This document shows, piece after piece, positions 1 through 64,000 of a stretch of 64,000 nt of DNA. The translations under genes and the position numbers were made by a program. The notes beneath the pieces are model-generated. The model did no database searches and had not been told where the DNA came from. It was given only the letters and a program-made list of their open reading frames with translations. Positions within the stretch are counted from its first letter, which is position 1, and every line of letters starts with the position of its first letter. The DNA comes from Octopus sinensis (taxonomy: Eukaryota). The stretch covers positions 52,080,001-52,144,000 of the forward strand of contig NC_043003.1 of assembly GCF_006345805.1 (NCBI RefSeq), read 5' to 3'.

Positions 1-635
1 AAACGTAAAAAGACTTTCTCACTTTCCCGAGCGCCAAACTAATACACCAGCTTGTTGTTCATACACCTGTCATCGTCTTTTATTTTTCTGTAAATCTCAA
101 TTATAATATAATATAGTGCATAACTATTCACGCAAAAAGCCTATTGATTTTATAAAACCACTGCTCAAGTGCAATTATCGATTTTTTTGTTAACGCCTTG
201 TACTGACATCACCTCACTGCCATGAGCCTCGCTTACTCATCGATTTTCATCAAAATCGAACAAAAAATGCAAAAGCTGCAAGAACTCACAACATAATAGG
301 GCAGGGTCTGTTGAGGAAAAGATATTGTGTTGCAGTGTATTTAAGTGTTGAGATCCTGATCCTAGCTATGGATGAATTCTGAAACTAATGTTGAGGTCGT
401 CTGGACAAGGCTGGTAACATATTCTCTACATCGTGCAAATGATGTATGAAATCAGAACTTATCTGCCGCTCATGGTGGTCCAAATCAGATACGTAATCTA
501 TGTAGGTGTCTTTTCAAAACATCGTCTGGTTTAAAAAGCCACATCAGATGCCATGATGGTTCTAAGGTGTTGGTACAGGAGGTAGTCAAACTCTGCATTA
601 GGAGTAGACAACCACCATACACACACACACACACA

Positions 636-805
<170 letters not shown>

Positions 806-980
806 CTATGAAATGGAGAGGAGTATCAAGATTACAGCGTGATGAGCTTAAGCAATTGTATGGATTTCCTCTGCATGAAATCGTTGGTTGCCTTGTTAAT
901 CCATAAATAAAAGTATTCACCAATGTAGTATTGAGCAGTTATTCTCACTGTTCGATACTAGCATACACACATACTCGCAC

Positions 981-1024
<44 letters not shown>

Positions 1025-1029
1025 ACACA

Positions 1030-1094
<65 letters not shown>

Positions 1095-1127
1095 GGCCGA
1101 AATTTTAAAGTTACTGTCACCCTATCT

Positions 1128-2381
1128 CTGATTCCCAACACGGCTTCGTGCCGAAGAGATCATGCTTGACCAACTTACTGGTAATGAAAGAATTGGTGAC
1201 GCGTATCATGGATGATGGTGACGCTGTTGACATCGTTTTATTGGACTTTGCCAAAGCTTTTGACTCGGTTAACCACCGCTTATTACTTGTCAAGCTTGAA
1301 GCATATAGTTTCCATCCGGATATTGTACGATGGGTTGGTGCCTTCCTCTCAGATCGCTCCTTCCAAGTCCAAGTTAATGGTTCGCTGTCCGACGTCTCCA
1401 GTGCGAGCAGTGGCGTGCCTCAAGGTTCAGTGCTTGGGCCCTTATTGTTTTTAGTCTTCATAAATGACTTGCCCGACGACCTCACGCAACACACCCTTCT
1501 ATTTGCCGATGATGTCAAACTGGTCGCTCCTCGCGGTGATATAGATGATCTTCGTCGATGTCTCCACCAAGTTTGGAGATGGTCTAACGAATGGGACCTG
1601 TGTCTGAACGTGTCAAAGTGCTGTCATCTGCCTGTTGGCTCTTCTCCTGCAACTCAACTTGATTTCGAGCCGGGTCGTCTGCTGCTGGAGAGGACCGACC
1701 AGGTAAAGGACCTGGGTATCTTGGTGGATTTTTCCTTTTCACCTTCGGCCTAATGCGTCCATGCTGCCAACAAAGCACGCAGAGTTCTGTTTTTGATTCG
1801 ACGGTCATTCGGAATGCTCACAGCAGCCATATTCCTACTGCTCTATGTCATGCTTGTGAGACCCATGTTGGAGTACGGGATTCAAGCCTCTTTTCCTTAT
1901 CTCCTCAAAGACATACATCATCTCGAAAGAGTCCAGAAGCTGGCTACCCGCATGGTTCTTGGTCTCAAGCATTTGTCTTATGAAGAAAGGCTGAAGACGC
2001 TCGACCTTTATTTTCTAGAAAAACGACGACGCCGTGATGATCTCATTCTTGCTCACAACATCATAAGCGGAAAATGTAACCTCTTGAAAGAACTATTCTT
2101 CACTCCTGCTCCAGAGCGTCGGCTGCGGGGTTACTCCGAAAAGCTCTATCTGCGACGATTTCATCTCAATCGAAGGAGAGGGGCTTTCTCCGTCCAGGTT
2201 GCGAATCCGTGGAATAAGCTGCCGGACGAGATAGTGAAGATGCCGACAACCGCTCGGTTCAAAGTCTCTCTTGACCAGAAATGGCCTGAACTCTTTGCAT
2301 GAACACCCTCCCTGTACATAACTCCATGCCCCCCTACATGGCCTTGCCTTTTGAGCCAAAAAATTAATTAACTTAACTTAA
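1128..2381 (+). mobile_element. 5'-truncated CR1/L2-group LINE (RT domain to 3' tail), one in-frame stop at 1751-1753
   Basis: ORFs 1148-1753 and 1793-2302 carry LDFAKAFDSVNH, SGVPQGSVLGPLLF, LFADD, VKDLGI and ERVQKLATRM..LSYEERL motifs. Ends in a short TTAAC-type repeat tail. Confidence 0.93.
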
Positions 2382-2451
2382 AAGTATAATAAATATATAT
2401 TACATCAAAATTATTTTATTATAATTCGACTTAAAAACGAACATTGATACA

Positions 2452-2525
<74 letters not shown>

Positions 2526-3205
2526 TATATGCATGTATGTTTTTATATATGCATGTGTGTGTGTGCCTATGTATTTATTTTGGCGAGGGTATAAATATTG
2601 TTAGGGAAAACTAAAAACCTGACACTCTTTGAACTAGATTCCATGCGACCTTTGTTTCGCATCTGGTCGAACAGACACTCTCCCTTGTTACTCTCGCCAC
2701 CCGAAATAGAGTGAACCGGAACTGATTAACCCAATAGTAATCTTATAGCTAACGACGCTGTTGTTCACCGGTGGCGATATAAATTGAAGAAAAAAATAGG
2801 CAAGTTGTATATACAGACGCTATAATCCACTGTGCATGAAACGTGTGACCTTGTGTCTTGAGTTAGAAATACCTATTAACCGTTTCCTCTTCCTGGTCTT
2901 TTATTCTTCTCTCTTTTTCTCTGTTTGATCGCATTTTCAGTCCTATCCGCCGTCCCTCTCGACATCACCACCACCAAACACCTTCCCAACCTCTGTTAAC
3001 CCGCACTCCACGTTATATCCACACCTCTGCCTATACCTATCCACCAGTCCCACGACCCCCCTCCCCCCGTCAGCGTCAGTCCAGACGACTCCACCACCCC
3101 ATAGCCATCCGTTACGTCGTCGTCTCCACCCGGTTGTATATGTCTCCGTTAATCGTGCTACATGAGAAGTATTGGTGTAGTGTTTTGTAGTTTATAGTTG
3201 GTTTG

Positions 3206-3236
<31 letters not shown>

Positions 3237-3407
3237 TGGTCGATGGCGGTGGAAGTGACTGCTAGTTGATTACCCTGGGTGGTCTTCGCACCACGGGTGG
3301 GCTCGAGGAAAGAGATATGGATGCTGTCAAATTTCCTTGCATCCGGTCCTGCTGTACTCTCAGTTTGAACAATTTCCCATTGATGCAGTCACACGTTGTG
3401 GAGCAGT

Positions 3408-3467
<60 letters not shown>

Positions 3468-3800
3468 ACACACACACACATGTTACACATACACACACAC
3501 ATACATACAAACACACGTGCGCACACACATACACACACATAAATGCATACACACACAAACACACACACACATATACACACACACTTACATACAAACACAC
3601 GTGCGCACACACATACACACACATAAATGCATACACACACATAAATGCATACACAGACATACACACACACACACACATAAATATTTGTATGCTATATGCA
3701 TTTTGCCATTCAGTATCTCCCTGCCTACTCAATATACTCTCTCTATTCACTCTCTCGCCCGCCCTCTTATTTTTTCTCACTTTCTCCTTCCGTCTCTTCC

Positions 3801-3848
<48 letters not shown>

Positions 3849-4664
3849 TTTCATTCTCTCACAATCATCTATCACCGTCCACCGTTGATGCTACCACCAT
3901 TTCAACCAATCAGTCGACCCCTCCCTCACTCCACTCCCGCCCTGACATCCTTCTGCATTACCTGTACCCACCATCGTCACACCACTGCTACCATCACTTA
4001 CTCCAGAGTAAATCACCACCACCACAACCACCACCACCAACACCAACACCAACACCACCACTACCACCATTACCACTATCCCCACCAGCACCAGCACCAG
4101 CACCAACACCACCAACATTAACCCTGGGCGTTGGCAGATGTCGCCAACAACAGCACTAGGAAGTGAATAAATCTTACCCCGAGGGTGGGGTGTAATGCAC
4201 ATTCCTGGAATTGGTTTTATTGTTGTTCTTGTTATTGTCATTGGGTGGTGAAGCAGTTTTTTTTGTTGTTGTTGTTGTTGGGTGTTACTACTAGTCTTCT
4301 TATATTATTTTTATTGTTCTTGTTACTATTGTCGGTTGTTACCGCTTTTGTTGCTGCTGATGGCTAATGAGTTTTTTTGCTGTTATTTGTAATGGTAATA
4401 TCACAGTTGTTTTTGTTGTTGTTGTTGTAATCATGCTTTTGTTGTTATCATTGTGCTGGTCTTGTATTTTGTTGTTAATGTTTAAATCCAAGCCAACCCT
4501 GTTCAAATCGAGCCTTGACGAAAGGTACTCCAGGCTTGACTATTGGACATCATGTATAGGACGACATCATACAACACAAGGCTTCCCAAACTGAGATAAA
4601 TTTCCCCCCAGGGGCTAGGTAGATTTCGGCGATCTAATGCATAAATTTGCTGACATTAGATTTG

Positions 4665-4860
4665 CGCAACGCCGGACAAAATGCTTAGCAACATTTCGCT
4701 TGTCTTTACGTTCTGAGTTCAAATCCCGCTGGGGTTGACTCTACCTTTCATCCTTTCGCAGTCGATGAAATAAGTACCTGTCAAGCACTGGGGGTCGATG
4801 TAATCGACTATTGCCCTCTCCTAACACCTCAGGCATTGTGCATATAGCTGAAAGGATTGT
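4665..4860 (+). mobile_element. Diverged copy of SINE family A
   Basis: GTTCTGAGTTCAAATCCCGC..CTTTCATCCTTTCG..GTCGATGAAATAAGTACC matches the intact copy at 6607-6837. Confidence 0.75.
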
Positions 4861-5229
4861 AATTATTCTTTTCTTTTTTTCAATTAGTATTTCAAAAACA
4901 CCTGAAGTTCAAATGAAAATTTTAAGTCAGCCTTTTCGTGAAAAAATACTTATTTGTTTTTCGCTCTTTCTGCTACTTTTGGATTTAACGATTTGCTTTG
5001 TATACTTCTTGCACGCCTTAATTACTGTGTTGCTAATAAGTTGCTAATGAAGTAGTCAAATTCAGAAAACTTTGATTCTCGTTTCTGTCCACCATTAGTT
5101 CATTAGTGCAGTAACATTGTTGCTATGAGCTGCTTTTACTATATCGCTATTTGAACTTAAAATAATTGTGTTTAAAAATAAGTAGTCCTTATTATTATTA
5201 TATTTGTTTTTGTCAGTTGTTATATTACA

Positions 5230-6116
5230 CAAAGTGTTCGGGCTAAATTTAATGATTGTTTTATGTCTTTTTTTTTGTTTGTTTGATTTTTTGTTTGTTT
5301 TTTGTTTTTCAGGAGCAGCTTCATGACTTGGTGAACAGTCAATGACATTGGAAAGCATAAATATTAAAGATGTCGTTGACTGGAAGCCATCTGGATATTG
5401 GAAGAAAGTTACACGTGTTATGACGATTCGCACCGGGTATCAAAATGCTGACATCATGACTGCTGCTCAATGAAATGTGAACACTGTAAAGGCTGTACGA
5501 CGTGACATGGACAGCTGCAACAGAGACTATGAAGCCGTGGCCAACAGAGAGGGAGCAATAGCCGTTCTGATTGTGTCTGCACTTCAGAACTCACTCCCAC
5601 ATCCTTGAACAGGGCCTTAGGCTCAATTCAGAGACTGCAGTCGAACCCTGGCTGGAGAGAATTGCTACTAGAAGGCCATATATGTGGCAGCAGTATTCGG
5701 CTCCTTGCCACACCTCCCGGAAGAGTCAGAAGGGGTTGTCAGAGAATTCCTATGAGTTCAGCATCCCCAATTTATGGCCTCCTAATTCCCCCGTTTGTAA
5801 TTCTACGGATTACTATGTGTGGGGTGCGGTTGTGAAAAACACTAACTGTTCAATTTGCAACATCAAGAGCGAGCTTGTAGCCAAGGTGTTCGAAGATCTT
5901 GGTAGGGACATAGTGGGAGAACGCATGCGCCAAGTTCCAGAGCCATCTTGAAGCCGTGGCGGAAGCTGAAGGTAGCTACTTTGAATAAACTGTTATCTCC
6001 CAGCTGTAATCTATTTCATATTTTTTTTACTTTTTAAAATACTTTTTTTTTTTGGATGGAATATTGTGTTTTCTTTTCCTTTTATGCAAACTGTCAAATT
6101 TAGTCCGAACACCTTG
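5230..6116 (+). mobile_element. Internally deleted Tc1/mariner-superfamily DNA transposon
   Basis: Imperfect TIRs CAAAGTGTTCGGGCTAAATTT (5230) and AAATTTAGTCCGAACACCTTG+TA (6116). Transposase remnant QQYSAPCHTS..WPPNSPVCNSTDYYVWGAV in ORF 5571-5951. Confidence 0.85.
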
Positions 6117-6606
6117 TAGAAGTTAAAACTCATATTACTAAACAAAACGAAGTCAGTGGTAAATTTGCTTGGAAAAAGTTGCTAGGGAGCAAGTGGAATG
6201 ACATGAGTTGAGAATCCCTAATCTAACGTGTCCTACCTTTCCTGGCATACAACTACAGTATGTGGTTTGGGGAAGATTCGGTTGCTATTTCTAGCAGGTT
6301 TAGTTAGAGACCATGTAGACGGCTTCTTGTTGATAGCCTTGTTACTGTCCTCATTACTGCTACGCGCTGGTTGAATCGTTTGAGCGTCGGAGAAAATGTA
6401 TTCCGGTATTCGTTCCTACTACTTACATTCTGAGTTCAAATCACGCTAATTTTTACATTGCCTTTTCTCTCACTCTGGGGTCGATGAAATAAAGTACCTG
6501 TCTAATATTGAGATTGAGGGTATCGACTAGCTCCTTTCCTTTAAAACTACTAGACTTGTGCCTAAATTAGAAACAGTTATTTTAATTTTTTTTCTTAATA
6601 TAATAG

Positions 6607-6837
6607 CTATTTCTTTATTACTCACAAGGGGCTAAACACAGAGGGGACAAACAAGGACAGACATAGGTATTAAGTCGATTACATCGACCCCAGTGCGTAA
6701 CTGGTACTTAATTTATCGACCCCGAAAGGATGAAAGGCAAAGTCGACCTCGGCGGAATTTGAACTCACAACGTAACGCAGACGAAATACCGCTAAGCATT
6801 TCGCCCGGCGTGCTAACGTTTCTGCCAGCTCGCCGCC
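6607..6837 (-). mobile_element. tRNA-derived SINE family A (octopus-type), near-intact
   Basis: Minus strand reads GGCGGCGAGCTGGCAGAAACG (A-box-like) ... GAGTTCAAATTCC (B-box), then GCCTTTCATCCTTTCGGGGTCGATAAATTAAGTACC. Many copies occur in the window. Confidence 0.88.
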
Positions 6838-9099
6838 TTTAATATAATAGCAACACCAATTTGGTAGTTGAGTTTGATGATAGTAGACGACGATGACAAC
6901 GGCAAGAATGACGAGGAGGTGGTGGTGGTGGTGGTGGAGGAGGAGGAGGAGGAGATATCGTTTCTGGCCAATGAGTTCGCAAAGAGCAAACCTGAATGAA
7001 TGAACAAACCCCATCATCAAAGTCGTTCCGGCTATGACCATCGTTTTTATTTTTTATTTTATTTTTGCCCTTTTACGCCACAAAATCATTTTCAATTAGT
7101 TTTTTAATGCTCATCACATTAAATATACAAACATCACTGTAACTATTGATTTTCATACATATGACCTCTCTGAAAAAGTTAACGTTAGTGATTCATATAT
7201 ATATATATTCTACTTGTGAATAATATTTGTCATCACTGTATTAGCAAGAATAATAACAACTATATTTTGCTGACGAGAGCGAATAAAACCGAAATATATC
7301 CAGAATTGTCTCCCTTGTCTGTTGAAATAAAATAATATCAAACATTCCTCGCCGCATCTTTAATTCTCTTTTACTTGTTTCAGTCATTGGATTCCGGCAT
7401 GTTGGAACATCGCCTCGAAGGGTTTTAGTTAAACAAATGGGCACCAGTACTTATGTTTTAATCCTGGTACTTATGCTGTCGTTCTCTTTTACTGAGAACG
7501 ACAGTATAAGTTTACTGAGATGTAAACAAACCAACAACGATTGTCAGATAGTGAGGGGACAAACACAAAGATACACACGCACGCGCGCATATACATACAT
7601 GCATACATATAAAATTTAATGTGCAATCTTTTAAAATAAGAGTTACTAATAGTTTCTTGCCATTAAAATGTGTGGTTGGGTAGGTTTTATAACGTGATTT
7701 GTGACTCCATGCAATCTTCGGGCGCTGGTACATGAGAAACAACGAGAAAAAAACGAGAAGATGGTTGATATAAAAAAAGTGGAATGAAAAAAACCAAAAG
7801 GGTGATAAAAAAGGTAAAAAAAGGAAAATTAGAGTTACATCCCTTTTGACCGTAAAAGTCATAATTAAACTAGTTGTAGAATAATTCAACAAGAGGAGTC
7901 CTAAGTCTGCGAGGCAACTGCTCAATCCGGTGAGGGCGGAAGAAATTTTCGCCACAAGAAATTTTCCTAATGCATGCATTTGCCGAAAATTTCAGATCTG
8001 GAATTAAGTAGTCTGGTGAAATTTTCAGTTCTAAAAAGAATGTGTGATCTTTCAGCTACGCGTAAGTTGCATTTCTTAGACCATTTATATATAGCATGAA
8101 TTACTCCACGATTCTTCATTTGATTGCATGTAGTGTGCTGTTGGTCTTCAAACCCTATATGTAGCAAGCCAACTTAGTGGCTTTACTTTTGTCGACTTGG
8201 TGGAAATAAGACTGGTGGTTCGCTTAACGCTTTTTTAAAGGCCCTGATACTTGCCCACTTCACCAAACGTGAATGATAAACTCTCACGTATATAAGGCAA
8301 AAAGTTGCAGCAACACTTCAAGATAGCTGAAAAGAAAAGTTACATCGGTTTATGCGAATCCAAATCCACTCACAAAGCATCAGTCGGCCCGGGGCTATAA
8401 GGGTGGACCAAAGCCGTGTAAATGAAATTTAGTAAGCTGAAACTGTGTGGGGAAACAGCGGGAGAAACCTTTGTTGATCTTGAATAGTAGATTTAATACG
8501 GTATAAAAGTTACCTCGGTTAATGCGAATCCAAATCCACTCACAAAGCATCAGTCGGCCCGGGGCTCAAGGCGTCGCGCAGTGGGACTGAACCCAAAACC
8601 ACGGCTGCGAATCAAGCTCCTTAACCACTCACCCATGCCTAGGCCTGAATACTTCAAACTTTTTTATGCCCGACTTTTAATGCTTCAACGCGAATTTAAC
8701 TATTATTTGACAATCAGGAACTGCATTGTTGAAGATAGAGCATGATTTAAGAGAAATGTTGTTGCTATTTTCAGCATGTTTTGAGGCATGATGTGTGCGA
8801 AATAATTTATTACAGTTTAAAACAACAACAATAACTAACTCACACAGAATGTAATACAACTACATCAAGAAACAAACGTCACTCTTTCCCTTATCTTTGT
8901 ACGACAAAACACTCCAACTGCAAAACATTCTCCCTTCCCCTTCCCTATTCCAAGTAGAAATATCAGAACAACTGACATTTGTTTGCTCGTTTCTTTTTAA
9001 GCAGGGCTTGGTGGGGCAAAATAGGCCGTCTTTTTCTTTCTCTTTTTCTTCTATATCTAATTCTTTTATATTCTTTACCAGTATTGTTTTTTCCATTAA

Positions 9100-9312
9100 T
9101 TCTTCTTCTTCTTCTTCTTCTTCTTCTTCTTCTTCTTCTTCTTCTTCATCTTGTTGTTGTTGTTGTTGTTATTGTTCTTCTTCTTCTTCTTCTTCTTCTT
9201 CTTCTTCTTCTTCTTCTTCTTCTTCATCTTGTTGTTGTTGTTGTTGTTGTTGTTGTTCTTCTTCTTCTTCTTCTTCTTCTTCTTCTTCTTCTTCTTCTCC
9301 TTCTTCTTCTTC
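9100..9312. repeat. Compound (TTC)n/(TTG)n microsatellite
   Basis: Alternating TTC and TTG tracts, seen directly. Confidence 0.95.
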
Positions 9313-10219
9313 TACTAATTTCACCCAATTGCGCCTTCCCAAATTCTTCCACTCCTCCAACTTTCACTCACTATCAACGCACGACCACCGCCAGCGCTCT
9401 CCGCCGTCGCCGCCGCCACCACCACCACCACCATTGTCACCACAAAGGAGCACTGCACGTGAAAGACATGAAAATTAAACCATTGACGAAGAGGAGTTGA
9501 TGTGAAGAAAGTTGACCGTGGTGTCAGCAGTGAAGAAGCTTCGGATAAAATTTCGCTGATTTGACTCCTTTAACGCGTGGATACAGCGAGGCGGCGGTGG
9601 TGTTGATGGGCGTGAAGAAGAAGAAGAAGAGAAGAAGAAGAAGAAGAAGAAGAAGAAGAAGAAGATATCGCTGTTCTTACGTCATGTTTGCTTCAGATCT
9701 CTTTGAGATTTATTATTGTTTTTGTTGTTACTTCTGATGTTGCGGATGTTGTTTTTCTGCATGTTTGTTTTTTAATAGTTTAATCAGATGAAGGCAGGGC
9801 AATATCCATGGCCCTTTTCAGGGTCTCCCCTGAGACGAATGAGAGGAACGGCAGAAATTATTCCTCAGACCGGAGACCTGGCGATAATTCTTGCAATAAA
9901 GTGAAGTCCACTGATAGCAGGCGGTCATGTTAAACAAGGTACCGTATTAAATCTACTATTCAAGACCAACAAAGGTTTCTCCCACTGTTTCCCACACAGT
10001 TTCAGCTTACTAAGTTTCATTTACACGGCTTTGGTCCACCCGAAGCTATAACAGAAGACAAAGCGCCGTGCAGTGGAATCGAACTCAAAACCGGATGGCT
10101 ACTAAGTGTATGTCTTATCTACAGAGTAGTGTCTTTATTTTTAGGTTGGCCTGAACCAGTTCATCTATAATGAAAGGCTTTCTTGTTTTGACACACTTCG
10201 TCATTTTGATTATCTGGGA

Positions 10220-10476
10220 CAGTGGTTCTCAACCATGTTTTGCCAATGGACCCCAATTGGTTCCGATTTTATTCTACTGGATTTACATATCCATTCGATG
10301 TACAAATAAAAAATCCTACTGTATTTTAATGATTAAATATTATTAGAAATTGTATTAAAAAAAATTTAATATTTTGTATATTGTAGAAATAGAAACAATT
10401 TAGTTCGCATAGATTTTAACAGTAAAATCTTATATGGTCCCTCAAAGGCCATATGGGCCCCTATTAAGATCCACTG
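10220..10476. mobile_element. hAT-like MITE
   Basis: Termini CAGTGGTTCTCAA and TAAGATCCACTG. The 8-bp flanks ATCTGGGA and ATCTTGAG are a possible decayed TSD. Confidence 0.65.
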
Positions 10477-10674
10477 ATCTTGAGCAACAGTTTATTAGAG
10501 TATATTAGGGAGATTCAGCCACTATTTAGCAGAGATTTAGCAGCTCGAGTCACCACGTAGAGAGTCCTTCCTTAGCTCGTTAGAGTTTTGCTAATTATTG
10601 TAGCGTAACTGCTACATGATCTCTTATCATCAAAGATAGTTCCAGTCGTGACGTTCCATTGTTTTTAACCGTAT

Positions 10675-10790
<116 letters not shown>

Positions 10791-13194
10791 TAATATATCC
10801 TTCCCTTTTTTTAAAGACGGTAGCGCATCTGCTATTTCTAGCAGTCCAAGTGACTTACATAAAGGTCCCATCGCTGATTCAACTTTTTGTGAATTGCTTT
10901 TGTTGTTTAGCTCATATCAGTCCTGTTCAAATAGAGATTGGACTAAAACCTTTCTAACCGTAACCCACCATCTTTTTTCTACTGCATTATTTAATGTTTC
11001 CTTCTCTTTTCAAGCCATTAAGATATGTATGATTTGAGGGATGTTCGGATACCGTATCTAGCAGCTCGAACAGTCACTTGGAGGCTTTCTTGTTGGACCT
11101 TTGGAATCAAGGTTGTTGTCGAATGACCGCATCATTAGACTGGTTGAGTATGTAGGTAGGTAGGTAGGTAAATAGCATCTCGCTTCTTGGGTCTTTGTAT
11201 TTCATTATAACATACGAATCCAAACTATATTTAAAGGAAAGCATAAAGAGAGCTAACTGATGTATTACCAACAGTGTCGCTCAAGCGAAGCCAAACGTCC
11301 AGTTTTCGGTGATGTTAGACTGTTAATGAAAATGTTTAACATTATTACTAAGCCCCCGACTTGGGAAAGAGGTTTAATCAACGTAATCGAAATGCATTAT
11401 TTGCCTAATACTGTAATGGAGCGACCACGATGATGAAAAGCAAAGTCAACGTCGCTGAGATTTGAACTTAGAATGTGGATGGACGTAACTAAAAATATTG
11501 CAATTGATTATATTATTGGTCTTAAATATTCCTCATTGGAAAATTTGTAGATTTGTACCACAGTTATAAAAATCACTATTATTTAAACAACAGTGAAGGA
11601 ACAGTGGCTTTGGTCTTTTCAGGCTTTCTTCAGTTTCTTAAGAAAGGTGGAGCCAGTCGTCTTTAAGTTGATGTAGCCATTAATGATGTGTAACAAGAAC
11701 AAAGACCCCTTTGACAAACCCAATGACAACAAATTCCCGACTCCATTCATGACGGCAGTAGTGGTATTACTCGGGCTGGATGCTGTTGTTGCTGTTGTTC
11801 TTGCTGTTGTCTGCCACCTTCTCCCTTTTCTTTCACTTCGGAGTAGAAGTCTCTCAAATATCTTTTACACATGTAGCAGCTGGGACTTCTTCCCAACCGC
11901 ACGTCTAATTGACATCCTCTTTAGAAAACGACTTCAGTATAGCCTTGTGTTCATCGGAGCTTATTAGAACCTAGACGTCCTTATATACCCTTCCTAGCCA
12001 TGTGTTGATGTTGGTGACGGCGATCAACACATGTTCGTACTGCTGAGTAAAGTTGATGACAATCCAAGTGAGACCCATGAGCATTGGCACTAGCTTGTGG
12101 AAAGACAAGTTACTCACTAGCTCTGTCTCCTCGACTAATGTTTCGGGAACAGGGTATGCAAGCGCACCCTCTAAAATTTTTTTTGGTAGTAATGAAAACT
12201 CTTTGAACATCTTGGTTTGGACCTGGATTTGCACCCCAAAGCAAGTCATGTTCTCGCATTTATGTTTCTTGGTCTTAAGTTACACGTTGCCATATACCGG
12301 TGATCGGTCAGTGGAGTACACATCCTGCCAGCTAGTTTTTCCTTCAGCTTCCTTTTCGAAGGCGTTTCGAAACCCCTCTGAATTTTTCTTTTGAAAAAGA
12401 AAAAAAGACCAGAAAAAAAAAAAGAAAAGAAAAAGGTGTGTTAACTTCCTTCTCGTTCTTTGTTGGATAAATTCGACGGGCTAAGTTGCACTTTTTTTAT
12501 ATACCTCGACCACTCCTTCACTTTTTCTTTGCAAAAGTCGAGCAATTTCTTTTGACTCACAACGTTTCTAATTGATGGATAGTTGTTGTTGCGACTTTTA
12601 CTATTTCAGCTCCTTTTTCTTTTTCTTTAAGTTAATGTTCCCAATACTATTCTGCTTTGTTCAAGGGTGTTTATACTTGGAGATCCGTCTCTGCATATGA
12701 TTAAAAAATAACAATTTCGGGCGTTTTTGTTTACGTTACAACTACCAACAGGGTTGTAAGCACTTCTTCCTGTTCCTTCATAAGCGGACATCTTGCAATG
12801 TGCTTAAATATTGCACGCAATTTTTGTCAAAAATTTGTAAACAGTTCTGAATGTCAAAAGATAAATTTTATTTTACCCCAACAAATGAAGACAATCCAAA
12901 AGACTTTTGTTAGTAAAACGAGAACAAAAGACATTTTTCATAAGATAATCCAGTTGTTTCCTAAAATAATCCAACTATAATAACAAAATAATGATAATGA
13001 TAATAATGATGATGAGACGAAAAAGAAGAACAACAACAGCAACAACAACAGCAATATCCTCATCAACAACAATAACGACGACAGCGATGATATTTTTATT
13101 ATTGCTACCAATGTCCATTCACTCAGACAATAAAAAGGCATACAAAGGGGCTAGAAATGCATAGGAGTAAACGCTAACCAAAAAATAAGGGTAA

Positions 13195-13525
13195 AGGGCC
13201 CCTTCGGTTATGAATAATAATGGGATTGCACCTAGAAAGTTCCCCTCCGAGGCACAAATCTGGCCAAAGTTGTTTATGTAAGACCAGCAAGCACCCATGC
13301 ATACCAGCCTCTCCTCTCCGCGCCACCGATGTTATCCAAGCGAAAGGCAAAGGCGATACAGCTTGGCATCAGTGACGTCGCAACTCATTTTTGCTAGCTG
13401 AGTGAACTGGAGCAACGTGAAATAAAGTGTCTTGTTCAAGAACACAGCGTACAGCCTGGTCAGTGAATCGAACTCACTTCCTCGTGATTGTAAGCCAGAC
13501 GCTCTAACCACTGAGTCACATGCCT
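13195..13525 (-). mobile_element. tRNA-derived SINE family B
   Basis: Minus strand GGCATGTGACTCAGTGGTTAGAGCG..GAGTTCGATTC..GTGTTCTTGAACAAGACACTTTATTTCACG, homologous to 61289-61555. Confidence 0.82.
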
Positions 13526-13878
13526 TCAAAAGCTAACAAAGCTATATAAAATTGAAAAGATTAGTAGAGACGTACTATATATTAAGGTGTATTGAGATTT
13601 TTCTTTTTCTGAAATTGCACAAAATTGTTTAATGCGCGCGCGCGGCTACAGACACACGCACACACACACACACATACACACACACATACAAGCAAGATCC
13701 AGAAATGGCGTACTCTAAATGAATAAAGTGATGTAATCCGATGGTAGAAAGAATTTCGAGAATTAGACACTCAAAAGCAAGTTGAAAGGACAGGTCTCCA
13801 TGTGAGCGTTCGGTAAATAATGCTGTTGGAGAATTTTTTTCTCTACTTCATTTTCTTTTGGACTTTCCTATGTTCCCA

Positions 13879-13912
13879 GTTTCTGAAGAAGAGCCTTGCT
13901 CGAAACGTAAAC
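13879..13912 (+). ncRNA. Minimal type I hammerhead-like motif (PLE-type)
   Basis: CTGAAGA-A-GAGC-CTT-GCTC-GAAA-CG-TA. Core and stem II are intact; stem I is weak. Confidence 0.6.
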
Positions 13913-14108
13913 CAACCACTCTTTCTTTCTTTTATTCTTTCTTTCTTTCTTTCTTTCTTTCTCTGAACGTTTTATTAATACTTTGCATGTACCACGTCCT
14001 CGCGTATATATATATATATATATATAATATATATATATATATATCCCCTACTTCTTACCTCTCGTGTGTGACCTTTCTGTCCGGCAATCGCCATGATAGA
14101 TCATTAGC

Positions 14109-14221
14109 CACTACACAGATTTTTTTCTCTCCTTGTTTCTCTCCTTGTTTTTTCTGTGTCCCTTTCTGTAGAAGAGCCAGGGACACAGAAAAAACAAGGA
14201 GAGAAAAAAATGTGTGTAGTG
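14109..14221. repeat. Fold-back inverted repeat whose spacer is a truncated HHR-like core
   Basis: Arms 14109-14163 and 14179-14221; spacer TTCTGTAGAAGAGCC. Confidence 0.85.
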
Positions 14222-14810
14222 CTGGTCTTACAGAAAGCTGTAAATATTGTAGTAGAGACAGAGAGTGAAAGAGATTTGCTGCTCAGGGAGAGATAATCGT
14301 TTCTAAACATATCCATCTTTTGCCTTCTGGGGGAGATTTTTTTGAAAGATTATATATCGTTGCTTTTATGCAAAAGTGTCGTAAATCCAAAACTTTTCTT
14401 TTTCAGAAAACGAAATAAATAATCTCACCATTCCATTTCTTTTCACATTAGCTTCAGCTTAACAATAATACTTTGTTGGGTGCATAAAATCGAAACTCCA
14501 TGCATCTATTATATTTTCGGTCAGAAATATTTTTGCACAACTGTCGCATGTGGGGCTTACTACACTTTTGAAAAATGTTAAACTGTTGTACTACACTTTG
14601 ACAATTTTCATCTGAAGCAGCTGGAAATACGATAGTTTGACCAAAAGAACCGGCTATTGCAAGCAAAATTAAATATTAAAGCAAATGCATTTGGCCAAAT
14701 TTGGACATACGACAGTTTAACATAATATATGTGGAGTGAATATATATAATTATATATATATATATATTATATATAATATATATATATATATATATAATTA
14801 TATATAATTA

Positions 14811-14861
<51 letters not shown>

Positions 14862-14874
14862 CTCCACATATATA

Positions 14875-15105
14875 TGAGGTGGTGGGTCTGAAAAGTTCGT
14901 AGCTTTGGGTAAAAGAAAATACTGAAGAATCAGTTAATTATGATTTATATTCAACATATTTTCCCCTCGCAGATTCTCACACTTATTGCAGCGGTCCTTT
15001 AGTTTTTCTAAGTTTGGTAAAAAAAAAAAAAAGCTCGGAATGTAGGACCCCCAACCAGGCCTTTCGCGACATCCTTAAAGCCAGGAACTTTTCAGCACCC
15101 CCTCG
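14875..15105. mobile_element. Mariner-like MITE
   Basis: TA-flanked TIRs TGAGGTGGTGGGTCTGAAAAGTTCGTAGCTTT and AAAGCCAGGAACTTTTCAGCACCCCCTCG. Confidence 0.78.
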
Positions 15106-16508
15106 TACATAAACGGATATAATTAAAAATTATAATTAAAAGAAAACACACAACTGCTTGAGTCATATCAGGACATCACCAACACCACCACCACCACCAC
15201 TACCACTACCATCAACTTTGATCATTTTTATTCTCGCCTTCTGTTTCTTGCAGCTACTAAAAACAAAATCTCATGCCTAAAAGTACCCTTGAAAACTCGG
15301 ATATCGAAGCGGTTAGAAAAGTCCCACGTCTTTGGGATAATTCAGAGAAAGTATCCTGTTAATTATTAAAAGTAATTCTTACAAGTGTCCTATCTCTAGC
15401 GTAATCCACATAGTGGTGAGCCCTCCTCGCAAATCTCCATTGGATCTGGTCCTAAATCTTCGAGTAGCTCATATAGAGCACACATTCGTTGGTTGTTTGC
15501 GACACGAAGACCTGTGAAACTCAGGTGGTTTACTAATTCTATTCTTTGCTACGTTTTCTCCTCTTCGTCTCCAGACAATGGAATGGTATAACTTCGTAAA
15601 AGGTCCTCAGTTTTCTAGCAGTATTTCTCGATTATGGTTTCGGCGAGTGGGTATGATGAGACTGTTCGACCATCCTCGGGCCTAAAGCCATGGTGCAAGT
15701 GAGAGTAATGTTGGGATAGCAGCCTTCGACATCTGCTGATTTTCCTGTTGCCTGCTCTCTTCTTCTCTCCAATTTCTCGAGAAAGAAAATCCTCAAATGG
15801 CTTTTACTACCATAAGGGTAACAAGTGTGCCGTCTGACTTGCATGCCTTTCCTTGCTCGATGAACGGGAGCAGCCCCACATGTGAGCGGGATCTCCTTTA
15901 ACTCGTCTTCAGACGGCTTCCAAAACGCTCCCTATCTTCGCGAAGAAGGGGTACGCTAACTTTCTCCTTGTTCGCTCTTACATAAAATCTTCGGACAAGG
16001 AAACATAGTCCCTACTGATACACTTTTGACAGATTTATTTCTCTGGCAAGGTTTTGTTTTTCGTATCTAGAATTTCCCTGTTAATTGTAACACCCGCAGA
16101 GTGTGGAAATTATGTTAAAAGCCAAAGAAAGCAGGAAAATTGTTTTGTTCTACTTTTATTCAGTGAATATTAGATTCTACTTTATTTCTGGAACGTTCAA
16201 ATGATTATATTGACCTCAGAAACGTCAACGACCTGATGACCTCTACATAGTTTAGCAGTCAGCACTGAGTAACATCATATCGCAACGAAACAATTTCTCT
16301 GCGGTTGGCTAATGGCCACCATAGACGATGATCCAAGCGATTGGACAGCAGTCATGCATGGACATGCAAGCACACATACGCACGAACGCGCACGAACGCA
16401 CATACTCATGCATACACACATATACACGCAAACACATATGTACGTATTTATGTTTACATACATGTATGAGTGTGTGTGTGTGTGTGTATTATATACAGAG
16501 AGAAGGAG

Positions 16509-16575
<67 letters not shown>

Positions 16576-16901
16576 ATGAAAGAAGGAAGGAAAGAAAGAC
16601 CGTAAATAAAAATAGGCGCGTGAACTACAGACATAACATTTTGCATTGTACATATGTTCCTGTTTATATGAGGGTCCGGGTGAGGGGATATCTGTAAGTT
16701 TACTTTACCTCGCAGCCAGGGTTTATGAATACCCGATATTCTAAGTATACTAAATTCTAGTAACCGATAAATATCATTACACATACACTCACTCACGCGC
16801 GCGCGCACACAGAGACGCGCCCCCCACCACACACACACACACACACAATAGTATTCATAATATCTCTATTTGGTCGACTCATATACATACACACCACACA
16901 C

Positions 16902-16935
<34 letters not shown>

Positions 16936-17162
16936 TATTATATAATATATATATATATTATATATATATTACATTATATAAAAGGGCTTAGTAAAATAAA
17001 TTACTTTGCCGCATACTGAACTCATTAGAAATAGCAGCTAAAAACTTTTTTAAGGCTATTTCTAATACTTAAAGAAAATCTCTCTCATATATAGTGTTTG
17101 CATAATTTAACTCACAAAAGTTTGGGGGTAATGACATCGAAAAATCAAATGCTAAGGTTATT

Positions 17163-17215
17163 CGAGAAAGTACGTTTCAAGATTAGTCAAAAACAACATT
17201 TCTATCATCGGCTCG
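17163..17215 (-). ncRNA. Hammerhead-like motif, array left arm (further copies at 17710-17760 and 18257-18308)
   Basis: Reverse complement of the motif described at 19676. This copy and the 17710 copy each have a lesion or sequencing error in the stem III palindrome. Confidence 0.62.
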
Positions 17216-19675
17216 GAAATTCCTTGGTTTGGATTTGGAAACACTGAAAATAAGAACATACCCTCTCGAAGATCTGCTCCCAACTAACAGTGCCAGCAAA
17301 TTCAAAATAAGCAAGCGAAGAATCTCTGTTCCCCTTTCCACCAGCATGGGTTAAAATCATCAAACTCTATGCTTATTTCGGTAAAGTCCGAAGCATTAAT
17401 CAGAGGGAGATTAATTATAATTTCAACAATTGAGGGCAAAATTAATTAATTATTAATCAATTTCACCAAGTGTTCAGTATGCAAAGGGACCATTCAAGGC
17501 GAATTCAAATTATTACATTATATAAAAGGGCTTAGTAAAATAAATTACTTTGCCGCAATACTGAACTCATTAGAATAGCAGCTAAAAAAAACTTTTTTAA
17601 GGCTATTTCTAATACTTAAAGAAAATCTCTCTCATATATAGTGTTTGCATAATTTAACTCACAAAAGTTTGGGGGTAATGACATCGAAAAATCAAATGCT
17701 AAGGTTTATCGAGAACGTAGTTTCAAGATTAGTCAAAACAACATTTCTATCATCGGCTCGGAAATTCCTTGGTTGGATTTGGAAACACTGAAAATAAGAA
17801 CATACCCTCTCGAAGATCTGCTCCCAACTAACAGTGCCAGCAAATTCAAAATAAGCAAGCGAAGAATCTCTGTTCTCCCCTTTCCACCAGCGTGGGTTAA
17901 AATCATCAAACTCTATGCTTATTTCGGTAAAGTCCGAAGCATTAATCAGAGGGAGATTAATTATAATTTCAACAATTGAGGGCAAAATTAATTAATTATT
18001 AATCAATTTCACCAAGTGTTCAGTATGCAAAGGGACCATTCAAGGCGAATTCAAATTATTACATTATATAAAAGGGCTTAGTAAAATAAATTACTTTGCC
18101 GCATACTGAACTCATTAGAAATAGCAGCTAAAAAACTTTTTTAAGGCTATTTCTAATACTTAAAGAAAGAAAAATTCTCTCATATATAGTGTTTGCATAA
18201 TTTAACTCACAAAAGTTTGGGGGTAATGAATCGAAAAATCAAATGCTAAGGTTATTCGAGAACGTACGTTTCAAGATTAGTCAAAACAACATTTCTATCA
18301 TCGGCTCGGAAATTCCTTGGTTTGGATTTGGAAACACTGAAAATAAGAACATACCCTCTCGAAGATCGCTCCCAACTAACAGTGCCAGCAAATTCAAATA
18401 AGCAAGCGAAGAATCTCTGTTCTCCCCTTTCCACCAGCGTGGGTTAAAATCATCAAACTCTATGCTTATTTCGGTAAAGTCCGAAGCATTAATCAGAGGG
18501 AGATTAATTATAATTTCAACAATTGAGGGCAAAATTAATTAATCTTCGAGAGGGTATGTTCTTATTTTCAGTGTTTCCAAATCCAAACCAAGGAATTTCC
18601 GAGCCGATGATAGAAATGGTGTTTTGACTAATCTGAAACGTACGTTCTCGAATAACCTTAGCATTTGATTTTTCGATGTCCTTACCCCCAACTTGTTGAG
18701 TTAAATTATGCAAACACTATATATGAGAGAGATTTTCTTTAAGTATTAGAAATAGCCTTAAAAGTTTTTTAGCTGCTATTTCTAATGAGTTCAGTATGCG
18801 GCAAAGTAATTTATTTTACTAAGCCCTTTTATATAATGTAATAATTTGAATTCGCCTTGAATGGTCCTTGCATACTGAACACTTGGTGAAATTGATTAAT
18901 AATTAATTAATTTTGCCCTCAATTGTTGAAATTATAATTAATCTCCCTCTGATTAATGCTTCGGACTTTACCGAAAAAGCATAGAGTTGATGATTTAACC
19001 CACGCTGGTGGAAAGGGGAGAACAGAGATTCTTCGCTTGCTATTTGAATTTGCTGGGCACTGTTAGTTGGGAGCAGATCTTCGAGAGGGTATGTTCTTAT
19101 TTTCAGTGTTCAAATCCAAACCAAGGAATTTCCGAGCCGATGATAGAAATGTTGTTTTTGACTAATCTTGAAACGTACGTTCTCGAATAACCTTAGCATT
19201 TGATTTTTCGATGTCATACCCCCAAAACTTTTGTGAGTTAAAATTATGCAAACACTATATATGAGAGAGATTTTCTTTAAGTATTAGAAATAGCCTTAAA
19301 AAAGTTTTTTAGCTGCTATTTCTAATGAGTTCAGTATGCGGCAAGTAATTTATTTTACTAAGCCCTTTTATATAATGTAATAATTTGAATTCGCCTTGAA
19401 TGGTCCCTTGCATACTGAACACTTGGTGAAATTGATTAATAATTAATTAATTTTGCCCTCAATTGTTGAAATTATAATTAATCTCCCTCTGATTAATGCT
19501 TCGGACTTTACCGAAATAAGCATAGAGTTTGATGATTTAACCCACGCTGGTGGAAGGGGAGAACAGAGATTCTTCGCTTGCTTATTTTGAATTTGCTGGC
19601 ATGTTAGTTGGGAGCAGATCTTCGAGAGGGTATGTTCTTATTTTCAGTGTTTCCAAATCCAAACCAAGGAATTTC

Positions 19676-19727
19676 CGAGCCGATGATAGAAATGTTGTTT
19701 TGACTAATCTTGAAACGTACGTTCTCG
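19676..19727 (+). ncRNA. Minimal type I hammerhead-like motif, array right arm (further copies at 18600-18650, 19133-19185 and 20216-20267)
   Basis: CGAG-CCGATGA-TAGAAATGTTGTTTTGACTAATCTT-GAAA-CGTACG-TT-CTCG. Stem I is CGAG/CTCG, the core is a U4C variant, stem III is the palindrome ACGTACGT, and the predicted site is GUU. Confidence 0.72.
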
Positions 19728-20619
19728 AATAACCTTAGCATTTGATTTTCGATGTCATTACCCCAAACTTTTGTGAGTTAAATTATGCAAACACTATATA
19801 TGAGAGAGATTTTCTTTAAGTATTAGAAATAGCCTTAAAAAAGTTTTTTAGCTGCTATTTCTAATGAGTTCAGTATGCGGCAAAGTAATTTATTTTACTA
19901 AGCCCTTTATATAATGTAATAATTTGAATTCGCCCTTGAATGGTCCCTTGCATACTGAACACTTGGTGAAATTGATTAATAATTAATTAATTTGCCCTCA
20001 ATGTGTTGAAATTATAATTAATCTCCCTCTGATTAATGCTTCGGACTTTACCGAAATAAGCATAGAGTTTGATGATTTAACCCACGCTGGTGGAAAGGGG
20101 AGAACAGAGATTCTTCGCTGCTTATTTTGAATTTGCTGGCACTGTTAGTGGGAGCAGATCTTCGAGAGGGTATGTTCTTATTTTCAGTGTTTCCAAATCC
20201 AAACCAAGGAATTTCCGAGCCGATGATAGAAATGTTGTTTTGACTAATCTTGAAACGTACGTTCTCGAATAACCTTAGCATTTGATTTTCGATGTCATTA
20301 CCCCCAAACTTTTGTGAGTTAAATTATGCAAACACTATATATGAGAGAGATTTTCTTTAAGTATTAGAAATAGCCTAAAAAAAAAGTTTTTAGCTGCTAT
20401 TTCTAATGAGTTCAGTATGCGGCAAAGTAATTTATTTTACTAAGCCCTTTATATAATGTAATAATTTGAATTCGCCTTGAATGGTCCCTTTGCATACTGA
20501 ACACTGGTGAAATTGATAATTAATTAATTATTTTTGCCCTCAATTGTTGAAATTATATATATATATATATATATATATAATAAATAAAATAAAACATGCA
20601 TATATATAAACATATATGT

Positions 20620-21400
20620 ACGTACCTACCTCTACATGTAACATACACACGCATATATGAGTACAGGACACCAAAAGAAGTCGAACACAATGAGAGAAAG
20701 AAAAACAGACACAAACCCAGGAACTGGACCATTTTTTAAAAACAACAAAAAAATAGAGTACAGGACAATTAACACAAAGAAAAAACCCACTTCTTCAGTC
20801 GCTATGGTTTCATCTACTCTACGTTTCGAAGGATAAAAGCGAGACGTATCTTCGACAAGAAACTTTCCTTCCTGCGAAAAGCAAATCAATTAAAATTCTG
20901 AGATCTTTTCGCAGAGGGGTAAAAAATGGTAACAAAAACAGGGCAGTAACGACAGTACAAATTATAAACAGTAAAAGACAGGACAAGGAAAAAACAAGAT
21001 AAGAAGGGCTGTTAACGCCGAACGAAAAAAAGTATTGCGAACGCGGAATTTTTTATGAACGACGAGCGGAGCAAAAAGAATTGTCGTCCGTTACCTTGAG
21101 AGGGCCAGGCCAGAAAGACAGCAGCGGAAGTCTCGTCGCGGGTGAACGACGGGAGGGGGAGGAGCAAGACAAAGGGAGAGAAGAAGGGGAATGGCTGCGA
21201 GGAAACCATGAAGAATGGAGAGGGGGAGAGAGAGAGTGAAGAATGAGAGAGAGGAAGAGAAAAGTTAAGTAGAGGAAAGGAAATCAAAGAATGAAGGCTG
21301 AGAAAGGGATGGACAGAAAGGTTAAGAGTGCGCATCAAAGTTAATATCAAGAACAAAACTTGATATAAAGAACAATTTTACTTAAAGGGCTGCGTGGCGT
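20620..21400 (-). mobile_element. Probable Penelope-like 3' remnant (related copy at 26690-27330)
   Basis: Shares CTTCWTCAGT..TCTACTC..TTTCGA and the downstream purine-rich architecture with 26760-26900. Flanked by (TA)n. The family assignment is inference. Confidence 0.4.
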
Positions 21401-21448
21401 TTCGTTCATAATAATATAATATATATATAATATATAGATATATATATA

Positions 21449-21488
<40 letters not shown>

Positions 21489-21512
21489 TATTATATATAT
21501 ATATATATATAT

Positions 21513-21592
<80 letters not shown>

Positions 21593-21612
21593 CATATATG
21601 CTCGTTAGTGGA

Positions 21613-21870
21613 GGCGCGTGGCTTAGTGGTTAGGGTGTCAGCATCATGAGCACCAGATTGCGGTTTCGATTCCTGGACCGGGAGAAGCGTTGAGTTCTTG
21701 AGCAAAACACTTCATTTCCCGTTTCTCCAGTTCACTCAGCTGGCAAAAATGAGTAACGCTGCGATGGACTGGCGTCCCGTCCAGCTAGGGAACACATACG
21801 CCATTGAAACCGGGAAACCGGGCCCATGAGCCTGGCTAGGCTTTAAAAGGGCGTATTTATTTATTTTTAT
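21613..21870 (+). mobile_element. tRNA-derived SINE (family B head)
   Basis: GGCGCGTGGCTTAGTGGTTAGG A-box, GTTTCGATTCC B-box, TTCTTGAGCAAAACACTT body and (ATTT)n tail. Confidence 0.85.
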
Positions 21871-22396
21871 ATGCTTGTTATTTTAGTTGAACCAGTCTCT
21901 TACTACTCCGAGTTTCGCTTGAGGATGTTATTCAGACACTCAACTATGAGGCCACAGTTTGTTATAGCAGAAACAGCTGTAAGCCATTGAAGCTCATAAG
22001 GTAATTGGTTATTCCTTGGTCCTCGAATATTCTTGTGAATGTTTGTGTCTGTGTATGTATACATTCATACATACGTATGTATATGTGAGTGTGTGTGTGC
22101 CTGTGTGTATATACATTCATACATATGTACGTATATGTGAGTGTTTGTATTTGTTTTAGTATGTCCCAGTTCATGGAATCATGGGACGAATAAACCACAA
22201 TAGAAAGCAAATTATTTAATGCATTAAAGCAAAGTGGATATATGTATATTTTTTTTTTAAATTTACTCCCAGAAAAATATCTTAATTTCGCTCTTCTCCA
22301 CTATCCACCCCTTTTTGAAATTTTGTTGAAGAACGAAAAAATATACAAATATACATACACGCACATATAAATACAGACAAACACAAGCACGTATAT

Positions 22397-22467
<71 letters not shown>

Positions 22468-22591
22468 GCACACGCGCAAACATGCACAGTTATACACACA
22501 TATATACATACATACATACAGACAGACACAGATAAACAGACAGACAGACTGACAGATAGATAAATAGATAGATAGATAGATAGATAGATAT

Positions 22592-22701
<110 letters not shown>

Positions 22702-24121
22702 TGTGCACAGCTGAATGTTGCAGACGTCTGCTAGTTTCTATTGGTCAATGTATGCAAGTTTGTGTGTGTTTTGTGTGTGTGCGTTTGTGTGCGTTGCTTG
22801 CTTATCTGATCATATATTGTGCGTTTCTGCGTAAGTTTATATACGGAGAAAAAATTGCAATATAATACTTCTATCATGAGCAATATTAATTAAAATAAAC
22901 AAAGCAGGAGTCTGCAGCAATATTTTCCTTAATTTTTACGGGAATATTACAAAGAATCTTTTATTATACGCTGTATTGTATGTATACTTTTACGAAAATG
23001 CGACTAAAAAGATCCCTTATATAATTTTAGCACGTTATATTCAAAAAATATTTTCTTACGAAACTATGACAAAGGGCTTTTCATTGTGTTTCCATAATGT
23101 CTCCCTGCGTGTTCAATATTTCCCATCCATAGAAAAGATTTATTTGACAGCAATCTGGACAAACATCCGTCGTTTCGTCTCCTAATATTTTTTACATTAC
23201 TTCCTGCCACAACACAAGTGTCTGTTTTCTACAATTGCCTTCCAAGTAGGAGTGAAATGCTTGAGTGAATAAGATAGTACAATACCTTCCAATAGTCAGA
23301 GCGTTCAAATCCAATGCAAGTGTGTGTCGTTCTGTTTCTAGGCAGAACACATTGTATTCCTTATGCTTTTACTATACCAAAATGTTAAGGAAATAAAAAT
23401 CGTTACTCGCTTTCATTGGTTTTTATTCCAGATTGTTATCCAACACTCACCTACTTCATTTAGGTCATTAAAGCGAAGTTTAACGTAGTCTATCAAAATA
23501 CTTCTGAAATTTGCTTGCAGCTATTGTTTCTGGTTTTGATCCCACAGCGAGGGAGACCATGGGCGAGGGTCTCTTATCATAAGATGAGTTGGTTGATCAA
23601 TGCTTTGCAATTGGGTTCCGGTAGATGACTACCGGGTTTTTTTCCATGGGGTAATAACCTTTGACCGTCACTACATTTCTATAATATTTGGGTATACTCC
23701 GTAGTAAACTTTAGTATGAAAATAAAAACTGCTGGCGCGCCAGTAATGCATGTTTCCTTACGTTTACTGTTTTCAGCCAGGGGATGCGATTATGCTGGGG
23801 CACCACATTTGGATGAAAGGCAAAATCAACTTCGGCAGAATTTAAGCTCAGAACATAAAGAGTCGGAAGAAATATTGCAAAGTATTTTATCTAACGAGCT
23901 AACGACTGAATTAGCTCAGTGCTTACATACATACATACATACATACATACATGTATATACATACATACATACATACATACATGTATATATATATATATAC
24001 ATACATACATACATGCATGTATGCATATGTACGTACATACATACATACATACATACATACATACATACATACATACATACATACATACATACATACATAC
24101 ATACATACATACATACATACA

Positions 24122-24460
24122 TAGAGGATATCTATGGACAACTGTTTCGAAACTTCCAGCTTCTATATCCAGACTATGAATTCATATTCATACCAATAAT
24201 AATTGGAGCACTAGGTTTTGCTAGTAAATGCTTAAAAGAGAATCTGGATAAAGTGGGATTTTCAGAAAGAGAAATCGACCGGCTAATTCGTACAATACAA
24301 GTGCAATCTGTGAGTGGAACAGTAGACATATGTAAGACTTTTCACGGGTTCTAAATGTGAATTTGTCTGTGTTAACTACATTTCAAAGATGGAGCTTTGT
24401 ATCTTTGTTGGAAACCGACTCCCTCCTCAGTAGAAGGTATATAATAAATTTTTAAAAAAT
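24122..24460 (+). mobile_element. 3' fragment of an RLE-type non-LTR retrotransposon (R4/Dong-like) abutting (CATA)n
   Basis: Reads EDIYGQLFRNFQLLYPDYEFIFIPIIIGALG..LDKVGF..IQVQSVSGTVDICKTF*, the PIIIGALG C-terminus typical of restriction-like endonuclease LINEs. Confidence 0.7.
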
Positions 24461-24603
24461 AGAAGATACATATATACCGCACGCTCACACGAACCCCGGC
24501 CTTCTGACTGACTTGGATAAGCAATTCCTGGAATTTTTACACCTGCGGATTACTGTTACCGTTCATTCGGAAGACGCCACTCTAATCGTGATAGAAGATG
24601 CAT

Positions 24604-24641
<38 letters not shown>

Positions 24642-24649
24642 TGTGTGTA

Positions 24650-24681
<32 letters not shown>

Positions 24682-24729
24682 TGTGTGTGTGTGTTGTGTG
24701 TGTGAACTGTAATGCTGATATATATACAT

Positions 24730-24762
<33 letters not shown>

Positions 24763-25511
24763 ACGTACTAATGATGATAGTGACATCTCCAAAAACTAGA
24801 TTATTTTCTTCTTTTACAATGTCAATAGTCTTGAGAGAATGCATGACATCCAAAAGTCTGAGACATTATTCTCGGGTAATGCTTCAAGATTCCCTTGTCT
24901 TCTGGCTTACCAGCAAAGCATTCATGCCTTGTTCTTATCACTTGTGTATTTTCTACGTGATATTGAACACATATATGCAGCACTGTTTCAAAACGATAGC
25001 AATTTAATGTGTGCAACTGTAGCACATCTGTCAGCACATACACGCATCCGCACAGATGTTCACGTAATCGAAACTTCAGGTGTTTGTGGGTGTGGATGAA
25101 CATGCCTGTGCATGTCTGCACGTGACTTTTGATATGTTTGTCTCTGTGTATATGTTAGTCCTACTAACACATGCATTTATACATACGCAAGTACATATAT
25201 ATATATATACACACACATATATATATGTATATATATGTATATAAATGTATATATATATGCATGCATGTTTGTATGTATGTATGAATGCATTCATACACAT
25301 GTGTATGCGTACATATATGTATACATAGATGCATACATATATACATAGATGCATACATTCATACACACATACGTACATACATACATACATACATACATAC
25401 ATACATAAATACATAACTACATACATAAATACATACATATACACATACATACATACACACATACATAAATACATACATACACATACATACATACATACAT
25501 ACATACATACA

Positions 25512-25545
<34 letters not shown>

Positions 25546-26180
25546 CATACATACATACATACATACATGCAAATATACGTTTCTGATGGATTTAAGGTCA
25601 TACGTGGAAAACAAATTCAATTAAAATATTAGTCGATGAAAATGTGATATATTGGTCGAAATTTTTATGTTCCTTAAAGAACTTGGCAATAAATAACGTT
25701 AAAAGAATGCAGAAATCTACTGATATTTTAAGAAGGTTTATGTTCTTGAAAATGGCGTCCAAAATAATTTGGCAGATCGTTAGTCAATCCTCTCGCACAG
25801 ACAGTGTACAATATAACTGTCCAAGTGGAGGACTGTACAAATAATCATATTGAAGGTTGGTATAGACATTTATGTGCTATCGTTAGATCACATTGAAATG
25901 TTTATTCTGTGTTTTACACTACACATTAAAACCAGTTTCTTGTTGAAGTCGGATTATTTATTCTACGAAGTAGTGCTTCTGTTATGTCAAAGATAAAGCC
26001 TTATTTCCTTAAAAGGAATTCGAACTGTTTTCTGGGAATATACAAGAATAGACATTTTAAATTATCTTTTCATTATGTATAGTCTTTAATAATACTTAGC
26101 TTTCCAAATATGTTATCAATCAATTTGACTTTCGACGAACATGACGTTTGGCTAGTGTGTGTTCGAATAATGCGCTTTCG

Positions 26181-26264
<84 letters not shown>

Positions 26265-26394
26265 CCTACCTACCTACCTACCTACCTACCTACCTACCTA
26301 TCTATCTATCTATCTATCTATCTTCTATCTATCTATCTATCTATCTACCTACCTACCTACCTACCTACCTACCTACCTATCTCTAGATGATCTA

Positions 26395-26433
<39 letters not shown>

Positions 26434-27455
26434 ATGTATGTATGCTTGCATGTATATATAAACACACACACACACACTTTCCCCTCTTTCTCAACTGAGA
26501 CTCTGCAATTAAGGTCTAGGTCAGAAGTGTCCCTCGGCTTATTGTAATAACTCATTATCTAAACTAAAGTTGAGTGATCTAAGTTTACGAGATTTCCAAG
26601 TTAGACGAAAATGAGTGGCATTTAGGTCAATTTGAAACTGCCAATAACATGAGCACATGAATGAATTTTCTGCTTTTGTATATATATATATAGAAAATAA
26701 CGTTGGGTAAGTAAAAAACAGGAGAATCAAATTGGAAAACAAGACAAGTAACATAAAAGGCAATCCTTCATCAGTTGTCGGCTGTCCTTCTACTCCTTAT
26801 TTCGAGCAATGAACGACAAGATAAGACTTTGAAGGCAGTTGCTCCCGCGAACCAAAATAAAATTTGGGATTTGCGGACGGTCAAAGTTGATAACAAAAAT
26901 AGGACATACAACAAACCAAACCAAACGAATACAAATAGGGAAGGCCGTTAGGTTCAGATGAGGTATGGTAGCGAATACTGGAAGAATATTTTTTTAATAA
27001 AAAAAACGATAGGAGAGGAGACAGGAATGCGTCTGGACTGCACAACAGACTGAAAGAAAAGAAAGATAATCACGTGAGGAAAGGAGAGATGAACGATGGT
27101 CACGCGGGAGCAGCGAGAGAGAGAGAGAGAGAGTAAAGGAGGAAGAGAGAGAGAGTATAGGAAGAAGAGAGAGAGAGAGTAAAAGAGGAAGAGAGAGAGA
27201 GAGAGAGGCAGACAGACAGACAGAAAACAGGGAAGAGAAGGAAAAAAGAATTAGATAAAACTTACTTGGAAATGTGGCGTGGAAATGAATTAGATAAAAC
27301 TTACTTGGAAATGTGGCGTTCAATACTTGAATATGTGGCGTTCAATTAAATAGTAATATAATATTATAAATATAAACAATATAAATATATATATCTCTAG
27401 ACATTTTTCTCTCTCCGTTTTTTTTTTTGTTCTCTTCATTTTTCCCCTCTCAATC

Positions 27456-27491
27456 CTTTCTACTGAGGAGCGTAGGCTCAAAACGTCAAAG
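27456..27491 (+). ncRNA. Degenerate hammerhead-like motif (GAGC-GTAG-GCTC family)
   Basis: CTTT-CTACTGA-G-GAGCGTAGGCTC-AAAA-CG-TC-AAAG. The downstream tail is homologous to 1-110 and 51580-51680. Confidence 0.45.
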
Positions 27492-28058
27492 CCATTTCTA
27501 TTCTTCCCGAGCGTCAAACAAATACACCTGCTTGTTATTCCCTCGCCAGTTTTTGTCTTTTGTTTTCTGTAAATTTGAACTATATATATTAGGTTAAGGA
27601 GAGACGATGATCGATGACTAGAAGAATATTAAGCTATATCTGATAACCAGTTGATCTAGTAAGCGGGGCCTTGTGTCAGTGCGCAATGATACCGTCGAGA
27701 TGCGCCGGTGCACAATGAGGCCGTCGAGAGGTAGACCCCGAAACGGTGCACATTCTCTCCTGATGACTCGCTGGCTTCTGGTATGCGGAGCTTTTGACTA
27801 GTAGCACTTGCATGTGCAAGTTGTTTGCAAAACATATATGTATGTATATATATATGTACGTATGTATGTATGTATGTATGTATGTATGTATGTATGTATG
27901 TATGTATGTGTATGTATGTATGTATGTATGTGTGTGTGTATGTATGTATGTATGTATGTATGTATGTATGTATGTATGTATGTATGTATAATTTTTTTTT
28001 TCAGAATAAGATTAAAAAACCAAGGCTGTGAAGATTTTAGAACATTTATAAATAGAAG

Positions 28059-28106
28059 GTCTTACAGCTGTTTCCAGGATATTTATTATATCCCTTCATC
28101 GGAGAC
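28059..28106 (-). ncRNA. Minimal type I hammerhead motif
   Basis: Minus strand GTCT-CCGATGA-AGGGATATAATAAATATCCTG-GAAA-CAGCTG-TA-AGAC. Stems I and II pair; stem III is the palindrome ACAGCTGT. Confidence 0.75.
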
Positions 28107-28136
28107 GGTGTGAGAAAATTGTTAAGCAATAGTTAA

Positions 28137-28281
28137 TTTAGATAAGATACGAAATAGAGAATGAAGTAGAGGAATGAAAATAGATATGAGATATGCAGGG
28201 ATATTGCATCTGTAGATCCCTGCATATCTCATATCTATTTTCATTCCTCCACATCATTCTCTATTTCGTATCTTATCTAAA
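28137..28281. repeat. 66-bp-arm fold-back inverted repeat
   Basis: Arms 28137-28202 and 28216-28281 with two mismatches and a 13-nt spacer. Confidence 0.93.
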
Positions 28282-29203
28282 AAGGGCACGAAAGAGTGTC
28301 CTTTGTGTGACCAGTATGGTCGTGACTGCTTCTCAAAGGTAGGCCTACTCAGCCACAAGCGTGGTCACGGAGGCACCCTCCTCTACCAATGTTATATCTA
28401 GCATGATCTCTGGTGCACCTGATATAGCAGAGTGTGTTGTTCACCCAGTGGACTCACTCGACACTGTTAATCCCATCATCCAGATGGCCGGGCTGTTTCA
28501 GAGGTCAGCGTGGAATAACATGTAGGTCCTTTGCAAACCTTAGGAGCCATATGAGATGTCATCATCGATGAAGAAACCAACCTTGAGATGTTTCTTAGAA
28601 TGAAATTGGTTTGAGATGCTGTCTTGCTCGATCACAAGTCGACTTCCGCCATGTATGCGTGTGTTGTCTGCGCGCGCATCAGCGTTATGATCGAACAAAA
28701 GTTTTAAAGTACACTTCAACTTGCATATCAAGCGTTTTCTCACGATAATAATGATTATAATGCTGAATTCATAAAACATTACCATGTACTTCTCACTCTC
28801 ATTGCAAAGTTAATAACAAAAAGAAATCAAACAATGATTTGATAAAATTAGTGAACATTTTAATTTCCATTGAGATTTCTGAACTATAAGGTAGTGAAAA
28901 AATTTTACAATTGAAATTGAAAAAACACATTCTGCAGAACAAAGTCTATAAAAGGAGTTCAAGAAATATCCCAATGCTAGCATCAAATTAAGGGTTTGAA
29001 ATCCACTTCAGCTCGCATATCAAACTTGTGTAAACGATAACTTCATAAACATCCTATCATAGCCACGTTTCTGTGAGCGCTATCGTCACATAGATGAATC
29101 TATGAGGAAACGTCGCTAAGGAAAACGCTATGAAAGAATAAGATACACCAGTTACTACTATTATACATGAACACATACATACATACATACATACATACAT
29201 ACA

Positions 29204-29237
<34 letters not shown>

Positions 29238-29475
29238 CATACATACATGCATACATACATACTACATACATACATACATATGTTCCATGTAAAATATATA
29301 TATATATATTACATAGAACTCTCTCGTCGCTTCGACAAATGAGTGCTCAGCAGGACAGTGTTTCCAGTGTTTTACCGTGTCGTTTTACCGTTCAGCTATT
29401 GCAGTGATGGTCACCATCATCTGGGAGTAGATTGGACCTAGCTCTATGCTGGTCTCTTTTTTTCCCTCTGGGTGC

Positions 29476-30846
29476 TTAGTTAGTTAGTTAGTTAGTTAGT
29501 TAATTTGGCTCAAAAGCAAATAGCAAGGCCATGTAGGGGGACATGGAGTTAAGTACAGGGTGGTGTTCATGTAAAGAGTTCAGGCCACTTGAGGTCCAGG
29601 GAGGCTTTGAACAAAGCGGTCGTCGGCATCTTCACCATCTCGTCTGGCAGCTTGTTCCACGGATCCGCAACCCGGACGGAGAAAGCTCCTCTCCTTCGAT
29701 TTAGATGAAATCGTCGCAGGTAGAGCTTTTCGGAATGACCCCGCAGCCGACGCTCCGGAGCAGGAGTGAAGAACAGCTCTTTCGAGAGGTTACACTTCCC
29801 GCTTATGATGTTGTGGGCGAGAATGAGATCACCACGGCGGCGGCGTTTTTCAAGAGAACAAAGGTCGAGCGTCCTCAGCCTTTCTTCGTAGGACAAATTT
29901 TTGAGACCATGAACCATGCGGGTAGCCAGCCTCTGGACTCTTTCGAGGTGCTGTATGTCTTTGAGGAGATAAGGAGAAGAGGCTTGAATCCCATACTCCA
30001 ATATGGGTATCACCAGCGTGACATAGAGTGGCAGGAATATGGCTGCTGTGAGCATTCCGAATGACCGTCGAATCAAAAACAGAATTCCGCGCGCTTTGTT
30101 GGCAGCATGGACGCACTGGCCGAAGGCGAAAAGGAGGAATCCACCAAGATACCCAGGTCCTTTACCTGATCGGTCCTCTCCAGCAGCAGACGACCCGGCT
30201 CGAAATCAAGTTGAGTTGCAGGAGTAGAGCCGACAGGCAGATGACAGCACTTTGACACGTTCAGACACAGGTCCCAATCGTTAGACCACTTCCAAATTTG
30301 GTGGAGGCATCGACGAAGATCCTCTATACTACCGCGAGGAGCGACCAGTTTGATATCGTCGGCAAATAGAAGGGTGTGTTGCGTGAGGTCGTCGGGCAAG
30401 TCATTTATGAACTAAGACAACAAGGGCCAAAGCACTGAACCTTGAGGCACGCCACTGCTCGCACTGGAGACGTCGGACCGCGAACCATTAACTTGAACTT
30501 GGAAGGAGCGATCTGAGAGGAAGGCACCAACCCATCGTACAATATCCGGATGGAAACTATATGCTTGAAGCTTGACAAGTAGTAGGCGGTGGTTTACCGA
30601 GTCAAAAGCTTTGGCAAAGTCCAATAAAACGATGTCAACAGCATCACTATCATCGAGGATGCGCGTCACCAATTCTTCCATTACTAGTAAGTTGGTAAAG
30701 CATGATCTCTTCGGCACGAAGCTGTGTTGGGAATCAGTGATCGAGGCTGTGTTTAGGAGGTGGAGCATCATACTTTTCTTAAGGATGGTTTCGAACATCT
30801 TGCTGATTATTGATGTAAGGGAAACCGGTCGGTAGTTATCCTGGCT
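29476..30846 (-). mobile_element. 5'-truncated CR1/L2-group LINE, same family as 1128-2381, frameshifted
   Basis: NYRPVSLT, LDFAKAFDSVNH, SGVPQGSVL and LFADD motifs over ORFs 30412-30798, 30073-30399 and 29567-30076. (TAAC)n 3' tail at 29476-29502. Confidence 0.94.
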
Positions 30847-31542
30847 GCCTCAAATTTTGTGCTTTATTCAGTGCTACTAATTCCCATATCTTCAGATTAA
30901 TCTTGCAGATCTTCAAGAGTGTACTTATAACGGAGCAATGGACGGTCTTGGTGTCTGGCACTAGAGCTAAGCTAACCACAGAAGAGGGTTCTAGGCAAGC
31001 GAATGTCTTCCATATGTACCACAAGGTCAACCCATCTCAGTTGCGCTTTAATAAGGAAACACACTATATCTAGAACCCCTGTGATGCGGGCATTGCCTTG
31101 CAACTTGATGTTGCAAATTTAACTGCCAAAGCGCTACCTTTACGATAGCATGTTCGCAATATACATTCTTCTATCCACTAATTTCTCTTTTTCTCACCTG
31201 CCTCTATACCGCTACATTCCCTCTCTTAAAGTGCCGTTTTTTCTGCCTCACCTTTTTTATTTTCTATTCATTTTCTCTCTTCTCCTGTCCCCTCTCACCC
31301 TCTATTTCTATCTCTTTCTCTCTTGCTCTCTCCACCTCTACCTCTTCCTATCTCTTCATGATGAAACATCAGGAGAACAGCTTCAAAGCAAGGCTTTCTC
31401 TCTCTGCCACTCTCTTTACCTCTCTCTCTGTATCAACCTCTGGTCTCTATGTCCTTCGTTTTCTCTCTCTCTCTCTTCCCTCCCTCTCCTACTCTCTGCG
31501 TCACAGCCTGTCTGTCTCCCTCTCTCTCTCTCTCTCACACAC

Positions 31543-31629
<87 letters not shown>

Positions 31630-31797
31630 TATATATACATGTATATATATAATGCATGTATATATATGTGTATATGGATATGTAAATATATATATATATA
31701 TATATGTTTATATATGTACACATATATGTATATGTATGTATATACATATGTATATATGTATGTGTATACATATTGTATATTTATGTTATATATATAT

Positions 31798-31854
<57 letters not shown>

Positions 31855-32108
31855 TCATATATATATGTATATGTATGTGTGTGCGTGTGGGGGAGTAAGA
31901 GTGAGAGAGTGAGAGAGAGAGAGAGAATGAGAGCTAGTGTATGTTTCTGGATTACAAGACGCTTCATCTGGAGAACAAGTTTACTTATTCCTTGCTAGAT
32001 GTTTCTTCTAGAGAACAACCACGCTGTTTCTAGTTTCATTAAAGCTTTTGATGGGAACCGAGAGATGAAGTTGGAAGATGATTATCAATAAGGTCTGTGG
32101 GATGGAAG

Positions 32109-32145
<37 letters not shown>

Positions 32146-32837
32146 GGTATTTGCTTGTGTGCTTGTCTGTATAAAAATTTACATAGAAACATAGACACCT
32201 AGACCTCTTCACTGATGGACATCATCTTGCAACGACGACTTTCAGTTTCAAACACTGTATTGAACCTAGAAGCTGCAAAGCTGCTCTTCAGATGAAACAT
32301 GTAACAAATTGTAAGTGAATATGGTGGTGATGGTAGTGGTGGTGGTAGCTGAGGCGCTCAAGGATGACGGTGAGAGTAAGCGATGTGAAAAACAATGGCG
32401 ATGGTGGTGGAGGGGAAGGCGGCGAAGTCAAAAGTATTGATGGTGGTGGCGTCAGAAGTCTGAATGGTGTGTGTATGGTAGATGTGGTGGCAATGGTGTT
32501 GGTATTATTGTTTATCATGCAGCTTTGCAATAAGTTCCAAGTCAACAAATTATATCACTGTTTTGATGAAAAGTGTTCATTGCTTGAAAAATATTGTTCA
32601 AGTTTAATAAAACTTAATATGTGCCCAATGCATGAAGTGTCATTGTTGGGCCCAAGGCCTAATAAAGAGCCCTCCACAGGGGCTAACTTAACAGCCTTTA
32701 ATCTAGTATATATATGCACACATACATAATATATGTATACACACACACATACACATACACACATGTATACACACAAACATACACATACACACATGTATAA
32801 ACAAACATGCACATACACACATGTATATATATTAAAT

Positions 32838-32883
<46 letters not shown>

Positions 32884-33020
32884 TAAAACAAATCAAAATG
32901 AGATATGAATGTAATGAGAGACAGGCACAGACAGAAAAAAGGAAAATTCCCCTAAGCATTTGAATACTAAGCAAATATTCTTTTCATTAATTTTTCCAAA
33001 ATTTAATTATTTTCCATATT

Positions 33021-33060
33021 TACAGTTGAAAAAGTCTCAATGACCGAAACCGGTACTAAA
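33021..33060 (+). ncRNA. Degenerate hammerhead-like motif
   Basis: AG-TTGAAAA-AGTCTCAATGACC-GAAA-CCGG-TA-CT. The palindrome ACCGGT is retained; the 5' core is decayed. Confidence 0.35.
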
Positions 33061-33394
33061 ATGTTTTTTATAAAATTATTTTAGCATTTACTACCTTGAC
33101 TTTTTCCCATATATATATATATATATAAGGTTACCTACGTTAGAGGTTAAAATAACCGTCTAAGGGATAGAAGTATCCATTATACTACCGGTATATTACC
33201 TATGTTTAACCATGGGCATACATATGCAAGCATATTATGCTCATGAATTATAGGTAAAGAAGAGGATAACAATGAATTTATCAAGAATCAAAATTTAAAG
33301 AAAACAGAAAATGGAGAAATATTGATGAACAACAATTGACTTGCATCAATTTTTTTTATTTATTAATTATTTGAATTAATAAATAATATATATA

Positions 33395-33549
33395 CTTTAT
33401 TTAAAAGCAGCAGAAATAATATAACAAAAGCTGTTACTCAACTTTCACGTTCCTGTTCGTCGGACAGTTTTGTTAAAACTGTCCGACAAACAGGAACGTG
33501 AAACTCTGAGTAACAGCTTTTGTTATATTTCTGCTGCTTTTAAATAAAG
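33395..33549. repeat. ~76-bp-arm fold-back carrying a hammerhead-like motif on each strand
   Basis: Arms 33395-33471 and 33475-33549. The plus copy at 33479-33516 reads CTGT-CCGACAA-ACAGGAACGT-GAAA-CTCTGAG-TA-ACAG. Confidence 0.88.
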
Positions 33550-33618
33550 CACATTACTCTACCTCTGGTATTTGAGTACTCCTTTTTTCCACCTTGTTTC
33601 ACATTATGTGCTTACTCG

Positions 33619-33685
<67 letters not shown>

Positions 33686-33897
33686 TATATATTATATATA
33701 CATATATATATATGTATTATATATATGTACTATAATATATATATATATATAAATACATACATATGTATTATATGTATATACACACACACTCTCACACCAC
33801 ACACCACACACACACGCGCGCGACGCACACACACACACGCACACACATATATATATATATATTACTTTATTTAAAGCAGCAGAAAATTCAACAAAAT

Positions 33898-33935
33898 CTG
33901 TTACTCTGAGTTTCTCTTTGCCGTTCATCAGACAG
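33898..33935 (-). ncRNA. Hammerhead motif with canonical core, same family as 33479-33516
   Basis: Minus strand CTGT-CTGATGA-ACGGCAAAGA-GAAA-CTCAGAG-TA-ACAG. Stem II is decayed. Confidence 0.65.
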
Positions 33936-35437
33936 TTTTTGCTAGAATGGAACCGATATATCAATTCAATCTAGACTGGAAAAAAAATGGACTTGTTTGA
34001 TTGGCCCTTTAGAAATAACGGTCAATCTTCGAGCGATAAACAAAAAAAGCTCAAAAATATATGTATATATATATAAAAAATTATAAAAATTATAAAATTC
34101 GAGGAAAAAACCTTACATTGAATAAAATACATATTGACGTTAATGAAGAAAGTATAATTAATGCATAGAAATTAAAACTTATTACAAATATTACACTGCA
34201 ATACATATTTATATTAAAGTGTACATATATATATATCAACATACACAGAAGGATTCGTGCAAACGCCATACATATATAGACGTATAAATATAAATCTAAA
34301 ATATACACACAAATGCATTCATACATATATGTCCGCAATCTCGCACGCAAGTTAAAATCATCGATGTAGCGATTCTCATTTACTGAGTAAAGCTTAAGTA
34401 AGGGGGACGTAAAGTTGTATCAGTATCAGTTAGAGAAAAAAAACGAAAGAAAGGAAGAGAGAAAAAGGAACGAAGAAGGAGGAAGGAAAAAAGAAAAAGG
34501 AGGGGTGGGGAAAAAAACGAAATAAGAAAAATTATGTATACAAGCTATGTAACCGCGTTATTGACATATATGGAGACAAGTATACAAATACACAAGTTCG
34601 AATGGATACATACACATACAGTCATGTATATGTGTGCTTAAGCACAAACATACGCTCACTTACACATACACAGATACGCATGCTTACAAATACATATCCA
34701 TGGCTATACACATACTTATATCAAAATTCTAATTTTTGACATTACTTTTTAAAAAAGGTGAGTGCAATAATGAAAAATATACGAAAGACATAAAATATAA
34801 CACCCTATTTTGGATCATCTATAAATTAAAAATCAAGGTAATCCTATACAATACAATAACATGAAATAAACAAAGTCGAAGGTTTTTCCTAATGTATATG
34901 TAGAAATATAAGACTTTGCTATACGGAATGAAATCTGCATAGCGCGAAACAAATCCATCGTCGCGTTTACATAACTAGTTCAAGAGTCAAAATCAAAATT
35001 TCAAAAATCAAAAATACAAAATATATACTCTATCCATATGGTATATTTATATTTTACATTTTAAATTTGGTTGCGTGCCTACATAAGTCCATTAGCTCAC
35101 TTCTTTGATTCAAAGAATTATTGTCTTTGAATAAAATGTACATTTTTTCTAATAGGCAAAGCTTGCATTTAAAATTATTTCTGTGTGCTCCATGCCTGTA
35201 TGGTGCCGCTCTGTCCAGAATGCTCCATGTCACGTTGAAAGGTGGGGTTTCCTTTTCTTTTAGTTCCCAGACATATTTTGCTAGGCTGGTCCTCTCCTAT
35301 TCTCTGGGTATTTAAATGAATTTTTATGTGAACAAAATCGTGTTTTAAATGAATTTTCTGAAGCCCCTGTGTATGTCTTGTATTCCGATGAGCCTTCTAC
35401 TTGCACCTTGGCTCTATAAACTACTCTTTTTCACTAG

Positions 35438-35506
<69 letters not shown>

Positions 35507-35509
35507 CAT

Positions 35510-35770
35510 AGGATCGCGGTTTCGATTCCCAGACCGGGCGTTGTTGTGGTGTTTATTGAGCGAAAACAACTAAAGCTCCACGAGGCTCCGGCAGGGGGGG
35601 AGTGATCCCTGCTGTACTCTTTCACCACAACTTTCTCTCACTCTTTCTTCTGTTGGCCTGGTCGCTTAGCCAGCGCGGTAGCGTCATTGAAGGCTAAAAC
35701 AATGCGAAGCGTATTGTGACCAGCGATGTGTAGCAACATCTGATGGCCTGGTCGGTCACGTGATCACGTG
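35510..35770 (+). mobile_element. 5'-truncated tRNA-derived SINE
   Basis: GATCGCGGTTTCGATTCCCAGACCGGGCG head resembles 21650-21690; the body differs. Confidence 0.6.
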
Positions 35771-36297
35771 ATATATATGCATATATATATATAAAAAACA
35801 TATAACGCACACCTTACCACACGCACGCACACACATATTACGTATTTATATACTTATATAATAATATATCACATATATAAATTTATATGATACACACACA
35901 CACACACACACGCATATATATATATATATATATATACAGACACACGCAGACATATACATATATATTCATACACATGTATAAAAAATATGTATTTGTACAC
36001 ATATATGTATATATATACGTGTATATGTATATTTGTACACACACATACACGCATCCACTAACACTTCACCCCTATTCATCTCTCTTCATTATTGTTTTTT
36101 GTATATTTAAGATAAAAATCTATTTTTGCATTTTATTTTCTTGTTTATTTTACCTCCCTCCCCCCTTCCCACCTTATACCACATTTGTTGCGCTCTCCTC
36201 ATCCTACCATTTCTCGTACTTCTCTCTCACAACTCTCTCTCTCTCATTTTGTCTTTGTCTATACATACACAGCAAACACATACGTACGCACACACAT

Positions 36298-36351
<54 letters not shown>

Positions 36352-37314
36352 ACACGCACGCACAGATACACTCATACATGCGCACACATAAGTGGATCGA
36401 AAACACGCTCTCACACATGTATGTACGTGTCTATGTGAATGTGCGTGCGTATGTTTGTATGTGTGTGTGTTTGTAGATATACATATATATAATATGTGTG
36501 TTGTGTGTGTGTGTGTGTGTATCTTGTGTATGTATGTATGTGTGTCTATGTGAGTGTATGATGGGTTTGTATATGTAATATAGCCAATCTCATTCTTTCT
36601 CTGCTTCTTTCCCTCTTTCTAACTCCATTTTTTCATTTCTTTTTTTTCTTCCAGTCTCTCTCTCTTTCTTACTCTATTCTTTCTTTCCTCACATGAAACT
36701 TGGGTGGTCTGTTTCTATCTGAAACAACATATCACGGTTCTTCACACTCTTGTTAAACTACAATAACAACAGTATGTACCGCCATTTTACCCCAGTGTCG
36801 TCTGCTCTATCAGTTTGCAACTAACACTCAAAAATAGATTGCACATTTCTACACACAAACCCGTTACTGTGTAAATTTACGAAGAACGTGTAGGGAAGGG
36901 AAGTTATTAAATAATGATAAGGGCCACTTAACCTTTTTATGCTTCCTATATTTATTGTAGGAAGCAAGTGAAAGGACGAAAGGACTATCTACATACGGCA
37001 TGATACTTAATCTTTCAAAAAGCAGTCTAAGAAAAAATCATCCTGGAAAAATCTAAGGAGAAATTTATAAAATTACAATATTCCCTAATTATATATAAAC
37101 GATATTAAAAGTACTGATGTTGAATTTATTTCGAGGAGTTATAAATACAAAGTCTAATTCCCAGCAACTTGTTTTTGGCCAGATGTTCATTCTTTTAATT
37201 AACCCCACCCCTGTGTGTCTGTCTATCTGTCTCTGTCTCTGTCTCTCTGTCTCTCTCTTTCTTTCACTCTCCCTCTCTCTCTCTCTTTTCCGCCTTCCTC
37301 TTTGTCTCTGTGTT

Positions 37315-37690
37315 TCATTTATCTTTAACCCTTACCTTTTACTTGTTAAGATCATTGGATTGCGGCCAAGTTGGGGCACCACCCTGAAAGGGTTTGGTCG
37401 AACTAATCAATACTGGTATTTACCATTTTTTTTAAAGTTTGGTATTTATTCTATCGGTTTCCTTTCTGGAACCGCTAAGTTACGGGGATGTAAACAAATC
37501 AGTACTGGTTAATTGTCAAGCAGTGTGGTCACACACAAACATGCACTCGTATTCATTTATACGACAGATTCCATTCAGAGGTCGGCCATGGCCGGCCGGG
37601 AGTTATAATAGAAGACATTTGCCCAATGTGTCGTGAGTGAGAATGAACCCGAAACCACGTGGTTGCAAAGCGAACTTCTTAACCACGCTG
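37315..37690 (-). mobile_element. Diverged SINE family C copy
   Basis: Homologous to 46687-47180 (TTCTATCGG..GAACCGCTAAG..GGGGATGTAAAC; AGAAGACATTTGCCCA..GAACCC). Confidence 0.7.
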
Positions 37691-37742
37691 TCCAGTTGAT
37701 ATATATATTTATTTCTCTTTCTACCATTCTTTCTTTCTCGTC

Positions 37743-38297
37743 AGTACACCGGGTGAAATGCTTAGTGGTATTTTGTCTGCCGTTAAGTTCTGAGTTCAAA
37801 TTCCGCCGAGGTCAACTTTGCCTTTCATCCTTTCGGGGTCGATAAATTAAGTACCAGTTACGTACTGGGGTCGATGTAATCGACTTAATCCGTTTGTCTG
37901 TCCTTGTTTGTCTCCTCTGTGTTTAGCCCCTTGTGGGTAGTAAAGAAATAGACATTTCGTCTGCCGCTATGTTCCAAGTTCTAATTCTGCCGAGGTTGAC
38001 TTTGCCTTTCATCCTTTCGGGGTCGATTAAAAAAGTACCAGTTGTGCACTGGGGTCGATATAATCGACTTAATCCATTTGTCTGTCCTTGTTTGTCCTCT
38101 CTGTGTTTAGCCCCTTGTGGGTAGTAAAGAAATAGGTATTTTGTCTGCCGTTACGTTCTGCGTTCAAATTCCGCCGAGGTCGACTTTACCTTTCATTCTT
38201 TCGGGGTCGATTAAATAAGTACCAGCTACGCACTAGGGTCGATGTCATCGACTTAATCCCTTCCCCAAGCTGCTCTTGTGGCAAAAATTTGAAATCG
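37743..38297 (+). mobile_element. SINE family A with ~180 bp internal unit in three tandem copies
   Basis: Three repeats of TTCYGCCGAGGTYRACTTTRCCTTTCATYCTTTCGGGGTCGAT..AAGTACCAG..GGGTCGAT..ATCGACTTAATCC. Confidence 0.88.
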
Positions 38298-38461
38298 TTC
38301 TTTCCTTCTGTGTTTCTCTCTGTCTATATTTCCATTTCTCCCCACTCTTTCTCCTTCTCTATCTGTCTGTCTGTCTGTCTGTCTGTCTATCAGTCTGTCT
38401 GTCTGTCTATCAGTCTGTCTGTCTGTCGTCTGTCTGTCTCTCTCTCTCTCTTCTCTCTCTC

Positions 38462-38550
<89 letters not shown>

Positions 38551-39614
38551 TAGTTTAGCTGTCAAAGGTATCCGATACTAAGTTTTCAGAACTAGGTCTC
38601 TGATTCTAGTCATTATCTTTCAATGAAATTTATTTCGTGCAAACAGTCAAATTAACCCACCAGTAAAAGTTAAAGGTTGTTTAGATTTCTGACTATCTAA
38701 TTTAATAATTCACAACCTCAAGATTGGATTTTATCTGTAGTTTTTTTAAAAAATCAGTGATAAACAAATTTTCCACTCAAGGGAAGATGCATCGTCCAAT
38801 TGTTTTACTAATCAACGACGATCAAAACTTAACACAGGAACGCACCTTTTTGACCGAGGCATACCGACATGTTGGCTTATCTTGAACTTCGCAATTAACA
38901 CACAAACGGGAGTCCGAATAAGGCTATCAGGTCCTTTCCCTTACAGCAACGTGTCATCATAACTTCACCCTTAACGACCCGAGCTGAAATTATCATCTCA
39001 TTGGATGTATCTTAAAGATATATTACTCACATCTAGAGGGTCTTCTCTTCGTTAAAACGCTTAAAGGACGCATCAACTGTCTTTTACTGTTGCCATTGCA
39101 GCTGTTGTTGCTGTTGCTGTTATTTAGACGAAGTCAAACACGATCAAGCAGAACTGTGACTATGATGAAAGGCATTCCAGCTTTTACCATTTCGTCTTTT
39201 GGAGGATTAGTTGTCTTGGAGGACTATATCTAGTGTGTGATTTCCTTTCTAAGACGGTTGGGTGTAATGTGAGGGAGAAATGTCCATTTGTCGCGAAAAG
39301 TCTCCGTCATTGAGTCGATTTCAAGCTGTTGTGTAGTACATTTTTTCCAAGCTGGAATTCTCCGAGTTCAATGAATCTAGTGACATTGTTTAATTGATAA
39401 GAGAGGGAGAAAGATAGAAGTAGTGTGACTAAGAGAGAGAAAAAATGCGACAAGAGAGACAGAATGAGGCAGAAGAGAGAGAAAGAAAGAATGAGTGAAA
39501 GGAGAGAGAGAGTGAGCGGGGAAGAAGACCATTTTCGTTGTGTAACGTGAGTCGTTTCGCTTTCCTGGAAGCCTTCTGACAAATTCTCGCTTATTAGAAA
39601 GCGTAACGACCCAC

Positions 39615-40387
39615 ATTACACGACGAAAACAGTGAAGTTTAGGGGTAAGAGTCTGATGCTTTGGGGATACATAAAAAGTGATGGTTCAAGAAAGTTGGTT
39701 AACATTGCCGGTGACTTGAATAGTGCCAAATACAACTAGTTGCTGAAGGACAATTTAATACTAGACTTGGATGAAGGTGAAATTTTTCAGTATGACGGAG
39801 ATCCATCCCTGCCACAGATCGTGTACAACACAACAGAGTCTGGTTGATGAAAGTGTTCAGAGCCCTGATTTAAATATCATCGAGCAAATGTGGATAGAAC
39901 TAAAGAGGAGTTCGTCGGGAGAATCCACGCAATCTTGAAGAGCTGTGGGAGCTCAGCCACAGAGAATGGAATATCATACCTGTGAAGATGTTGAAGGATT
40001 TGTTCGCATCTCTTCCCAGGCGCATTGAAGCAATTGTTCAATCTGAGGGAAGCAATACGAAATATTAACAATGTACAGTAACTTCTTGAAATGAATATTA
40101 CGTAATAAATTTTCATTATAGACATTTTTTCTATTTCAAAACATATCTTGATTGGTTTATGTAAGGTGGCTGAAAACATTTACACAGTCATTTTTAGTGG
40201 TTGTCTCGCATCTTCCCATCTCATTCAGAACTCCTACTATAAAATATAATGATTAGGTATGGAAATGACTCCAACAGGACCAATGTTTCGTCTGTAAAAA
40301 ACGCAATACGAAACATCCACTTATAAGTTGGCAATTAGTAGAAATTGACAATAGTTCAAAGTGGCCAAAGACTTTTGCACGATACTG
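39615..40387 (+). mobile_element. Tc1-like transposon 3' fragment
   Basis: TKTVKFRGKSLMLWGYI..IFQYDGDP and QSPDLNIIEQMWIELK remnants. Right TIR GTGGCCAAAGACTTTTGCACGATACTG+TA. Confidence 0.85.
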
Positions 40388-40769
40388 TACAAACTTTATA
40401 TATGTGTGCGTGTGTGTAATGAGTTGTCTATCTATCCATTCATCTAAGCGCGCGCGCGCGTACACACACACACACACACACATACACACACACGCGCACA
40501 ATCGAAACGAAAATGAGAATTTACTCACAACAAATAGGAATAAGGGTATAACAAATGCTATACAAAAAAGAATTTTCATTTATTGGAATATATCCACACT
40601 TCCTGAAATGGTAAAACAACCGCTTGGTGTCTGGTTGGAATAATCTAAATGGAAAAGGGAAATAATCTCAAGAATTAAATATTTTCCAAAACTGTCGAAT
40701 GGCAAACCTGCTGAAAGCTCAAATCTTGTTAAAGTCAAGTGTTACATACATATTCTTTTTTTCCATCTA

Positions 40770-40812
40770 CTGTTGACATATGTTTCGTATCACTTACATT
40801 TCATCAGAACAG
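40770..40812 (-). ncRNA. Minimal type I hammerhead motif, canonical core
   Basis: Minus strand CTGTT-CTGATGA-AATGTAAGTGATAC-GAAA-CATATG-TC-AACAG. Perfect 5-bp stem I, palindrome ACATATGT, GUC site. Confidence 0.8.
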
Positions 40813-42984
40813 CTCATAAACAATATTCATGCTATTTGAGAATGTAAGTCAAAGTTAACTTTCTCAAAGTTATCTACAAAACGTAAGTGGTTAAGAAAAA
40901 TAAAATGTAACAGAGACGCGAATAGCAATAGAAAAAAGTTCTACATCATCATTATGTCAGGCCTCATTCTGGATCACAAAATGTACGGAGCCGTTCATCA
41001 CCGTAACTTATACTAACAGTCTTGGGTCACAGATCAGAGATGGAACCTGGTTACATTATAGAATAATTTTCCTACAAAATAGGTATTAGCTTCTTCCTTA
41101 CCGATCCTAATAGCCCTCTAATAGTCCTCTTCAGAGCGCCCTGCCACCGATTGTTGACAACTGCTCTTGTCAACTGCTGCTTTAGCTAAAATGCTAATCC
41201 TATCTCTGTAGGTTTTACGCGCCGAGAACAACGCATTCAGTCTCCTGCTATCGAGTCCCTGTATTTTATATGCGTCGAACGTGCAGATCACAAACTTATG
41301 GTCTGCGTAGCCTACCGGTTTATATTGTAAAAATACTTCTCTATACTCTGTATATTAACCTAACAAATACCCGATCAAGATACGATAGGGATGGTGCGAT
41401 ATGTTACTCCATGTCCGCACTGGCACATTCGGGAAAACTTGTCTGTAATTATCAGACAACTGGAAGCATTTGAGTAGTGGTTTCGTTAGGCGGGAAACGA
41501 TCCGGTGTTTGTGAATGTTGTTGTCGTTGAGTGTATTTCACGGGTATAAAAATGCTGATCAGTATTTTCATTTGTATTACTGTTCTTGTCGATACTTCTG
41601 TTTATTATATAAATATCGCTATCATTATTTTTGTAACTATTATTACAAATGGTTGATTGATTAATATGTAATTAATCAACTACACTTAATGATTTGTTAT
41701 TGCTTTTCATTTTCTTTAGTTTTCCTTACTAATTGGTATACCCAATTTATACACTGTTTGCATACCTTCAGTGAAAATCCCGTCTCATCCTCCCTACCCG
41801 TCTAAAAACACTCTCCAAGGCTGTCTGTGGTCCACTACTGACCTCATTTAACCATATAACTCCCTCATTTTCCTTCCTAACATTCTTACCCCTTCCCTTG
41901 TCTTATTCCCCACCCTTATACTAGCTTCCCCTCTACCACACCTTCATGTCTTCTCCTTCTTACTTCATATCTTCTTCCTCTCTAGCCCACCCTTGTAGTC
42001 ATCTCTCCCTTTTCTACTGCTACTTACATATTCAAAACATCCTTGAACTTTCTCTCTATCTATGACTTAGACCCCGTATTCATAGCAATTCTTCCTTGTC
42101 TTATTTTTCCGCCTGTTCTTGTGCATTCACTGACCCCATAATCTCGCACTTTTTTCTTACTATTTATATTGCTCGACTTGGTCTTTCATTCTTTCGGGGT
42201 CGATAAATTAAGCACCAGTGAAACACTAGGATTGATGTAATCGATAGTCCCCTCTCTGCAAATTTCAGGCTTTGTGCCTTTAATAGAAAGGATTATCATA
42301 GTTGTTCTATATTGACATTAATATTAATATTATTGTACTATTATTATCATCTCAACCATTATTATTTTTAGAATCGTAACAACGCCAGTTAAAATGCCTT
42401 GTGCAGTATTTGTTCATGTTCTTTATGCTCTGTGTTCAGATACCACCAAGGTCAACTTTACATTTCATCCCTCGGGATCAATAAAGTAAATGACTAGTCC
42501 TTGCTCCTCAAATTGGTCTTATGCCCAAATCAAAAACGAAATTATTATTTTGATTTTTGATTTTTCCAGTTTCAGCTTATGAGCTGAGGCCATGCTGGGG
42601 CACCGCCATTTATTGTTGGTATTGTTTTTTTTTTTGTTTGTTTGTTTTTTGTTAGACTGGCGAGCTGACCGAATCATGAGAGCCCCGGGAAACATGTCTT
42701 GCAATACTTCACATTCTGAGTTCGAACCCCGCTGAGATCAACTTTTCTCTTCATCTATCCAAATTGAAAGGCAAAATTAACCAGCAATTTTAAAGGATTG
42801 AGTTGGTCGATTCAATCGACTAGTACAACCCACTGCCCCAGTTGCTAGTCTTGTGTTTAAATGAGAAACAATTATTTGTATAACTATTTTTGCCACACCA
42901 GTTATCTCTACTTACCCCACTGCTCTAATCACGAATCCTTCGCAGAGCTCTATCAATACATTTGCCTCTAAAATTTCTTTTTTA

Positions 42985-43549
42985 TTGGGTTGTCCGGAAA
43001 GTTCATGCCGATTTATAGTAGCTTACATTTCGATTTATTTTAGAACATGTTTGAGTCCATAAAATAGGATTTGACTACACCTTCATTTAGAGCACAGTTT
43101 AAGCTATCTTTTCGTGGAAGAAGGTTTATGTTCCTATAACCTGTGTTAATTCTATAACCCTTTAAAATGGAAGATAAGAAAGTTCATTTTCAGCACTTGA
43201 TGCTTTGGGAACCAGACAAAAATTGCTGCAGCTCAGCTGGGATGTGTTGCCCCACCCTCTATATTCACCAGATATTGCTTCTTCGGATTTCCACTTATTC
43301 AGGTCTCTGCAGAATAGTTTAATGGTAAAAATTTCAATTCCTTGGATGACGTAAAAAGATACCTTGATGAATTCTTTGTCACGAAACCCCCTCAATTCTG
43401 GGAAGAGGATATTTTCAAGTTAAAGGAAAGGTGGAGACGCATTGTGCAACAAAATGGTTCATTCTTGGTTGATTAAAAATGTGATGGCAAGTATCTATTG
43501 ACCTTTTTCTTTCCTTTAAAAATCGGCACGAACTTTCCGGACAACCCAT
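42985..43549 (+). mobile_element. Internally deleted mariner element
   Basis: TA-flanked ~29-bp TIRs TTGGGTTGTCCGGAAAGTTCATGCCGATTT and AAATCGGCACGAACTTTCCGGACAACCCAT. Putative N-terminus MEDKKVHFQHLMLW (43167) is fused out of frame to WDVLPHPLYSPDIASSDFHLFRSL..ERWRRIVQQNG. Confidence 0.93.
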
Positions 43550-43653
43550 TATTTTTGCAGTCAGCCCATCCCGACTCGATGAACACAGATGGTCTACTGC
43601 TTGTGTTGTCTTTGCAAAATGCCATCGTTGGTTGCTTGAAGGTGGGATGCAAT

Positions 43654-44037
43654 CAGCGCTGGATTAACCATTAAGTAAAATAAGCACGTGCTTAGGGCAT
43701 CAAGGTAAATGGTTTACGGCACAAAAGAAATCCCGTTAAATGATATTCAGAAGGCCTTTATCTCTACTAAGTATAGATGTTGTACCTAAGATTAATTTTG
43801 AGGATCTGATCAAAGACTTTTCAATACAAAAAAGTAAGAGGAAACTTTTCAAATATAAATAAAGTGGAAGTATACAAAAATAAACATTATTTTCCCTCTT
43901 ACTATTTTGTTTCGTCTTGAAAAATAAGAAATTGTTTTATGATTTGTTATTGTTTATATTTTGAATTACATAATCTTTTATGGGGCATCAAAATCTTTTA
44001 AGTGCTTAGGACCTCGATGGGTCTTAATTCGACCCTA
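43654..44037 (+). mobile_element. Non-autonomous hAT element with 8-bp TSD
   Basis: TSD GATGCAAT/GATGCAGT, termini CAGCGCTGGATTAA and TTAATTCGACCCTA, and an INFEDLIKDFS..K remnant resembling a hAT C-terminus. Confidence 0.78.
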
Positions 44038-44049
44038 GATGCAGTCTAT

Positions 44050-44335
44050 CTAGCATTCACAGAAAGTTACAGGTTGTTTATGGAGATGACACCATCGACA
44101 AAAGCAATATGCATAGATGGATGAAGTTCAGTGAAAAGAAACCAGCAATGAGGATTCGAGAGTTGAGTTCAACGATGACGCGATGCATCGCTTGTGATGG
44201 AAACTGTTCAGAAGTATATTCGTACAGAGAAAGAGTTACTCAACCAACACGTGCAATTTGAACGACCTCTGTCAATTAATAAAAAAAAAAAGTTATGCCT
44301 ATTTTTGTATTACTTAAGTCTCGCACACATACGCT
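44050..44335 (+). mobile_element. Decayed mariner fragment
   Basis: IHRKLQVVYGDDTIDKSNMHRWMKF resembles the mariner N-terminal HTH region. Confidence 0.55.
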
Positions 44336-44445
44336 GTGTAAGAAAGGCTTCACTTAAGCATTTGACAATCGAAATATACTATCACATTACACTTCCCTAA
44401 ACATGTGTATACACACAGACATACAGGAAGACATACACACGCACA

Positions 44446-44478
<33 letters not shown>

Positions 44479-45089
44479 ACTCCCCACCACATACACATAA
44501 TCTCCCATACATTCACACTCAAAATTGACAACTTAATCCAAGCTAATTTAATGCCATTCACCACTATGATGCCCTAATGTCTTTCTAACTAGCCGAGTAT
44601 AAGGAAATTATGGGATATGTCATAGATAAGATACGAGTATTACTTGGTGACTGTTCATGAGGATGGGGGTGAGGCTTGGAGGCGCTTCGGTGGTAGGAGA
44701 AGGTGAACCGTGTTGGTTATTTAGGGGTAACAGAGTCAAGGGTAATGGTGACAATGTGGGTGATGTATAGGTAGTAATAATTGTAGTGGTGGTGATAGGG
44801 ATAACAAAGTTATGGTGGTAGTGATGATGGTTGTGGCGATGTTAGTGACCATAGTGGTACTGTGGTGGTGTTGTTGTTGTTGGTGGTGGTCGTGGTGGTC
44901 GTCGTCGTGTTGATGTCAATTGCGCGATGGTAATGGTAACTATAGTGATCGCGGCGTGGTATATCGGCAGTTGAGGTAATAGTGATGTCAGTGTTGATGG
45001 TAGTAATGGTATTGATGGTGGTATGATTAGGATCTTCTACATTTTACCTTTTACTTGTTTCAGTCATTAGATCGTGGACGTGCTAGCCA

Positions 45090-45650
45090 TAAATACATAT
45101 ATATATGCATACACACACACACACAAACATGCACGGACACACCCAGACATACATACATACACCTATATACACACGCCCACACACCTACATACACACACAT
45201 ATACACACGCCCACACACCTACATACACACACATACATACACACACATACACGGACACACCCATACATACTTACATACATACACCTATACACACACGCCT
45301 ACACACCTACATACACACACATGCATACACACACACACATGTACGCACATACACACACATATACGCACATACATATATACCCACACACATGCACACACAC
45401 ACACATACGCACATGCATGCATGCACACGCGCACACCTACACGCATACACACACACACACGCACGTACACATACATACATACACACACGCATACATACAC
45501 CCATACACATACATGCATCCTACACACACATACATACACACTCACACGTACATACACACACACACACACTCACTCACACACCTGTATGCACGCGCACACA
45601 CATGCACATACACACACTTCCACACACCCACACGTACATACATACACACT

Positions 45651-45681
<31 letters not shown>

Positions 45682-45860
45682 GGACATACATCTATGCACA
45701 CACATATATACACACATACTCACATACACTCATCGGACACACTGACACCCAGACATACACACAGACACACTCACACATCCACACACATACATACTTACGC
45801 GCATACTCGCAGGCGCGCGCACACACGCGCTTGCGCCGGTTCGCGCACGCATACGCGCCG
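45090..45860. repeat. Degenerate (CA)/(CATA)-rich cryptic repeat
   Basis: Seen directly. It produces the spurious HT-rich ORFs. Confidence 0.9.
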
Positions 45861-46532
45861 CATGCACCTCGCTCTTGGACCCGACGAGACCTCCCGCTCG
45901 TTCCTGGGACCGTCGCTTGTCGTTGGTTTTCCCACGCCCGTCTCCGCGGGACCACTCTTCCATCTTCCCCTCAGCTGGAGTCCTTTTTCCTTAACCCCCC
46001 TTTTTTGTTACACACGCGCGCACAATATACACACATTGCTTAAATATATACATTACTCTTACACACATTCAATCTACTCGCCATTAATACTACCACGACA
46101 CTGGACACACACACACACTACTACTCAACACACGCTGGCACGCTACATACGCCCCCACCCCTTCCCCTCCCTCCCTTCCTCCTTCCTTCTTTTTCTTACT
46201 ACTGACCATTGTCTGCTATGCCTACCACTGTCTCGCCCTACCTCACACGCCTACACACAGACGCACACACCACTAACAAATACATATATTTTTTGTTTTT
46301 TTATCTCGCCTCACACACACACATACACACACGCACACGCACACACTCACACATACACACACATCTGTTGCGTTACCAACCTTGTCTCCATCTTTGGCTT
46401 TTAAAAACCTACTTTGCTCTTGTTATCGTAAACTTCCGCCTTTCACCATGTGTAACTCGTAAACACCAGTCGTTTTTTTCTCTATCCCTGTTGCCCGCTT
46501 TGGGATTCTTTCTTTCCTCTCTCTCCTTCTTT

Positions 46533-46568
46533 ATGTTCCGACGAAGAGCTCCGCTCGAAACGTCATAC
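46533..46568 (+). ncRNA. Hammerhead-like motif (CCGACGA core)
   Basis: CCGACGA-A-GAGC-TCC-GCTC-GAAA-CG-TC. Stem I is poor. (TA)n lies ~100 bp downstream. Confidence 0.5.
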
Positions 46569-46686
46569 CCTCCTGCTTCCATTTCCTGAGCGCCTATTAT
46601 AATAATACTGTAATTGTTCCATTGTTGTTGTTTTTTTGTTTTCCCGTTTGGAATTAAAATTATATATATATATATATATATATTAT

Positions 46687-46921
46687 TTCTTTTATTCTTT
46701 TATTTGTGTCAGTCATTTGACTGCGGCATGCTGAAGCACCGGCTTTAGTCGAGCAAATCGACCCCAGGACTTACTCTTTGTAAGCCTAGTACTTATTCTA
46801 TCGGTCTCTCTTGCCGAACCGCTAAGCGATGGGGACGTAAACACAGCAGCATCGGTTGTCAAGCGATGTTCGGGGGACAAACACAGACACACAAACATAT
46901 ACATACACACGCACACACACG

Positions 46922-46989
<68 letters not shown>

Positions 46990-46990
46990 A

Positions 46991-47024
<34 letters not shown>

Positions 47025-47180
47025 CGACGGGCTTCTTTCAGTTTCCGTCTACAACATCAACTCACAAGGCTTTGGTTGGCCCGAGGCTATAGTAGAAGAC
47101 ACTTGCCCATGGTGCCACGCAGTGGGACTGAACCCAGAACCATGTGGGTTGGTAAGCAAGCTACTTACCACACAGCCATT
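46687..47180 (-). mobile_element. tRNA-derived SINE family C with internal (TA)/(TG) microsatellite
   Basis: Minus strand TGGCTGTGTGGTAAG A-box, GGGTTCAGTCCC B-box, GGGCAAGTGTCTTCTACTATAGCC body and AATAAAAG-repeat tail. Partial copies at 7366-7570, 8530-8640, 49250-49365 and 57425-57570. Confidence 0.85.
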
Positions 47181-47305
47181 CATATATATACATCTTATAA
47201 TTAATTTATAAGATGTTTATACTTCAACCGTAAAGGTTTTTTTAATATACTGCACGCTTTTTGATGGAATCCTTTTCTGTAGAGAAGGGACTTCATCCTA
47301 TATTG

Positions 47306-47384
<79 letters not shown>

Positions 47385-47413
47385 TATAATATGTGAAATT
47401 ATTCGGTTACCAT

Positions 47414-47474
47414 GATAAAACTCCGAGTTTGGGATGTCGGGGCGGAAACCTGCACCGGCATCTCTTCAGTTATC
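47414..47474 (-). ncRNA. Hammerhead motif with one core substitution
   Basis: Minus strand GATAA-CTGAAGA-GATGCCGG..CCGACATCC-CAAA-CTCGGAG-TT-TTATC. All three stems pair; GAAA is mutated to CAAA. The element is an island between (TA)n tracts. Confidence 0.65.
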
Positions 47475-47608
47475 GAGGCAATTAAAATATGCTATGAAAA
47501 TGGCCGTTTAACAAAGGAAATTCCTCTATTTATATAATATCCAGGTCTCTTTTATTCTATTATTGCCTTACCATTACTATTAATATATATATAGAGATAT
47601 ATATATAT

Positions 47609-47678
<70 letters not shown>

Positions 47679-47701
47679 ATATATATATTATATATATATA
47701 C

Positions 47702-47789
<88 letters not shown>

Positions 47790-49637
47790 GTGTATATATA
47801 TATATATATATTCTTGGAAATGGATGCGTCGCGTTCAATTGAATAATAAATAATATATAATATAGTAGTGTGTGTGTGTGTATGTATGTATGTATGTATG
47901 TATGTATGTATGTATGTATGTATGTATGTATGTATAGTTTACTGAAACTGAATGTTCATCTTGCAACTCAAGTTTTACGCCATTTCGATCTTTAGGTGAG
48001 AAATGTTACAACTTGGTTTTAGTGATATATTCATATTCATTCGTGTGGATAAATATAAATATCTCTGTTTGCTCATTCCTTCCGTATTCCATTTACTGAC
48101 TGGCTTGTTTTGCTTCATCATTGTTTTTTTTCTGTCATGTTAATTATATTTCTCGTGTTTGTTTATGAGACAGCGTGTCGTTAATTTCATTATTCGTTCT
48201 AGGTTTATCTGTTAATTTAGTTAAGATTGTTCTTATGTAATTGTTTTTTTTTTATATGTGTGTTGCTGTAGGTTTGTTAAGGCTTGTTTTTCTGCTTTGC
48301 GTAATTTGTACCACGTGCTTAATTTGGGTCGGCTGTTCGTGGATTCGGTTCTTACCAGTATTTTCTTTTTGTTCTGAGCATGTATATGTGGGTTGCCCCG
48401 GTAAAATAATCCTACCTCCTATTTGGAGGTAGACGTATTTTTGAGAGGGATTTATTATGGTATCTGCGGTGTGTTATGATTTAATACTGCTTCTTTAGGT
48501 TGCTTGTTTTGCATGATAACGTGTATCTTCTTATGGTGCAGAGCAGACGGATACCAGGACTATTCATGTGTGATGGAACGCGGTCTAGTATTTTCCAGTA
48601 GAAAATAGCTTATTTGTCGTAATCTATTTAACATCACATTTGAAGGCAACGCTAGTTGAAACAGGTTCGTAGCACGCAAAATATTCGTTGGGAGTCAACT
48701 ACAGTTATCTCCCCTATCGAATGTCCTCGAACATTCCAAATGAACATCGGTCAATCCCCTCTTTGCTAGCATGCAATGCATAACTGCAAAACGACACACA
48801 GGAGGGCATTAGAAGCATATCGCCTACTGAAGAGCGTGTTCCAATTGAATTTTTCTCTTATTCTCTAAGTCAGGAAAAGGTCAACTTCGGAGAGAGAGTC
48901 AGGCACACGTATTCGATATCCTGCCCTACCACCAACTCGCTATGGTATTCTACGCCTAGTGCCTGTCTGAAAGTATTTTTTGTAGTTTGAATTCCTATTT
49001 TCTCACTGTCATCGAGGAACATGACAAGATAGATGTTCAGAACCTTGTTCCCCCAGATAACTTTATTGAACATTCTGTACTCACATTATGAGTTCGTTTG
49101 TTACGCATCTGAATAAAACCTTGGATACGAAGTTGTTCACGCACAGACACGTGTGTTGTTGTCACTGTACCAGAGGCATTTCACAGCCGTTGGATTAATG
49201 ACTCAATCCAGTCATTAAAGTATTGACGTCTTCATTAGAGACTTCCCTCGATAGAATAAGTACTAGGCTTACAACTAATAAGTCCTGGGGCCGATTTGCT
49301 CGACTAAAGGCGGTGCTCCAGCATGGCCACAGTCAAATGATTGAAACAAGTAAAAGCGTAAAGAGGAAAGAGAATGAATGAACGAATCAGTCAATCAATC
49401 AATCAATCGAACCATGAATCAATCGGTCATTCAATCAGTCGATTAATTTTCTATTAAATCTAATGAGAATGGAAACAGAAATCATAGCTTGTATGTGCTT
49501 TCTTGAGAAGGATAAAGCGTAGGTGGTTGATGCTTCGAGAGGCAAAATGAGCCGAGTCAGAACAGAGGGGGGGTGTTTTCAGTCAAAGACGTATGTATAA
49601 AGGCTTAAAGAAATTAATGGGAGAGAGAGAGAAAGAA

Positions 49638-49672
<35 letters not shown>

Positions 49673-49783
49673 AGAGACCGGGAGATGAAAGGTCTAGAGG
49701 CAAGAAGTAAAGCTGCAATGTATAGAGGGACGTGTAGAGAGGTAGAAGAGAAGAGATTGCAATTACAAGTGAGATGGATAAAC

Positions 49784-49891
<108 letters not shown>

Positions 49892-50014
49892 TTGGAAGGA
49901 AGGAAGTGCACGGTGAAGAGATGTAGTAAGAATGTAATAGCAAGACTGAAATGACTTGGACATGTGTATATGTGAGGGAGTATCTGTGTGTGCACACTTA
50001 TGTGTGTGTGTTCG

Positions 50015-50092
<78 letters not shown>

Positions 50093-51069
50093 GTGGAAAG
50101 AGTGAGTATGAGAGAGAGAGAGAGAGTATGAGAGAGAAGAGGGGAGTTAAGGCGTTGACAGACTATGAAAAACTTTTGCTTGGCAAATGGCGCCACACAC
50201 TGTCAGACAACGTTGTATATCTGATATGGCTCACCTCAAGCTGACCACACGCAATCAGCTACCTTAATATTTACATTACTTAACTCTCTCATTCTCTCTT
50301 TCTCTCTCCCACTCGCATACACATATATACGCACATTCACATTTACACTTAAGAAAGAAAGAATTACTCTAACAACAAACAATAACCATTTGTCTATATA
50401 TATATATACACACATTGGGTGTTCGGGATAAATTTGACAGTCTGCATAAAAGGAAAAGAAAACACAATATTCCATACAAAAATAAAAAATATTTTTAAAA
50501 ATCGAAAGATATCAACTAGATTGTGGATGGGAGATGAAAGTTTATTCAAATAGCTGCCCTCAGTTTCCATCTCGGCTTCAAGACGGCTCCAGAAAAAAAG
50601 GAGACATAAAAATTGTCAAATTTAGCCCGAACACACTGTAAGTACGCGCGCGCGCACACACATACACACACATATAGATACGCACATGTACACTGACAGA
50701 GACTCACGCACATACGTACACATACACTCATACACATACACAAACACAAACACACATAGATTCGTGCATGCACACTGACACAGAGACCACGCACACCCCT
50801 CTTCCCTCTTTCTCCCTCCCTCTTCCCCTTCCCTCTGCTCCCTCACTCCCTCTCTCCCCTTCTCTCTCCCCCTCTCCCTCTTTCCTCCTTCATCCCCCTC
50901 CTCCCCTTCCTTCTCCCCCATCCTCTCCTCTTCCCCTTCTCCTCCCCCTCTTCTTCCCCTCCCCTTCTCTCCCCCCTCTTCTCCCCCTCCCCCTCTTCTC
51001 CTCACTACACCACATGACTTTACACATCACATCACATATGATGTGCCATACTAATACACACACCAACTA

Positions 51070-51375
51070 ATACATACTAATACGTACTAATACATACTAG
51101 TACATACTAATACTTACACCAACCCTATACATACACACGTCCAGACCCCGCATACGCACTTATACTCTCTCTCACACACACACACCTATACATACCAATA
51201 CGTACTAATACATACTAATACATACTAATACATACACCAACCCCATACATACGCACGTCCAGACCAATCCTACGCACTAATACTCTCTCATACCAACACA
51301 CACACACACACCTATACATACTAATACATACACCAACCCTATACATACACACATCCAGACCCCTCCCACGCACTT
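51070..51375. repeat. Minisatellite with ~115 bp period built on ACATACTAAT subrepeats
   Basis: ACACCAACCCYATACATACRCACRTCCAGACC recurs at ~51116, ~51234 and ~51330. Confidence 0.8.
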
Positions 51376-51544
51376 TTAGCTGGTCCCTCAACCCTTTTAT
51401 CACCCTATTATCTCCCCTTATTTCGCTCTCGCGTCTCATGTTTGATCTTTGACCTCTGGCCAAAATCAGATCGCCATGTTGATTCGTTCTACTGCACGCA
51501 TTTTTTTTTCTCTCCTCTTTCTGTGTTTTTCTCTCTCTGTGTAT

Positions 51545-51581
51545 CTTTCTGTTGAAGAGCGTAGGCTCGAAACGTTAAGAC
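51545..51581 (+). ncRNA. Hammerhead-like motif (GAGC-GTAG-GCTC family)
   Basis: CTTT-CTGTTGA-A-GAGCGTAGGCTC-GAAA-CG-TT-AAGA. Confidence 0.5.
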
Positions 51582-51812
51582 TGTTTTATTTATATTTCCT
51601 GAGCGCCATACTAATACAATTGTTCGTTTGTTTTCCACCTGCCTTCGTCTTTTGTTTATTTTCATAAAGCTTCCCGATATATATATAGGTTTACTATGTA
51701 ATCGAGCGAGCATTCGGGCATTTTTGCCTTAAGTGCTTCTCTTATTTTACGTATTTATTTAATTTATATTTGATTTTTCTTGTCTTTGCTCGGTTCTTTC
51801 CGCGGTACTTCT

Positions 51813-51849
51813 ATATTCTGATGATGGAATATGTCCGAAGCGTCATAAT
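51813..51849 (+). ncRNA. Degenerate hammerhead-like motif
   Basis: CTGATGA-T-GGA-ATATG-TCC-GAAG-CG-TC. The following tail (TTTCTTTACTTCTCCGAGTGTCAAACTAAT) resembles the tail at 15-45. Confidence 0.45.
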
Positions 51850-52059
51850 TAAATTTCTTTACTTCTCCGAGTGTCAAACTAATTTTTTTATTGTAAGCCT
51901 CGTTCGTTGCTTGTCTTTACACTCTCTTTCTCTATATGCGTGTGTGTCTGTGAGTGTGTGTGTGGGGGGGGGCGTGTGTGCGTGTGTGTATGTGTGTGAA
52001 AATACCAGTTATAATTTAAGATTGTATGCAATTGCTTTTAGAAAAATAATTTTGGGGCT

Positions 52060-53710
52060 TGGATCATGTTTTTCCATGACATTTTTTATACTCAGGTTCA
52101 TATTTCTCCATGTTTTTCTTTTGGCTTGATTCTTCTCCTTGCATAAACTTCTGCAGTTTGGCACTGGCAAACCTTTCTTCACATTTAATCACATCAATAA
52201 GTTTCCAGATATTTGGAAGACTAATATTCACTGTATTTTTCAGCTCGTTGTGGTAGGCTTCTAACTATTTGTAGAACAAACAATTCCCGTTATACATCGA
52301 TCCCAATCATTCCACATAGGTAATGGAAATGGAGGTTCAAGGCCTCGCCTCTTCTGTCCTCTTCCTCTGGGTGGTCCTATATGAATATTTTCAAAATAAG
52401 ATACAATTGACTGTGGAATATCATCATCATCATCATCAAGTTGTTCATATCTATCTACATCATCAACCGGCAAGAGGGCAAGGGCAACAAAACACCGCAT
52501 TTTTAGGTTAAAACTGTCGTCTTCGTAACATCTACGTTTTAGTCCTTCTTTCACAACATGCTTGTACACATTTTGTCCTAAATGGAGCAAGCAGCATGTT
52601 AAATTCGATTTAGGAAACCATTCCAGAAATCCGTTGTGGGCGGCTTTTTCGAAATTATATCATCAGGTCCCTCATTCTGCAGTAATTCATTTATTTTGGC
52701 AAAATATCTACTATAAGTACCTTGACTTTTGTCAGAGAGCAATGCGATCAATCGTGGAGCATTAAAATTATCAATTTGAATGAGAAGTATATCTAACTGA
52801 AAAAATATACTAAAACAGCACTTACATGTTCCATCTGCTGCTCAGTTCCTGTGCTGTTTTACCTGTCGAAGTGCTTCGTCACTTGCAAATATCAGTGTTC
52901 ACTTTGAATCTTCCATCCCGCTGTCATACTGTAAAAACGTTTCATCATTGTCAAAACAGGAGTATTCACTTGGAATGGAAAACCCAACATTTGTAAGTGG
53001 GGTGGCAAGATAGTTGGAAACAGCTTGCCTCTAACGTCTAATATTCCTATTAAGCTGTGCAAACGGTGGTATTTGCGACAATGTACAGTCGTTTAAATTC
53101 TGAAATTCACTCGAGATAACTGAGTGAGGGGCATCACGAGATGAAATAGACTTTACTTTAATATTTGAAACTATTATCCTTGCACTTACTTCTGCAGCAG
53201 TTGAAGTGTGATTATGGATCCCAATCTTCTTCAGCTCTTTATAATTTTCATCTGTATGAAGTCTTGCCTTGCACACACGATTTTCGCACCTCCATTAGAT
53301 CTTCAATCCATCTGCATTTTGCTTATTTTTTGTGTATATATATATTTTTTTGATAGACCACTTTGATTTTCCCTTTCTTTGAAGTTATGTTGATGGATAG
53401 ACGTATTGAATAAACTTATTTCGATTTGATTGAAAATCTTTGTTCGTAAACTGTTCAGCGCAGATACTTAAGAGAGAGAGACAGAGCCAGAGATAGAGAG
53501 AGACAGAGAGACAGACATATAGGGGGGTAAAGAAAGGAAAAAATCTAACTGTCCAACGACAACTGTAATTGCTCCAAACTTTTCCTCAAAAATCACATTT
53601 AAGAGTATTTTGAGACGAATTGGCCAGCAACGAATTGACCTGCGGATGAATTGATCAACGACAAATTAACCGATGACGAAATAACCGAGGACGAATTGTC
53701 ATAGCAACAT
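52060..53710 (-). mobile_element. Decayed Mutator-superfamily (FLYWCH-MULE, Phantom-like) transposon
   Basis: FLYWCH-like CKARLHT..HNH (53031-53276) and MULE-like C-terminal LHLGQNVYK..FVALALLP..YFE..PPFPLPMWN..TN (52261-52590). Subterminal ~15-bp GACGAATTG-type repeats at 53612-53700. Confidence 0.82.
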
Positions 53711-54004
53711 ACCCAAGAAAGAATACCAAAACCAAAGATATTTAATGTAGCTACTTGGCAAAGTAATTCGTGAAAAAAGATCTCTTTTGAAGCAAGCAAG
53801 AAAAAGATAAATAAATCCTACAAAAGGATGAAAGATACGCAAAAATATATTTAAACAGGCCCTGCTTTGTTATATAATTTATGTGTATCCGACAGAGTGG
53901 CTTCCAGCTAAATATACAATATACATGTTATTACAAAACTCATTTATGATGTTTGATTAAATATACATAGAGAATAGATTGAATTATAAACAGTAGCCAA
54001 CTCA

Positions 54005-54021
54005 AATTATTATTATTATTA

Positions 54022-54085
<64 letters not shown>
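54005..54085. repeat. (ATT)n microsatellite
   Basis: Seen directly. Confidence 0.95.
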
Positions 54086-54086
<1 letters not shown>

Positions 54087-54902
54087 TGACTTTATTTTCC
54101 GAACTTATGAGTGTTGTACTAACATTTAATGTTTGTTCATGCAAAACATGGAATTATGCTGAATATGGGATTTGGCTATACAAGCGTAAAGGAATATACA
54201 TTTTCATGGGACTTAGAAATCTTTTTTATTTTTCAGTGATGTCCGCACCCTCCCCTCTTTTCTTAACTTTCCAATTCTACTTCCTAAAATTGACATCTTA
54301 AAAGGTCACCTAGCCCTTGTGAGAAAATGTGTTTATTTACAAATAGGTTGATAGGTATGCAATGAGAAAGGAAAGAGGAGAAAGTGAAAAAGGAAAACGA
54401 AAGAAAAGAAAAAAATGAAAAATACTTTGTAATGAAATTTCAATGGATTGAACACATCAAATTAAAAAGTAACCTCCCTCCCCCCTCTCTCTCTCTCTCT
54501 CTATCTATCTATTTATCTATCTATCTATCTGTCTTTCTATCCATCCATCTATTTATCAATCTATCTAACCTTTCCCTATCCTTTATTTTTTCATCTTTCT
54601 TGATTGTCTTGAGACCTCTCTTGCTATGTCTATTTTCTGCCCCCTTTTTGGTTTTCTTTCTCTCTTTTCCCTTTTCCAAAACAATAAAAATATTTTTCTC
54701 CCAAACAAAGCAAAAAAAAACATCCGATTCATATAAATGAACAACGAAACGTTTTGTTTTTACCATTTTGATTTTGTCTTGACGAGTTCGATAAACGAAC
54801 GAAAGCGCTAATAAAGAATTATCCAAAATTCTGACTATCTCCTTTTTCTCAATATATAATATCTGTACACCACTTCAAACACTCTATACAAGTATATATA
54901 AT

Positions 54903-56290
54903 AGACTCTTCTGCCGGTTTCGACGTATGAGGATCCTACAACCTGCTCTTACTTTGTCAGTCATAATGCTCATATTGAATGTGACATTTAAGTCCCGCCA
55001 ACGATTTGCAAAGTATGAGGATTACAGGTCAGTGCAGGTGGTATATTTGCAGCCGCTTTTCTCCTTTCTCTTGCACTCCGAAGCCTGTTAAAGCTGTTTG
55101 CAACAAAGTTTCTAATACCATGTTGACACAACGATCTCCATTTTGTTCGCTCCAAGGCTGTTCGCTCAAAGGTATTGTGAATTATCTTCACTGCTAAGAG
55201 GTTACTCTTCAGCTTGTCCTTATATCTGAGCCGTGGTCAACCAACATTCCTGTGGTCACTATCAACCTGGCTGTACATGAGGACTTTGAGTATTCTTTCG
55301 TCCCTCATTCTGATGACATGGCCAGCCCAGCACAATTGTGACTGCATAAGGAAACTCTCCATTCCACCAATCTTACAGTTGCTAAACAGGTCAGCATTAG
55401 AAACTCTGTCTTTTAGTGAATAACTGCAGATTGTCCTGAGACAGCCTTTATGGAAGATGTCGAGTTGGTTAATGTGTCGTCTAAAAGGTATCCACGATTC
55501 TGAGCCATACAAGAGTGTAGTAAGAATGGCAGCTTTATAGACTGGTACTTTGGTGTCAAGTTTGATGGCCCTTTCATTCCATAAGCGATGACGGAGTTTG
55601 CCAATTGCGTTGGTTGCCTTTGCAATACGGTTGACGATTTTATTATCAAGGGAAGCACTTGAATTCACATTACTACCTAGATATGTAAATGACATCACAC
55701 AATTTGGGTTTTCCCCATCAACATGTATAGGAGTGTGAGAAAAATTGTGAACTGGTGCCCTCTGCTTGACACCTCGAATTTGTTTATGAGTAGGGCAAGG
55801 TTGGTGGATTACTTCCGTCTTCTTTATGCTGATGGTCAAACCAAAGGCTTTACATGCAGCAGAAAACCGGCCTATAAGTTCCGGAGCTTCTTCTAAGGTG
55901 GTCGCTGTTAGTGCAGCATAACCTACAAAAAGTAGATCTCGAATGATACTGATGCATAGCAGTGTTCTGGCTTTGAAACACTGATGATTGAATAGTCGAC
56001 CACTTGTTCGAAACTGGAATTTGACACTACTTTGTATGTCATCAAAAGCATACCTCAGCATCACTGAAAAAAAGAGTGCAAACAAAACAGGGGTCATAAC
56101 ACAACCTTGGTTTCTGGGTTTTGTAACGTCGAAGGAAATCGAAGATTCCCACCGGACACGACAGCAACCTTCATTCCATCATGAAAAGAGATAACATTCA
56201 ACATTTTGTCGGGTATACCAAGCTTTTGCAGAACTTTCTATAGTACATGTCGGTTAACAGTGTCGAAGGCCTTAGTAAGGTCAACGAATA
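54903..56290 (-). mobile_element. 5'-truncated RTE-clade LINE
   Basis: FVDLTKAFDTVNR, QGCVMTPVLF, FGLTISIKKTEV, FTYLGS, LLYGSESW and WAGHVIRM motifs (ORF 55237-56097 and flanks). The catalytic ADD motif is decayed (LFVGY). Confidence 0.92.
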
Positions 56291-56710
56291 CATTAGGATT
56301 ATTTCCTACAACACATTTATTATGTTAAATACTTAATATTTAGGAAATAATCCTAATGTTTTAAGTTTCAAATTTAGTTAATAAGAAAAATTATTATTTT
56401 ATTTATTTTTTAAATAAATATTGTTTAACTCTATTTGCTTATTTATTTAACTATTATTGTTAACCTGAAGAGTGACTATAATTTTAAATTGAATTTATTT
56501 CAATTAAATATAATTTAATTGTAATTCGAATTCAATTGTAGCCATGAAACGTACGTAGTTTTTTTTACTTATATATTGATTATTCCTTTTTATACTTTTT
56601 GAGATGTAGTTATATGCTTTATAAAAATATTTTTTATTTGTTATCTATGTTTTGGTTTATCTCTATCACTGTTTGAGTTGCATAATAGTGGTTTTATCTC
56701 TAATTTATAT

Positions 56711-56715
<5 letters not shown>
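56290..56715 (+). mobile_element. AT-rich PLE-like element: 19-bp fold-back + hammerhead (56462-56560) + (TA)n
   Basis: Perfect inverted repeat 56290-56308/56341-56359. AAC-CTGAAGA-[long stem II GTGACTATAATT/AATTGTAGCCAT]-GAAA-CGTACG-TA-GTT. Confidence 0.72.
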
Positions 56716-56776
<61 letters not shown>

Positions 56777-57216
56777 GTAACAAACTAAGGAAAATAGTTA
56801 CTTTAAACAATAATTTTTATGTCAATAAATTTAAATAAATAGAAGAGTTATTATATATTAAAGATATAATTATAATTTATATTTTTTACACTTTTTATTA
56901 CAGTTCTAGCTAAAGCAAGACGCAGATACTTAATTGTATACACATATATATATTATTGTTGTATGTTATAATAGTGAAAGATTCTCTTAGACATAAACGT
57001 GTTTGGATTAATGTTATTTGGGATATGTAGAAATATATTTCGTTAGTTGTAGATTATACTTAATTATTTTGTCCGTTAAAATTTTTTGTCGTTTTTTAAT
57101 TGTAATTGATATGTAATTGAATAGTTAACGCTCACGCTCATAATGCATAGGCATTTTGATTAATATTTTACAATCATCCATCCTATGACACAGAATTTCG
57201 TCTATCTTTAAACTCT

Positions 57217-57291
57217 GGCTCTGATGAGACATATATAAAGGAATTGTTTATATATCAAAACAAGTATACAAATCGAAACAAATTGTTGGCC
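57217..57291 (+). ncRNA. Type I hammerhead motif with extended stem II
   Basis: GGCT-CTGATGA-GA..ATATATAAA/TTTATATAT..TC-GAAA-CAAATTG-TT-GGCC. Confidence 0.68.
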
Positions 57292-57984
57292 TTTTGATGT
57301 TTTAATAATTGTTTATGTCATATTATGTTATATTATATTCATAGTATATTATGTTATAATTTAAATAAATTGTTGGATTTCAATTATATCACTCAATTTA
57401 ATTTTATCTTTATATATACATATAATCGACTGGCTTCCACACAGGTACCGTCCTCACAAGGTATTGATCGACCCAGGGCAATAGTAAAAGACACAAGGTG
57501 TCGCGCAGTGAGACTGAACCCGAAACCATGTGGATACAAAGTGAACTTGTTAACCATACAGCCATGCCAATACCATCAATAAGAGGAAATAGTTATCATA
57601 TAGTTTGTGCCATCTACAGCAAGGAAATAGCAATGATATATTGTGTGTCACCTACATCTACGAAGGAATTATGATACCGAGAGTGCCACCTACAGCAAGG
57701 AAAGAGATATAATATATGGGTAGAAAGAGGGTGCCAAAGAGGGTCAGTGATGTAGGGTAGAAAGTAAAGATGTTACAGCGATGTCTATAAAAACAGCCAG
57801 GGTGTTAGCTGGGTGTGTAATTCAAACACAAACATTACAGATTACTATCTGGCTTTTGAATATTCCAAAAGACTTTCACTCGGACTGAATTAATACCAGA
57901 TGTCGGTTGGAAACCCGAGATGCTAGAGTATATGCACTTACATATATACATATGTGAGTGTATATTCATACACACGCATATTAC

Positions 57985-58051
<67 letters not shown>

Positions 58052-58080
58052 TGTCTACATACATAATTACTGTGTATGCA

Positions 58081-58115
<35 letters not shown>

Positions 58116-59356
58116 TCACAAATACACATATACACACACACATATATATACACATTGTTTATATCTATGTGCGTGTATATACGTAGATCTACATACATAT
58201 ATACACACACACACACACACATATATACATACACACACATACCTGCGTAGATACATGCACATGCACACATATAATGTCATACATACACACTGATACATGA
58301 TGTGTGAGTGTGTGAGTGTGTGTGCGTGTGTGTGTGTGTGTGCATGTGTGTATGTGTAAGCGCATACTAAGATATATTATTAAAAATCTCGAGCTAACGA
58401 GTTCGTTCATTAGACACGCTCATTACACACACATACACGTACACTCACACGCAGTAATATATATGTATGTAACTATGTATATGTATATGCATACGTACAT
58501 AGAAAGGTAGAGAGGGAGACAGATACCCGAATTAGTAAAGATACCCGAATTAGTAAGGCAATCAATATTGAAGAGCTACAACACTACTCCACTGTTACCA
58601 ACATCATATTGCAAACCTCAAATTAGTCACTCACACCCAACATTCATAAAGTTTATCGAAAACAGAACTGTTCTTGGTATCTTTGTGTTCGTCTCCAATT
58701 GATACTAAGTGTTTCGTGTCAGAGGTTATAATTATCCTCAGCCATATGGGTGTGGGATTGGCAGAACTGTTGGATCACATGTTTATGTTCTGTTGTCAAG
58801 TTCTGCTGTAGTTAATTTTGCTTTTCAAGTCGCACTTGATAGAATAAAGTACTAGTTAAAAACTGGTGTCGATTTAATCGGCTATTCCCACCCTATTAAG
58901 AAACCCTTATAATCTTTAGCTTTTTCAACCTTGTCCAATTCAATCCTTTTTAAAATCACTATAACCTTGTGACAGAGAGGAGGAGGGGCGACCCTTTTAA
59001 GGGAACCAGTTGGCACGTCACATTCAACCCACAACGATAGCAGCTATTACACATGATTCTATGGTGCCCCTCAGTTAGCACTGCGAAGTCAACAAGAACT
59101 TTTGAAAATTATCTATAATTCCTAGACTGAAAGTTCTTTGAGAAAGATGTTCACAGAATTCTCATTTACATCGGGTAACACCCCAGCACATCTTCACTCC
59201 TTCATTCAACTAATCCACTCTAGAAGAAAGTAGTCCATTGACTACCGACTGCATTTTCGACCTAAGACAATGAAGCGTTGTATCACGGTCTATGCTTGAC
59301 ACAAAGGATGGCAACTAGCTCAAAGAAAGAAGCTGTGAGAAAAAAAGGTATATTTC

Positions 59357-60758
59357 TTATTTATTTATTGCCCACAAGGGGCTAAACATAGAGTGGACAA
59401 ACAAGGACAGACAAAGATATTAAGTCGATTACATCGACTCCAGTGCGTAACTGGTACTTAATTTATCGGCCCCGAAAGGATGAAAGGCAAAGTCGACCTC
59501 GGCGAAATTTGAGCTCAGAACATAACGACAGACGAAATACCTATTTCTTTACTACCCACAAGGGGCTAAACACAGAGAAGACAAACAAGGACAGACAAAC
59601 GGATTAAGTCGATTATATCGATCCCAGCGCGTAACTGATACTTATTTAATCAACCCGCGAGCATGAGTTACAAGCTCGCTCAATGGCATCTTTTTGACCC
59701 CGGGCAGTTGTTGTAGGTGAATCCCTACATCATCGGGGAACCCATTTACAAATGCCAGTCGGGCTGCTCTCTCCATTCCTTCTCCGGCAAAACCGGCCAG
59801 AGTCGCTAGCCTTCTAGCTTCCGCCGCAAAATCATCCACCTGGCCTCCCGTCCACCTGATTGCACCCAGCTTAGCGAAAGCTGTGTACTCGCATTCTGTG
59901 TATGCGTCACACAAGCGCCGCTCTATATTCCCATCGCAGAGCCGTTCTTTTTCGTCCATTTCCAGGTAAAGCGACAACGCACTTCCTTCCAAATACAGGG
60001 CCATAAGACTCGCCACGTCGCTTATGCCCTGCAGTCTCGCCACCAGCCTGATTTTCTGAATCCAGGCCACTACATCGCCTTCGCCGTTAAAAGGTCTGAC
60101 GACGTCACTGGCGATCCTAATTTTTGCCGACATCGTGTTGACAAAAATGTTGAAAAAAATGTGAACGCTGACTAAATGCCGAAATAGCTTGTGGTTGATG
60201 AAAGGAGCACAACAGAACAAGGAAATAGGAAACAGAAGTGCAACAGGGTCTTACCTGACAGGGGATGAAGTCGGATGGCCTTCAGCCAACTTGCTCGCGT
60301 TTCGTCGTCTCCGTGCCTTGCTCCGGTCTGTCGCCACCGCTCGATGCCGCACGTGCCTTTTGTCGCTCACTTCCGCTTCCGCCGGCGCATGCGCCCTGCA
60401 AGACCTGTAAGCATCACTTCCGCTCCCGCCCGTCCCGTCACACTCCTTCATCACCACACCACAAGGATGAAAGGCAAAGTCGACCTCGGCGGAATTTGAA
60501 CTCAGAACGTAGCGGCAGACGAAATACCTATTTCTTTATTACCCACAAGGGGCTAAACACAGAGGGGACAAACAAGGACAGACATAGGTATTAAGTCGAT
60601 TACATCGACCCCAGTGCGTAACTGGTACTTAATTTATCGACCTCGAAAGGATGAAAAGCAAAGTCGACCTCGGCGGAATTTGAACTCACAACGTAACGCA
60701 GACGAAATACCGCTAAGCATTTCGCCCGGCGTGCTAACGATTCTGCCAGCTCGCCTCC
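59357..60758 (-). mobile_element. Tandem SINE family A multimer interrupted by an LTR-element fragment
   Basis: Head at 60758 and repeated units. The SINE sequence breaks at ..ATCAACCCG (59657) and resumes at AGGATGAAAGGC (60464). Confidence 0.85.
59658..60463 (-). mobile_element. LTR retrotransposon fragment (putative 5' LTR 60190-60458 + gag-like ORF)
   Basis: GC-rich island. Minus strand begins TGTGGTGATGAAGGAG and the segment ends CTCCTTTCATCAACCACA (TG..CA with inverted termini). ORF MSAKIRIASDVVRPFNGEGDVVAWIQK..LYLEGSALSLY..AFVNGFP is gag-like. Confidence 0.8.
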
Positions 60759-61152
60759 TTGAAAAAAAGTTATATTTCTAACAGACGATGCACACATATA
60801 CTGACCATTAGCGACCCATAGCAAACGTCACTGCCTCGGCAGAGTCCATCAGCTGCAGAGTACCTCCTTAATCTATTGGTTTGACGATGATAGCAGGTGG
60901 ACTTTCTAACCACCGGAAAATGTCCTTTCTGCGATAAATAAAAGAACAGGTGTTATACTTTGACAGATATTCCCTGAGGCAAGGTACAATGCTCACCAAA
61001 ATAGTGTCATTATTTATATGATCTCTTCTCAACAATTTACACATTTTATACCAAACTGCTGAGTGAATACACGAGCGCGCGCACATGTGTAACGGGGAGA
61101 GAGAGAGAGAGAGCTTGTGTTTTGTTTTTGTTATTATATGCTTATATATATA

Positions 61153-61249
<97 letters not shown>

Positions 61250-61288
61250 GTATATATATATGCATGTATATATATCCATATGTGTGAA

Positions 61289-61555
61289 GGCGCATGGCTT
61301 AGTGGTTAGAGCATAGAGCTTACGATCGTGAGGTTGTGAGTTCGATTCCCGGACCGGGCTGCGTGTTGTGTTCTTGAGCAAGACACTTTATTTCACGTTG
61401 CTCCAGAAATGAGTTGCGATATCACTGGTGCCAAGCTGTATTGGCCTTTGCCTTTCCCTTGGATAGGAGAGTGGAGGCCGGTATGCATGGGCAACTGCTA
61501 GCCTTCCACAAACAATCTTCCCCTGACTTGTGCCTCGGAGGGTAACTTTCTAGGG
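61289..61555 (+). mobile_element. tRNA-derived SINE family B
   Basis: GGCGCATGGCTTAGTGGTTAGAGC A-box and GAGTTCGATTCCC B-box. Homologous to 13195-13525. A related diverged copy lies at 62603-62890. Confidence 0.85.
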
Positions 61556-61821
61556 TCCCCTCCTATGTCCATATGTATATATGTATGTATGCAAGTATAT
61601 ATGTATGTATGAATGAAATTAACTAGATCCTATGTATGTGTTGTTATAGAGCTATTGTATACATTTCTTTATATCTGAGAGGGTTAGATGTGATTTGAAA
61701 GACATTTAGTTACCATTTCACGCAGGTCGAATTAACTATGCAGAAACTCGATGGTTTTTATCTGACAATGTTTGTACATAATAATTACATGCATATGTAC
61801 AAATGAGTAAATTTGTGCGCC

Positions 61822-61860
<39 letters not shown>

Positions 61861-62047
61861 TGTTAGAAAATAGTGTTTGTGTCTATGCGTGCGTGTATGT
61901 GTATGTCTGCTTCATGTTATCGTATGTACTTATGTCGTCTATATGTCTTATATGTATACATACGTGTAAATGTGACACGTATGAATTTGTATGTATGTGT
62001 GCTTATGCGTGTGTGTGTTTGTATATATATATAATATATATATATAA

Positions 62048-62360
62048 TTAGGGTTCAGCAAAAATTGCTTTACCACACACCGAACTTTTAGAAATAGCAG
62101 CCAAAGAATTTAGCTATTTCCTCTACTTTAAGAAGAGTCTCCCAGATAATGTATACTCAAAAACATTACACGTAGGTATAGAGGGAAAAATAACGAAAGT
62201 TCACTCGAAAGATTGATTACTTGTGAACGCGTTTCTGGGTTAGTTAGATATAGAGATGCTAGAAATACATCCCTATTCCAACATTCCTTTCATCAGCACA
62301 AGATTTCATTAAATTTAAATTTGAGAGCACTAAAAATCGAACTTACCCATCTGATTTGAG

Positions 62361-62365
<5 letters not shown>
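62048..62365 (-). mobile_element. Solo diverged relative of the array unit, with canonical hammerhead at 62220-62302
   Basis: 62048-62150 aligns by eye to the array unit start. Minus strand CTTGTG-CTGATGA-[long stem II]-GAAA-CGCG-TT-CACAAG. (TA)n lies on both sides. Confidence 0.82.
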
Positions 62366-62449
<84 letters not shown>

Positions 62450-62463
62450 ACATACATACATAC

Positions 62464-62510
<47 letters not shown>

Positions 62511-62998
62511 ATAAAGAATAATATATATATATATAAGAATCTTGTTATGTTTGTTTATATAAATATGCATATACATGTGTATATAACTATATAAGTGCAT
62601 GAAGGCACGTAGCTTAGTGGTTAGGGTATTTAGCTCAGGATCGTATGATTTCGATTACCAGCAATGTTTTGTGTCTCTGAGCAAGACATTTATTTTGAGT
62701 TGCTCCATTTCACTCAGCCAACAAAAAATGTGTTGTACCTGTATTTCTGTGTTATGCTTAATCTCCCTGAGAACTGAGAGTATGCGTGTCTATTGAGTGC
62801 TCAGCCACTTCCACGTTATTTCCACGAGCAGGCTGTTTCATCGATCGGCTCAACTGGAACACTCGTCGTCGAAACCGACGGAATGCCAGTTTATCCATAT
62901 AAGTGTGTATATTTGCTTATCTGTATGCCTGTGAGTGTGTGTAGAATATAAAGTCAGGCAATATGAGATGAATATATTTCACCTCTTGATATCCATAT

Positions 62999-63364
62999 TA
63001 CGACGGCCGTTTCGCAGCCAACATCATGCAAAAGTAATTTATTTTAGTGTATAATAAATTATTTTACATGTTTTCTTTAGGATGTATGCTCTAAATTGCA
63101 TAGTACTATTGTACATTTTACAAACCAATGCAGATACAGAAGGCTAGCTCTTTAGATCAATAGAATATCATGGTTATATTAATTTTTCAACTACGGTATA
63201 TACATAGAAAAAAAAATAGTCTTCAAATTTATAATGTATGGAAGACCACAAGGAGTTGAAAATTGATCTGACCACGATATTCTGTCGAGCTGAAGATCTA
63301 GCCTTCTATATCTGCATCCGTTTTGCAAAATGTACAAAAGTACTATGCAATTTATAGCATACAT
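62999..63364 (-). mobile_element. Old PLE-like remnant: decayed hammerhead (62999-63081) + ~110-bp fold-back
   Basis: Minus strand CTAAAGA-[CATGTAAAATAATTTATT/AATAAATTACTTTTGCATG]-..C-GAAA-CGGCCG-TC. Diverged inverted arms at 63082-63192 and 63254-63364. Confidence 0.65.
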
Positions 63365-64000
63365 ACTAGTACAGGCATGTAAAATAATTCTGTAATAAGC
63401 ATCCGCTGGCCATGAGTGATAAGTTACCAGCTTCGGGTGGAAATATTGTGAAAAGAACACAACCATGGTAAAAGAATGAATATACGTAGGAAATTAGACA
63501 GAGGTATACCTGGGATTCTAGACAACTCTAAGGAACTGTAGGCAGACAGAGAATATTATAAATGTTACGTTTTGTTAAGATCGTGTTCTATTCCAAAATT
63601 TTAAAAAACGTCTATTTCTAATTCAGTACGTGGCGAGGCACTTAGCTGACCCCTGATTATAATTATGTATATAATTATAGAATATTTTAATCTTTTCGGT
63701 TTGAACGGCAGTTCTTAACATAATTTCTAGGTAACTAAAAAAATTTTAACTTTCATATACTGGTAGAATGTGTTTATAAAACATCTTTTTCTCTTGGCTT
63801 TATTGAGAAACTTCTATAGTTTGTAAGATATTTGGTCTTTAATTTCTTCAATTTCTGCAATTTCAACCTATCACTGGCGTCTATAGAGTTAAAAAGTTCC
63901 GAATATTTTGTATAATTTACCTAAACCAGTTTTTTTAACGTACTGACAACTTGGTAATTAATTTTACCCTATATATATATATTATATATATATATATATA

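Follow-up and report, generated by a model that had tools for sequence, protein, structure and literature searches.

A two-armed insertion of a 546-base non-coding repeat with a hammerhead motif, one of about 1000 in TA runs of the Octopus sinensis genome

A stretch of 64,000 nucleotides from Octopus sinensis (contig NC_043003.1, positions 52,080,001 to 52,144,000; the window) contains two tandem arrays of one repeat unit, set within (TA)n and joined head-to-head, 5'-to-5', with a 2-nt overlap at 18542-18543. The question raised by this locus is how such an inverted, multi-unit insertion is made. The left arm (1577 bp, minus strand) runs from unit position 368 to 307 via two full units, and the right arm (2016 bp, plus strand) from 1 to 402 via three; the outer ends of both adjoin (TA)n, the left at unit 301-307 (site A) and the right at 402 (site B), i.e., 95-101 nt apart. 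Since the predicted hammerhead cut falls after unit position 106, neither end is the cut site. The earlier note on this DNA had described arms that point outward in the hammerhead sense and meet asymmetrically at about 18542 with some 1-3 nt of overlap, and that end at two different unit points about 95 nt apart, neither being the cleavage site; the coordinates agree with all of this, and in the right arm the motif does lie on the plus strand. Its remark that unit differences are mostly homopolymer indels was also accurate, as the eight segments of the window differ from the clean unit by 48 indels, 35 of them in homopolymers, and by 30 substitutions. The two flanks both begin with (TA)n and are unrelated to each other; the left one is single-copy, and no empty allele of the insertion was found in the assembly. 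The insertion is one of about 1000 of its kind, a genome-wide recurrence that speaks against chance, and its parts are as follows.

16935..16966, no strand: left (TA)n target tract
16967..18543, minus: left arm of 2.9 units, its tail-less outer end at site A (unit 301-307) and its inner end at unit 368
17163..17215, minus: hammerhead motif copy with one helix III substitution (mutation or assembly error)
17710..17760, minus: hammerhead motif copy, helix III one base short (mutation or assembly error)
18257..18308, minus: hammerhead motif copy
18542..18543, no strand: head-to-head junction, asymmetric, 2-nt microhomology
18542..20557, plus: right arm of 3.7 units, its tailed outer end at site B (unit 402) and its inner end at unit 1
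18600..18650, plus: minimal type I hammerhead motif with U4C core and palindromic loop 3
19133..19185, plus: hammerhead motif copy
19676..19727, plus: hammerhead motif copy
20216..20267, plus: hammerhead motif copy
20345..20557, plus: structured module around both end sites (a hairpin, a long stem enclosing site A, and an AT-rich hairpin before site B)
20456..20557, plus: terminal tail of about 101 nt, the span between sites A and B, at the right end only
20558..20579, no strand: right (TA)n target tract

The unit is 546 nt long, and about 568 nt in older subfamilies. The element contains no open reading frame of at least 120 amino acids, and six-frame translation of the unit gave no reverse transcriptase (RT) plus GIY-YIG frame of the kind that marks an autonomous Penelope-like element. 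An 80-codon stop-free stretch without ATG is present in the unit. The window holds seven copies of the hammerhead motif and, as in retrozymes, the units are tandem, non-coding, and each furnished with a type I motif. Parsing by script and by eye indicates that the unit carries a predicted minimal hammerhead motif of the Penelope type, an assignment based on covariation between subfamilies: in six sequences, one two-sided and two one-sided changes retain the pairs, with a shuffle control that was not significant (82 of 500). The core is canonical in the older subfamilies, and is the U4C variant in the youngest subfamily, to which the insertion in the window belongs. Rfam detected no ribozyme, whether judged by gathering threshold or by E-value. 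Unit 453-505 allows a second hammerhead-like parse, which was dropped because its core is changed in the older subfamilies. The structured module is conserved in a sister family, with compensatory changes, and we infer that it is the RT-binding and start region.

The outer ends of the family were then tabulated, as the earlier note had proposed in expectation of variably permuted ends at AT-rich points, and they turned out to be fixed, the outcome that the note itself had named as refuting. Genome-wide, 916 exact ends were found at site A (unit 301) and 1048 at site B (402), against none for reversed-pattern controls. Among TA-facing arm ends, 251 of 254 lay at 296-316 or 392-408 in a sample partly picked by these very ends, and 71 of 72 at 299-310 or 392-408 in one picked by interior likeness; the jitter amounts to 297-316 for A and 392-408 for B, and both ends show TA-like microhomology with the target. 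Moreover, the two classes pair one-to-one. On one contig, exact ends that form a head-to-head pair were A+B in 34 of 35 cases (p 7e-10); over 142 stretches the same pairing was found in 104 of 111 head-to-head junctions, and in 30/30 of an end-blind sample, with A+A never seen. Two true B+B insertions (L149, L160) count against the reading preferred below. Lone A arms also occur; of 66 loci, 27 have an A arm that outreaches the B arm in the upstream direction and 15 show the opposite, one example of a longer A arm being 17 units against a third of one. Each of the two sites would thus prime on its own. The (TA)n targets, the inverted 5'-truncated copy joined head-to-head, and the tail extension at one end only are all features of EN+ Penelope-like insertions. 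By analogy, the A/B pattern is the known Penelope 'tail', which is bounded by two internal RT start sites (PMC11167929), here 101 nt long in a 546-nt family.

The inner junctions, in contrast to the fixed outer ends, are variable, with 0-4 nt of microhomology or short templated inserts. Nonetheless, arm lengths are coupled within an insertion: where one arm passes the hammerhead site, the other tends to do so too (27/9/3/27, p 8e-8). In short insertions the junctions are symmetric within 20 nt in 23 of 33 cases, where permutation gives 5.5, and in long ones in 1 of 33. Eight symmetric junctions lie near the hammerhead, of which one starts exactly at the cut and two include bases upstream of it, and in multi-lap arms the 5' ends are not piled up at the cut site (2/107, 5.3 expected). 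As a post hoc hint only, equal arm lengths (within 12 nt) were seen in 4 of 42 cases against 0.67 expected (p 0.004).

The reading that we prefer, to which a probability of roughly two in three may be given, is that the repeat is a 546-nt retrozyme primed at two sites in trans by a Penelope-like RT-endonuclease dimer, probably on a circular template. The two-site priming by a Penelope-type enzyme is its firmest part and is highly probable. The RT-endonuclease dimer of another element would cut (TA)n, and each DNA end would be primed on the RNA, one per site; RT would start at A and at B, and the enzyme would be a Penelope-like protein of the EN+ type provided in trans; a Penelope-like protein has been found in vitro to cut and extend both strands and is predicted to be a dimer (PMC11167929). 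The coupling of the arms suggests that the two RTs work within one complex and share a single RNA, or at least a single kind of RNA. In short, mirror-symmetric insertions both RTs may halt at one barrier or RNA 5' end, in some cases near the hammerhead cut, whereas long asymmetric ones, that of the window included, may come from an endless (circular) template and a minority from a linear read-through multimer; the two cDNA ends would then be united by microhomology-mediated repair. The earlier note's proposals of priming from both sides of a (TA)n break, of copying over several rounds, and of kinship to inverted Penelope ends are supported.

A more specific version is put forward tentatively, as somewhat less than an even chance. 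A single RT dimer would sit on one retrozyme RNA, at sites 101 nt apart, with one subunit for each DNA end; linear RNA, some of it hammerhead-cut, would give a shared stop and short mirror-image insertions, and the 546-nt circle a multi-lap chase with long unequal arms. If this is true, the roughly 1000 insertions in the genome document ribozyme cleavage and double rolling-circle reverse transcription as they happen in vivo, and arrays of retrozymes are born whole.

An autonomous partner that shares the structured module was not found in 49 stretches around GIY-YIG matches, nor in 19 larger stretches around PF01541 matches, the genome search with PF01541 having scored 150 of 5029 candidates; BLAST, tblastn, nhmmer and motif scans yielded none either, and two patterns taken from contig loose ends gave no match. 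This counts against the preferred reading. Penelope fragments near L050/L051, L115, L116 and L132 were rejected as partner, being separate insertions.

Whether the template is a circle is best judged from variation among units, since the fixed ends match the two RT start sites of the Penelope tail (PMC11167929) and end position is therefore no evidence for a circle. The 38 young arrays fall into 12 haplotypes, single changes apart, and a haplotype is fixed along the whole array even where this has as many as 14 units. Seven of 58 loci carry changes, 13 in total, that every unit of the left and right arms has and that none of the five nearest loci shows; 8 of these changes occur in no other sampled locus. 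Within a multi-unit array, then, nearly all units of the two arms have one and the same haplotype, a pattern that favors a circular monomer, and from these sequence patterns such a monomer is probably the main template of multi-unit arms. The serious competitor, unlikely in our judgment, keeps the two-site priming and dispenses with the circle, the template always being a linear transcript that reads through a tandem array already present and stays uncleaved. Indeed, uniform arrays could come from uniform parent arrays, because units of the nearest other locus are 0.12% apart, as close as units within a locus (0.12-0.20%; young arrays), and passages through the cut site with normal spacing (318 of 323), which speak for the circle, are compatible with a linear template as well. 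Moreover, in three of the 58 loci (L226, L126, L160) the two arms share changes at matching laps that their other laps lack, such same-lap sharing across arms being found in 6 of 12 doubletons (2.6 expected); this is impossible from a monomeric circle and implies that the template was a heterogeneous linear multimer or that gene conversion took place afterwards. Minimal hammerheads are poor cleavers, according to the available part of PMC4209133, and the U4C core of the youngest subfamily is reported to reduce cleavage (PMC3088659); in vitro, the anole enzyme acted mainly on unprocessed RNA (PMC11167929), which counts against the circle. On the other hand, a daughter array made in this way is never longer than its parent, and a new change can reach all units only if the array shrinks to a single unit and grows again, yet each of 12 single-step haplotypes is fixed array-wide at less than 1% divergence. 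In-register sharing is absent from 55 of 58 loci, and there is no lap-matched sharing between loci: singletons were common to loci at the same lap in 3 of 17 cases, where 20% is expected. A search for parent arrays in which a single unit carries a change that a daughter array has fixed gave none. No listed sequencing run containing the unit is recorded as RNA, which carries no evidential weight. The circular template that the earlier note had suggested is, therefore, likely from haplotype uniformity, with three loci as counter-examples and with no help from the end positions on which it had relied.

It is improbable that the arms arose from one priming at site B, with the cDNA folding back, priming itself and halting at site A. 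The near-perfect palindromes among short insertions (23/33), several of them centered on self-complementary spots, would suit this mechanism, and palindromic Penelope junctions are so read in the available text of PMC3846280; it may account for part of the short class. A fold-back copy, however, cannot be longer than its template, yet the A arm is so in 27 of 66 loci, which excludes this origin for the long class; lone A arms and the asymmetric junction of the window also speak against it. Slightly less probable still is growth in place of a short two-armed insertion by unequal crossover or slippage, as in satellites, a growth suggested for retrozyme arrays in the accessible part of bioRxiv 10.64898/2026.07.22.740005. 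In L226, three inner units in a row carry a derived base, which suggests some DNA-level duplication or conversion, and a few same-arm doubletons are present as well; in young and older arrays alike, however, adjacent units are no closer than distant or opposite-arm ones, both arms are multi-unit together, and an arm shorter than one unit offers no repeat for expansion. Annealing of DNA ends at any AT-rich point of a circular or multimeric RNA, with variable permutation as its outcome, agrees with the terminal microhomology and the jitter, but is refuted by the end tabulation, which leaves only two classes, paired one-to-one, despite other AT-rich stretches in the unit. Finally, an assembly artefact of fold-back chimeric long reads, of which the noisy homopolymers in the window might be a sign, is scarcely credible in view of more than 100 loci with differing junctions and a strict A+B rule, the mutually unrelated flanks, and an independent run from another organism with 44 head-to-head joints (15 listed, depth 46-180), so that the artefact which the earlier note had feared is rejected for the family, while the window junction at 18542 is bridged by no listed contig (a fact of no evidential weight).

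Among known systems, EN+ Penelope-like insertions (PMC8557442, PMC3846280, PMC11167929) resemble the 546-nt family, as far as the available portions of these papers go, in head-to-head arms, one-end tail, two fixed end sites, microsatellite or AT-rich targets, palindromic or microhomology junctions, and a minimal hammerhead. The family differs in having no open reading frame and in that several units, as many as 17, can be present in both of the arms. Its tail is 101 nt, against 30-40 nt in the accessible text of PMC8557442, and its pairing of a tailed with a tail-less end is near-obligate (104/111), whereas the Penelope papers, in the parts available, call it 'often' or 'optional' and the in vitro work (PMC11167929) found start sites without strand difference. 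The minimal hammerheads of metazoan Penelope elements, in the portion of PMC4209133 at hand, share with the unit a short helix I, a long helix II, a one-pair helix III and a palindromic loop (dimer type); the youngest subfamily departs from them in its U4C core and in U.U or G.U, not G10.1-C11.1, at the base of helix II. The family also resembles the outcome of L1 twin priming in its both-end priming and 5'-to-5' inversion product.

In L1 twin priming both target ends prime, yielding a 5'-to-5' inversion product, with poly(A), a variable internal second site and non-overlapping arms. The 546-nt family lacks these last marks, since both of its sites are fixed and its arms copy the same sequence.

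Animal non-LTR retrozymes (PMC7229834; bioRxiv 10.64898/2026.07.22.740005; both as available in part) are alike in their low GC and in tandem non-coding units that all bear a type I hammerhead, and a circular RNA intermediate with Penelope-type mobilization has been proposed for them. The unit of 546-568 nt exceeds their reported range of 170-400 nt, which is no strict criterion. The family differs from them in its two-armed inverted arrays with fixed Penelope-type ends, of which no description was found in the available parts of these two sources, and its arrays appear to be born multimeric, not grown in place. No published two-arm or rolling-circle account of retrozyme arrays was found beyond the cited papers, subscription journals and supplements (figure S9 of PMC7229834, figure S2 of PMC11167929) lying outside the scope. 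In the texts as available, the origin of Penelope tandem and inverted structures and of the tail is called undefined (PMC8557442), circular templates for more-than-unit reverse transcription are proposed (PMC4209133), and retrozyme mobilization by Penelope-like elements via circular RNA is likewise a proposal (PMC7229834, PMC4209133). Against this background, a young, high-copy family provides countable rules, namely one tailed and one tail-less end, coupled arms, two junction regimes, and arrays nearly uniform in haplotype. It ties retrozymes to the Penelope insertion mechanism through structure and not co-occurrence, argues against growth in place, and gives reconstitution work a minimal RNA whose start module is defined and covaries.

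The insertion at window positions 16967-20557 consists of two arrays of one unit, a 546-nt non-coding hammerhead-bearing repeat (retrozyme), in opposite orientations; the host is an animal with a microsatellite-rich genome of 2.72 Gb.

Arms of the window insertion
16967-18543, minus strand: left arm, 2.9 units
18542-20557, plus strand: right arm, 3.7 units

The arms share 2 nt where they meet and are flanked on both sides by (TA)n, in agreement with the earlier note, which had described oppositely oriented arms overlapping by about 1-3 nt inside (TA)n. On the ruler of a clean 546-nt genomic unit, the outer ends lie at unit 301-307 (left) and 402 (right), and the inner ends at unit 368 (left) and 1 (right). 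Relative to this clean unit the window copies carry 30 substitutions and 48 indels, of which 35 are in homopolymers. No ORF of 120 aa is encoded in the element, and no empty allele of the insertion is present in the assembly. Elsewhere in the window, at 1109-2302 (+), 29567-30849 (-), 55237-56178 (-) and 59642-60250 (-), there are broken frames which, from their translations, we take to be LINE-type RTs and a gag-like frame.

With 40 of 1271 candidate regions covered, the genome search for the unit yielded 315 matches; 40 stretches around such matches were taken, plus one more (L120). In the first sample, picked blind to ends, 71/72 TA-facing ends fell at unit 299-310 or 392-408, and all 30 junctions paired an end at site A (unit 301, tail-less) with one at site B (unit 402, tailed by the intervening 101 nt). 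Exact ends counted genome-wide numbered 916 of type A and 1048 of type B, against 0 in reversed controls. On contig C1, whose 78 A and 97 B ends are listed in full, neighbouring ends no more than 15 kb apart formed 36 pairs, 35 of them head-to-head and none tail-to-tail, and 34 of the 35 were A+B (p 7e-10); the C1 sample consisted of every one of these 36 pairs together with the first 65 among 103 unpaired ends. Across 142 stretches, 111 head-to-head junctions were found, with A+B in 104 and A+A in none; the remaining seven comprised three with a cut or deleted end and four scored B+B, which proved true at loci L149 and L160, a rearranged A arm at L140 and a decayed second element at L212. Because the TA-facing ends fall into two narrow classes and A+B pairing is near-universal, the retrozyme ends are fixed sites, and the variable permutation at AT-rich points that had been proposed is contradicted. 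Lone arms within (TA)n also exist, ending at either A or B, and some partner arms span merely 13-16 nt. Short insertions are in the majority (median arm lengths 252 and 289 nt); one third of the 142 arms measured are longer than one unit, and the longest arm reaches 17 units.

Among 72 asymmetric inner junctions (one locus counted twice), 35 showed 1-4 nt of microhomology, 10 were blunt, 6 had longer overlaps and 21 had inserts, some of them templated. Logan contigs of the independent sequencing run X5, from another organism, hold 44 left-to-right joints on record, of which 15 were displayed (depth 46-180), 6 of these being near-symmetric. Since the joints recur in these contigs, the two-armed design is independent of this assembly. 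The concern over fold-back chimeric reads is thereby lifted from the design of the family, whereas the window's own joint at 18542 is bridged by no listed contig. At L138:2231-4266 and L187/L188, short two-armed insertions and the flanks around them are duplicated together in tandem, at periods of about 1645 and 748 bp, through either local or assembly duplication.

The junction could be resolved at 66 of the 71 A+B loci of C1; the other five had gaps over 30 nt and were excluded. The A arm reached further upstream in 27/66 and the B arm in 15/66; therefore, neither arm is merely a fold-back copy of its partner. Both arms ended within 20 nt of each other on the template in 24/66 loci (4.0 by permutation, 0/20000 as high), such symmetric stops occurring in 23/33 short insertions versus 1/33 long ones. 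The two arms also tended to agree on passing the hammerhead site: both passed it at 27 loci, neither did at 27, and a single arm did at 12 (p 8e-8). Symmetric junctions were centred at unit 100-126, adjoining the cut, in 8/23 (p 0.0008 for that interval, 0.04 after scanning) and at unit 153-166 in 7/23. Just one of the eight begins exactly at 107, and two have their centre on the palindromic loop and contain sequence upstream of the cut; no pile-up near the cut was seen in multi-lap arms (2/107), a lap being one round of the unit. A second mirror-symmetric hot spot, at unit 150-166 just 3' of a C5 run, comprises L129, L132, L139, L153, L154, L227 and L244, with different flanks and nearly identical junctions. 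Near-equal arms, offset by the tail, occur at L168, L169, L228 and L137 (post hoc, p 0.004), as if two RTs had moved in lock-step. Palindromic Penelope junctions were observed earlier and interpreted, in passages of PMC3846280, as self-priming, which may account for some of the short insertions. Taken together, these results are most simply read as two RTs working within one complex, on a single RNA or a single kind of RNA.

A purified anole Penelope-like protein, predicted to be dimeric, cut and extended AT-rich DNA on both strands, and its reverse transcription begins at two internal sites bounding the tail (PMC11167929). By analogy, sites A and B behave as two RT start sites bounding a tail. 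The RNA around them is predicted to fold well (z -6.1): a long stem encloses the loop that holds A, and B comes directly after another hairpin. Insertions of a sister family, about 70-80% similar in the end-site region, are two-ended in the same way and carry a hammerhead-like motif of their own; two-sided changes at 3/26 pairs in 7 sequences leave the stem intact. This structured module is the putative binding site of the borrowed enzyme. The sister loci, L181-L210 (e.g., L210:1500-2150 and L194:970-1800; 40 of 2120 candidate regions scored), differ in that the loop at site A is longer; L112:9040-9260 and L199:2870-2990 hold further variants.

Rfam reported no ribozyme; a type I minimal hammerhead motif is readable at unit 58-110, on the strand that the earlier note had named. 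Its layout is a 4-pair helix I, the core, a 25-nt helix II region, GAAA, and a 1-pair helix III with a palindromic tetraloop, and the cut is predicted after position 106. The same architecture is described in passages of PMC4209133 for the minimal, dimer-type hammerheads that metazoan Penelope-like elements carry. Among six sequences, helix I has a pair changed on both sides, C-G in place of U-A, while helix II has two pairs altered on one side; pairing holds in 94% of cells versus 29-53% in slid controls, the shuffle control being non-significant (82/500). Older subfamilies have the canonical core; that of the window subfamily is U4C, a change reported in PMC3088659 to reduce activity in vitro. 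By eye, short flank motifs at window 16230-16250 and 20790-20840 resemble hammerhead halves, absent from a strict pattern scan; other core pattern matches lie at 40813 (-), 33937 (-) and 58747 (-).

We put at roughly 0.6 the probability that a circle was the main template of the long arms. In favour of a circle, cut-site passages had normal spacing in 318/323 cases, three lacking one base and two having short duplications. The 38 young arrays resolved into 12 haplotypes (one, L068, based on few units) with single-step differences, each fixed across up to 14 units. In 7/58 two-armed multi-lap loci, 13 changes were fixed in all units of both arms and absent from the five nearest loci; single-unit changes common to different loci at the same lap numbered 3/17, i.e., no lap-matched sharing. 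Rolling-circle copying would produce such one-unit bottlenecks repeatedly, each with regrowth afterwards. Against a circle, a linear heterogeneous multimer template, or gene conversion, is needed at L226, L126 and L160, where changes recur in the corresponding lap of the opposite arm and in no other lap; in-register doubletons were 6/12 versus 2.6 expected, and a looser earlier pass also gave L131 and L143. The nearest other locus is, moreover, as similar as units within one locus, and therefore uniform arrays can come from uniform parents. L226:611-4172 has, besides its same-lap sharing, one derived base that runs through three successive inner units, and L126:611-2120 shares changes at the same lap; either a linear multimer or conversion between inverted arms would produce this pattern. 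Array growth in place is argued against by the equal divergence of adjacent, distant and opposite-arm units, both in young arrays (0.16%, 0.16% and 0.12-0.20%) and in older ones (0.61%, 0.60% and 0.57-0.67%).

One young family of the genome targets (TA)n and carries a 781-aa RT + GIY-YIG frame; its label 'Neptune-like' is taken from its cysteine motif.

Multi-copy Penelope-like family with the intact 781-aa RT + GIY-YIG frame
L101:2720-6040 (G000:C6:12728501-12738500)
L103-L115

No sequence shared between this family and the unit was detectable, and the source element of the borrowed enzyme was not found among the 150 of 5029 GIY-YIG candidates scored. The family has a second long frame upstream, a U3-A8 hammerhead motif with a palindromic helix III, and a fixed end in (TA)n with a short tail, and is frequently nested within the TA flanks of retrozyme insertions.

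The main texts of the openly accessible literature gave no description of retrozyme arrays with two multi-unit arms, of tailed ends paired near-obligately with tail-less ones, or of a coupling between arm lengths. Tandem hammerhead repeats have been proposed to be circular-RNA retrozymes moved by Penelope-like elements (passages of PMC7229834 and PMC4209133), and a 2026 preprint (bioRxiv 10.64898/2026.07.22.740005) makes the same proposal, inclining towards local tandem growth. That the window element is a real non-autonomous Penelope-type retrozyme is well supported, and its family offers a countable, testable view of the open Penelope insertion mechanism. Autonomous elements were already known to have inverted copies, tails and palindromic junctions: in passages of PMC8557442 and PMC3846280, EN+ Penelope-like insertions often include an inverted 5'-truncated copy and have a tail at one end only, which is 30-40 nt there, in contrast to 101 nt in the retrozyme.

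What the first reader, a model, noticed from the sequence alone, without database searches (positions are those of the whole stretch)
62048..62365. Diverged solo homologue of the array unit shows structural covariation of the ribozyme
Seen: the tail aligns with the array unit (AGGGTTCAGCAAAAATTGCTTTACCACACACCGAACT..AGAAATAGCAGC vs AGGGCTTAGTAAAATAAATTACTTTGCCGCATACTGAACT..AGAAATAGCAGC). At the equivalent position it has a canonical CUGAUGA/GAAA core. Stem I sequence is different but still paired (CUUGUG/CACAAG vs CGAG/CUCG), the palindrome is different (ACGCGU vs ACGUACGU), and stem II is longer but keeps the same AAU-GUU...RAC-UAA internal-loop signature. Inference: selection has acted on RNA structure, which is the best in-window support that the array motif is a real ribozyme. 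The AAU/UAA loop may be a tertiary contact.
Basis: partly seen in the sequence, partly recalled or inferred. Interest (0 to 1): 0.75.

Follow-up and report, generated by a model that had tools for sequence, protein, structure and literature searches.

The report
Twin-loop hammerhead retrozyme superfamily copy
This 318-base stretch is a cut-short copy of one of many related non-coding repeat families in an animal genome whose RNA is predicted to fold into a self-cutting hammerhead ribozyme with a matching internal loop in each of two stems, and which likely spread as RNA circles copied by Penelope-like retrotransposons.

Summary
62048-62365 (minus strand) is a 5'-truncated copy of its own dispersed family (B, 581-nt unit), a sister of the window's 546-nt tandem array (family A). 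Both belong to a genome-wide superfamily of about 11 clusters of non-coding repeats carrying a type I hammerhead. Covariation across families is strong: 11 of 14 pairs change on both sides. A model built without A or B finds this copy at 58 bits and all 7 array copies. The loops sit 6 and 4 positions from the core and match the known loop 1-loop 2 docking motif. Copies sit in (TA)n with two fixed 3' ends, scattered 5' ends and head-to-head inversions, the Penelope-like signature. Verdict: a non-LTR retrozyme, a known kind, with a hammerhead variant (internal loop 2, long distal hairpin) that Rfam misses and that my searches did not find described in animals. Cleavage, circular RNA and the helper element are not shown.

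The parts
62048..62365 (-). 5'-truncated single copy of retrozyme family B (about 320 of 581 nt); 3' end at the TATA-like site, lacks the ~100-nt tail
   Evidence: 5' end at unit position 444, 3' end at 186, counted from the cut site
62214..62310 (-). predicted type I hammerhead ribozyme
   Evidence: 58.2 bits, E about 1e-15, with a model built without families A and B; fold z -3.15
62297..62308 (-). 5' strand of stem I: outer stem (62308-62306), loop 1 AAU (62305-62303), inner 6-bp stem (62302-62297)
   Evidence: pair probabilities 0.78-1.0
62290..62296 (-). catalytic core CUGAUGA (C3-A9)
   Evidence: sequence
62236..62289 (-). stem II: weak base AAGG/CCCA (two mismatches, two G-C pairs), internal loop 2 AAU (62285-62283)/UAA (62242-62240), distal hairpin 62282-62243
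   Evidence: pair probability 0.52 for the two basal G-C pairs
62226..62235 (-). GAAA, palindromic stem III ACGCGU and predicted cleavage site after U17 (62226)
62214..62225 (-). 3' strand of stem I: inner stem (62225-62220), loop 1 UAA (62219-62217), outer stem (62216-62214)
62048..62135 (-). conserved 3' box shared with the array and the other families, ending at a TATA-like site that is one of two fixed 3' ends
62022..62047 (.). (TA)n target microsatellite, 3' side of the element
62363..62535 (.). (TA)n target microsatellite, 5' side of the element
16981..20555 (.). family A array: 546-nt units, 3 hammerheads on the minus arm and 4 on the plus arm, head to head (inversion near 18545), both outer ends in (TA)n; core variant CCGAUGA, U.U at the base of stem II
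63609..63975 (+). 3' fragment of an older sister family (no ribozyme left), interrupted by a ~210-nt insertion, ending in (TA)n
   Evidence: 84-92% to E/G-type copies over 60-78 nt; sequence

Best explanation
The stretch is a truncated genomic copy of a non-coding repeat family whose RNA is predicted to fold into a type I hammerhead ribozyme and which likely moves as a non-autonomous retrozyme using a Penelope-like reverse transcriptase. Likely cycle: a tandem array is transcribed; two hammerheads pair through their palindromic stem III and cut; loop 1 docks on loop 2 (5' U of loop 1 with 3' A of loop 2) to speed the cut; the unit-length RNA is ligated to a circle; a Penelope-like RT-endonuclease nicks (TA)n, primes at one of two UAUA-rich sites about 100 nt apart and copies round the circle, giving arms of up to several units that are often joined head to head. 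Shown: homology, family structure, covariation, insertion anatomy, no joined ORF. Inferred: cleavage, dimer need, docking, circles, the helper. This copy is single, truncated and weak at the base of stem II, so it is probably not a source element and would cut poorly alone.
For: Patterns against reversed controls: 651 vs 0, 707 vs 4, 387 vs 19. In the first 30 hits of a pattern that fixed only core and stem III, UAA stood at the loop 2 place in 26 of 30 and at the loop 1 place in 21 of 30, and in 0 of 30 at each of six shifted offsets; stem I paired at 0.89 in register against 0.21-0.53 shifted. Across 12 clusters, 96 of 108 stem cells paired; the best of 20,000 permutations gave 89. In 21 hand-picked rows, 11 of 14 pairs changed on both sides; 89% of cells paired against 26-39% when slid. 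A leave-out model hit this copy and 7 of 7 array copies at 31-58 bits, next best 13.6. Loop nucleotides fit the motif of PMC2632901 (passages): among the 27 family hits, counted by eye, loop 1 first U 27, loop 1 last pyrimidine 25, loop 2 first purine 26, loop 2 last A 27. The dimer fold with open cores beats two monomers in 4 of 5 cases. Two fixed 3' ends recur in 4 of 4 families tested and 5' ends are scattered; one end of each kind in 18 of 26 head-to-head pairs. Units within an array, both arms, differ by 0.4-0.8% against 2.0-2.6% between arrays. Long open Penelope-like ORFs with (TA)n ends exist in the genome.
Against: No cleavage, circle or RNA end was observed. Position 10.1-11.1 is unpaired in 14 of 21 rows. 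Sub-lineages with an extra A.C mismatch in stem II still spread (AAGG clade 9 rows, support 100/99; CAGG clade 9 rows, 97/91), which fits tolerance or relaxed need for the ribozyme. The family A monomer does not fold as a hammerhead in its minimum-energy form (z -0.20), and its dimer is no better than two monomers (-21.8 vs -22.6). One of five measures (further pair types) did not exceed shuffles (313 of 500), and the rows are related, so these counts are not probabilities. No autonomous element sharing this sequence or ribozyme was found. Only 1 of 9 predicted frog retrozyme dimers cut in vitro in bioRxiv 2026.07.22.740005. Within-array likeness also fits local amplification; in 3 of 10 arrays another array was as close as or closer than the opposite arm.
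Confidence: 0.8

Rival explanations
1. The units are orphan pseudo-LTRs of autonomous Penelope-like elements; arrays grow locally by unequal crossing-over and no RNA circle is involved (the route discussed in bioRxiv 2026.07.22.740005).
For: Units of one array are alike. Hammerheads, (TA)n targets, inversions and one-sided tails are all features of Penelope-like elements (PMC8557442 passages).
Against: Of 218 sequences searched, 5 had a Penelope-like ORF fragment nearby and none was seen joined in sense to a unit (L013 inspected, the others judged by coordinates only). Unit follows unit at the junction in A, A2, A3 and B. Family A arrays are dispersed over many chromosomes at 97-100% identity, with the same two ends. 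The pLTRs of the two PLE families sampled are not homologous.
Confidence: 0.1
2. The hammerhead fold is conserved but no longer needs to cut: it serves as a protein-binding or packaging signal for the helper reverse transcriptase, and uncut multimeric transcripts are the template.
For: 5' ends do not pile up at the cut site (A 2 of 56 within 5 nt, 1.1 expected; B 1 of 43, 0.8 expected). Lineages with weakened stem II spread. PLE hammerheads cut slowly in vitro (PMC4209133).
Against: The catalytic core, the H17 rule (A, C or U in the families listed) and the docking nucleotides are kept across divergent families. A circular template would also give no pile-up. Two-pair stems II and U.U at 10.1-11.1 are known in active hammerheads (PMC3088659 passages; axolotl HHR_Amex2, PMC7229834).
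Confidence: 0.08
3. Chance resemblance or a DNA-level satellite with no RNA structure.
For: The ribozyme part alone aligns at only E 0.2-2.4. Rfam finds no hammerhead.
Confidence: 0.02

Closest known systems
Non-LTR retrozymes of animals (coral, mussel, axolotl; PMC7229834; bioRxiv 10.64898/2026.07.22.740005)
   Same: Non-coding, low-GC tandem units, one type I hammerhead per unit, short palindromic stem III, solo truncated copies, co-occurrence with Penelope-like elements; U.U at the base of stem II as in axolotl HHR_Amex2.
   Different: Units of 546-581 nt (170-400 nt in the 2020 paper, but within 51-972 in the 2026 preprint); loop 2 is an internal loop with a variable distal hairpin; strict (TA)n targeting, head-to-head arms and two fixed 3' ends. 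The 2020 supplement with the mussel hammerhead drawings could not be read, so overlap with those variants is not excluded.
Canonical type I hammerhead with the loop 1-loop 2 motif (Schistosoma Sm-alpha type; PMC2632901, PMC4209133)
   Same: 6-bp stem I and 4-position stem II; loop 1 first U and last pyrimidine; loop 2 first purine and last A.
   Different: Both loops are symmetric 3x3 internal loops of the same AAU/UAA consensus. An internal loop 2 is known from the CChMVd minus-strand hammerhead, but I found none described for animal type I motifs. 10.1-11.1 is often mismatched; U4C recurs (family A and some D, F and B2 copies).
Pseudo-LTR hammerheads of Penelope-like elements, Neptune/Nematis type (PMC4209133, PMC8557442)
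   Same: (TA)n targets, 5' truncation, inverted arms, a tail on one end only, palindromic stem III; some E/F-type copies keep an extra nucleotide after A9.
   Different: No ORF; tail about 100 nt rather than 30-40; full rather than minimal hammerhead; no sequence shared with the pLTRs of the two PLE families sampled.
UAA/GAN internal loop (PMC2615604 passages)
   Same: Near-invariant UAA strand facing a purine-rich 3-nt strand.
   Different: The facing strand is mostly AAU, not GAN; no structure was tested.

Membership tests
Type I hammerhead ribozyme | Core C3-A9, G12-A14, A15.1-U16.1, H17 in type I order | tested here: met
   family A has U4C
Type I hammerhead ribozyme | Three helices supported by covariation | tested here: met
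   stems I and II covary; stem III pairs are invariant, with its palindrome varying in length
Type I hammerhead ribozyme | G10.1-C11.1 pair at the base of stem II | tested here: not met
   A.A in this copy; unpaired in 14 of 21 rows. Exceptions are known to be active
Type I hammerhead ribozyme | Loop 1-loop 2 docking nucleotides at 6 and 4 positions from the core | tested here: met
   25-27 of 27 per position, counted; sequence match only
Type I hammerhead ribozyme | Match to an Rfam hammerhead model | tested here: not met
   0 matches at gathering score in the window; no hammerhead among 132 matches at E up to 1 in 10 loci
Type I hammerhead ribozyme | Self-cleavage | not testable with these tools
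   needs a bench assay
Non-LTR retrozyme | Tandem non-coding units, each with a type I hammerhead | tested here: met
   families A, A2, A3 and B; this copy itself is single
Non-LTR retrozyme | No ORF and no LTR-flanked body | tested here: met
Non-LTR retrozyme | Expressed as unit-length linear and circular RNA | tested here: inconclusive
   only assembled contigs of guessed RNA runs were available
Pseudo-LTR of an autonomous Penelope-like element | Joined to an RT/GIY-YIG ORF | tested here: not met
   only 2 PLE families were sampled out of 29,489 first-look candidates
Penelope-mobilised element | Microsatellite target, 5' truncation, inverted arms, one-sided tail | tested here: met
UAA/GAN motif | GAN strand opposite UAA; cross-strand A stack | tested here: inconclusive
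   the facing strand is AAU in most clusters; 3D structure not testable

The most novel reading that the evidence does not exclude
A long-lived lineage of circular RNA replicons, renewed in about 11 successive families with no coding relative, uses a hammerhead variant with twin AAU/UAA internal loops as its docking module. Its genomic copies record rolling-circle reverse transcription by a Penelope-like enzyme primed at two fixed UAUA sites on the circle, which would be direct genomic evidence for how animal retrozymes move.
Probability: 0.35. Interest if true: 0.72.

Novelty: new variant of a known kind. Interest (0 to 1): 0.5.

Why it matters
How animal retrozymes are mobilised is stated as open in both papers read. 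This superfamily gives young arrays (97-100% identical), fixed priming ends, candidate helper ORFs in the same genome and a natural covariation series, so the rolling-circle and Penelope-helper model can be tested directly. The hammerhead variant escapes Rfam, so similar motifs may be uncounted in other animal genomes. The single copy at 62048-62365 is itself probably just an insertion.

Tried and rejected
Expression: no RNA holder listed on record. Four runs laid on family A were contigs only and cannot show ends, strand or circles. Whether this insertion exists in other individuals or species stays open. Pile-up of 5' ends at the cut site: not seen; the 5 of 16 near-cut ends in A3 lie at the query edge, and those whose junction was printed run on into the ribozyme. 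Autonomous partner: two PLE families sampled (38 loci); their terminal repeats share no sequence with A or B, and the model found no such hammerhead in their repeats in 17 loci (the L160 hit is a separate insertion on the other strand). Outside this genome the exact twin-loop pattern gave 0 hits in prokaryote genomes and 1 each in metagenome and viral contigs, the same sequence and poorly paired; no other animal genomes could be searched. Earlier findings of the scan: none. A supposed hammerhead family at 62960-63500 was dropped: the model finds nothing there. Literature searches for the variant found no description. Luense et al. 2016 was not held and the PMC7229834 supplement was unreadable; either may bear on novelty.

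Full report
Observation. The 3' part of the element aligns with 7 of 7 units of the array at 16981-20555 (E 1e-10 to 4e-4; score 66 against a best of 34 in 300 shuffles). The ribozyme part does not align significantly by sequence (E 0.2-2.4) but lies at the same distance from the conserved box (125 and 128 nt). The host is a 2.72-Gb animal genome; that it looks like an octopus is my recall from its size and repeats, not a tool result.

What it is. It is not a strayed array unit. A search of the genome scored 40 of 2,132 candidates and gave 46 matches, the full-length ones at 91-97% identity. A 25-place pattern for its ribozyme gave 55 exact matches and 0 in the reversed control. This family B has a 581-nt unit, seen as a partial tandem. 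The array is family A: 546-nt units, 278 matches from 40 of 1,252 candidates scored, the 150 listed at 97-100%. The window copy covers about 320 nt of the B unit and is flanked by (TA)n on both sides.

The superfamily. Three patterns found further families: 651 against 0 control, 707 against 4, 387 against 19. From the loci held at that point, 174 distinct hits gave 172 linked by their 3' body and 12 single-linkage clusters at 84%. Five clusters had several copies, seven were singletons, and one singleton (L130) is a chance hit. The families are alike along the unit as far as copies extend and none runs into an ORF.

Covariation. The cleanest test used the first 30 hits of a pattern that fixed only the core and stem III. 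UAA stood 4 nt before GAAA in 26 of 30 and 6 nt after the cut in 21 of 30, and in 0 of 30 at each of six shifted offsets. Stem I paired at 0.89 in register and 0.21-0.53 when shifted. Three of the 30 look like chance hits, near the control rate; they are included in these counts. Across the 12 clusters 96 of 108 stem cells paired, against a mean of 72.9 and a best of 89 in 20,000 permutations. In 21 hand-picked rows, 11 of 14 pairs changed on both sides and the covariation score was 0.586 against 0.266 shuffled and 0.07-0.16 slid; one measure, further pair types, did not exceed shuffles. The rows are related, so these are not probabilities. A covariance model built from 16 copies of other families, with no A or B, found this copy at 58.2 bits and all 7 array copies at 31-41 bits; the next match had 13.6. 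Rfam found no hammerhead.

The loops. Stem I carries the same AAU/UAA loop as stem II, 6 pairs from the core, and loop 2 begins after 4 positions: the spacing of canonical type I hammerheads (PMC4209133, parts 1-2 of 4 read). PMC2632901 (passages) defines the docking motif as loop 1 first U, a pyrimidine at or near its end, loop 2 first purine and last A. Among the 27 family hits, counted by eye, these hold in 27, 25, 26 and 27. The contact is therefore probably the known one, set in two symmetric internal loops. An internal loop 2 has a precedent in the CChMVd minus-strand hammerhead in the same paper. A likeness to UAA/GAN (PMC2615604, passages) is partial and untested.

This copy. Its stem II base is AAGG/CCCA. 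Of the 55 family B matches, counted by eye, 24 have CGGG, 18 CAGG, 6 AAGG and 7 other. In a tree of 51 copies built without these four letters, AAGG types form a clade of 9 rows (100/99) and most CAGG types another (97/91), so weakened stems were inherited and still spread. The window copy differs at 1 of 316 sites from the majority of 7 sister copies, which differ at 8-22; a young insertion from a conserved source is my reading, not shown. It folds as predicted (z -3.15), but stem III cannot close stably alone. A two-copy fold with open cores is 6.7 kcal/mol better than two monomers here, better in 4 of 5 cases, and not better for family A. Dimer dependence of such motifs is described in PMC7229834 (parts 2-4 of 6) and PMC6765202 (passages). 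Two-pair stems II and U.U at 10.1-11.1 can be active (PMC3088659, passages).

How it moves. In A, A2, A3 and B the 3' ends cluster at two places, about 185-205 and 285-300 nt after the cut, both UAUA-rich and both followed by (TA)n; 5' ends are scattered. In 18 of 26 head-to-head pairs one arm has each kind of end (A 7 of 8, A2 4 of 5, A3 2 of 4, B 5 of 9; some misses are merging artefacts). PMC8557442 (passages) describes inverted arms, one-sided tails and (TA)n bias for Penelope-like elements. 5' ends do not gather at the cut site (A 2 of 56, B 1 of 43), so templates read through the ribozyme, as a circle or an uncut multimer would. Units of one array, both arms included, differ by 0.4-0.8% against 2.0-2.6% between arrays (A2 28 units, A3 19 units), which fits one template per array but also local amplification. 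Open RT-GIY-YIG frames of up to 923 codons with a CX4CxxC linker (Neptune or Nematis type) and (TA)n ends are present. Their terminal repeats are unrelated to A and B, so the helper is not identified.

Comparison and novelty. This fits non-LTR retrozymes (PMC7229834) and their proposed Penelope origin (bioRxiv 10.64898/2026.07.22.740005, parts 1-3 of 5), which covered no mollusc and found cleavage in 1 of 9 dimers tested. Searches for this variant or for cephalopod hammerheads found no description; a 2026 octopus repeat annotation has no occurrence of ribozyme, hammerhead or retrozyme in its main text (PMC13282606, passages). PMC6155905 was seen as passages only. An unread supplement and an unheld paper may hold similar variants.

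Verdict. A real, covarying hammerhead motif in a retrozyme superfamily: known kind, new variant. Activity, circles and helper are inferred. Interest 0.5.

Noticed in passing
L042:1424-1560 and 13 other loci (alignment A2); window 63620-63632 with about 63935-63947: A second conserved helix of 7 or more pairs encloses the TATA-like site, pairing the 3' box with the tail. RNAalifold predicts it; two of its pairs show a change on both sides and several show G-U changes. Support is modest and a DNA inverted repeat is not excluded. The window copy at 62048-62365 lacks the 3' partner.
   Followed up: partly
window 62048-62365: The copy is almost identical (1 of 316 sites) to the majority form of its subfamily while 7 sisters differ at 8-22 sites; unexplained.
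   Followed up: partly
window 63609-63975: Fragment of an older sister family with a ~210-nt insertion that appears flanked by a 9-nt direct repeat; insertion not identified.
   Followed up: partly
window 62960-63420: An inverted pair of ~180-nt segments seen by eye, unrelated to the superfamily by alignment and not hit by the model.
   Followed up: no
L188-L195: A young Penelope-like family with open frames of 773-923 codons, tandem and inverted copies, a ~40-nt one-sided tail and, in L188, a minimal hammerhead-like core beginning UUGAAGA.
   Followed up: partly
L091, L092, L081: Families B2 and B3 have a longer, non-palindromic stem III, suggesting hammerheads that could act as monomers.
   Followed up: no
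L196/L197:601-669: The single hit in metagenome and viral contigs (same sequence) has hammerhead core boxes around a possibly branched stem; stem I pairs poorly, probably chance.
   Followed up: no
window 55237-56178 (-) and 59642-60250 (-): Open frames resembling a LINE reverse-transcriptase end and a retrotransposon gag-like protein (labels from recall).
   Followed up: no
window 37770-38259, 6602-6847, 59352-59597, 60523-60768: Copies of a SINE-like repeat, one in a 184-nt tandem.
   Followed up: no
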